DNA of 32,837 bases, from contig CACYBN010000106.1 in the NCBI GenBank assembly GCA_902772675.1, positions 1 to 32,837 of the forward strand, given 5' to 3'. The notes under the pieces are model-generated. The model was not told where the DNA came from, did not search any database, and saw only the letters and a program-made list of their open reading frames with translations. The translations under genes were made by a program, and so were the position numbers. Numbering within the stretch: the stretch's first letter is position 1; the number at the start of each line of letters is the position of its first letter. Shown here one piece after another: positions 1 through 32,837 of this stretch. Source of the DNA: an uncultured Erysipelotrichaceae bacterium. Its GTDB lineage: Bacteria > Bacillota_I > Bacilli_A > RF39 > UBA660.

Positions 1-329
1 AGTATAGCATCATTAGCTATTTCAAATATTCCATTACATGTACTAAAATCTTTACAATCATATTTGCTTAAATCTATTTTCCCAGTAGTAGCACCTTTTT
101 TAGCATATTTAACTATTTCTTTATATGCTCTTTTTTGATCTTCATTTAATACATTTTTATAAATATTACCTTTACTTAGATATAAATCATTTACATAAAA
201 TTCATCATTTTTATCAATTGGAACTAGTTCATATTCTCGTGTATAATTCCAATAAATATAAATACTTAATCCTATTAATAATACAGTAAAAAGATGATGC
301 CTAGAAAAGAAATTCTTAGTATATTGCAT
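1..329 (-). CDS. hypothetical membrane-anchored protein, N-terminal part only (ORF runs off the left edge)
   Basis: Not in the supplied track because it is edge-truncated. Reverse-strand ATG at 329-327 with GGAG at 342-339, and the frame is open to position 1. Translation starts MQYTKNFFSRHHLFTVLLIGLSIYIYWNYTREYELVPIDKND..., with one N-terminal hydrophobic helix. The start overlaps the stop of the upstream gene by 14 nt. Confidence 0.5.
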   Translation of the reverse strand, partial: MQYTKNFFSRHHLFTVLLIGLSIYIYWNYTREYELVPIDKNDEFYVNDLYLSKGNIYKNVLNEDQKRAYKEIVKYAKKGATTGKIDLSKYDCKDFSTCNGIFEIANDAI

Positions 330-672
330 ATTGATAATCTCCTTTCATAGCTATAATTGGAAATGCTACGAATGGTAATACTAATGCTAATATTCCATAG
401 AACATAGAAATATTACTATATACAAAAGCATCTACTATTAAGAACGGAATAAATATATACATTATAGTAGCTATTAAGTTTTTATATGGAATGAATATTA
501 ATAGTAAACCTAAAATTATCAAAATAAGAGGATGAATATTTAAAATTTTACACATGTAATAAATATTAACTAAAGGAATCAATCCATAATAAAGCTTATA
601 TCCTGCTTTATATATAAACATACAACTACATAGATATAAAGAAATAAAGTTTAGTAATAAGTAAATAACCAT
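316..672 (-). CDS. small polytopic membrane protein, unknown function
   Basis: The ORF is almost entirely hydrophobic, with about 4 predicted helices. I prefer ATG 672 over the track start GTG 681, because the AGGTGA that contains that GTG sits 5 nt upstream of ATG 672. The same RBS geometry recurs across the window. Confidence 0.55.
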   Translation of the reverse strand: MVIYLLLNFISLYLCSCMFIYKAGYKLYYGLIPLVNIYYMCKILNIHPLILIILGLLLIFIPYKNLIATIMYIFIPFLIVDAFVYSNISMFYGILALVLPFVAFPIIAMKGDYQYAIY

Positions 673-757
673 ATATTTCACCTAATTCTAGTATAATTTA
701 ATAATTTTTTTTAGTAAATAAAAGAGATTTAAAAAAGTGTTTAATCATGTAAAAAAT

Positions 758-766
758 TGATATAAT
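758..766 (+). promoter_or_regulatory. candidate extended -10 promoter element (TGATATAAT)
   Basis: TGnTATAAT match 16 nt upstream of ATG 783. The leader would be very short. AT-rich DNA gives many chance matches. Confidence 0.35.
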
Positions 767-782
767 TAAATGGGTGAATACT

Positions 783-2333
783 ATGATTAGATTTAATAAT
801 ATAAAAATTAGAAAAGATTTATCTGAAGAAGAGATAATTAATTACTTATGTAAAAAAGAAAGATTATTTAAAGAGAATATAAAAGAATATCATATTAGAA
901 AAAAATCTATAGATGCTAGAGATAAAAAAGATGTTCATTACAATTATACAATCGATCTAGTATATGAATCTGAATATGATGTTAAAAATTGTATTCATTT
1001 AGAAGAAGAGAAATTAGAAGAAATCGTAGTAAAAAGAAAATCTAATAAAAAACCTATTATTATTGGTAGTGGTCCGGCTGGATTATTTGCTGCTTTAACT
1101 TTGATAGAAAATGGTATTAAGCCTATTATTTTTGAACAAGGAGATAAGATTGAAGAAAGAGTAAAAAAAGTAGATAATTTTAGAAATAATAGAATATTAG
1201 ATACTAGTAGTAATGTTCAATTCGGAGAAGGAGGAGCAGGTACTTTTTCGGATGGAAAGTTAACAACTGGTATAAATAGTAAATATTGTAAAAAAGTAAT
1301 TAATTATTTTTATAAATATGGAGCTCCTAAAGAAATAACATATATGAATAAACCACATATTGGTACAGATAATTTAAGAAAAATAGTAAAAAATATTAGA
1401 GAATATATTATTAGTCAGGGTGGAGAATATCATTTTAATGAAAGAATAGAAGATTTTATTATAGAGGATAATAAAATAGTTGGAGTAGTTGGTAATAAAG
1501 AATATGAATGTGATACTGTTATTTTAGCAATTGGTCATTCTGCACATAAAACTTTTAAAAGATTATGTGATTTAGGTATTAAGATGGAGCAAAAACCCTT
1601 TTCTGTTGGAGTTAGAATAGAACATAAACAAGAAATGATTAATAAGAGCCAATATGGTGAATTTACTAAATTAAAATTACCTCCAGCTGAGTATAAATTG
1701 GTTTATCATGGAGAAGAAAGAAGTGCTTATACTTTTTGTATGTGTCCTGGTGGAGTAGTAGTAGCATCTTCTAGCGATGAAAATACAATTGTTACTAATG
1801 GAATGAGTGAATATAAAAGAGATTTAGAAAATGCTAACTCTGCTTTATTAGTAAATGTTGTACCAGAAGATTTTCCTGATTCTAATCCATTATCAGGTTT
1901 AGATTTTCAAAAGAAATTAGAGCATTCTGCATTTGTTCTAGGAGGAAGTAATTATAATGCTCCTGTTCAAAGAGTAGAAGATTTCTTAAATAATAGGAGA
2001 AGTGAAAAGATTGGGGATATAAAACCTACATATTTACCGGGTGTTACATTAACTAATTTAAATGAAATATTACCTGATTTTGTTTCTAAAACTATGAAAG
2101 AAGCAATTATATATTTCGATTCTAAGTTAAAAGGATTCGCTAATAATGATGCAATAATGACAGGTGTTGAAACAAGAAGTAGTTCTCCTCTTAGAATTGT
2201 TAGAGATGAAAATTTAGAATCATCTATTCTTGGAATTTATCCTTGTGGTGAAGGTCCTGGATATGCTGGTGGAATAATGAGTGCAGCTATTGATGGTATA
2301 AAATGTGCCATAAAAATACTTGAAAAAGAATAA
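783..2333 (+). CDS. FAD-dependent protein (COG2509-type NAD(FAD)-utilizing dehydrogenase family)
   Basis: Dinucleotide-binding GxGxxG (IIIGSGPAGLFAAL). The C-terminal CGEGPGYAGGIMSAAIDG and overall length fit the COG2509 family. Start moved from GTG 774 to ATG 783 (GGGTGA 772-777 plus 5 nt). Confidence 0.85.
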   Translation: MIRFNNIKIRKDLSEEEIINYLCKKERLFKENIKEYHIRKKSIDARDKKDVHYNYTIDLVYESEYDVKNCIHLEEEKLEEIVVKRKSNKKPIIIGSGPAGLFAALTLIENGIKPIIFEQGDKIEERVKKVDNFRNNRILDTSSNVQFGEGGAGTFSDGKLTTGINSKYCKKVINYFYKYGAPKEITYMNKPHIGTDNLRKIVKNIREYIISQGGEYHFNERIEDFIIEDNKIVGVVGNKEYECDTVILAIGHSAHKTFKRLCDLGIKMEQKPFSVGVRIEHKQEMINKSQYGEFTKLKLPPAEYKLVYHGEERSAYTFCMCPGGVVVASSSDENTIVTNGMSEYKRDLENANSALLVNVVPEDFPDSNPLSGLDFQKKLEHSAFVLGGSNYNAPVQRVEDFLNNRRSEKIGDIKPTYLPGVTLTNLNEILPDFVSKTMKEAIIYFDSKLKGFANNDAIMTGVETRSSSPLRIVRDENLESSILGIYPCGEGPGYAGGIMSAAIDGIKCAIKILEKE

Positions 2334-2377
2334 AGAAAACTGTATATTTAAAGTATAATAGAAATGGGGTAGCAAAT

Positions 2378-2713
2378 ATGGATAATAAAAAGAAACTTGA
2401 AGATATGCTTTCATATGGTATGAGTGAAGATGATTTTCAAAAAATCTTAAATGATATCGAAAAAGCGTTAACTGAAAGTATTAAGGCTATTACTTCATAT
2501 CAAGATGTTGTAAATAAGTATAAAACAATTAATCCTAACTGTAGTGAATGGGAAGAAAAATTAAATAAAACTTCTGAAGAAGCAGTTACTAATATAAAAG
2601 ATGATTTAAAAGAAATTACAGATTTATATAAAAGAGTAATGGATGATTGGCATGAAATAAAAAAAGAAAAGAACGCACTTGATAATAATAAAGAAAGTAA
2701 TGGTGAAGAATAA
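2378..2713 (+). CDS. hypothetical small acidic helical protein (111 aa)
   Basis: ORF with GGGGT 7 nt upstream. Predicted helix-turn-helix hairpin composition with no TM segment. Its stop overlaps the next start (TAATG). Confidence 0.6.
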   Translation: MDNKKKLEDMLSYGMSEDDFQKILNDIEKALTESIKAITSYQDVVNKYKTINPNCSEWEEKLNKTSEEAVTNIKDDLKEITDLYKRVMDDWHEIKKEKNALDNNKESNGEE

Positions 2714-2898
2714 TGAATGAATATTTAGATGCATATAATACAAAAGTAGATGCTGCTATGAATAAAGTTAAGAATAATATTGATTATTTTGAATCATTTG
2801 GAAATGCTTTTTTAGCAACTAAAGTAAAAGAAAATCTAGAAGCTGCCGTAGATGAAATAGAAAGAGTAAAAAAAGTTGTTAATGAAATAGAAAATTAA
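2713..2898 (+). CDS. hypothetical small helical protein (61 aa)
   Basis: Translationally coupled to the preceding ORF by a 1-nt overlap and followed directly by a terminator hairpin. Confidence 0.5.
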   Translation: MNEYLDAYNTKVDAAMNKVKNNIDYFESFGNAFLATKVKENLEAAVDEIERVKKVVNEIEN

Positions 2899-2922
2899 AA
2901 TACTTAAAAAGTATTTTTTTTT
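2899..2922 (+). terminator. intrinsic terminator
   Basis: AATACTT-AAA-AAGTATT hairpin followed by a T-run, immediately after stop 2898. Confidence 0.6.
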
Positions 2923-2965
2923 ATTTGTTTTTGTAGTAAAATTATCTAGCTCTGAGGTGATTTTT

Positions 2966-3853
2966 ATGATAAAAATAATAAAAGATTTATTTAGATGGGA
3001 TAGTAAACAATTTGTAAAAGCTACAATAGGGGTATTAATTTTTTCTTTTGCAATTAATACTTTTTTAGTGCCACTTAGTTTATATAGTGGTGGTGCTATG
3101 GGATTATCACAATTAATTAGAACTATTATTGTAGATTCTTTAAATTTAAAAGTTAATTTTGATATAGCTGGTCTTTTATATTATTTAATAAATATTCCTT
3201 TATTAGTTATAGCTTATAAAAAAATTAGTAAGTCATTCTTTTTTAGAACTTTGTTTTGTGTATCATTAATGACTTTATGTTTAACTTTTATACCAATACC
3301 TGATAAACCAATATTAGATGAAGTATTAGCTTGTACTTTAGTAGGTAGTTTAATTGCTGGATATGGTAATGGTTTAATTCTTTCAAGTAGTGGATCAACT
3401 GGTGGAATAGATATTATTGGAATAGCAGCTATTATGAGAAATAATAAATTATCTGTAGGTAAATTAGGATTCTTCTTTAATACTATATTGTATTCAATAA
3501 GTGGTATCTTATATGGTGTTCCTGTAATGATATATTCTATTCTTTTCTCTTTCTTTGAAAGTTTTGTGATAGATAGAACTCATGAACAAAATATTTGTTC
3601 AACAGCCATGATATTTACTAAAAACAATCCTAATGGTATAATTAAATATGTAGAAGATGTACTTGATAGAGATACTACATATTGGGAAGCTATTGGTTCT
3701 TATAAAGAAACAAAAACTTATATTTGTTATGTAGTATTATCTAAGTATGAACTTCAATTGTTAGAAAGGCATCTAAATAAAGTAGATCCAACTGCTTTTG
3801 TAGTAAAAACTACTGGAGTTGGAATAGATGGTAAATTTAAAAAGAGTATATGA
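2966..3853 (+). CDS. YitT-family membrane protein (C-terminal DUF2179-type domain)
   Basis: Polytopic N-terminal half with GGxxG-type motifs ([20 protein letters not shown]). The soluble C-terminal domain ends ...[13 protein letters not shown], typical of YitT. Start moved from GTG 2957 to ATG 2966 (GAGGTGA plus 5 nt). Confidence 0.85.
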
Positions 3854-4071
3854 TAAAAAAATTATTAATTAAAATCATAAGACTATATCAAAAGACACCA
3901 ATATGTACTCATAAAATGTGTAGATATACTCCAACATGCTCTCAATATACTATTGAAGCTATCGAAGAATATGGTTCTTTAAAAGGTATGTTTTTAGGTT
4001 TTAAAAGAATAATTAGATGTGCTCCATGGGGTGGTTCTGGATATGATCCAGTTCCAAAAAGGAAGAAGTGA
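3850..4071 (+). CDS. yidD: membrane protein insertion efficiency factor YidD
   Basis: 73 aa with the hallmark [19 protein letters not shown] ... [18 protein letters not shown] overlap with the upstream gene. Confidence 0.9.
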
Positions 4072-4075
4072 TTAT

Positions 4076-5506
4076 ATGAAAAAAATATTTATAATTTTAG
4101 GTGTAATTTCTGTTTCTATAATAAGTTTATTAACTGGATTTATTTTATATGAAAAAAATTATAATAGTATAGAAGTATCTTTAAATGGAGATAATCCTTT
4201 AAAAAGTAATGTCTATGAAGAATATAAAGATCCTGGAATAACAGTAAAGAATAATAAAAAGGAATTGAGTAAAGATAAGTATTCAGTTGAAGAAAAAGAT
4301 AATGTTGATAAGGATAATATTGGATCTTATTCAGTTAATTATGATGTTAAATATAAAAATAAGAATTACAATATAGAAAGAAAAGTAGAAGTTGTAGATA
4401 CAACTGCACCAGTAATTACTACTAATATCGAAGAATATAAAAAAGATGTTTGTAATAATAAAGAAATTAATAAATTAGAATATAAAGCTGAAGATAATTA
4501 TGATGGAGATATTACAAATAAAGTAGAAAGAATAGATGAAGAAGATAAAGTTATTTTAAAAGTAACTGATTCATCTAATAATAGTACTACTAAAGAAATA
4601 AAAATATCTTATACTAAGAGACCAAATCCTATTTTAAAATTAAATGGTAATTATACTCAATATGTTCTTCAAGGAACTAAGTATGATGATAAAGGTGTTA
4701 ATGTATTAGATGGATGTACTAATAACAAAGTAAAAGCTACAGTTACAACTGAAGGAACTGTAGATACAAATACTATTGGTACATATACTATTAAATATAC
4801 AGCAAAAGTAAATAATTATACTGGAACATCTTCAAGAAAAGTAGTAGTAATTAAAAAGACTGATACTGCTCCAATTAAATCAAATGAAAAGAAAGTTGTT
4901 TATTTAACATTTGATGATGGACCAGGACCTTATACTAGTGAGTTATTAAATATATTGGATAAATATAATGTAAAAGTAACATTCTTTGTAACTAATCAAT
5001 TTCCTAATTATCAAAATTTAATAGCGGAAGAGAGTAAGAGAGGGCATGTAGTAGCAGTTCACTCATATACTCATAAATGGAATATTTATAAAAGTGTTGA
5101 AGCTTATGAAAATGATTTTAAAAAGATGGATGATATAATATTTAAACAAACTGGAAAAAGATCTGAAATATTTAGATTTCCAGGTGGAGGATCTAATACT
5201 GTTTCTAAGAAATATGCAACCGGAGTAGTTACTGCTATTAAGAATGATATGCAATCTAAAGGATATGTTTATTTCGATTGGAATGTGGATTCTAATGATG
5301 CAGGTGGATCTAATACTGAAGGTATTTACAACAATGTTATAAGAGGAATTAGAAATCATAATTCTTCAGTAGTTTTATTACATGATATTCATAGTAAAAC
5401 AATACCATCTATTGAAAGAATAATTAAATATGCCAAAGAAAATGGATACACTTTTAAAACTTTATCTAAGGATTCACCAACATGTCATCATAAAGTTAGA
5501 AATTAA
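4076..5506 (+). CDS. membrane-anchored polysaccharide deacetylase (two Ig-like repeats plus NodB domain)
   Basis: Signal anchor MKKIFIILGVISVSIISLL. Two internal Ig-like (DUF5011-type) repeats (...IGSYSVNYDVKY... and ...IGTYTIKYTAKV...). NodB motifs TFDDGP and HSYTH. Track start 4019 lies inside yidD, while ATG 4076 gives the signal anchor. Confidence 0.85.
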   Translation: MKKIFIILGVISVSIISLLTGFILYEKNYNSIEVSLNGDNPLKSNVYEEYKDPGITVKNNKKELSKDKYSVEEKDNVDKDNIGSYSVNYDVKYKNKNYNIERKVEVVDTTAPVITTNIEEYKKDVCNNKEINKLEYKAEDNYDGDITNKVERIDEEDKVILKVTDSSNNSTTKEIKISYTKRPNPILKLNGNYTQYVLQGTKYDDKGVNVLDGCTNNKVKATVTTEGTVDTNTIGTYTIKYTAKVNNYTGTSSRKVVVIKKTDTAPIKSNEKKVVYLTFDDGPGPYTSELLNILDKYNVKVTFFVTNQFPNYQNLIAEESKRGHVVAVHSYTHKWNIYKSVEAYENDFKKMDDIIFKQTGKRSEIFRFPGGGSNTVSKKYATGVVTAIKNDMQSKGYVYFDWNVDSNDAGGSNTEGIYNNVIRGIRNHNSSVVLLHDIHSKTIPSIERIIKYAKENGYTFKTLSKDSPTCHHKVRN

Positions 5507-5507
5507 A

Positions 5508-5530
5508 AAAGAGATTTTTAAATCTCTTTT
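5508..5530. terminator. bidirectional intrinsic terminator between convergent genes
   Basis: AAA-GAGATTT..AAATCTC-TTTTTTTT hairpin flanked by an A-run and a T-run, between stops 5506 (+) and 5533 (-). Confidence 0.55.
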
Positions 5531-5532
5531 TT

Positions 5533-6165
5533 TTAATCTCTTCTTCCAAATAATTCTAGTAGTCTTAAGATTATGTTGATAATATCTAAGTATAATTGGA
5601 ATGCCCAATATACTGCATATTTTTCTTCATAAGCTTCACCATTCATTCTAGCAATACGCCACATATCTACTGCAATATATAATGTAAATACTAAAAGTGA
5701 GAAGATACTTAATCCTAAGCTAACACCAGAACTTTTTACGAATATGTTTATTATACCTAATATAAGTATTCCAAATAATGCAACTAATAGGTATGTAGAA
5801 AACTTACTTAAGTCTAATTTAGTATTAGCTCCAAAGTATCCTAAAGCACCAAATATTACTGCTGTTGCTAAGAATACAAACATTATTGAAGACATGTTAT
5901 ATACTAAGAATACTGCTCCAAAAGTAACACCAGTTAAAGCTGCATATATTAAATACATAGTCTTAGCTACAGTATCACTCATTTTATTAATTAATAAAGC
6001 AAATGCTATACCAACTACAAGTTCAATAATAGCTATTGCTAAATAGTTATTTGCAAATGTAGCAAATACATCTGTATTAATACTTAATGCATATCCAAAA
6101 CCAAATGTAATTAATAGACCTATTCCTAGCCATTTAAAAACATCTGACATAAATTTGTTTTTCAT
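5533..6165 (-). CDS. Bax inhibitor-1/YccA family membrane protein
   Basis: About 7 TM helices and the family-typical C-terminus ...WAFQLYLDIINIILRLLELFGRRD. AGGAGG RBS (plus-strand CCTCCT, 6170-6175). Confidence 0.85.
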   Translation of the reverse strand: MKNKFMSDVFKWLGIGLLITFGFGYALSINTDVFATFANNYLAIAIIELVVGIAFALLINKMSDTVAKTMYLIYAALTGVTFGAVFLVYNMSSIMFVFLATAVIFGALGYFGANTKLDLSKFSTYLLVALFGILILGIINIFVKSSGVSLGLSIFSLLVFTLYIAVDMWRIARMNGEAYEEKYAVYWAFQLYLDIINIILRLLELFGRRD

Positions 6166-6242
6166 AATTCCTCCTTTTTATAAGATATATGTTATCATAT
6201 GTTAAGAGTTTTTTAAAGATAATACATTTTATTTTACAAAAG

Positions 6243-6251
6243 TGATATAAT
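6243..6251 (+). promoter_or_regulatory. candidate extended -10 promoter element (TGATATAAT)
   Basis: TGnTATAAT match 22 nt upstream of ATG 6274, with RBS AGGGTGA in between. Confidence 0.45.
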
Positions 6252-6273
6252 ATACAAATGAAAGGGTGATATT

Positions 6274-7398
6274 ATGGCAAGAGTCTTACCAATAACTTTA
6301 TTAACAGGTTATTTAGGTAGTGGTAAAACTACATTGATAAATCATATATTAAAAAATCAAGAAGGATATAAAATAGCAGTAATAGTTAATGATATTGGAG
6401 AAGTTAATATAGATGCTGATCTTATTGAAAAAGGTGGAGTAGTTACTGAAAAAGATGATAATTTAGTAGCTCTATCTAATGGATGTATTTGTTGTACTTT
6501 AAAAACTAATTTAATTGAACAAATCGCAGAAATATATGATAGTGGAAAATTTGATTATTTATTAATTGAAGCTTCAGGTATATGTGAACCAATACCAATA
6601 GCTCAAAGTATTATGGCTATTAATCAAATGGTTAATGAACAAGGATTAAAAGATATAGTTAAATTAGATTCAGTTATAAGTGTTACTGATGCTTTAAGAT
6701 TATCTAAAGAATTTAATCATGGAGATAATTTATTAAAAGATAATATTGAAGAAGATGATATTGAAAATTTAATAATTCAACAATTAGAATTTTGTGATAT
6801 TGTAATTTTAAATAAAGTATCAGAAGTAACTAAAGATGAATTAGGTGAAGTAAAAACAGTTATTAAGAAGATTCAACCTCATGCTAAAATAATTGAAACT
6901 GATTATGCAAATGTTAATTTAGATGATATTTTAGATGTTAATTTATTTGATTTTGAAAAAGCTATTTCTTCAGCAGGATGGGTAGAAGAACTTGAAAAAG
7001 ATGAAGAAGAAGAGGAAGAAGGAGAAGCTTTAGAATACGGTATATCTACTTTTGTATATTATGAAAGAAAAGGATTTAATAGAAATAAGTTCCAAGATTT
7101 TATTAAAAACTTTGATAAAGAAATAATAAGATGTAAAGGTATAATGTATTTTGATGATCAAGAAGAAATGAGTTATATGTTTGAACAAGCTGGTACTCAA
7201 AAGACTTTAATGGAAGCTGGAGAATGGTTTGTTATGTTACCTAAACAAGAACAAGATAGACTTCGTAAAATGGAACCTAAACTAGATAAAGATTGGGATC
7301 CAGAATATGGAGATAGAATGGTAAAACTTGTTTTTATTGGTAAAAATATGGATAAAGAATCTATTATAAAAAGATTAGATGAATGTATAGAGAAATAG
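6274..7398 (+). CDS. CobW/COG0523-family GTPase (putative metallochaperone)
   Basis: P-loop GYLGSGKTTLINHIL, the metal-binding CxCC motif (GCICCTLK), a CobW C-terminal domain, and an acidic linker DEEEEEEGE. Confidence 0.85.
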   Translation: MARVLPITLLTGYLGSGKTTLINHILKNQEGYKIAVIVNDIGEVNIDADLIEKGGVVTEKDDNLVALSNGCICCTLKTNLIEQIAEIYDSGKFDYLLIEASGICEPIPIAQSIMAINQMVNEQGLKDIVKLDSVISVTDALRLSKEFNHGDNLLKDNIEEDDIENLIIQQLEFCDIVILNKVSEVTKDELGEVKTVIKKIQPHAKIIETDYANVNLDDILDVNLFDFEKAISSAGWVEELEKDEEEEEEGEALEYGISTFVYYERKGFNRNKFQDFIKNFDKEIIRCKGIMYFDDQEEMSYMFEQAGTQKTLMEAGEWFVMLPKQEQDRLRKMEPKLDKDWDPEYGDRMVKLVFIGKNMDKESIIKRLDECIEK

Positions 7399-7417
7399 TT
7401 TTACTATTTCTTTTTTT
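7391..7417 (+). terminator. intrinsic terminator overlapping the stop codon
   Basis: AGAAATAG-TTTTA-CTATTTCT hairpin plus T-run. The left arm includes stop TAG 7396-7398. Confidence 0.6.
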
Positions 7418-7444
7418 ATGTTAAAATTATTATAGGTGATAGCG

Positions 7445-8473
7445 ATGTTTCTAAGTAATATATGTAGAGAATCTGGTTTTTTAAGTACTATGTTATTTAT
7501 TAAAAGCATAGAAATATTTGTTAGTATATTAATTCCTTTAATATTAATTGTATCTTTAGGATTTGAAATTACTACAATGGTATATGGTGATGTAAAAAAT
7601 TATCATAAACATGTAAGATCTATTATTTTAAAAACTATAGCGGCAGTAGTCATTTTCTTTATACCTACTATTACAAATGTTACTTTATCTTTAGTAAGTC
7701 AAACTAAGTTTAGTGATACAGAATGTTGGACTAATGCCAATACAGAAACTATTGAAAGATATAAAGCAGTTGAAGAAGCTCAAGCTAAATTAGAAGAAGA
7801 GAAAAGAGTAAAAGAAGCTAAGAAAGCAGAAGAGATGAGAATTGCTATTGAAAAGACAAGAGAAGCTGCTAGAAAAGAAAATGAGAAAAAAGCTGAAGAA
7901 GAAAGAAGAAGAAAACAACAAGAAGGTGCTGGTGGAGGTAGTGGCGGACAAAATGATTGTAAAGGATCATATAGTGGTACTAAATATAATCTCTCTCAAT
8001 ATGAAATTACTGGTTTAGCAAGAATGGTTACTTGTGAATATGGAACAGATGCTAATGGTATGAGTGCTGTTGCATCACATATGGCTAATTTATATGAAAT
8101 AAGAAATCATTATGGTAATACTGGTGGTAGATCTCTTTATCAATATATAACTACATGTGGATGGTATGCTTGTGCTAGAAAATTAGGCGATGCTAGTTAT
8201 GATAATTCACAAGCTCAACAAGTAGTAAGATCAGTTTTAGTGGAAGGAAAAAGAACTTTACCTTTATATATTGATGAATTTGACTGGTATCCACATGATA
8301 TAAAAGGAGCTACATGGGAATCATATAAATCTTATACTCCACATGTTACTCAATTAAATAATGTATATAGTTCTTCAGGTAAGTATTTTTGTATAACAAT
8401 ATCAGGTCATGATGGTAATGTCTTCTTTTATACAGCAACTGCAGAAAGATACAAAAATGAGAAGAACTTATAG
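7445..8473 (+). CDS. membrane-anchored protein with charged coiled coil, Gly linker and C-terminal globular domain (possibly SleB/CwlJ-like cell-wall hydrolase fold)
   Basis: N-terminal TM helices, then EEAQAKLEEEKRVKEAKKAEE...EERRRKQQE, then GAGGGSGGQ. The C-terminal domain contains ITGLARMVTCEYGTDANGMSAVASHMANLY, reminiscent of the Hydrolase_2 motif. That resemblance is weak and judged by eye only. Start ATG 7445 is preferred to GTG 7436 (AGGTGA plus 5 nt). Confidence 0.6.
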   Translation: MFLSNICRESGFLSTMLFIKSIEIFVSILIPLILIVSLGFEITTMVYGDVKNYHKHVRSIILKTIAAVVIFFIPTITNVTLSLVSQTKFSDTECWTNANTETIERYKAVEEAQAKLEEEKRVKEAKKAEEMRIAIEKTREAARKENEKKAEEERRRKQQEGAGGGSGGQNDCKGSYSGTKYNLSQYEITGLARMVTCEYGTDANGMSAVASHMANLYEIRNHYGNTGGRSLYQYITTCGWYACARKLGDASYDNSQAQQVVRSVLVEGKRTLPLYIDEFDWYPHDIKGATWESYKSYTPHVTQLNNVYSSSGKYFCITISGHDGNVFFYTATAERYKNEKNL

Positions 8474-8483
8474 AGGTGATAAT

Positions 8484-9107
8484 ATGAAAAAGAAATATTT
8501 ATTATTAATTGTTCCTATATTATTAACTGGATGTACTGCTAAATATACTTTAACTTATGAAGATAATAACTTTTCTGAAGAAGTAATAATATCTGGAGTT
8601 ACTGAAGATGAAGATCCATATTTTGATAGATTTAAATCAGATGATGCAGAAAATAATTTAAAAATATCTGAATCAAGTGATAAATCATATAAATTTAGTG
8701 ATGAAGGAACTACTAAAAAATTATCATATAATTATGGAAATACTTTAGAAGTAACTAAATTATTAAAATATTGCTATGAAGATATAATTATATTAAATTC
8801 TGATGATTATGTTACTATTAATACTTATGGAGAAAATTATTGTAAAAATTATGATGTAGAAATAATATTTAAGACTGATAAATTAGTTCTTGATAATAAT
8901 GCTGATAAAATAGATGGAAATACTTATAAATGGACTGATCTATCTAAAGATTTAATATTACAAGTAAGTAAGAAAGAAACTCCATCAAATTCTAAATCTA
9001 AAAAAGATAATACTGTTTTAAGATTAATAATAACCTTAGTAGTTATCTTAGTTATGATAGTATTGTTTATACAACGTAAAAGCCAAGCTAAGAAAAGAAA
9101 TAATTGA
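8484..9107 (+). CDS. lipoprotein with an additional C-terminal TM anchor, unknown function
   Basis: MKKKYLLLIVPILLTGC is a signal peptide with an LTGC lipobox. The C-terminus LRLIITLVVILVMIVLFIQRKSQAKKRNN is a TM helix plus basic tail. GAGGTGA RBS at 8473-8479. The track start 8409 overlaps the upstream gene. Confidence 0.7.
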   Translation: MKKKYLLLIVPILLTGCTAKYTLTYEDNNFSEEVIISGVTEDEDPYFDRFKSDDAENNLKISESSDKSYKFSDEGTTKKLSYNYGNTLEVTKLLKYCYEDIIILNSDDYVTINTYGENYCKNYDVEIIFKTDKLVLDNNADKIDGNTYKWTDLSKDLILQVSKKETPSNSKSKKDNTVLRLIITLVVILVMIVLFIQRKSQAKKRNN

Positions 9108-9142
9108 CTTTAAGAATTTTTATAGTAAAATTAAAAATTATT

Positions 9143-9170
9143 AAACTGATATTTATTATCAGTTTTTTTT
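9143..9170 (+). terminator. intrinsic terminator
   Basis: AAACTGATA-TTTAT-TATCAGTTT hairpin followed by T8. Confidence 0.65.
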
Positions 9171-9180
9171 AGGAGTATAT

Positions 9181-10020
9181 ATGGAAAGATATAAAGAAAT
9201 AGAAAGAGATATAATTAAGAAATATCGTAAAGAGATTTGGTCTAGATTTGTTAAAGCTGTTCAAGACTATAAACTTATTGAAGAAGGAGATAAGATTATG
9301 GTTTGTATTAGTGGTGGAAAAGATTCATTTCTTTTAGCTAAATGTGTGCAAGAACTACAAAGACATGGAAGATTTAAATTCGATGCAGAATATGTAGTTA
9401 TGGATCCAGGATATACTGAAACGAATAGAAATAATATTATTTCTTTAGGAGAAATATTAAATATACCTATAAAGATATTTGAAAGTGATATTTTCAATAT
9501 TGTATATGATATAGAAAATAGTCCTTGTTATTTATGTGCTAGAATGAGAAGAGGATATTTATATAGTAAAGCTCAAGAGTTAGGATGTAATAAAATAGCT
9601 TTAGGTCATCATTTTGATGATGTTATAGAAACAACTTTATTATCTATGTTTTATGGATCTGAATTAAAAACTATGATGCCTAAATTACATAGTGATAATT
9701 TTGAAGGTTTAGAACTTATTAGACCTCTATATTATGTTAGAGAGGCTGATATTATTGCATGGAAAAATAATAATAACTTAAACTTTTTAAATTGTGCTTG
9801 TAAGTTTACTGAAGAATGTAGTTTAGATAAAGAAGATAAGAGTAAAAGACTAGAAATTAAAAAACTAATAAAAGATTTGAAAAAGAAAAATCCAAATGTA
9901 GATATGAATATATTTACTAGTATGTCTAATGTTAATTTAAACTGTGTTCTTGAATATAAAAAAGGAGATAAGAAATATTCTTTTTTAGATGAATATGATA
10001 ATAAAAAAGAGGATAAATAA
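9181..10020 (+). CDS. TtcA-family PP-loop ATPase (tRNA thiolation-type enzyme)
   Basis: PP-loop CISGGKDS, CYLCARMRRGYLY, ALGHHFDDVIETTLLS and an additional Cys pair (NCACKF). AGGAG RBS at 9171-9175. Confidence 0.85.
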   Translation: MERYKEIERDIIKKYRKEIWSRFVKAVQDYKLIEEGDKIMVCISGGKDSFLLAKCVQELQRHGRFKFDAEYVVMDPGYTETNRNNIISLGEILNIPIKIFESDIFNIVYDIENSPCYLCARMRRGYLYSKAQELGCNKIALGHHFDDVIETTLLSMFYGSELKTMMPKLHSDNFEGLELIRPLYYVREADIIAWKNNNNLNFLNCACKFTEECSLDKEDKSKRLEIKKLIKDLKKKNPNVDMNIFTSMSNVNLNCVLEYKKGDKKYSFLDEYDNKKEDK

Positions 10021-10033
10021 TTATCCTTTTTTT
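10003..10033. terminator. possible bidirectional terminator hairpin containing both convergent stop codons
   Basis: A6-GAGGATAA-ATAA-TTATCC-T7. The AGGATAA/TTATCCT stem is at 10010-10027. Stop TAA 10018-10020 (+) and stop 10021-10023 (-) lie in the loop and stem. Confidence 0.4.
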
Positions 10034-10812
10034 AATTTGTTTAATTTTGCTTTTATTATTTTTATTTTTTCTGAGTATTTTTCTTTTGACTTTTTATTAT
10101 TTTCTTCGATTTTTTCTTCGAATTTTACTAATTTCTTTTCAAGATTTTTTCTTCTTCTTTCTATATCTTTTTCTATTCTATCTAAGTTTGGTTTAAGTTC
10201 AGGGAATGCATTTACTAAACGTCTATATAAGAAGTTCCTATTTCGTAACTCTTCTTTTACATAATTACTTATTTCTGGAGTAGAATCTTTATTTGATTCC
10301 AATGATAATACTTTTACTCCAGAGATTATTTTTAGAGAAATAATATAATCTAATATTAATAGTATGAATAATGCTAAAGCTATAATATTAGTTATATTTA
10401 TTGGTAATATGTTATATATACTTATTACTAATGGATTAATTATATAAATAATCATTAGACCAGCAAAAGCAAAAAATAGAGTATAGTTTAAACAAATTCT
10501 TCCATTTAAATTATATTTATATTTAGAATAATCCCACCATCTTAAATTATATATTTTTTCTAATAGATAACTTGTTATATATTCTAAAGTTGCACATATT
10601 ATCATAGACATTACTGCGGTAGTAGCAGGATTTTTTATAAATGCTGATAATATAATACTAATAGCAATAGCACCAAATCCATATATTGGGCATATAGGTC
10701 CGATTAGGAAGCCTCTATTTACTAATTTTTTTAAATGAATAATAGAACTAATTACTTCAATAAACCATCCTAGAAAAGAATATACAAGAAATAAAAAAAA
10801 CAGTTTTATCAT
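10021..10812 (-). CDS. PF06541-type membrane protein ('putative ABC-transporter type IV') with a Lys/Glu-rich C-terminal coiled-coil tail
   Basis: N-terminal signature YSFLGWFIEV...VNRGFLIGPICPIYGFGA with polytopic topology. The C-terminal ~70 aa are highly charged (KDIERRRKNLEKKLVKFEEKIEENNKKSKEK...). Confidence 0.75.
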   Translation of the reverse strand: MIKLFFLFLVYSFLGWFIEVISSIIHLKKLVNRGFLIGPICPIYGFGAIAISIILSAFIKNPATTAVMSMIICATLEYITSYLLEKIYNLRWWDYSKYKYNLNGRICLNYTLFFAFAGLMIIYIINPLVISIYNILPINITNIIALALFILLILDYIISLKIISGVKVLSLESNKDSTPEISNYVKEELRNRNFLYRRLVNAFPELKPNLDRIEKDIERRRKNLEKKLVKFEEKIEENNKKSKEKYSEKIKIIKAKLNKLKKG

Positions 10813-10828
10813 CTTATCACCTAAAGGA

Positions 10829-10837
10829 ATTATAGCA
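10829..10837 (-). promoter_or_regulatory. candidate extended -10 promoter element (TGCTATAAT on minus strand)
   Basis: The reverse complement of ATTATAGCA is TGCTATAAT, 16 nt upstream of the start at 10812. Confidence 0.4.
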
Positions 10838-10843
10838 AATTTA

Positions 10844-10872
10844 TTGACATGAATAAATAACTTTGTTTTAAT
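10844..10872 (+). promoter_or_regulatory. candidate sigma-A-type promoter TTGACA-17-TTTAAT
   Basis: Perfect -35 (10844-10849), 17-nt spacer and -10 TTTAAT (10867-10872), upstream of GGAGG (10879-10883) and ATG 10891. Confidence 0.5.
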
Positions 10873-10890
10873 TAGAATGGAGGTTTTAAG

Positions 10891-11451
10891 ATGAAGAGAT
10901 TAATAAAAATATTGGCTATATTTACTGTAGTTTTATTATTACCATTAAGTGTTAAAGCAGAAGATGAACATGAGAAATTTAATTTATATATTTTCCATGG
11001 GGAAACTTGTCCTCATTGTCAAGAATTACTTGAGTGGCTTGATAAAAATGAAGAAGAATATGGATATATGTATAATATTGTTAAATATGAAGTATGGAAT
11101 GATTCAAACAATGCTGCTTTAATGAATAGTGTATCTACTGCTTTAGAAGAAGAAGCAGGTGGAGTACCATATATTGTAATTGGTGATAAAACTATGTCTG
11201 GATTTGCAGAAGGATCTACTGATGAAGAATTAGTAAAAATGATGAAAGAAGAATACAACAAAGATGTTAAAGACAGAGTAGATGTAGTTGCTAATACTAT
11301 AAAAGAAACTAATTGGAAACCATCTTCAGGAGATAACAACAATACAAACGAATCTAAAAAAGATTCAAAAACTAGCGATTTATTAATTGGATTAGCACTT
11401 GTAGTTGTTATTGTTGGTGGAGTTGCAATAGCTATAAAAGCAAGACAATAA
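10891..11451 (+). CDS. secreted thioredoxin-fold thiol-disulfide oxidoreductase (CPHC) with C-terminal TM anchor
   Basis: Signal peptide MKRLIKILAIFTVVLLLPLSVKA, active-site-like FHGETCPHCQEL, and C-terminal LLIGLALVVVIVGGVAIAIKARQ. Confidence 0.75.
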   Translation: MKRLIKILAIFTVVLLLPLSVKAEDEHEKFNLYIFHGETCPHCQELLEWLDKNEEEYGYMYNIVKYEVWNDSNNAALMNSVSTALEEEAGGVPYIVIGDKTMSGFAEGSTDEELVKMMKEEYNKDVKDRVDVVANTIKETNWKPSSGDNNNTNESKKDSKTSDLLIGLALVVVIVGGVAIAIKARQ

Positions 11452-11460
11452 TAATTTTTA

Positions 11461-11491
11461 AAAAGATATATTTAAATATATCTTTTTTTTT
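11461..11491 (+). terminator. intrinsic terminator
   Basis: AAAAGATATAT-TTAA-ATATATCTTTT hairpin followed by a T-run. Confidence 0.65.
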
Positions 11492-11517
11492 GGTATTATT
11501 ATAATAGGTGAAATAAT

Positions 11518-13887
11518 ATGGTAGATAGAGATTTAGTTAGATTACTAGTATCAATTCGTTCATCAATAGAGAAACAATTTGAATCTAACCCAGAAAATTT
11601 ATCTTTTTACTCAAGTAATAGAAGATCTATCGAAAGAGCAATTCTATCATATTTTGATGGTGCCATAAAAAGTAGATATAATCATATCTCCAATAATTCT
11701 TCTATAGAAGTAGATTTAGATTCATTTGATGAAGGTAAGATTGTATTTCCACCTGAAGGTGCAAGCGTATTAAGATTAATTAGAGGAAATAAAGGAATAG
11801 ATATTAATATAGAATATGAAGTAGCTAGAGCTTTAGCTAGTACTGGTATTTATGAGGAAACAGTTACTAGTTTCTTAAGAGGTTTAGAAGGTTGTATTAT
11901 TTCTACTCCTGATGTAAGTTTTAACAATCCTGGTATTAGATTTGATTTAGATAACTCACATATTTTTGGATTAGAAAGTCTAACATTATTTCCTAATTTA
12001 TTAAAGAATATATCTATAAAAGAACCTATATCAGAAGTTGATGTAACTAGAATATCTATAATTCAAATGGAAGAATTATTATTTGATTTATTAGAAAGAA
12101 TTCCATATACAAGTAGTAGTCTTGAAGTGGAAAAAGATCTTAATGTAATAGTTACAGATCTATCTATTTCAGCTAGAGATTGTCATATGTTTAATAGATC
12201 AGATAGAGATAAAATGATTAGTGTGATAAGAACTACAATAGCTATTATCAATGATCAAAAAGATGCTAAATATGAAAAAGAATGTCTACTAAGAGAAAAG
12301 ATAAGAGCTAATAAAAGTAATGCTTTAAATAGTACATTATTCCAAAGGACAATATTTAATATTTATGTTAGAAATATTAGTGAATTTGATGAATCTACTG
12401 ATTTAGAAAATACTATTTTAAAGAAATTACCTTTCTTAAGAGATATTATTAGAAATGATCCTCTTGTTATGGAAGCAATTGAAAATAAAATAAAACAAAT
12501 GAGAGCTATTTATAGAATTCATAATAGTAGAAATACTGAAGTCACTGAAGATTCGGTAAGATCTTTCTTAAGTGAATTGATGCAAGAAGATTTTAAAGAA
12601 CCAACTCCTGTATTAATTGATATATGTCACGAATATATAGAAGAAATGATTCTTTTATATAGAGAAGCTAGTAAAGATATTAAACCATTAATTGAAAAAG
12701 CAATATCTCTTAATTTAGTAAGTTTAAATAATGAAAAATTGAATGATATTTTAATTCAATTAACAGGTATTATAAGAATAGATGCTGAAATGAATACTTA
12801 TAGAAAATACTTTAAAGGAGAATTAACTCCAGATATAGTAGAAAGTAGATATATAGAATATGGTAATGTTTCTATAGAAGATTATGATAGAGATAAGTTA
12901 AAAGAGCAAATACTTCAAAGATTGATGTCTAATAATGTAGATATAAGAGATGTATTATATCAAGGTAATTTAAGAGAACATTTGAGTTATGATAGAGATT
13001 TATACTTAGACTTTAATTTAATTAGTAGAATAGAAGCTTCATTTAAAGATGATGCTGATGTAAATATAGATAGCTTTTTAAATGAAACAGGTAATCCTTA
13101 TTATAGAGAAATATATGAACATTTACTAAATTGTGATAATTATACTCCAGTAGATTATTTAACATTAGAAGATTTCTTAGTATATATAAAATCAGATTTA
13201 TTCTCAAATAGAGAGATGGGTTCTGCTAAAGAATATATTTTAGTACAAGATTTTGTTAAAAAGTTTAGATCTAAAATACCTGATGATAAATTATCTGTAT
13301 TTGCAGATTTCTTAGAAACAGATAAACCATTTGAACCTGATGTATGTTTAGATAGTTTAGCTCATTCTAGATTAGAAATAGAAACTGTTACAGAATATGA
13401 GAAAGTTGCTAATGATGAAAAATATTATAATAATCCAGTATTATTTAATTTAGTTTTAAATTCTGAAAGAAGTAGAGAAATTTTTAGAAAACATGATGGT
13501 GGTTTTGTTCCTCTAGTTACTAAAGTAATGATGAAAGCAATCAAAAATAAAAAGAACTTTAAATGTTTAGGAGATTCTTCTTCTACAATATATTATGTTC
13601 AAGACTTAAGTAGTTTCTTAGTTACTAATATTGGTGATAAGAATAATAGAAGTGGTAGATATAATATAAATAATAAATGTGGATATATAATTAAATTAAA
13701 TGATAGTAATAATGTTTATGGTTTAGTTGAAGTTTTTACTGATGGTACTCGTGCTAGTCAAATTTCATCAATTAGACAATGTAATGGATTAAATACAGCT
13801 AGAAAGATTAGACTAACTAGAAAGAAAGATCCTGAAGTTGATGGATATGTTCAAAATGGAGGATTATTATCAAGGAGGTATTCTTAA
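11518..13887 (+). CDS. large soluble orphan protein (789 aa), no recognisable motif
   Basis: Uninterrupted 2.37-kb ORF with GGTGA RBS at 11507-11511. There is no TM segment, no P-loop and no nuclease, protease or other signature visible by eye. Confidence 0.7.
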   Translation: MVDRDLVRLLVSIRSSIEKQFESNPENLSFYSSNRRSIERAILSYFDGAIKSRYNHISNNSSIEVDLDSFDEGKIVFPPEGASVLRLIRGNKGIDINIEYEVARALASTGIYEETVTSFLRGLEGCIISTPDVSFNNPGIRFDLDNSHIFGLESLTLFPNLLKNISIKEPISEVDVTRISIIQMEELLFDLLERIPYTSSSLEVEKDLNVIVTDLSISARDCHMFNRSDRDKMISVIRTTIAIINDQKDAKYEKECLLREKIRANKSNALNSTLFQRTIFNIYVRNISEFDESTDLENTILKKLPFLRDIIRNDPLVMEAIENKIKQMRAIYRIHNSRNTEVTEDSVRSFLSELMQEDFKEPTPVLIDICHEYIEEMILLYREASKDIKPLIEKAISLNLVSLNNEKLNDILIQLTGIIRIDAEMNTYRKYFKGELTPDIVESRYIEYGNVSIEDYDRDKLKEQILQRLMSNNVDIRDVLYQGNLREHLSYDRDLYLDFNLISRIEASFKDDADVNIDSFLNETGNPYYREIYEHLLNCDNYTPVDYLTLEDFLVYIKSDLFSNREMGSAKEYILVQDFVKKFRSKIPDDKLSVFADFLETDKPFEPDVCLDSLAHSRLEIETVTEYEKVANDEKYYNNPVLFNLVLNSERSREIFRKHDGGFVPLVTKVMMKAIKNKKNFKCLGDSSSTIYYVQDLSSFLVTNIGDKNNRSGRYNINNKCGYIIKLNDSNNVYGLVEVFTDGTRASQISSIRQCNGLNTARKIRLTRKKDPEVDGYVQNGGLLSRRYS

Positions 13888-14228
13888 TGAATATAGATAA
13901 AATTATGAACTTACAATATAGAAAAGTTCTTACTGAAAAAGATAGAATATATGATTATATAAAAGATAGTAATAGTATTAAGCAATTATCTAATATTGAA
14001 ATTTTATCTATTTTTATCGTAGATGTAGATGATCTAGATAAAGAAATACTTGATATTAATGAATTAAAACAAGCTATCATAGATGAAAATTTAAGTAAGA
14101 TATTATCTCTTAAAAACAAAAGATTATCTGATGCTATAAATAAGAGAGTAGTTCTTGAATTTGTAGAATTTCTAAATAAAAATAGAGTTGTAAAAATAGG
14201 ATATGAATTACTTGATGCAATTTTATAA
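13887..14228 (+). CDS. small acidic orphan protein (113 aa)
   Basis: TAATG overlap with the 789-aa gene and a strong AGGAGG at 13874-13879. Followed by a terminator. Confidence 0.6.
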   Translation: MNIDKIMNLQYRKVLTEKDRIYDYIKDSNSIKQLSNIEILSIFIVDVDDLDKEILDINELKQAIIDENLSKILSLKNKRLSDAINKRVVLEFVEFLNKNRVVKIGYELLDAIL

Positions 14229-14230
14229 AT

Positions 14231-14259
14231 AAAAAAAACAGTATTTATACTGTTTTTTA
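14231..14259. terminator. bidirectional intrinsic terminator shared by the convergent units
   Basis: A8-CAGTA-TTTA-TACTG-T6 (stem 14238-14243/14248-14253), flanked by an A-run and a T-run, between stops 14228 (+) and 14265 (-). Confidence 0.6.
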
Positions 14260-14264
14260 TTTTT

Positions 14265-15830
14265 TTATAATACTTCTAAATTATTATTTGGAATAGGTCG
14301 TTGTGGAACTGGTTGACTAACTGGAGTTTCATCACTAATGGATGCATTTATAGTTCTATCTTTAGCCCATTCTTTAATCTTATCAATTTTATCTTTATTA
14401 GTTTTATACATTGATACTGAGTTATTGAATGCTTCAATAATCTTATCTTCAGTTATTTGAAGAGTTCCAGCGATTGCTTTATAAGCTAAATCACGAATTA
14501 TTGATTCAATATCTGAACCAGTATAATTATTTGTAATATCTACTAATCTATTAATGAATTCTTGTGATGGATTCATTTCTAAATATTTTTTTAAATATAA
14601 TGAAATTATTTCAGATCTTTCAATTCTTGTAGGTAAATCTACAAAGAACATTTCATCAAATCTTCCTTTTCTTAATAATTCAGGAGGTAAATCATTTACA
14701 TTGTTAGCTGTTGCTACTACAAATACATCTTTATTACATTCTTGTAACCAGAATAAGAATTGACCTATTAATCTTTGAGTAACTCCAGAAGAGTCACTAG
14801 AACCAGCGGCTAAACCTTTTTCAATTTCATCAATCCATAATATACATGGAGCTACATGTTCAGCTGTTTCAAAAGCTTCTTTTAATTGTTGTTCACTTTG
14901 TCCTACATATCTACCTTGAATAGTAGCAAAGTCTAAACGATATAGAGGTCTTTTCCATCTTTGAGCAATTGCTTTAGAAGATAAACTTTTTCCACATCCA
15001 GGAACTCCCATTAATAATATTCCTCTTGGAGGTCTAATACCTTTATTTTTCATTTCTTCTCTTTTTTCTGGTGATAAAAGTTTTTCTTTTTCATCTAACC
15101 AGTTCTTAAGATTTTGTAATCCACCAAATGCTAAGTCATCTTCAATATATATTTTTTCAAGACCATTTATATCAGAGAATAAACTATCTTTAGCAAATTT
15201 TAAATCTATTAAATCTTCTTTTAGTAATGATCCTTTTGCTATCATAGTAGCTACTACATTTTTAATTTCTATTGTAGATATACCAGTAAGAATATTAGAT
15301 ACTTCTTTTACATCATTTAAATCCCATTCAATTTGAATTTGATTTTGATATGGTCTAATAGCTTCTACTACAATATTAAATATTTCTTCTTCAGTAGGAA
15401 GTGAAAAATCAATTACCATACCTTGTCTATGTAATTGAACCCATAATGGAGAAGAAGTAATAACTATAATTACTGAAGATCTTTCTTCTGCTAAAACGGC
15501 TAAATCAGCTAAATATCTAGAAGTAACATTTTCAGTATCTAAATCTTGTACATCACTAAGTACATATATTTGATTTTCACTAGTTTGTAGTTCTGTTGCT
15601 ATATAATCTAGAGCTCCCATTAATAGTTTATCTCCATTATATACTTCACCAGATACTATATTAGTAAATCCATTAGACATTGAGTGTATTTTAATAATAG
15701 AATTAGTTTCTTGACTTATTTCTTTTATTAATCCAATAGTTCTAGATTTTTCAATTGAATTGATTCCAATAAATGGAATTCTAGCCATTATATATCTTTG
15801 TAATAATTCTTTTGTTTCTTGATAATTCAT
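14265..15830 (-). CDS. classical-clade AAA+ ATPase, Ycf46-like architecture (non-catalytic N-terminal domain plus one active AAA module)
   Basis: Walker A GVPGCGKS (residues 275-282; nt 15008-14985) and Walker B ILWIDE (nt 14843-14826). Pore-loop YVG (308-310), sensor-1 VVATANN, and SRH arginines LLRKGRFDEMFFVDLP. The string FGGLQNLKNWL...RGILLMGVPGCGKS...VATANN...PPELLRKGRFDE matches my memory of Ycf46-type AAA proteins. GGAGGAG RBS. Confidence 0.9.
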   Translation of the reverse strand: MNYQETKELLQRYIMARIPFIGINSIEKSRTIGLIKEISQETNSIIKIHSMSNGFTNIVSGEVYNGDKLLMGALDYIATELQTSENQIYVLSDVQDLDTENVTSRYLADLAVLAEERSSVIIVITSSPLWVQLHRQGMVIDFSLPTEEEIFNIVVEAIRPYQNQIQIEWDLNDVKEVSNILTGISTIEIKNVVATMIAKGSLLKEDLIDLKFAKDSLFSDINGLEKIYIEDDLAFGGLQNLKNWLDEKEKLLSPEKREEMKNKGIRPPRGILLMGVPGCGKSLSSKAIAQRWKRPLYRLDFATIQGRYVGQSEQQLKEAFETAEHVAPCILWIDEIEKGLAAGSSDSSGVTQRLIGQFLFWLQECNKDVFVVATANNVNDLPPELLRKGRFDEMFFVDLPTRIERSEIISLYLKKYLEMNPSQEFINRLVDITNNYTGSDIESIIRDLAYKAIAGTLQITEDKIIEAFNNSVSMYKTNKDKIDKIKEWAKDRTINASISDETPVSQPVPQRPIPNNNLEVL

Positions 15831-15839
15831 AAACTCCTC

Positions 15840-16271
15840 CTAAGCATTAAAGTTTAAATTACTTATAATCATTTGTATTTCTGGTACATTATTATTTTTA
15901 AAAGCTTCTACAATTGTCTTTTTCATATCTTCTCCAAAGTTTGTTATACTTTGTAATAAACTATTCTTACTATTATTATCGAAGTGTTTTATCGAAGCCA
16001 ATCTTTTAGCAACTTTTATTTCATTTGATAAGTAATTAATTTCTAATATTAAAGTATTACTATTTTGTTCTATAGTATTTAGTTTCATAATAAAATTATC
16101 TAAAGAATCATTTAATCTATAATTTATTAATCCTACTATTTGATTTAGAAATCTTACTTTTATATCACCTGTGTAAGTAATATTAGAATTTTCTAGTTTT
16201 TGAATATTTTCTTCAGAAATAGCTCCTTTTTTTAAACTATCTATAAAACTAACCCATTCATAATATGTCAT
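15840..16271 (-). CDS. orphan helical protein (143 aa), operon partner of the AAA+ ATPase
   Basis: ATGA overlap with the upstream ORF and a 9-nt gap to the ATPase gene. GGAGAGTGA RBS. No recognisable motif. Confidence 0.65.
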   Translation of the reverse strand: MTYYEWVSFIDSLKKGAISEENIQKLENSNITYTGDIKVRFLNQIVGLINYRLNDSLDNFIMKLNTIEQNSNTLILEINYLSNEIKVAKRLASIKHFDNNSKNSLLQSITNFGEDMKKTIVEAFKNNNVPEIQMIISNLNFNA

Positions 16272-16453
16272 TGTCTATTCACTCTCCTTACACTTTCGTA
16301 TAGAGGAGGTAAATCCCAATCAGGTAAACTATTAATAAATTGTTCTCCATTACTATCAGTTATTTCTTTAGGAGTAATAACTTTTCTTTCTTGATCTATT
16401 TGTTTAAATAAATCATCTTTCTTTTCTAGAAAGCTTAAATCATTATTGTCCAT
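16268..16453 (-). CDS. orphan small protein (61 aa), operon partner
   Basis: Strong AGGAGG 5 nt upstream of ATG 16453, embedded in the end of the 576-aa gene. It overlaps the upstream gene by 11 nt and the downstream gene by 4 nt. Sequence ends ...SLPDWDLPPLYESVRRVNRQ. Confidence 0.55.
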   Translation of the reverse strand: MDNNDLSFLEKKDDLFKQIDQERKVITPKEITDSNGEQFINSLPDWDLPPLYESVRRVNRQ

Positions 16454-18173
16454 TTGAACCTCCTACTTGTATATTTCTATTATTATCAGTAGCTTTTATA
16501 TAATTATGATAATCTAATGAATCTAAGAAATTTATTATAGCTTTATGAGTATCTGTACTTTCTTTATACATGAATTTATAATCTACTACTTCAGCAATTA
16601 TATTGTATAAAACAGCTCTTTCATAATTCTTTCTTTCTTCACGTTTCTTTATCTTAGTTTCTCTAGCAGAATAATTAACATAGAATAAATAACCATCTGC
16701 GATTAGAACTGCTACTATTAGTAATAGTCCTATCATAACTTGAGATAAGATAAAACTAATACTAGCTAATAATAGACCGCCCATAGTAATTAGTAACATT
16801 TTAGTATCAAATAATCCAGTTCCATAAATATCGTTATTTGTTTCATTATCTATAAAATTATTTAAGTCTTGAATTAATTCTCTTTCATTTGATCCATCTA
16901 TAGTATTATTTGTCCAGTTATTAATTTTTATTTCTATATTTAAATTATCATTTAATTGATTAGTTGTTTTTAAATATGCTTCTTTGATAAATTCTTTTTC
17001 TAAAGCCATTGATAATTTTCTTGTATTAACTGTTGGTTTAACATTTTTATATTCAAGTACTATGTTACTTAAAATAGAGTAGAAATCAGTTGAACTTTGA
17101 TATGCAAATTCTGTTTCTTTAAATCTTTCCATAGCTTTAGTAACATTACCATTTTCTTCAATAATTAATCTATTTTTAGCAATATCTTTTCTTAAATCTA
17201 ATTCATCATTTTCATAATTGAATACCAACATATTTATAATTTTATCTATTTCTTGAGATTTACTAATATTAGGTCCTTTTTCTTCTTTAATAATATCTTT
17301 TAATCCATTTAATATATTTTTTTCAGATTTAGAGAAATTTAATATTTTTAAAATATTTTCATGTTGGTTTGTATATTTACTTAAATAGTAGAAATTTAAT
17401 GATTCATCATTTTCAATGAAAGAATTTAAATATGTAGACCATCTATCTACTTGTATTTCTGAATATGATGGTTGGGTATCTAATTCTTTAGACCATTGAT
17501 TAATCTTTTGAAGAATCATTTCTTTAGCTTCATTACTAAATGTTCCATTGGTAATAGCATCTAAAATAGTAACAGTTTTATTTTCCATTTTAGTAGGATC
17601 TTGCATATCTAGATATCTTCTTAACCAACGAAGAGAAGTCTCATTTCTACCTGCTCTTAAGTGAATTAAACAGAATAGTAAAGAAGTTTTTTCATCATCT
17701 CTATTCATAGCTTCTTTTAAAGCTCTATTAGCTAAATCTTTATTATCAGTTAACCAGGCACATAAAGATACAAGTGCAGGTGCTAACCAATAATTAGGAG
17801 TATCTATAATTACTTGTTCACTAATATTTTCAATAGTAGATTTTTTTACTGAATTAATATCAGTTGCTTGGAATATACCATTTATTTTTCTTCTAACACT
17901 ATCATAATGACCATATTGTTTATTAATTTCATCTTGATCCATAGTAATACTTTGTTTTGCATTAGATACTATAGTACTTCCTCTTATTTCTACCATGAAA
18001 TTTTTTATTTCATCTTCAATAGTTTTTACTGATTCTGTAACACTATTAACTTTTCCATCTACTTCACTAACATTGAAATTTACATCTCCTAAATTCTTAG
18101 CAAGAGTACCAATATTATTTTCAATAGTTTCTAAGTTAGCAGCAGAAAGAACCAAAGCTTCATTACTAGCCAT
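16443..18173 (-). CDS. orphan 576-aa protein: N-terminal coiled coil, large helical cytoplasmic region, C-proximal two-helix membrane hairpin
   Basis: Heptad-like N-terminus (LETIENNIGTLAKNLGD...VTESVKTIEDEIKNF). Hydrophobic hairpin MLLITMGGLLLASISFILSQVMIGLLLIVAVLIADGYLFYV (residues ~458-499; nt 16802-16677), then a charged tail RETKIKKREERKNYER. First gene of the operon. Confidence 0.75.
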   Translation of the reverse strand: MASNEALVLSAANLETIENNIGTLAKNLGDVNFNVSEVDGKVNSVTESVKTIEDEIKNFMVEIRGSTIVSNAKQSITMDQDEINKQYGHYDSVRRKINGIFQATDINSVKKSTIENISEQVIIDTPNYWLAPALVSLCAWLTDNKDLANRALKEAMNRDDEKTSLLFCLIHLRAGRNETSLRWLRRYLDMQDPTKMENKTVTILDAITNGTFSNEAKEMILQKINQWSKELDTQPSYSEIQVDRWSTYLNSFIENDESLNFYYLSKYTNQHENILKILNFSKSEKNILNGLKDIIKEEKGPNISKSQEIDKIINMLVFNYENDELDLRKDIAKNRLIIEENGNVTKAMERFKETEFAYQSSTDFYSILSNIVLEYKNVKPTVNTRKLSMALEKEFIKEAYLKTTNQLNDNLNIEIKINNWTNNTIDGSNERELIQDLNNFIDNETNNDIYGTGLFDTKMLLITMGGLLLASISFILSQVMIGLLLIVAVLIADGYLFYVNYSARETKIKKREERKNYERAVLYNIIAEVVDYKFMYKESTDTHKAIINFLDSLDYHNYIKATDNNRNIQVGGSNGQ

Positions 18174-18195
18174 CCTATCACTTCCTATTATGATA

Positions 18196-18204
18196 ATTAT
18201 ATCA
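18196..18204 (-). promoter_or_regulatory. candidate extended -10 promoter element (TGATATAAT on minus strand) for the four-gene operon
   Basis: The reverse complement of ATTATATCA is TGATATAAT, 22 nt upstream of ATG 18173, with AGGAAGTGA in between. Confidence 0.45.
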
Positions 18205-18303
18205 TTGTTTATATTGATTTAAAAAGTTAATTAAATAAAAAGTGTAAATAGTTAATACTAGTAATGGGGGTTAATTTTTAGTATAATTAAATTGGTGATG
18301 AAG

Positions 18304-19902
18304 ATGAATGATATAGATATAGCAAAATCAGTACAAAAGAAAGAAATATTAGAGATAACTAGAGAGTTAGATATAGATGATGATTTAGTTGAAAGTTATG
18401 GAAAATATAAAGCTAAAATTAAATTTAACGATATATTAAATAGTAAAAATGGTAAATTGGTTTTAGTAACTGCTATTAATCCAACTCCATTTGGTGAAGG
18501 TAAAACAACTATTAGTATTGGTTTATTAGATGGATTAAGATATATGAAACAAAATGCTATAGCTGTATTAAGAGAACCTTCATTAGGACCTGTATTTGGT
18601 TTTAAAGGAGGAGCTACTGGTGGAGGATATTCTCAAGTTGTTCCTATGGAAGATATAAATATTCATTTTACTGGAGATATACATGCTATTACTACAGCTA
18701 ATAATTTGATATGTGCTGCTGTAGATAATCATATATATCAAGGAAATGAATTGGGAATAAAGAAAGTTACATTTAAAAGATGTTTAGATATAAATGATAG
18801 AGCTTTAAGAGATAATTTTAATATAACTGCAGCTTCTGAAGTAATGACTATATTTGGATTATCTAATGATTTACAAGAATTAAAAGAGAATTTAGGTAAT
18901 ATTATCGTAGGTTATACAGAAGAAGGAAAAGCTGTATATGCTAGAGATTTAAATATTGAAGGAAGTTTAGCTGTTATTCTAAAAGATGCAATTAATCCTA
19001 ATATTGTTCAAACTTTAGAAAATAATCCAGTATTAATACATGGTGGACCTTTTGCTAATGTGTCTATTGGATGTAATAGTATTATTGCTACTAAATTAGG
19101 ATTAAAATTAAGTGATATAGTTATTACTGAAGCTGGTTTTGGATCTGATTTAGGAGCAGAAAAGTTCTTTGATATTAAATGTCGTAAAGCTGGTATTAAA
19201 CCTGATTGTGTAGTTTTAGTATGTACTATTAAAGCATTAAAATATAATGGTGGAGTAGAAAGTGACTTCCAAACTGAAAATGTAGATGCTGTTCATAAAG
19301 GTTTACCTAATTTAAATGTTCATATAGAAAATATGCAAAAGTTTAATTCAAATGTTATTGTATGTTTAAATAAATATGATACAGATACTATGGAAGAAAT
19401 AGATGTAGTAAGACAATGTTGTAAATGTTATAATGTTCCTTTTGTTATTTCAGATAGTTATTCAAAAGGTGGAGTAGGATCAGTTGTCCTTGCAAAAGAA
19501 GTATTAGATACTTTAGAAAAAGAAAATGAATTTAAGTATTTATATGATGAATTTGATTCAATCGAAGATAAAATAGATAAGATATGTAAGGAGATATATC
19601 ATGCTGGAAATGTTGAATATTCAGATTTAGCTCAAGCTAAATTACAATTAATTAAGAATTTAGAATTAACTCATTTACCTGTATGTATATCTAAAACTCA
19701 ATATTCAATATCTGACGATCCTAAAGTTTTAGGTTATCCAGAAGGTCATACTATGCATGTAAGAGATATAGAAATTTATAATGGAGCAGGTTTTGTTACT
19801 GTATTAATGGGTAAAACTTTAACTATGCCAGGGTTACCTAAAAAACCTAATTATGAAAAGATTGATATTGATGATAATCTAGAAATCGTAGGTCTAAGTT
19901 AG
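18304..19902 (+). CDS. fhs: formate--tetrahydrofolate ligase
   Basis: Full-length match to the family by eye (MNDIDIAKS..., INPTPFGEGKTTISIGL, GGPFANVSIGCNS, ...PGLPKKPNYEKID). Start ATG 18304 (GGTGA plus 5 nt) is preferred to the track's TTG 18292. Confidence 0.95.
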   Translation: MNDIDIAKSVQKKEILEITRELDIDDDLVESYGKYKAKIKFNDILNSKNGKLVLVTAINPTPFGEGKTTISIGLLDGLRYMKQNAIAVLREPSLGPVFGFKGGATGGGYSQVVPMEDINIHFTGDIHAITTANNLICAAVDNHIYQGNELGIKKVTFKRCLDINDRALRDNFNITAASEVMTIFGLSNDLQELKENLGNIIVGYTEEGKAVYARDLNIEGSLAVILKDAINPNIVQTLENNPVLIHGGPFANVSIGCNSIIATKLGLKLSDIVITEAGFGSDLGAEKFFDIKCRKAGIKPDCVVLVCTIKALKYNGGVESDFQTENVDAVHKGLPNLNVHIENMQKFNSNVIVCLNKYDTDTMEEIDVVRQCCKCYNVPFVISDSYSKGGVGSVVLAKEVLDTLEKENEFKYLYDEFDSIEDKIDKICKEIYHAGNVEYSDLAQAKLQLIKNLELTHLPVCISKTQYSISDDPKVLGYPEGHTMHVRDIEIYNGAGFVTVLMGKTLTMPGLPKKPNYEKIDIDDNLEIVGLS

Positions 19903-19924
19903 ATTATTGCTTACAAAAAAAGTT

Positions 19925-19953
19925 TTAACAAATCACAAAAAAGAATATATTAT
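19925..19953 (+). promoter_or_regulatory. candidate promoter TTAACA-17-TATTAT
   Basis: -35-like 19925-19930, 17-nt spacer, and -10-like 19948-19953, upstream of the 20022 gene. Confidence 0.3.
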
Positions 19954-20021
19954 GGCATGAACTAGAAAATAAGAATAAAATGTGCTATGATGTACTAGTC
20001 ATTGAGGGGGATTTGAAAACA

Positions 20022-20531
20022 ATGAGAAATGAAAATGTTTATGCTAGAGACTTAGAAAATTATCTTAAACCAGTTGACAATTTAATAATTAGAAGTATAA
20101 AAGCTTTAGCTGGTAAATTAAGATTATCATCTAAAAAAATTGGAGTATCTTATGAACCAACAAAAGAAGGTGCAGGAGCGTCATTAAGTGAATATGATTC
20201 TGTTAGATCAGAAATGGTTAAAAGAATTGAAGGTTCAAGTTTATTAAATTCTCCAGTTATTGTTAGAGAAATTAAAAAAGCTGGTTTTGAAAATGCTGAA
20301 GACTTTATAGCAAAAGCTAAATCAAAATTATCTGGAGAAAAAGATAGTGGAGCTTTAAGAAGAGTTTTAATGCATGGAGAAGTTGAACGTATGGAAGCTA
20401 AAAATAATGGTGATGTATTTGTAAAATTAGATTCTGATATGCTTCATCCAATGGGAAGAATTGGTGATAGTGAAATCGGACAAGCTATTAATGTTCATAG
20501 TGTAAAACAATTAGTAAGATCATTTAGATAA
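20022..20531 (+). CDS. hypothetical soluble protein (169 aa)
   Basis: ORF between fhs and gatC. GAGGGGG at 20004-20010 favours ATG 20022 (MRNENVYARDL...) over the track start 19980, which has no RBS. The spacer is somewhat long at 11 nt. No family recognised. Confidence 0.6.
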   Translation: MRNENVYARDLENYLKPVDNLIIRSIKALAGKLRLSSKKIGVSYEPTKEGAGASLSEYDSVRSEMVKRIEGSSLLNSPVIVREIKKAGFENAEDFIAKAKSKLSGEKDSGALRRVLMHGEVERMEAKNNGDVFVKLDSDMLHPMGRIGDSEIGQAINVHSVKQLVRSFR

Positions 20532-20532
20532 G

Positions 20533-20555
20533 AGATTGCATATGCAATCTTTTTA
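20533..20555 (+). terminator. intrinsic terminator
   Basis: AGATTGCA-TA-TGCAATCT perfect palindrome followed by TTTTATTT. Confidence 0.7.
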
Positions 20556-20589
20556 TTTGCTTAAAATGGTTTAATTTAAAAGTTATATT

Positions 20590-20598
20590 TGTTATAAT
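20590..20598 (+). promoter_or_regulatory. candidate extended -10 promoter element (TGTTATAAT) for gatCAB
   Basis: TGnTATAAT match 31 nt upstream of ATG 20630, with GGAGGG RBS at 20619-20624. Confidence 0.45.
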
Positions 20599-20629
20599 AA
20601 ATAAGAAATTGTGTATACGGAGGGATTAT

Positions 20630-20926
20630 ATGTCTGATAGTTTGACAAGAGAAGAAGTTTTGCATGTAGCTAGACTTGCTAGAATTAAACTAACTGAGGA
20701 AGAAATAGAAAAATATTCTCATCAATTAAAAACATTAATGGATGATGTAGATAAAATAAAAGAAGTTAAATTAAATAGTGAGGAAAGAGTTATTACTCCA
20801 ACTGAAGAAGTAACGGTATGTAGAGAAGATGTTGCTGGAGAAATGCTTGATCCTGAAGAAATAATGATAAATGTACCTAATAGTAATGGTAATTTTGTGG
20901 AAGTTCCGGTGATGATAGATGAGTAA
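20630..20926 (+). CDS. gatC: Asp-tRNA(Asn)/Glu-tRNA(Gln) amidotransferase subunit C
   Basis: MSDSLTREEVLHVARLARIKLTEEEIEKYSHQL is a typical GatC N-terminus. It overlaps gatA by 8 nt. Track start 20609 lacks an RBS. Confidence 0.9.
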   Translation: MSDSLTREEVLHVARLARIKLTEEEIEKYSHQLKTLMDDVDKIKEVKLNSEERVITPTEEVTVCREDVAGEMLDPEEIMINVPNSNGNFVEVPVMIDE

Positions 20927-22373
20927 ATATTTAGATTTAGGTATTAAAGAATTACATAATAAATTAGTTAATAAAGAAATTAAACCAAAAGATTTAGTGC
21001 TTGAAGCTTTTGAAAGAATAGAAGCTAATCAAGATTTAAATGCATTTATTACTTTAGATAAAGAAGGAGCTATTAAAAGAGCTGAAGAACTTGAAAATGT
21101 CGAAAGTGATAGTCTTTATTATGGAATTCCTATAGCTATAAAAGATAATATAGTTACTAAAGGTTTAAGAACTACATGTGCATCTCATATCTTAGATAAT
21201 TTTTATCCAATATATGATGCTACTATTATTGAAACAATTAAAAATAATAATATGATTATTATTGGTAAAACTAATATGGATGAATTTGCAATGGGATCTA
21301 CTAGCCAAACTAGTTATTTTGGTGCTCCTAAAAATCCATGGAATAAAACTAAAGTTTCTGGTGGATCTAGTGGTGGTAGTGCTGTATGTGTTAGTGCAGG
21401 TTTAGTACCATTTGCTTTAGGTAGTGATACAGGTGGGTCTATTAGACAACCATCTAGTTATTGTGGAATCGTTGGAATGAAACCAACTTATGGAAGAGTA
21501 TCAAGATATGGTCTAATTGCTTTTGGTTCAAGTCTAGACCAAATAGGACCAATGACAAAAACTGTTTATGATAATGCTTTATTGTTAAATCTAATATCAG
21601 GACATGATGATAAAGATTTAACAAGTTCAAGAAAACCAGTTGATGATTATACTAGATTAATTGGTAAACCAATAGATGGATTAAAAATAGGGGTACCTAA
21701 ATTCTTTATGAGCGAAATAGTATCTGATGAAGTAAAGTCTAAAGTAGAAGAAATTATTAAACTTTTAGAGGACAATGGTGCTCAAATAGAATATATAGAT
21801 ATCGATTATATTGAAAATGCAGTTACTTTATATCAAATAATAGCTATGGGAGAAGCTAGTAGTAATTTAGCTAGATTTGATGGAATTAAATATGGATTCT
21901 CTAAGAAAGATCCTGAAGGAATAGATGATCTATATGAATCAACTAGAGGAGAAGGATTTGGAGAAGAAGTAAAAAGAAGAATTATGGTAGGTTCTTACTT
22001 ATTAAGTGGAGATAATGCAAAAATTTATTATAATAAAGCACTTCAAATTAGAAATGGAATTAGAGAGTCTTTCTTAAAAGCATTTGAAAAATACGATTTA
22101 ATTATTGGACCAAATGCTACTACTACTGCATATAATTTAGGTGAAGGATTAGATGATCCACTTAAGACATTCTTAGATGATATATTAGTAATACCAGTTA
22201 ATATGGCTGGTCTTCCAGGTATGAATGTACCTATTGGATTTGGTAAAGATAAATTACCTATAGGTCTACAAATTATTGGTGATGAATTTGAAGAAGCAAA
22301 AATGTATCAATTAGCATCTTTCATCGAAGAAAAATTAAACTTAGATTTAGATCCTTTTAAGGAGGTAAAATAA
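20919..22373 (+). CDS. gatA: Asp-tRNA(Asn)/Glu-tRNA(Gln) amidotransferase subunit A
   Basis: Amidase signature (GGSSGGSAVCV, GSDTGGSIRQPSSYCG) and position in gatC-A-B order. Confidence 0.95.
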   Translation: MSKYLDLGIKELHNKLVNKEIKPKDLVLEAFERIEANQDLNAFITLDKEGAIKRAEELENVESDSLYYGIPIAIKDNIVTKGLRTTCASHILDNFYPIYDATIIETIKNNNMIIIGKTNMDEFAMGSTSQTSYFGAPKNPWNKTKVSGGSSGGSAVCVSAGLVPFALGSDTGGSIRQPSSYCGIVGMKPTYGRVSRYGLIAFGSSLDQIGPMTKTVYDNALLLNLISGHDDKDLTSSRKPVDDYTRLIGKPIDGLKIGVPKFFMSEIVSDEVKSKVEEIIKLLEDNGAQIEYIDIDYIENAVTLYQIIAMGEASSNLARFDGIKYGFSKKDPEGIDDLYESTRGEGFGEEVKRRIMVGSYLLSGDNAKIYYNKALQIRNGIRESFLKAFEKYDLIIGPNATTTAYNLGEGLDDPLKTFLDDILVIPVNMAGLPGMNVPIGFGKDKLPIGLQIIGDEFEEAKMYQLASFIEEKLNLDLDPFKEVK

Positions 22374-23785
22374 TGTATACAAAAACTATAGGTATAGAAA
22401 TTCACGTAGAATTAAAAACTAATACTAAGATTTATTCTAATAGTATTAATGGATATGGAAAAACTGCTAATAGTAATGTTAATGTAGTAGATTTAGGTTA
22501 TCCTGGAACTTTACCTACATTAAATGATGCTGTTATTAGAACAGCTTTAAAAGCAGCTATTATCTTAAATTGTGATATTAATAAGAGAATGCATTTCGAT
22601 AGAAAAAATTATTTCTATCCAGATTTACCTAAAGGATATCAAATTACTCAAGCTGAAACTCCAATCGGAGTAAATGGTTATGTAGATATCGATGTTAATG
22701 GAGAAACAAAAAGAATAAGAATTCATGATATACATATAGAAGAAGATACTTGTAAGAGTATTCACTATAAACATCATTCATTCTTAGACTTTAATAGAGC
22801 AGGTGTTCCACTTGTTGAAATAGTTACTGAAGCTGATATGCATAGTGCTGAAGAAGCTATGGCTTATGTAGAAAAATTAAGAGAATTATTCTTATATGCT
22901 GATATATCTGATTGTAAGATTGAAGAAGGAAGTATGAGATGTGATGTTAATATTTCTATTTCTAAGACAGATGAATTAGGAGTAAGAGCAGAAATCAAGA
23001 ATATTGGTTCAATCAGTAGTGTTGGTAAAGCTATTAATAGAGAAGCAGCAAGACAAGAAGAATTATTAGAAAATGGAAAAGAAGTTACTTTTGCAACATA
23101 TAGATATGATGAAAAGAAAGATGAAACTATAATGATGCGTGTAAAAGAAGCTGGTAATGATTATAGATATTTCCCAGAACCAGATATTCCATTTGTTGAA
23201 CTTGATGATGAAATTATTAAGGAAGTAACTGAATCAATTCCTATGTTAGCAAGTGAAAGAAGAAAGATTTATGTTCAAAGAGGAATAAGTGAATTAAATG
23301 CTAATAAAATAATTCAAAATAGAGATATTTCTGATTATTTAAATAATTTCTTAGATACTGATATTAATCTAGTACAAGCATCTAATTTGTTATTAGGAGA
23401 TATTTCTGCTTATTTAAATAAAGAAGAAAAAAGTATTTTCAATACTAAATTAGATACTAATAAGTTTATTGATGTAGTAAATAAACTTGATAAAGGTGAA
23501 ATCAACTCTAAAGTATTTAAAGATATTTTAGTAGATCTTATGGAAAAAGAAGATAGTGTTGATGAAATTATTTCTAGCAAAGGAATTAAAATTATTTCTG
23601 ATCCAGAAGAATTAAAGAAAATAGTTCTTACTATTTTAGAAAATAATCAAAATAGTGTTAATGATTACAAGAATGGAAATGAAAGAGCTATTAAATTCTT
23701 AATGGGTCAAATTATGAAAGAAACAAAAGGGTCTGCTAATCCTGAGTTAGTAAATAAATTGTTAGAAGAAGAACTTAAAAAGTAG
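22373..23785 (+). CDS. gatB: Asp-tRNA(Asn)/Glu-tRNA(Gln) amidotransferase subunit B
   Basis: TIGIEIHVELKT, FDRKNYFYPDLPKGYQITQ and a C-terminal GatB/YqeY domain (FLMGQIMKETKGSANP). TAATG coupling to gatA. Confidence 0.95.
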   Translation: MYTKTIGIEIHVELKTNTKIYSNSINGYGKTANSNVNVVDLGYPGTLPTLNDAVIRTALKAAIILNCDINKRMHFDRKNYFYPDLPKGYQITQAETPIGVNGYVDIDVNGETKRIRIHDIHIEEDTCKSIHYKHHSFLDFNRAGVPLVEIVTEADMHSAEEAMAYVEKLRELFLYADISDCKIEEGSMRCDVNISISKTDELGVRAEIKNIGSISSVGKAINREAARQEELLENGKEVTFATYRYDEKKDETIMMRVKEAGNDYRYFPEPDIPFVELDDEIIKEVTESIPMLASERRKIYVQRGISELNANKIIQNRDISDYLNNFLDTDINLVQASNLLLGDISAYLNKEEKSIFNTKLDTNKFIDVVNKLDKGEINSKVFKDILVDLMEKEDSVDEIISSKGIKIISDPEELKKIVLTILENNQNSVNDYKNGNERAIKFLMGQIMKETKGSANPELVNKLLEEELKK

Positions 23786-23838
23786 TTTTTAAAAAATGAA
23801 TACTAGTGTATAATTTAATTATACTAAGGAGGCAAATT

Positions 23839-24327
23839 ATGAAATCTAGTCTTAAATTTTTAAAGAGAAATTTATTAACAATATTTGTAATAATTATATT
23901 TATTATAGGTATGCTTGTATTATCTTATTTCAAAAAATTATATTGGGATAACAATGATAAAGCTGCATATGGATCAAGATTAGATGGTATAGAAAACTAT
24001 AAATTAACTGATGAAGAAATGAATACTCTAAAAGAAACTATTTCTAAAGACTCTGATGTTTTAGACTTAGATATATCTGTTCAAGGTAAAATTATAAATA
24101 TCGAAGTTAAAGCAGCAGAAAGATTAGAAGTAAAAAATGCTAAGAATATGGCTAATGAGTGGGTTAAGTTAATTCCAGATGATACACGTTCTTATTTCTC
24201 AGTACAATTTTATTTTTATAAAGAGAAAGCAAAGACAGATGATAAAAAAGAAAACAATAGTCCATTCCCTATAATAGGATATTTACATTATGGGAATAAT
24301 ACTATATCTTGGACAAAAGATAGATAG
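23839..24327 (+). CDS. hypothetical N-terminally membrane-anchored protein (162 aa)
   Basis: AAGGAGG at 23826-23832, then ATG 23839 (MKSSLKFLKRNLLTIFVIIIFIIGMLVLSYF...). The track start 23806 has no RBS. Confidence 0.6.
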   Translation: MKSSLKFLKRNLLTIFVIIIFIIGMLVLSYFKKLYWDNNDKAAYGSRLDGIENYKLTDEEMNTLKETISKDSDVLDLDISVQGKIINIEVKAAERLEVKNAKNMANEWVKLIPDDTRSYFSVQFYFYKEKAKTDDKKENNSPFPIIGYLHYGNNTISWTKDR

Positions 24328-24335
24328 GAGATTAT

Positions 24336-26375
24336 ATGAAAAATAAGAAATTAATTATTATAATACCTATAGTAATTGCTCTAATAGTATTTATCGGAGT
24401 TTACTTTTACTATTATAGAGAAGATGGAAATTCTTTAAATGTTACTGATAAAAGATGGATTGAAGAGAATGTTAAATCTTTAATAGATATTGAATTACCT
24501 AATGATTATCCTGTTTATGGAGAACAAAAGGGAGTAATGCAAAACTTTATTTCTAGTTTTGAAACTGCATCTAAAATAGAATTTAATAAGATTAGTTATT
24601 CTAAAGAAGGAGTAGCTAGTACTAATGGATTAAGATTTAGAGTTCTTAATAATGATGAAGAATTAACAGATAAAGATCTTTTAGTTAATGAAGATGTTTA
24701 TGTTTTAGTTGGACTTGAAAATAAGAAGATAGATTCTATTATTGATTTAAAAAATACTAAGTTAGGAGTTTTATCTTCTGATATAGGGGAAGCAAGTTAT
24801 TATTTTAGTAATGTAGAAAATATTACATATAAGAAATATGATGATTCTAATAGTTTATTTCAAGCTTTAAATACTAAACAAGTAGATATGATTATTATTC
24901 CTAATTTAATGTATATTAATAAAACATTCCCAGGAGATGATTATCATATAATTTATACTGTTTCAGAAATGAGTAAAAAGATAGTATTAACTCTATCTGA
25001 TAAAGATTCTAGATTAAATGATATTACTGAGAAATATTTCAATTCATGGAAGAGAAATTCATTTGTTGAAGTATATAATGATGCTTTATTTAATTACTAT
25101 ATAACTACTAAAGAAATTAGTGATTCTACAACTGCTAAATTACAAGCTAAGACATATAAATATGGATATGTTGAAAATTATCCATATGAAGTAAAAAAGA
25201 AAAAGTCTTTAGTAGGAATCTGTGGAGAATATATTTCTAGAGTTAATAGATTAACTGGTATAGATTTTGAATTTATTAAATATGATTCAGTTGAAGATTT
25301 ATTAAAAGCTGTTGAAAACAAAGAAGTAGATATTTATTTCAACTATTATGATGTTGCAAATGAAAATTACAATGAGTTATCATCACCTTTTGTGGAAAAA
25401 TATACAGTTATTTCTAGAATATCTGATTCTAATGTAGTTACTTCATTTGAATCATTAAAAGGTAAAAAGATAAGTATGATTGGTAATACAGCTTTATTTA
25501 ATTATTTTAAAGATAATTCTAAAGCTAATATCAATGAGTATAAAGATATTAATGAATTACTTTCTAAAGGAAAAGATAATATTATTGTAGTAGATTCTGA
25601 AGTATATACTTATTATAGAAATAGTAAGTTTAAAGACTATGAAGCTTTATATTCAGATTATATTACTAAAGATTATGCATTTATGGTTAAAGATGGAGAA
25701 ACTATTTTTAGTGATATATTTAACTATTTAATAGCATCTAACTCTTATTATAGATATCGTAATATTGGTATTAATGAAATAAATAATAAGAATGATATAG
25801 AAGCTGAAAGTTTTGAACAATTATATATTATTATTTTAGTAATTATATTAATACCTGTAATTATATTAATTACTTTAATTACACTTCTTAAGAGAAAGAA
25901 AGTAGTTAAGAAAGTTAAAAAAGAAGAGAGAAGAAAATATATAGATAATTTAACTTCATTAAAGAATAGAAGTTATTTGAACTTTAATATTGAAAATTGG
26001 AATAAATCAGAAAAATATCCTCAATCAGTTGTAGTAGTAGATCTTAACAATGTTAAATATGTTAATGATAATTATGGTCATGAAGCTGGAGATAATCTTA
26101 TTGTTCAAGCTGCATCAACATTATTAAATACTCAACTTGAAAATAGTGAGTTAATTAGAACTGATGGTAATGAATTCTTAATATATCTAGTTGGTTATAG
26201 CGAAAAACAAATTGAAATATATACTAAGAAATTAACTAAGGAATTAAAAGAATTACCATATGGATTTGGGGCTGCGATTGGATATAGTATTATTAAAGAT
26301 GGTATGAAAACTATTGATGATGCTATTAACGAAGCAACTTTAGAAATGAGAACTAATAAAGAGGATTACAAATAA
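24336..26375 (+). CDS. membrane sensor protein: ~470-aa extracytoplasmic region between two TM helices plus a C-terminal GGDEF-family domain with a degenerate active site (DGNEF)
   Basis: TM1 is residues ~6-26 and TM2 is ~496-518. GGDEF-domain landmarks are LTSLKNRSY, VVVVDLNNVKYVNDNYGHEAGDNLI and LIRTDGNEFLIYL. The motif codons GAT GGT AAT GAA TTC lie at 26163-26177. Confidence 0.85.
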   Translation: MKNKKLIIIIPIVIALIVFIGVYFYYYREDGNSLNVTDKRWIEENVKSLIDIELPNDYPVYGEQKGVMQNFISSFETASKIEFNKISYSKEGVASTNGLRFRVLNNDEELTDKDLLVNEDVYVLVGLENKKIDSIIDLKNTKLGVLSSDIGEASYYFSNVENITYKKYDDSNSLFQALNTKQVDMIIIPNLMYINKTFPGDDYHIIYTVSEMSKKIVLTLSDKDSRLNDITEKYFNSWKRNSFVEVYNDALFNYYITTKEISDSTTAKLQAKTYKYGYVENYPYEVKKKKSLVGICGEYISRVNRLTGIDFEFIKYDSVEDLLKAVENKEVDIYFNYYDVANENYNELSSPFVEKYTVISRISDSNVVTSFESLKGKKISMIGNTALFNYFKDNSKANINEYKDINELLSKGKDNIIVVDSEVYTYYRNSKFKDYEALYSDYITKDYAFMVKDGETIFSDIFNYLIASNSYYRYRNIGINEINNKNDIEAESFEQLYIIILVIILIPVIILITLITLLKRKKVVKKVKKEERRKYIDNLTSLKNRSYLNFNIENWNKSEKYPQSVVVVDLNNVKYVNDNYGHEAGDNLIVQAASTLLNTQLENSELIRTDGNEFLIYLVGYSEKQIEIYTKKLTKELKELPYGFGAAIGYSIIKDGMKTIDDAINEATLEMRTNKEDYK

Positions 26376-26377
26376 TT

Positions 26378-27193
26378 ATGAAAAAGAGATTTAAAGCTTT
26401 AATAAATAGATTAAAGAAAAATATTAAGTCTCCAGAAATGAAAGTATTGCCAGGACAACTGGCTTTCTTCTTTGTCTTAATATTAATACCATTAATAGCT
26501 TTGACTTTGTCAATATGTGCTAATTTTAATATTTCTGATTCTTTCCTTAGATTGTTAAAAAATGCTGATTTTCCTGATGGTATTGTTCTTTTAATCAGTT
26601 TGATGAGTAATAGTAAAGTAGAAGGTTTTAATCTAATATTTTATGTATCAGCTTTGATACTTGCTAGTAATGGTACATATTCTATAATATGTGTATCTAA
26701 TCAAATATATAAAATAAAAAATAGAGGTTATCTATATGATAGATTAAAATCTATAGCTATGCTTTTAGTATTAATAGTAATATTCTTATTTGTAGCAATA
26801 GTTCCAATGCTTGGACATTCAATTATTAAAACTATAAGTATTGCTATTAATAGTGATGTTTTATCAGAGTATGTAAGAACTATGTATGGATTGTTAAATG
26901 TACCATTGTCATGGATATTTATCTTTATAGGTATTAAATTGATATTTATAATGGCACCTGATGCTAAAATTCCAAGTAAGAAGGTTAATTATGGTGCGTT
27001 ATTTACATCTTTTTCATGGGTGTTATTTACTAAGTTATATTCTTTATATATAGCTTTATCTAATAGCTTTAATAATATTTATGGTAGTATTTCTAGTGTT
27101 ATAGTTCTTATGTGGTGGATATATTTCTTATCATATTTCTTTGTGATGGGAATGGCTTTAAATGTATGTAAATATGAGGAAAAAAGGAGTTAA
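26378..27193 (+). CDS. YihY/BrkB-family membrane protein
   Basis: N-terminal LPGQLAFFFVLILIPLIAL and polytopic layout, with the size typical of YihY. Confidence 0.75.
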   Translation: MKKRFKALINRLKKNIKSPEMKVLPGQLAFFFVLILIPLIALTLSICANFNISDSFLRLLKNADFPDGIVLLISLMSNSKVEGFNLIFYVSALILASNGTYSIICVSNQIYKIKNRGYLYDRLKSIAMLLVLIVIFLFVAIVPMLGHSIIKTISIAINSDVLSEYVRTMYGLLNVPLSWIFIFIGIKLIFIMAPDAKIPSKKVNYGALFTSFSWVLFTKLYSLYIALSNSFNNIYGSISSVIVLMWWIYFLSYFFVMGMALNVCKYEEKRS

Positions 27194-27209
27194 CTATTCC
27201 TTTTTTTTT
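27181..27209 (+). terminator. weak candidate intrinsic terminator
   Basis: AAAAAGGA-(9 nt)-TCCTTTTT followed by more T. The stem has only two G:C pairs and overlaps the stop codon. Confidence 0.35.
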
Positions 27210-27253
27210 ATATTTGATATAAAATTATATTGATATTGGAGTGAGGTATTAGT

Positions 27254-29374
27254 ATGAAGAAGATTAGGAGTAAGAAGAATACTTTAAAACATAAAGTAAA
27301 AAGTTTCTTTAATCAATTGATACATAATCCCGGTGGATTACTAATAGATATCTTTAGAGATATTAAGTTATATATTACTACAAATATATTTTTTTGTTTG
27401 TATGTTATTTTTAATGTTATAAATGGTATTTTAGTTAGATATCTTACTACTGGTGTTGCTTCTAATATAACTGAAATACAACCTTTACTAGCAGATATTG
27501 CTCTAGTTACTTTTTTAGGATCTCTTGGATATTTAATGAGACATAAATTAAGAGTAATATATTGGTATTTTTTAACTATAGTATTTACTTTAATATGTGT
27601 AATTAATTCTGTATATTATACATTTTATTCATCATATGTTTCTGTATCATTATTATCTACTGCTAAATATGGAGAAGATGTTAGTGATGCTATTGTTGAT
27701 ATATTAGAGTTAAAAGATTTTTGTTATATATTAATACCTGTTTGTTTATTATTTATATTTTTTAATTTATCTAGAAGAAAATATTTTAATAGTGTTGAAA
27801 CTAATAATAAAGAAAAAAGAAAATGTTTAAGTACTATTATTTTATCATTAGTAATAGGTGCTATATTTGCATCTACTTTATCAAGTACAGATCTATCTAG
27901 AATTTCTAAACAATGGAATAGAGAATATATAGTAGTTAAATATGGTATATATGTATATCAAGCTAATGATATTATTAAAAGTGTAGAACCAAAAATATCA
28001 GCTTTATTTGGATACGATGAAGCTTTAAGAAAATTTAATGATTATTTCAAAAATAAACCAGATGAAGGTGAAAAGAATAATTACTCTAATGTTTTAGAAA
28101 ATAAAAATGTTATTGTTATTCATGCTGAAAGTATTCAAAGATTTGTAATTGGTCTAAAGATTAACGGAGTAGAAGTAGCTCCAAATTTAACTAAATTAGC
28201 TAATTCAGGTTTATATTTTAGTAATTTCTATACACAAGTTAGTGTAGGTACTAGTTCAGATAGTGAATTTACTTTTAATACAGGATTAATGCCATCTAAT
28301 AATGGTACTGCTTTTGTTAGTTATTTTGACAGGACATATATATCTTTACCAAAACAATTGAAAGAAAAAGGTTATTATAATGTTTCTATGCATGGTAATG
28401 TTGCTTCATATTGGAATAGAGCAGTTATGCATAAAACTTTAGGATACAATGAAGTTATTGGTAAAGCTGATTACGATATAGATGAAGTAATAGGTTTAGG
28501 TTTATCTGATAAATCCTTCTTTAAACAATCTATAGAAAAATTAAAAGATTTAAGAAGTAAACATGATAAGTTATATGCAACTTTAATTATGCTTACTAAT
28601 CATACTCCATTCTATGTTGAAGATGGATATGATGTAACATTAAAAGTTAATGAAAAAGATCAAAATGGTAATATGGTTACTAATGAATATGATTATATGG
28701 AAGGTACTAAATTAGGTAGATATTTAAAATCAGTTCATTATGCAGATGAAGCTTTAGGTGAATTCTTAGATGGACTTGAGGCTGAAGGTATTTTAGATGA
28801 TACAGTAATTGTTTTATATGGAGATCATGATGCAAGACTTCCTAAATCTGACTATGTAAGATTCTATAACTATGATTATAAAACTAATTCACTTCGTGAT
28901 AAGGATGATAAAGATTATGTAGTATTTGATAGTTATGAATATGAATTAAATAGATCAACTCCATTTATTATATGGACAAAAGATAAGAAGATTAAAAAAG
29001 CATCCATGGATAGAGAAATAAATACAGTAATGGGTATGTATGATGTTTATCCTACTTTAGGTAATATGTTAGGTGTATATAACAAATATAATCTAGGACA
29101 TGATATGATGAGTTTAAAAGAGAATGATAATATTGTTATATTCCCTACAGGTAACTGGTTAACTAATAAAGTTTATTATAATTCTCAAAAGAGTGAGACT
29201 TATATGATAGAGGCTACTACTTTACCTGATGATTATATAAGTTCTAGATGTACTTATGCAGAACAGTTATTAAGTGTTTCTAATAATGTTATAGTTTATA
29301 ATTTGTTAAAAACCGTTGAAGAAAATAAAGAAAAAATAGATGAGTCAGAAATAGTAGAAGGAGCAAGTAATTAA
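27254..29374 (+). CDS. LtaS-family lipoteichoic acid synthase (polytopic N-terminus plus extracellular sulfatase-fold domain)
   Basis: Five N-terminal TM helices. Sulfatase-type domain with VIVIHAESIQ, GTSSDSEFTFNTGLMP (nucleophile Thr context as in LtaS) and LYGDHD. Confidence 0.88.
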   Translation: MKKIRSKKNTLKHKVKSFFNQLIHNPGGLLIDIFRDIKLYITTNIFFCLYVIFNVINGILVRYLTTGVASNITEIQPLLADIALVTFLGSLGYLMRHKLRVIYWYFLTIVFTLICVINSVYYTFYSSYVSVSLLSTAKYGEDVSDAIVDILELKDFCYILIPVCLLFIFFNLSRRKYFNSVETNNKEKRKCLSTIILSLVIGAIFASTLSSTDLSRISKQWNREYIVVKYGIYVYQANDIIKSVEPKISALFGYDEALRKFNDYFKNKPDEGEKNNYSNVLENKNVIVIHAESIQRFVIGLKINGVEVAPNLTKLANSGLYFSNFYTQVSVGTSSDSEFTFNTGLMPSNNGTAFVSYFDRTYISLPKQLKEKGYYNVSMHGNVASYWNRAVMHKTLGYNEVIGKADYDIDEVIGLGLSDKSFFKQSIEKLKDLRSKHDKLYATLIMLTNHTPFYVEDGYDVTLKVNEKDQNGNMVTNEYDYMEGTKLGRYLKSVHYADEALGEFLDGLEAEGILDDTVIVLYGDHDARLPKSDYVRFYNYDYKTNSLRDKDDKDYVVFDSYEYELNRSTPFIIWTKDKKIKKASMDREINTVMGMYDVYPTLGNMLGVYNKYNLGHDMMSLKENDNIVIFPTGNWLTNKVYYNSQKSETYMIEATTLPDDYISSRCTYAEQLLSVSNNVIVYNLLKTVEENKEKIDESEIVEGASN

Positions 29375-30033
29375 TGAGTAGAGATAGTAAAAAGAAAGTA
29401 TCAATTTTAGGTAAAATATTAGGATTACTTATATTTATATTAATTGTTTTAGTAATAGTTATTGTTCTTAAGAAAACAGTATTTAAAAAGGATGATAAAC
29501 CAGTAAAAAAGAAGTCTGAAAAAGTAGAAACAATAGAGAATTTTGATTATTATTTATATGATAATAGTACAGATTTGTATAAGAAATTATATTATGAGTT
29601 AAAAGATTGCCTAAAAGAAAAAGAAGTTAATGAAGAGGAATATGCTAAATTAATAGCTGAACTTTTTGTTGCCGATTTCTATTCTTTAGATGCAAAATTA
29701 ACTAATCAAGATGTTGGAGGATTAGATTTCATATATTCTAGTATTAAAGAAAACTTTAAATTAAATGCTGTTGATACTATTTATAAATATGTTAAAAGTA
29801 ATGTTTATGGAGATAGAAATCAAGATTTACCTGAAGTATCTGAAATAGTATCTGCGACTGTAACTAAGACAGCTTATAAATATAGTAAAGGTAATATCAA
29901 TATACTTGATCCAAGCGCATATGTTGTAAATATTAAATGGAGTTATAAGAAGTCATCTTCTTATCAAACAAGTGCTAAAATAACTCTAGTACATGAAAAA
30001 GAAAATCTTTTATCTATAATAAAAGTTCAATAA
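29374..30033 (+). CDS. hypothetical N-terminally membrane-anchored extracytoplasmic protein (219 aa)
   Basis: TAATG coupling to the LtaS-family gene. TM helix ILGKILGLLIFILIVLVIVIVL. Confidence 0.6.
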   Translation: MSRDSKKKVSILGKILGLLIFILIVLVIVIVLKKTVFKKDDKPVKKKSEKVETIENFDYYLYDNSTDLYKKLYYELKDCLKEKEVNEEEYAKLIAELFVADFYSLDAKLTNQDVGGLDFIYSSIKENFKLNAVDTIYKYVKSNVYGDRNQDLPEVSEIVSATVTKTAYKYSKGNINILDPSAYVVNIKWSYKKSSSYQTSAKITLVHEKENLLSIIKVQ

Positions 30034-30036
30034 TAT

Positions 30037-30059
30037 AAAGAAGTGTATACTTCTTTTTT
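30037..30059 (+). terminator. intrinsic terminator
   Basis: AAAGAAGT-GTAT-ACTTCTTT hairpin plus T-run. Confidence 0.65.
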
Positions 30060-30062
30060 GTA

Positions 30063-30071
30063 TGTTATAAT
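30063..30071 (+). promoter_or_regulatory. candidate extended -10 promoter element (TGTTATAAT)
   Basis: TGnTATAAT match 22 nt upstream of ATG 30094, with GAGGTGA RBS in between. Confidence 0.45.
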
Positions 30072-30093
30072 TAAATTGAAGAGGTGATTATTT

Positions 30094-31443
30094 ATGGATT
30101 TTACTTTTGTAATTATTATTGATGATATAACTAAATTAGAAAAGAAAATGTCATATTTAAAATCATTAAAAACTAGTCAATATATATTTATTGGTCCTGG
30201 TAAATATAAAGATCAATTAGAGTACTTATATAATTGTAAGTATATAGAGGATTCTTTATCTAATGTTGCTGATGCTTATAATAAGAGTTTTGAATTTATC
30301 GAAGGAAGATATGTTAATTTTTCTTATGCATCAGGTTTTATTAATAAGAAAGATCTTATGTATTTAAGTAATACTATATATAATTATAATATTATAGCTT
30401 TAGATTCTATTTTAAATACTAAAAAAACTCCATTAACAGAAAGTAAATTATATAAAGTAGATGATTTAGATATAAAACTAATATTTAATATTGGATCTTA
30501 TTTCTTTAAATATAAAACTTTTAAAAATAATAGATTTGATCCTGATTTTGAAGAACATTCAGTTATAGAATATATTGTTAATACTATTATTGATAATGGA
30601 AGTTTTTATTATTTAAAAGGAGCTTTTTATCATGAATATGAAGATATATCTGATTATAATAATTCATTGAGTTTGAAGAAGGATTATTATAATGAAAAAT
30701 TTTTCTCATTCTTAAATGTATTACAAGAAACAGATCTTGTATTTGTAGATTATACATGTATATATTTAATATTACTTAGATTAGCTTCTAATTATAATGA
30801 TAAAGGAGTATTAAATAATTCTGAGATAGAGGAATTTATTGATAATACTAGAAATATTTTAAATAATATAGATGATAAATTAATTAGATCATATAGATCT
30901 AAAGTAAATGATAGTTTTAATAAAGTATTATTTAGTATTAAATATGATTATAAAGATTTAAAACTTAATGATCATGGAATGATTTTAGTAGATAAAGATA
31001 TTATTTCTTCACCAACTGATTCTAAGATAGTTATAACAAGAATAAATAATGAAAGAAATTATTTAGAGTTTGATATAGCATATGATTCAAAAGAATTAAT
31101 AGATTTAGGTGGAAGTATTATAGCAAAATTAGATAATAGAGCAATACCTATAGATAGTATTCCATCTAATAGAGTTCTTTATTTCTTTAAAAAACCTTTT
31201 AGAGAAGAAGTAATGTATAATTTTAAAGTTAATAAAAATGAAATAAAAGATAATTCCAAAATTAAATTCTATTTTAAATATAATGATTTTGAAGAAGAGT
31301 TATATTTTAGATATTCAGGTAGAGGTAATAAAAAGATAATTTATGATAAAGATAAATTCTTTGAACCTAAACATGATAGCATTTCTTTTAGTAGAGTTTC
31401 TAATTTATATTTGATTTTAAAGAAGATAAAAGATATTTTTTAG
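30094..31443 (+). CDS. hypothetical soluble protein (449 aa)
   Basis: Long ORF with a good RBS. The N-terminus FTFVIIIDD faintly recalls a GT-A glycosyltransferase first strand, but I see no DxD context that I trust. Confidence 0.6.
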   Translation: MDFTFVIIIDDITKLEKKMSYLKSLKTSQYIFIGPGKYKDQLEYLYNCKYIEDSLSNVADAYNKSFEFIEGRYVNFSYASGFINKKDLMYLSNTIYNYNIIALDSILNTKKTPLTESKLYKVDDLDIKLIFNIGSYFFKYKTFKNNRFDPDFEEHSVIEYIVNTIIDNGSFYYLKGAFYHEYEDISDYNNSLSLKKDYYNEKFFSFLNVLQETDLVFVDYTCIYLILLRLASNYNDKGVLNNSEIEEFIDNTRNILNNIDDKLIRSYRSKVNDSFNKVLFSIKYDYKDLKLNDHGMILVDKDIISSPTDSKIVITRINNERNYLEFDIAYDSKELIDLGGSIIAKLDNRAIPIDSIPSNRVLYFFKKPFREEVMYNFKVNKNEIKDNSKIKFYFKYNDFEEELYFRYSGRGNKKIIYDKDKFFEPKHDSISFSRVSNLYLILKKIKDIF

Positions 31444-31449
31444 TAATTG

Positions 31450-31478
31450 TTGAAATATTAAATTTTAAGTTTTATAAT
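31450..31478 (+). promoter_or_regulatory. candidate sigma-A-type promoter TTGAAA-17-TATAAT
   Basis: -35 at 31450-31455, an exact 17-nt spacer, and consensus -10 at 31473-31478, 21 nt upstream of ATG 31500 (AGGTGA RBS). Confidence 0.55.
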
Positions 31479-31499
31479 AATGCTTACTTAGGTGATTTT

Positions 31500-32738
31500 A
31501 TGATTAAAAAAATAATACAAGTCATAATATTTATATTATCTTTAATTATATTTATGCTTTGTTTAGTTAATTCATCTTTTAGTTTTACTTATACTATTAA
31601 AAGTGGTAAAAAACCATATTATACTAAAGTAAGTGAAAAGATGATTATCATTAACTATAATAATAGTGTTAAATCAGTAAAATATTGTTTTACAACAAAT
31701 TCAACATGTGATGACTACTTAGATTATAGTATTAATAAGAGTGATAAAATAATTACTGTTAAAATTGATTATCCAGAATATGAAATGGAACAACATATAT
31801 GTATTAAAGTAGAAAATGAAAATGATGAAGATGTTTATTGTAATCCTAAATATTATCATGTAGATAATTCATTACCTGTTATTGAGAAAAAATATGAAAC
31901 AGTTATTCTTGATAAGAGTAAAAAGTTTAGATTAGAAGATTTTTATGATGTATCATCTTCAGTTGGAATAAGTAGTTTTAAATGTTCTTTAACTGATAAA
32001 ACTATTGCTACAGGTAATATTGGTTGTAAGGCTGTTTCTAATAATGGATTAAGTTTATCAATTGATCAAAAAGTATATTATGATCAAGAATTTAAACTTG
32101 AAGGTAAAAAGATAGCTTTCTTTGGAGATAGTATTACTGCTGCTATAAAAGATGGATTTCGAGGATATGCTGGAAGAGTTGGATTAGCTAATTATATGGA
32201 TTGGTATAATTTTGCTAGAAGTGGTGCTAAAATAACTAATTCTAATAATCAAATAATTGAGCAAATACAAAAAGAAAAAAATAATGATTATGATTATATT
32301 ATTTTACAGGGTGGAATTAATGATGCTAGAGATAACGTTGAATTAGGAGAAATATCTAGTTCTTTTGAAGTAGAAGATTTCAGTGAGAGAACTTTTGCAG
32401 GTTCTTTAGAAACATTATTCTATTATACAAAAAAATATAATCCTAATAGTACGATTGGATTTATTATTACATATCAAACTCCTAATAGTAATTGGACTTA
32501 TGCTAGAGATAGAGAAGATCAAGTTGAATTAGTTAGAAAGATATGTAAGAAGTGGGAAATACCATATCTAGATTTATATGATGGAGTAGTTTATGAATCA
32601 GGTAAAACAAGAAGTTATTCTGATATTTTAAAAGTAAATACAGGTGGATATTTCTATTATAAGAATGATGTTCATCTAACACCTGCAGGTTATGATATTA
32701 TTTCTAAATATGTATCTATTTGGTTAAAAACTTTATAG
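31500..32738 (+). CDS. membrane-anchored SGNH/GDSL-family hydrolase with an N-terminal extracytoplasmic domain
   Basis: Signal anchor IIQVIIFILSLIIFMLCLV. SGNH blocks are FFGDSITAA (block I Ser), LQGGINDA (block III) and NDVHLTPAGY (block V DxxH). Confidence 0.8.
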   Translation: MIKKIIQVIIFILSLIIFMLCLVNSSFSFTYTIKSGKKPYYTKVSEKMIIINYNNSVKSVKYCFTTNSTCDDYLDYSINKSDKIITVKIDYPEYEMEQHICIKVENENDEDVYCNPKYYHVDNSLPVIEKKYETVILDKSKKFRLEDFYDVSSSVGISSFKCSLTDKTIATGNIGCKAVSNNGLSLSIDQKVYYDQEFKLEGKKIAFFGDSITAAIKDGFRGYAGRVGLANYMDWYNFARSGAKITNSNNQIIEQIQKEKNNDYDYIILQGGINDARDNVELGEISSSFEVEDFSERTFAGSLETLFYYTKKYNPNSTIGFIITYQTPNSNWTYARDREDQVELVRKICKKWEIPYLDLYDGVVYESGKTRSYSDILKVNTGGYFYYKNDVHLTPAGYDIISKYVSIWLKTL

Positions 32739-32760
32739 AAAGGGAAACCTTTCTTTTTCT
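32737..32760 (+). terminator. intrinsic terminator
   Basis: AGAAAGG-GAAA-CCTTTCT hairpin followed by TTTTTCTT. The left arm starts inside the stop codon. Confidence 0.65.
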
Positions 32761-32787
32761 TTATGATATAATGAAGATGGTGATAAT

Positions 32788-32837
32788 ATGAGAAATCATG
32801 GAATAGATTTACTTAAGATATATGCTATGTTTTTAAT
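32788..32837 (+). CDS. start of an ORF, possibly an acyltransferase-3 family membrane protein (truncated by the window end)
   Basis: GGTGA at 32779-32783, then ATG 32788. The 16 visible codons, MRNHGIDLLKIYAMFL, resemble the typical AT3 N-terminus (R..g.D.lk..a...). There is too little sequence to be sure. Confidence 0.35.
   Translation, partial: MRNHGIDLLKIYAMFL

What the first reader, a model, noticed from the sequence alone, without database searches (positions are those of the whole stretch)
11518..14228. Translationally coupled orphan pair (789 aa plus 113 aa) convergent on the AAA+ operon
Seen in sequence: a 2.37-kb ORF with no TM segment, no P-loop and no motif I recognise is coupled by TAATG to a small acidic 113-aa ORF that has a strong AGGAGG. 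The pair is bracketed by terminators (11461-11491 and 14231-14259). Inference: a large orphan followed by a small acidic partner is the layout of many two-gene conflict modules (effector/immunity, sensor/effector). Sharing a bidirectional terminator with the AAA+ operon raises the possibility that all six genes form one functional locus.
Basis: inference. Interest (0 to 1): 0.6.

Follow-up and report, generated by a model that had tools for sequence, protein, structure and literature searches.

The report
Orphan two-gene operon beside AAA+ module
Two real, selected but completely uncharacterised genes (789 aa and 113 aa) form a small operon of their own, found in one gut Bacilli species and its sister lineage; they are a recent insertion next to, not part of, the neighbouring AAA+ ATPase module, and their function remains unknown.

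Summary
A 789-aa ORF (11518-13887) and a 113-aa ORF (13887-14228) overlap in TAATG. The small ORF has an AGGAGG 8 nt upstream, and AT-rich hairpins bracket the pair. Both genes are under purifying selection (dN/dS 0.29 and 0.13) and are intact in at least eight assemblies.

- The AAA+ cassette recurs in about 70 of 80 loci from many phyla, and in 9 of 10 congeneric species. None of these carries the pair.
- Within the genus, the slot between the thioredoxin-like gene and the AAA+ gene is empty or holds unrelated genes.
- The pair is therefore a lineage-specific insert, not part of a six-gene locus.

The 789-aa protein has no homologue outside its own species and a sister lineage among about 15 billion proteins. 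No family model or fold search gave a match.

The 113-aa protein has one distant relative (36% identity, first 16 residues identical). On that unrelated contig it again directly follows an orphan of about 790 aa (796 aa) and has no AAA+ cassette nearby. This supports a self-contained two-gene module.

Function is unresolved. A fast-evolving conflict module is my leading guess, at about 35%.

The small protein is not notably acidic (pI 5.2).

The parts
11460..11487 (+). AT-rich hairpin plus T-run after the thioredoxin-like gene. It is the likely terminator that isolates the pair from upstream transcription.
   Evidence: -8.6 kcal/mol, z -3.07; inverted repeat I1.
11491..11517 (+). Promoter-like extended -10 (TGGTATTATTATAAT) abutting an AGGTGA RBS, 7 nt before the ATG. 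This is a short-leader expression signal for the 789-aa gene.
   Evidence: An 18-nt core is identical in L118 upstream of P0017. The motif type recurs in front of other genes of this genome (8 sites, this one included, at 2 or fewer mismatches).
11518..13887 (+). 789-aa orphan protein (P0001). It is soluble, pI 5.15 and predicted mostly alpha-helical. The C-terminal part (about residues 651-789) is basic (net +14) and includes the only predicted beta-strands (720-754).
   Evidence: dN/dS is 0.29 overall, about 0.1-0.2 in residues 420-630 and about 0.8 in residues 691-781. No homologue outside its species and a sister lineage.
13873..13878 (+). AGGAGG ribosome-binding site for the 113-aa gene, embedded in the last codons of the 789-aa gene.
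13887..14228 (+). 113-aa helical partner (P0002). Its start overlaps the upstream stop (TAATG). The N-terminal 16 residues (MNIDKIMNLQYRKVLT) are identical in the distant relative P0016 despite 7 synonymous differences in those codons.
   Evidence: dN/dS 0.13.
14233..14258 (.). Bidirectional hairpin (A-run, stem, T-run) between the converging stops of the 113-aa gene and the AAA+ gene.
   Evidence: -9.4 and -8.9 kcal/mol on the two strands, z -3.5 and -3.7; inverted repeat I2.

Best explanation
The two ORFs form a self-contained, independently transcribed two-gene operon. It encodes a large soluble, mainly helical orphan protein with a fast-evolving basic C-terminal region, and a small helical partner made by coupled translation.

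The operon is a lineage-specific insertion into a variable intergenic slot at the convergent junction between a thioredoxin-like gene and the genus-conserved AAA+ cassette. It is not a component of that cassette.

Inferred, not shown:
- The small protein binds or controls the large one, or links it to a conserved cellular partner, through its invariant N-terminal 16-residue helix.
- The large protein, and especially its C-terminal domain, diverges quickly because it contacts something variable.
- The most probable biological role is a rare accessory conflict module (phage defence, or toxin-like effector plus regulator). I put that at about 35%. The structural and evolutionary part of the statement I put at about 80%.
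For: Real genes:
- dN/dS is 0.29 and 0.13 against the sister lineage, and 0.28 within the species.
- Eight intact full-length copies are known, with the same synteny in independent samples.

Own expression signals and terminators.

Insert in a variable slot:
- 9 of 10 congeners carry the AAA+ cassette, and none carries the pair.
- The slot is empty in G007 and G004. It holds a 52-aa ORF (G002), a 116-aa membrane protein (G003), a 522-aa secreted protein (G006), or a P-type ATPase (G001, G005, G009).

Cassette is autonomous: about 70 of 80 loci from Firmicutes, Bacteroidota, Actinomycetota, Proteobacteria and others carry it without the pair.

Pair architecture recurs:
- P0016 (36% identity, BLASTP E 1e-20, first 16 residues identical) follows the 796-aa orphan P0017 after an 8-nt gap on L118/L119, away from any AAA+ gene.
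- L118's SDR gene is closest to other genera of the same family, at 56-59% identity.

Fast evolution of the large protein:
- Its dN is about 8-10 times that of flanking and cassette genes.
- The C-terminal region has omega of about 0.8.

Rarity:
- 0 of 400 family genomes and 0 credible matches in 400 class genomes.
- No match in phage or plasmid records, IMG/VR or JGI metagenomes.
- No match among 1.8 billion representative proteins.
Against: - No biochemical function is indicated. There are no hits in Pfam, PHROGs, NCBIfam, PADLOC or PDB.
- The AlphaFold models are too poor to use (pLDDT 39.8 and 56.1), and Foldseek returned only noise.
- There are no mobility genes, flanking repeats or compositional anomaly that would show how the pair arrived.
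- The large proteins of the two known pairs show no detectable similarity. 'One conserved module' therefore rests on the small protein, on gene order, and on similar length (789 versus 796 aa).
- Only two independent contexts are known.
Confidence: 0.6

Rival explanations
1. All six genes (the pair plus the four-gene AAA+ cassette) form one functional locus, for example with the 789-aa protein as a substrate, adaptor or effector of the AAA+ unfoldase.
For: The genes are adjacent, convergent and share a hairpin. The adjacency is kept in the sister lineage and in other samples of the species. This genus lacks the roughly 160-aa fifth component (cluster 'c3') that accompanies the cassette in 48 of the 80 loci. 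A weak collinear resemblance exists between c3 and the C-terminus of P0001 (hhalign P 0.013).
Against: The cassette occurs without the pair in about 70 loci and in 9 of 10 congeners. The related pair on L118 has no AAA+ neighbour. The synteny in L002, L138 and L139 is shared ancestry, not independent co-occurrence. The c3 resemblance fails its controls: P0001 ranks 16th of 933 proteins of its own genome by hhalign, and HMMER gives only 1.8 bits.
Confidence: 0.07
2. The pair is an accessory module with no conflict role, for example a cytoplasmic scaffold or regulatory protein with its chaperone or adaptor. It evolves fast simply because constraint is low in a small, drifting genome.
For: No toxin or defence signature was found. 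The large protein is predicted helical and solenoid-like, although only from low-confidence models. The locus contains no defence-island neighbours, only housekeeping genes. The pair is stably fixed in all sampled assemblies of the species.
Against: The distribution is extremely patchy: 0 of 400 family genomes. Evolution is about eight-fold faster than in the neighbours, and omega reaches about 0.8 in the C-terminus. Both fit conflict genes better than cellular scaffolds.
Confidence: 0.3
3. The small gene is a portable unit that has become attached to two unrelated large genes (P0001 and P0017). There would then be no homologous 'large partner' family, and the pairing would be opportunistic or coincidental.
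For: No similarity between P0001 and P0017 shows up with BLASTP (E 0.22), hhalign (probability 0.3%), Smith-Waterman (z 2.2) or ranking against real decoys (13th of 130).
Against: The two large proteins are nearly the same length (789 and 796 aa) and share orientation and tight spacing (-1 and +8 nt). They have similar pI, no TM segment and the same Cys count. An 18-nt identical core lies in the promoter/RBS region. The measured rate ratio (dN 0.107 versus 0.035) predicts that, at the divergence seen in the small protein (44% identity over aligned columns), the large one would have fallen to about 8% identity, which is undetectable. Loss of signal is therefore what orthology predicts.
Confidence: 0.25
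4. The pair is a decaying remnant of a phage, plasmid or other mobile element and has no current function.
For: The genes are orphans, lie in a variable slot and have a patchy distribution.
Against: Both frames are intact in eight assemblies, and omega is 0.13-0.29 over both short and longer divergence. Start signals and coupling are preserved. There is no match to PHROGs, phage or plasmid records, or IMG/VR. No integrase or repeats are present.
Confidence: 0.08

Closest known systems
Generic two-gene conflict operons of low-GC Firmicutes (toxin-antitoxin pairs; two-gene abortive-infection systems such as AbiE, AbiG, AbiL and AbiT)
   Same: A large protein plus a small partner in one tightly coupled operon. 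The genes are AT-rich, narrowly distributed and evolve faster than their neighbours.
   Different: There is no sequence or model match to any of them (PADLOC, Pfam, NCBIfam, PHROGs). No recognisable effector domain is present, and toxicity and neutralisation are untested. The comparison of layout is from my own knowledge of those systems, not from a tool result.
The adjacent membrane-anchored AAA+ four-gene module (576-aa two-TM protein, 61-aa, 143-aa, 521-aa AAA+ ATPase).
   Same: Physical neighbour, convergent, sharing one hairpin terminator.
   Different: The module recurs in many phyla and in 9 of 10 congeners without the pair. Its components evolve about eight times more slowly. HMMs of its components do not match P0001, P0002, P0016 or P0017.
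Phage receptor-binding protein or tail fibre followed by a small assembly chaperone (variable large gene plus conserved small gene)
   Same: The pattern 'large partner diverged beyond recognition, small downstream partner still recognisable'.
   Different: There are no PHROG hits for either protein and no phage genes around. P0001 is predicted mostly helical rather than beta-rich, although that model is low-confidence. In tail fibres the N-terminus is usually the conserved part, which is my own knowledge.

Membership tests
Six-gene locus with the AAA+ cassette | Homologues of the pair co-occur with the cassette in independent genomes | tested here: not met
   None of about 70 cassette loci across phyla carries the pair, and none of 9 congeners with the cassette does. 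The related pair on L118 lacks an AAA+ neighbour.
Six-gene locus with the AAA+ cassette | Sequence relationship of P0001 or P0002 to a cassette component (including the c3 protein missing in this genus) | tested here: not met
   In hmmsearch with the c2, c3, c5, c6 and c41 models, all E-values were above 0.2. For c3 against P0001, hhalign gave P 0.013, but P0001 ranks only 16th of 933 own-genome proteins.
Known anti-phage defence systems (PADLOC-DB 2.0) | Match of at least one protein to a system model | tested here: not met
   No family matched P0001 or P0002 at E up to 0.1.
Toxin-antitoxin or effector-immunity pair | Two adjacent co-transcribed genes with tight coupling | tested here: met
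   The TAATG overlap, the internal AGGAGG and the flanking hairpins. The pairing recurs on L118.
Toxin-antitoxin or effector-immunity pair | Recognisable toxic or enzymatic effector domain | tested here: not met
   No Pfam, NCBIfam or PDB hits, and no P-loop or HExxH. The structure models are unusable.
Toxin-antitoxin or effector-immunity pair | One product is toxic and the partner neutralises it | not testable with these tools
   This needs expression of each gene alone and together in a laboratory host.
Phage tail fibre plus chaperone | Match to phage structural families, or a phage gene context | tested here: not met
   No significant PHROGs hit. No phage-record or IMG/VR match. The neighbours are housekeeping genes.
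LXG/T7SS polymorphic toxin plus immunity | N-terminal LXG or WXG-type domain detectable by Pfam | tested here: not met
   No Pfam family matched at E up to 10, apart from one spurious 14-bit hit.

The most novel reading that the evidence does not exclude
The pair founds a previously unseen two-component conflict system. A conserved small adaptor, with an invariant 16-residue N-terminal peptide, partners a hyper-divergent sensor/effector of about 790 aa whose basic C-terminal domain is under diversifying pressure. Such systems would be invisible to homology-based defence catalogues, because the large protein loses all sequence signal between genera.
Probability: 0.2. Interest if true: 0.6.

Novelty: categorically new. 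Interest (0 to 1): 0.3.

Why it matters
If the pair is a working conflict module, it would show how fast-evolving two-gene systems in tiny-genome gut Bacilli escape every homology-based catalogue. In that case only the small partner and the gene order would betray relatedness.

As things stand, the practical value is mostly negative and clarifying:
- The neighbouring, widely distributed AAA+ module should be studied as a four- or five-gene unit without these two genes.
- The junction next to it is a variable slot that takes up unrelated cargo in different species.

'Categorically new' is meant narrowly. Neither protein belongs to any described family. Nothing here shows a new kind of mechanism, and orphan pairs are common in poorly sampled lineages, so the interest score is modest.

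Tried and rejected
1. Roughly 780-aa ORFs occupy the same slot in three congeners (G001, G005, G009). They looked like diverged orthologues but are P-type ATPases (DKTGT motif), unrelated to P0001. The similar size is a coincidence.

2. Homology between P0001 and P0017 was not detected. BLASTP gave E 0.22 and hhalign probability 0.3%. Smith-Waterman gave z 2.2 (9 of 300 shuffles scored as well). P0001 ranked 13th of 130 real decoys.

3. The C-terminus of P0001 resembles the cassette's missing 'c3' protein in three collinear motifs (RSxE...DGG, GxII, Y..[IV]EV[YF]TD..RA). The hhalign P-value was 0.013, but P0001 ranks only 16th of 933 in its own genome and scores 1.8 bits with HMMER. I rejected this as unsupported.

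4. The conserved promoter/RBS stretch shared with L118 is suggestive. However, '-10 box abutting AGGTGA' is a common short-leader type in this genome, so it is only weak evidence of common descent.

5. AlphaFold2 on shallow alignments gave pLDDT 39.8 (P0001) and 56.1 (P0002). Foldseek against PDB returned only noise.

6. These searches found nothing: phage and plasmid tblastn, IMG/VR, JGI metagenomes, 400 class genomes, 400 family genomes, Rfam, and repeat searches.

7. The word-based search with P0017 returned nothing, not even P0017 itself. The candidate list was saturated by low-complexity words, so that negative result is weak.

Full report
**1. Observation**

The window (contig C106 of a 1.12-Mb, roughly 25% GC MAG) carries a 789-aa ORF at 11518-13887 and a 113-aa ORF at 13887-14228, both on the + strand.
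- The stop TAA of the first ORF shares its last base with the ATG of the second.
- AGGAGG lies at 13873-13878, 8 nt upstream of that ATG.
- The large gene is preceded by TGGTATTATTATAAT-AGGTGA-N7-ATG.
- A hairpin at 11460-11487 folds at -8.6 kcal/mol (z -3.1).
- A hairpin at 14233-14258 folds at -9.4 and -8.9 kcal/mol on the two strands (z -3.5 and -3.7). It has an A-run before and a T-run after.
- The generic terminator scan reports neither hairpin, only because it requires at least 3 G-C pairs.
- P0001 has no TM segment, P-loop, HExxH or CxxC.
- The 113-aa product has pI 5.2 and net charge -2. That is unremarkable for this proteome, where the median pI of small proteins is 6.7 and 35% fall below 5.2. 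'Acidic' is therefore overstated.

**2. The genes are real**

Comparison with a sister lineage (L002; housekeeping proteins 97-99% identical, dS about 0.3) gives these values:

| Gene(s) | dN/dS |
|---|---|
| 789-aa gene | 0.29 |
| 113-aa gene | 0.13 |
| AAA+ cassette, FTHFS, GatA/B | 0.02-0.06 |

- Within the species the 789-aa gene again gives 0.28.
- Seven full-length copies at 98-99% identity and one at 81% come from different assemblies. Synteny is identical where the contigs are long enough.
- Constraint is uneven along P0001. Omega is about 0.1-0.2 in residues 420-630 and about 0.8 in residues 691-781. The C-terminal part (about residues 651-789) is basic (net +14) and includes the only predicted beta-strands (720-754).

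**3. Neither protein belongs to a known family**

- No family in Pfam, PHROGs, PADLOC or NCBIfam matches either protein, even at permissive thresholds.
- There is no PDB sequence match.
- A word-indexed search of 5.8 billion clusters found only same-species and sister copies of P0001. An exhaustive phmmer pass over 1.84 billion representatives gave the same result.
- tblastn against phage and plasmid records found nothing. Scans of IMG/VR and JGI metagenomes also found nothing.
- AlphaFold2 on the shallow alignments gave pLDDT 39.8 (P0001, largely helical) and 56.1 (P0002, six helices).
- Foldseek against PDB returned only non-significant solenoid or designed-helix noise.

**4. Relation to the AAA+ cassette**

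The - strand operon encodes a 576-aa TM protein, a 61-aa protein, a 143-aa protein and a 521-aa AAA+ ATPase.
- The ATPase matches phrog_8638 over its full length and is IetA-like only in its ATPase core.
- The ATPase has hundreds of relatives. In the 80 best loci, from Firmicutes, Bacteroidota, Actinomycetota, Proteobacteria and other phyla, about 70 keep the 576-aa protein. Most also keep the 143-aa and 61-aa proteins, and often a fifth protein of about 160 aa (cluster c3, 48 copies).
- No homologue of P0001 or P0002 lies in any of those loci.
- Within the genus, 9 of 10 species representatives have the cassette at 71-77% ATPase identity. It lies next to fhs in the two congener stretches that reach that far (G003, G004). 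None of the 9 has P0001.

The cassette is therefore vertically inherited and autonomous.

**5. The pair sits in a variable slot**

In congeners, the interval between the thioredoxin-like gene and the AAA+ stop holds different things:

| Genome | Content of the slot |
|---|---|
| G007 | Empty (42 bp) |
| G004 | Empty (57 bp between ORF ends) |
| G002 | 52-aa ORF |
| G003 | 116-aa membrane protein |
| G006 | 522-aa secreted, anchored protein |
| G001, G005, G009 | P-type ATPase of about 780 aa (DKTGT motif) |

The ATPases match P0001 in size only. The 789+113 pair is a lineage-specific insertion at a convergent terminator junction. No integrase, flanking repeats, RNA family or compositional shift marks how it arrived.

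**6. One distant relative supports a two-gene module**

- P0002 has a single remote homologue, P0016 (138 aa, 36% identity, pairwise E 1e-20). Its first 16 residues, MNIDKIMNLQYRKVLT, are identical.
- Those 16 codons differ at 7 synonymous positions and at no non-synonymous position. The peptide itself is therefore under strong selection.
- P0016 lies on a 6.1-kb bioreactor-metagenome contig (L118/L119). There it follows a 796-aa orphan (P0017) after an 8-nt gap.
- The other genes on that contig are two SDR genes, a divergent 384-aa orphan and a convergent ORF of at least 173 aa that is not an AAA+ gene.
- The SDR is closest (56-59% identity) to genomes of the same family but of other genera.
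- Searches with the P0002/P0016 profile found nothing credible in 400 genomes of the class or in 400 genomes of the family, the latter spanning 214 genera.

**7. Whether the two large proteins are homologous**

- No method detects similarity. BLASTP gives E 0.22 and hhalign a probability of 0.3%. Smith-Waterman gives z 2.2, and P0001 ranks 13th of 130 against real decoys.
- They do share length (789 and 796 aa), position, spacing, pI, absence of TM segments and Cys count.
- They also share an 18-nt identical core in the promoter/RBS region. That motif type is common in this genome, so it carries little weight.
- From, the large gene accumulates amino-acid changes about three times faster than the small one (dN 0.107 versus 0.035). 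The small protein is at 44% identity over aligned columns, a Poisson distance of about 0.8. The large one would then be at a distance of about 2.5, or roughly 8% identity, which is undetectable.
- Orthology that has diverged beyond recognition is therefore quantitatively plausible. This is inference. Replacement by an unrelated gene cannot be excluded, and I give it about 25%.

**8. A link that I considered and rejected**

- The cassette's frequent fifth protein (c3) is absent from this genus and has a conserved KCYLGxPYEVH...YxFIEVYxD C-terminus.
- It shows three collinear short resemblances to residues 645-750 of P0001.
- hhalign gives P 0.013. However, 15 unrelated proteins of the same genome score higher, HMMER gives only 1.8 bits, and the Cys is not conserved in the sister copy of P0001.
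- I treat the resemblance as chance.

**9. Interpretation**

- Shown: this is a real, selected, independently signalled two-gene operon. It is restricted to one species and its sister lineage, inserted in a variable slot, and not part of the AAA+ module. Its small partner and gene order recur once elsewhere.
- Inferred: the small protein acts on or with the large one through its invariant N-terminal helix. The rapid divergence of the large protein, strongest in the basic C-terminal domain, reflects interaction with a variable target.
- A conflict or defence role is my leading guess, at about 35%. A non-conflict accessory pair is nearly as likely, at about 30%.

**10. Verdict**

The six-gene reading is not supported, and the two-gene-module reading is supported by a single independent occurrence. 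Both proteins are family-less orphans. Interest is modest (0.3), because orphan pairs in sparsely sampled tiny-genome Bacilli are common and no mechanism is indicated.

Noticed in passing
window 11452-11517 and 14229-14264; loci L110-L117: The convergent junction between the thioredoxin-like gene and the AAA+ gene is a cargo slot within the genus. It is empty in two species. In the others it holds a 52-aa ORF, a 116-aa membrane protein, a 522-aa secreted, anchored protein, or a P-type ATPase of about 780 aa.
   Followed up: yes
L009:11721-12203, L027:11576-12058 and 46 other loci: A protein of about 160 aa (cluster c3) accompanies the AAA+ cassette in 48 copies among the 80 loci, either upstream of the membrane protein or downstream of the ATPase. 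It has no Pfam match. Its conserved KCYLGxPYEVHTLD...YxFIEVYxDCCRA C-terminus has an invariant-looking Cys/His pair that might mark a papain-like peptidase. It is absent from the window's genus.
   Followed up: partly
window 11491-11520; G000 C21:2400, C33:9119, C82:6655(-), C127:6260, C130:2544(-), C150:9155: Very short leaders appear to be common in this genome. A TATAAT-like -10 box is followed within 4-6 nt by AGGTGA and then, 5-7 nt later, by ATG. There are 8 sites (the one at 11494 included) within 2 mismatches of the 18-mer TATTATTATAATAGGTGA; seven of the eight have ATG a few nucleotides after the match.
   Followed up: partly
L006 and L007 (uncultured Bacilli MAGs), about 5900-11500: In two more distant Bacilli MAGs the AAA+ cassette also lies divergent from fhs. 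There it has an extra multi-TM protein of 179-187 aa (cluster c41) between fhs and the 576-aa homologue. The fhs-cassette linkage is therefore older than the genus.
   Followed up: no
L072:5930-13203: One Clostridiales locus carries three paralogues of the 576-aa membrane protein around a single AAA+ gene.
   Followed up: no
L118:1511-2665 (-): A 384-aa orphan (P0019) lies divergent from the related pair on L118. It has no homologue in the window's genome and only a non-significant T4_baseplate hit (E 0.084).
   Followed up: partly
window 11518-13887: P0001 contains no tryptophan in 789 residues. The proteome frequency of 0.52% predicts about 4.
   Followed up: no

Follow-up and report, generated by a model that had tools for sequence, protein, structure and literature searches.

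The four genes A, B, C and D are co-inherited as a unit across five phyla and form a widespread cassette that has not previously been described, in which a classical AAA+ ATPase (D) is accompanied by partners that resemble nothing characterised. No published description of an A-B-C-D cassette was found. In the window, i.e. the whole stretch of 32,837 nucleotides that was analysed, A (with a DDEKTSL-type core and a C-terminal hairpin) is followed on the same strand by B, C and D, which corresponds to the definition of the cassette. In 82 of the 85 A loci, a D homologue with 45-76% identity is encoded 550-1300 bp downstream of A; the other three loci break off at contig ends. The gap between A and D holds a C-like ORF in every such locus and the B motif, searched with a strict pattern, in at least 70 loci. 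This pattern gave 71 matches in 2.3 million six-frame residues, 70 of them within the A-D gap, and is nearly absent elsewhere in the cassette loci. Since the same gene order recurs in 82/85 independent loci, the arrangement is far beyond chance. Furthermore, A and D vary together across loci in their identity to the window's proteins (Spearman 0.74, p = 9e-15). The hosts belong to Bacillota, Pseudomonadota, Actinomycetota, Spirochaetota, and Fusobacteriota, and small B-equivalent ORFs are present in every one of these phyla; two small plasmids and a single phage satellite of Streptococcus carry the cassette as well.

A preliminary description of the window had named, among the findings that would speak against a distinct system, partners that map to characterised housekeeping families and ATPase homologues lacking conserved linkage to the partners. 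Searches in Pfam, NCBIfam, PADLOC, and the PDB assigned none of the partners to such a family, and the neighbourhood analysis revealed a linkage conserved across phyla (82/85 loci), so that neither of these two refutes the proposal. The genes and their putative signals are arranged in the window as follows.

16443..18173, minus strand: gene A, ORF of 576 aa
16268..16453, minus strand: gene B, ORF of 61 aa with its own GGAGG, an annotated gene in public assemblies
15840..16271, minus strand: gene C, ORF of 143 aa
14265..15830, minus strand: gene D, ORF of 521 aa
18196..18223, minus strand: promoter-like TTTAAA-16-TGaTATAAT (extended -10), consensus match about 22 nt 5' of the A start
14233..14258, no strand assigned: hairpin with U/A run between the convergent D and a 113-aa ORF, from sequence and fold

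All four minus-strand ORFs were reproduced in the ORF listing with the sizes, coordinates, and overlaps first reported. The overlaps measure 11 nt between A and B and 4 nt (ATGA) between B and C, and a 9-nt spacer containing GGAGGAG separates C from D; the view of one compact operon is supported. The Shine-Dalgarno sites are also present as claimed, with AGGAAG upstream of A, GGAGG 6 nt 5' of the B ATG, and GGAGGAG in the C-D gap. For the extended -10 element upstream of A only the sequence match held up, whereas its frequency does not exceed chance: promoter-like matches are no commoner in this AT-rich region (25% G+C) than in shuffles of it (31 observed vs 34.9 expected), and the promoter of A therefore stays a plausible candidate. 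The single hairpin terminator proposed downstream of D was recovered: its stem of 11 bp is rich in A/U and closes a 4-nt loop, and a U8 tail follows (-8.9 kcal/mol, z = -3.6). It probably acts as a bidirectional intrinsic terminator for D and the 113-aa ORF. A rule-based terminator scan missed it due to its low number of G-C pairs.

In the gut Bacilli clade of the window, the cassette is found at a single fixed position in the chromosome, and its rate of divergence is about as low as that of housekeeping genes. In this clade fhs and A are divergently oriented, gatCAB lies on the far side of fhs, and a thioredoxin-like gene follows D, a layout that holds in loci L004-L012, L014-L018, L021, and L088. 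Identities across the fhs-linked loci are 60-78% for FTHFS, 46-75% for A, and 60-76% for D. The annotation of the window's neighbours agrees with the earlier view that they are housekeeping genes plus one orphan pair. Outside this clade the cassette is sporadic and found at differing sites, even among Paenibacillus species. The sporadic sites, the plasmids, and the phage satellite would be just as compatible with an accessory trait, for instance defence.

Within the proteins of the cassette the following segments were distinguished.

17868..18173, minus strand: A residues 1-102, long helices (H3-29 and H38-102) of heptad-like pattern and high conservation, from invariant columns and AF2
16959..17843, minus strand: A residues 111-405, helical-repeat core with invariant DDEKTSL (159-165), from alignment and AF2
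16668..16805, minus strand: A residues 457-502, membrane hairpin of two helices joined by about 3 loop residues, from hydropathy and flanking charge
16518..16667, minus strand: A residues 503-552, long cytoplasmic helix with conserved NIIAEVVDY that extends the second membrane helix, from alignment and AF2
16271..16327, minus strand: B residues 43-61, LPDWDLPPLYESVRRVNRQ, family motif [LF]PxW[DN][LIV]xPP...[VI][RK]R
15141..15830, minus strand: D residues 1-230, non-catalytic N-terminal domain, without Walker A and outside the PF00004 match
14637..15020, minus strand: D residues 271-398, AAA module, from the Pfam match and motifs

D is a two-domain classical AAA+ protein (PF00004, E 1.8e-30, 106.5 bits vs a cut-off of 21.2, residues 271-398). 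Its Walker A (GVPGCGKS, 275-282, with K281), Walker B (ILWIDE, 330-335, with E335), aromatic pore loop (YVG, 308-310), sensor 1 (ATAN, 373-376), and the SRH arginines 387 and 390 in RKGRFD (387-392) are all intact, which bears out its earlier assignment to the classical clade. D is also, as had been stated, the sole recognisable family member among the four. Its N-terminal domain is conserved over the full length among homologues, shows a faint Sigma54_activ_2 match at residues 81-137, and possibly represents a degenerate AAA-like fold. The protein matches phrog_8638 over its full length (E 2.4e-99), its nearest solved relatives are the D2 domains of the unfoldases VAT and p97, and D-like ATPases of phages (27-31% identity) occur without A. 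Ycf46, a plastid and cyanobacterial AAA protein of about 500 aa, has a single AAA module in its C-terminal part, behind an N-domain of about 230 aa. The architecture of D fits this scheme (521 aa, N-domain without Walker A, AAA module at 271-398), a likeness of architecture, and Ycf46 is not known to have A, B or C partners.

A is an all-alpha protein (AF2 model with pLDDT 78.9 and pTM 0.65) with 312 close homologues, or 828 representatives at 50% identity, and no match in Pfam, NCBIfam, PADLOC or the PDB. The hairpin is its sole membrane element, a single continuous hydrophobic stretch of 46 residues without conserved polar residues, in which AF2 places helices at 457-475 and from 479 onward. 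The flanking charge is -4 before and +4 after the stretch (positive C-terminal flank), and both termini are predicted to be cytoplasmic. No hydrophobic segment was detected in B, C or D by hydropathy; A is the only membrane protein of the four and is predicted to be held at the cytoplasmic face by its two-helix hairpin. Of the earlier designation as a 2-TM coiled-coil protein the membrane hairpin stands, while the heptad-like helices of residues 1-102 are only probably a coiled coil or interaction surface; the model falls below pLDDT 60 over residues 1-50. The core shows a weak, non-significant likeness to TPR solenoids (Foldseek E 0.07-0.4), and the good model of A brought up no relative by fold.

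B and C had been regarded as orphans, a view that does not hold as both belong to conserved families. B combines a variable N-terminus with a conserved C-terminal peptide, and in one sublineage (P0045, P0046, P0050, P0060, and P0100, 611-620-aa forms) this peptide is fused to the C-terminus of A, which ties B physically to A. C has 614 homologues and is modelled as a compact helical bundle (pLDDT 91.1, pTM 0.85) with an invariant N-terminal (M)TYxEW; no fold match was obtained at E <0.1. A fifth gene, Z, joins most cassettes outside the clade of the window and encodes about 158 aa with invariant C/H/H/E and the motif KCYLGxPYEVH. The motif occurs in 53 loci of other lineages, but neither in L001-L025 nor anywhere in the window. 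B, C, and Z gave no match in Pfam, NCBIfam, PADLOC or the PDB, and the claim that A, B, and C belong to no nameable family is borne out by the empty HMM-library searches for all three.

We tentatively favour, while granting it not quite an even chance, that the products of the four genes make up a single membrane-associated AAA+ machine, in which D would remodel or unfold membrane-bound A with B and C as adaptors. A oligomers may assemble through the conserved N-terminal coiled coil, and a predicted D hexamer would thread them and thereby unfold, extract or disassemble them at the inner face of the membrane. B could serve as a detachable peptide for recruitment or regulation, with either D or the helical-repeat core of A as its docking site. 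C, a helical bundle, would act on D as an adaptor or regulator, and Z, where present, may be an accessory factor and possibly an enzyme. For the gut Bacilli lineage we infer a stably inherited cellular function rather than mobile immunity; candidate roles would be membrane maintenance or remodelling and the turnover of a membrane-bound scaffold. The mechanism is drawn by analogy, since no similarity to PspA, ESCRT-III, SNARE or SNAP proteins was seen in A, B, C or Z.

Comparative genomics has described tandem ATPases of an inactive classical AAA and a classical AAA domain that are encoded beside PspA, the bacterial ESCRT-III, and that also adjoin membrane-anchored and "other coiled-coil" proteins (PMC11237479). 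B, C, and Z are not described in this catalogue of PspA-linked ATPases (PMC11237479). Like these ATPases, D combines a non-catalytic N-domain with one active classical AAA module, and both systems pair the ATPase with alpha-helical, coiled-coil, membrane-proximal partners. Neither PspA_IM30 nor Snf7 was matched by A, B, C or Z in Pfam at E up to 0.1, and no PspA, Vipp1 or ESCRT-III fold was found for the models of A and C. D reaches 90.9 bits against the 650-bit cut-off of the CdvC model, in the AAA region only. Membership in the ESCRT-III/PspA and Vps4-type systems was rejected on the missing PspA_IM30/Snf7 partner and the CdvC score below cut-off. ESCRT-III/Vps4 (archaeal CdvB/CdvC) resembles the cassette in the classical AAA+ protein with aromatic pore loop and in the membrane-bound helical polymer, which is proposed for A. 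By analogy, LPxWDLxPP may be a recruitment handle similar to MIM2, the proline-containing C-terminal peptide of ESCRT-III. However, D has no MIT domain, and A with its 576 aa is anchored by a hairpin and does not have the ESCRT-III fold. The system of NSF, alpha-SNAP, and SNAREs may likewise serve as an analogue by its two-ring-type AAA+ protein, all-helical adaptor, and membrane-anchored coiled-coil proteins, but it differs in domain order, the cassette is bacterial, and no sequence or significant fold similarity connects the two. SNARE/SNAP similarity was absent from A, B, C, and Z at the HMM level and from A and C at the fold level, where C matched syntaxin- or Habc-like bundles at E >=1.

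A bolder version of the membrane machine, which we consider rather unlikely as a whole, would see in it an ancient, unrecognised apparatus for AAA+-powered membrane remodelling or scaffold recycling that was built from four protein families without detectable relatives (A, B, C, and Z) and became a fixed chromosomal set in gut Bacilli with reduced genomes. If true, bacteria would possess a functional equivalent of ESCRT-III/Vps4 or SNARE/NSF with an independent origin.

The cassette might also be an anti-phage or abortive-infection system, in which A would be a membrane-disrupting effector restrained or triggered by D, with B, C, and Z as sensors or adaptors. We regard this alternative, which had been raised together with the membrane machine, as unlikely and weakened by the present results. 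It draws on the patchy occurrence across five phyla and between species of one genus, on Streptococcus satellite phage Javan368, where the complete cassette occupies the cargo end and the integrase the other, and on the 26-kb and 38-kb plasmids of Komagataeibacter; an examination of the 26-kb plasmid showed adjoining IS elements and toxin-antitoxin genes. A VirD4/TraG coupling protein is encoded directly upstream in L019, and the hairpin-anchored A weakly resembles alpha-pore-forming toxins in its fold (AhlB, E 0.15-0.4). The AAA module of D matches the IetA/IteA models of the IetAS system (Gao_Iet; PADLOC 2e-32, NCBIfam 90.1 bits), but these partial matches are limited to the generic AAA domain. 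Membership in IetAS was rejected, as the IteA score is far from the cut-off of 510 bits, the match is confined to D residues 251-501, and neither the operon nor its neighbourhood encodes an IetS serine protease. No significant PADLOC-DB 2.0 match was obtained for A, B, C, and Z from the window, R. hungatei, Achromobacter, and Javan368, the C protein of R. hungatei giving two faint chance-level matches (E about 0.01). The flanks are ordinary: in a set of 146 flanking proteins (40 loci), neither integrases or transposases nor restriction-modification or defence families are over-represented. A does not occur in 2.9 million IMG/VR contigs and is present in only one of 50,697 phage records. All components are strongly conserved, including the putative effector, and the single chromosomal site with housekeeping-rate divergence in the window's clade would be unusual for an immune gene.

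Quite improbable, in our view, is a core or accessory role in protein export or toxin handling, with the AAA+ protein unfolding cargo and A oligomers forming a membrane conduit. This explanation stems from five loci of the Lachnospiraceae and Oscillospiraceae type (L043, L045, L051, L053, and L055) that embed the cassette in a longer same-strand operon, whose upstream genes encode a zinc-ribbon/TM protein and an ATPase of the HerA/FtsK-like type (about 890 aa; PF01935, 6e-9). In the first four of them D is followed by large, highly acidic, variable proteins and then by ORFs of about 155-170 aa, beyond which Z is located in L045, L051, and L053, and this layout recalls polymorphic toxin-immunity pairs. 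The extra genes are, however, absent from the window and most loci, the acidic proteins have no recognisable toxin domain, a hairpin without conserved polar residues is the sole membrane element of A, and no component matched a secretion-system family.

That the ORFs cluster by chance, or represent an orphan operon confined to one lineage and without wider significance, is hardly credible and was rejected: spurious long ORFs and promoter-like matches are common in a genome of about 25% G+C, but A and C were modelled with confidence and homologues of all four products follow each other in the same order in 82/85 loci from five phyla.

The four genes of the operon, termed A to D in order of transcription, constitute a co-inherited unit, which is extended to five parts outside the gut Bacilli clade of the window. 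One genome per GTDB species was scanned for A, yielding 128 relatives, of which the best 80 loci were fetched and combined with other loci (cassette loci from other genomes are numbered L001 to L088). A homologue of the AAA+ ATPase D (45–76% identical) follows A at a distance of 550–1300 bp on the same strand in 82 of 85 loci, the other three being cut by contig ends, and the gap always holds a C-like and a B-type ORF. The linkage of ATPase and partners, which the preliminary description put up for checking, thus holds, and from locus to locus the identity of A to its counterpart in the window correlates with that of D (Spearman 0.74). Among the hosts are uncultured gut Bacilli, 'Tenericutes' MAGs, Clostridium, Ruminiclostridium hungatei, Lachnospiraceae, Paenibacillus, Cohnella, Neobacillus, Enterococcus plantarum, Veillonella, Selenomonas, Brachyspira, Bifidobacterium leontopitheci, Achromobacter, Comamonas, Paenalcaligenes and Fusobacterium vincentii, as well as two small Komagataeibacter plasmids and the Streptococcus satellite phage Javan368. 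RefSeq labels all components 'hypothetical protein' except D ('AAA family ATPase'). The cassette is real, broadly distributed and unannotated, with a function that we infer.

The ORF listing returned the four genes exactly at the coordinates first proposed, and the junctions agree with the description: the A/B overlap is 11 nt long, B and C share ATGA, and the 9-nt gap between C and D contains GGAGGAG. B is also preceded by a GGAGG located 6 nt 5' of its ATG.

Features of the operon in the window
16443-18173, minus strand, gene A, ORF of 576 aa
16268-16453, minus strand, gene B, ORF of 61 aa
15840-16271, minus strand, gene C, ORF of 143 aa
14265-15830, minus strand, gene D, ORF of 521 aa
18223..18196, minus strand, promoter-like consensus match TTTAAA-16-TGaTATAAT upstream of A
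14233-14258, between D and the convergent 113-aa ORF, folded 11-bp A/U-rich hairpin with U8 tail

The proposed hairpin downstream of D was recovered (−8.9 kcal/mol, z = −3.6). The extended −10 element suggested upstream of A is present as well, but in this DNA of 25% G+C such matches are no commoner than chance predicts (31 observed vs 34.9 expected), and the promoter is therefore only plausible. An Rfam search of the window revealed no RNA element.

B and C had been regarded as orphans, which turned out to be incorrect. C has 614 homologues, and the alignment places a C-like ORF of 140–200 aa with the start ...TYxEW in every A–D gap. A small ORF whose product ends in [LF]PxW[DN][LIV]xPP...[VI][RK]R is likewise present in each gap. 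A strict pattern for this B peptide, which misses slight variants such as the window's own LPDWDLPPLY, gave 71 matches in 2.3 million six-frame residues of the loci, 70 of them where expected in the A–D gaps. In one sublineage (A homologues P0045, P0046, P0050, P0060 and P0100) the peptide is joined to the C-terminus of A, and this gene fusion shows B to be a probable working partner of A. Programmed frameshifting between A and B was rejected, because B lies in the +1 frame with a strong Shine–Dalgarno sequence and ATG of its own and is encoded separately in every other phylum; for the same reasons, the fusion is derived. In several loci of Clostridia, Enterococcus and Allobaculum (L071:7033-7524; L073:8795-9499; L076:6113-6316; L043:8741-9091), B has one or two additional zinc-ribbon modules at its N-terminus (PF13240, 6e-5), which precede the conserved C-terminal peptide. 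The AlphaFold model of C (pLDDT 91.1, pTM 0.85) is a compact helical bundle, and its fold search against the PDB gave no match with E < 0.1, generic helical-bundle proteins ranking on top.

A is the only membrane-anchored part of the cassette and is otherwise a cytoplasmic helical protein; hydropathy analysis found no membrane segment in B, C or D. The single hydrophobic stretch of A spans 46 residues (457–502) and forms a hairpin of two helices joined by a loop of ∼3 residues. Since its flanks are acidic before and basic after the hairpin, both termini of A should be cytoplasmic. In the AlphaFold model (pLDDT 78.9, pTM 0.65), which is entirely helical overall, two long N-terminal helices lead into a helical-repeat core (111–405); behind it lie a small beta hairpin and then the membrane hairpin, whose second helix is prolonged by one of ∼50 residues. 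Foldseek found no match with E < 0.001 for this model in the PDB and BFVD; on top were generic TPR solenoids and coiled-coil proteins and, weakly, the pore-forming toxin AhlB. A profile search of 1.84 billion proteins gave 828 representatives of A clusters at 50% identity, and nearly all of the 312 close homologues have 560–620 aa. In agreement with the initial reading, Pfam, NCBIfam, PADLOC and PHROGs yielded no credible match to A, B or C, and searches of PDB sequences with profiles of A, C and the fifth protein, Z, gave no match.

D belongs to the classical AAA+ clade, as had been recognised from its motifs. Walker A (K281), Walker B (E335), the YVG at 308–310, sensor 1 and the arginines are all present, PF00004 matches with an E value of 1.8e-30, and among solved structures D comes closest to the D2 rings of VAT, p97 and Cdc48. 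By these motifs, D is shown to be an intact, predicted unfoldase, and its architecture fits the designation 'Ycf46-like'. All curated NCBIfam models with a match, including those for CDC48, PAN, FtsH, CdvC and IteA, covered the AAA module only and scored far below cut-off. The full length of D matches phrog_8638 (2.4e-99), a family without an assigned function. Lytic Pseudomonas phages of the PaMx31/SM1 group also encode full-length D-like two-domain AAA+ ATPases with 27% identity (e.g. KU245542.1:23790-25367), and homologues from mycobacteriophages (31% identity) match only residues 119–512 of D. These phage ATPases (records H7–H30, 27–31% identity) match phrog_8638 and none is accompanied by an A homologue, so the ATPase architecture is wider than the cassette.

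We classify the cassette as a classical AAA+ unfoldase provided with adaptors and its own membrane-anchored partner, all partners belonging to uncharacterised families. As a tentative model, we propose that D may remodel assemblies of A at the membrane with B and C as partners, in parallel to ESCRT-III or PspA and their AAA+ proteins. A hexamer of D would engage the A assemblies, probably via the highly conserved N-terminal coiled coil of A, and would unfold, extract or recycle them. The B peptide could act in recruitment or regulation by docking either on A, at its helical-repeat core, or on D, at its N-domain, and C could be an adaptor or regulator. Tandem inactive-plus-active classical AAA+ proteins are reported to adjoin PspA and other membrane-anchored coiled-coil proteins (PMC11237479), and the likeness consists in an AAA+ protein beside membrane-proximal coiled-coil partners. 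Homology to PspA or Snf7 was not detectable in HMM searches or in fold searches of the A and C models. The cassette is not an ESCRT-III/Vps4 system, as the ESCRT-III fold was not found with the A and C models and an MIT domain is absent, nor is it IetAS, as D scores far below cut-off and no protease is present. In the literature searched on Ycf46, AAA+/anti-phage/Cdc48, membrane remodelling and AAA proteins that are inactive or in tandem, no account of the cassette was found, the nearest statement being that of PMC11237479.

In the clade of the window the cassette occupies one chromosomal site, with fhs divergent from A and followed by gatCAB, and with a thioredoxin-like gene convergent with D. 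This site is shared by L004–L012, L014–L018, L021 and L088, across which identities amount to 60–78% for FTHFS (the fhs product), 46–75% for A and 60–76% for D. The common site and the FTHFS-like identities show that the cassette has been passed on vertically and has diverged roughly as fast as housekeeping genes. Scanning metagenomes with the adjacent FTHFS as seed mostly returned distant FTHFS without the synteny and has little bearing on clade-wide presence. Outside the clade the cassette is sporadic, with sites that differ even among Paenibacillus species. This patchy distribution and the satellite phage and plasmid copies would suit a role in defence or abortive infection, which would represent a new system with a membrane effector gated by the AAA+ protein. 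Such a role is nevertheless unlikely, given the fixed synteny in the window's clade and the missing island context: the 146 proteins flanking 40 loci show no enrichment of integrase, transposase, restriction or defence families, the commonest being MFS, TetR, zinc ribbon, ETF, MCP and ABC. Furthermore, A is absent from the viral contigs of IMG/VR and occurs in 1 of 50,697 phage records, and a PADLOC 2.0 search did not place the cassette among catalogued defence systems. In L019, from an uncultured 'Tenericutes', a VirD4/TraG-type type IV coupling protein (857-3334; PF02534, 1.9e-52) is encoded immediately upstream of A, and this copy may reside on a conjugative element.

Two co-oriented plus-strand ORFs of 789 aa and 113 aa with a one-base overlap (11518-14228) adjoin the operon in the window. 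Neither matches Pfam, NCBIfam, PADLOC or PHROGs or has a homologue at any other cassette locus, and both are missing from the syntenic site of relatives such as L004, where ∼55 nt separate the D stop from the thioredoxin-like gene. The pair was therefore rejected as part of the system and is a species-specific insertion of 2.7 kb, the sole local difference from the relatives' site. Two further overlapping plus-strand ORFs at 7436-9107 (345 aa and 232 aa, no Pfam family) have counterparts with 36–68% identity at the same syntenic position in L004, L005 and L007 and represent lineage-specific genes without functional assignment.

In five loci of Lachnospiraceae or Oscillospiraceae type (L043, L045, L051, L053 and L055; e.g. 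L045:3320-15437) the cassette lies inside a longer operon, with upstream genes for a zinc-ribbon/TM protein of ∼300 aa and a HerA/FtsK-like ATPase of ∼890 aa. In all of these but L055, D is followed by large acidic variable proteins (320–1080 aa) and ORFs of ∼155–170 aa, a layout that recalls toxin–immunity pairs. Only these extended operons suggest a role in secretion or toxin handling, which we consider very improbable; no toxin domain was detected in the acidic proteins.

The fifth gene, Z, encodes ∼158 aa on the same strand in 53 loci outside the window's clade, within the range L026–L085 (e.g. L028:6495-6968; L075:4089-4568; L084:13775-14257), and was found neither in the window nor in L001–L025. 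It usually lies immediately upstream of A or downstream of D, is parted from D by other genes in a few loci (e.g. L045, L046, L051), and follows the acidic-protein ORFs in L045, L051 and L053. Z starts with MP[RK]PIL and has invariant C91, H100, H111 and E138 within KCYLGxPYEVH...HYK...FIEVY; with no relative in Pfam, PADLOC or the PDB, it could be a small enzyme or metal-binding factor. Wherever Z is present, C carries a near-C-terminal D[RY][ST]G; in the gut Bacilli clade that has no Z, the C proteins lack this motif, that of the window among them (alignment A5). Both losses may represent the joint loss of two interacting features; the pattern goes back to one phylogenetic event and so gives no more than a hint that Z might act with C.

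If membrane remodelling by D holds, the cassette would be a new bacterial means of linking a Cdc48/Vps4-like unfoldase to the membrane on its cytoplasmic side, through partners that databases do not recognise and with the short conserved peptide LPxWDLxPP...RR as likely recruitment code. A, B, C and Z would then add four uncharacterised families to the adaptors and substrates of AAA+ proteins. Either outcome, remodelling or defence, would provide a function for genes that are now hypothetical in RefSeq, and the system is testable in cultured carriers such as Ruminiclostridium hungatei DSM 14427, several Paenibacillus species, Enterococcus plantarum LMG 26214 and Achromobacter denitrificans NBRC 15125.

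Basic-then-hydrophobic C-termini recur in B (window 16271-16291), where they read ...VRRVNRQ or ...VKRVRRKI, in C of L068, L072, L075, L078, L080, L082 and L085 (...RRRNILL or ...RRRVLF), and in D of L043–L055 (...KTRKVLV), and may represent a shared docking or membrane-binding tail.
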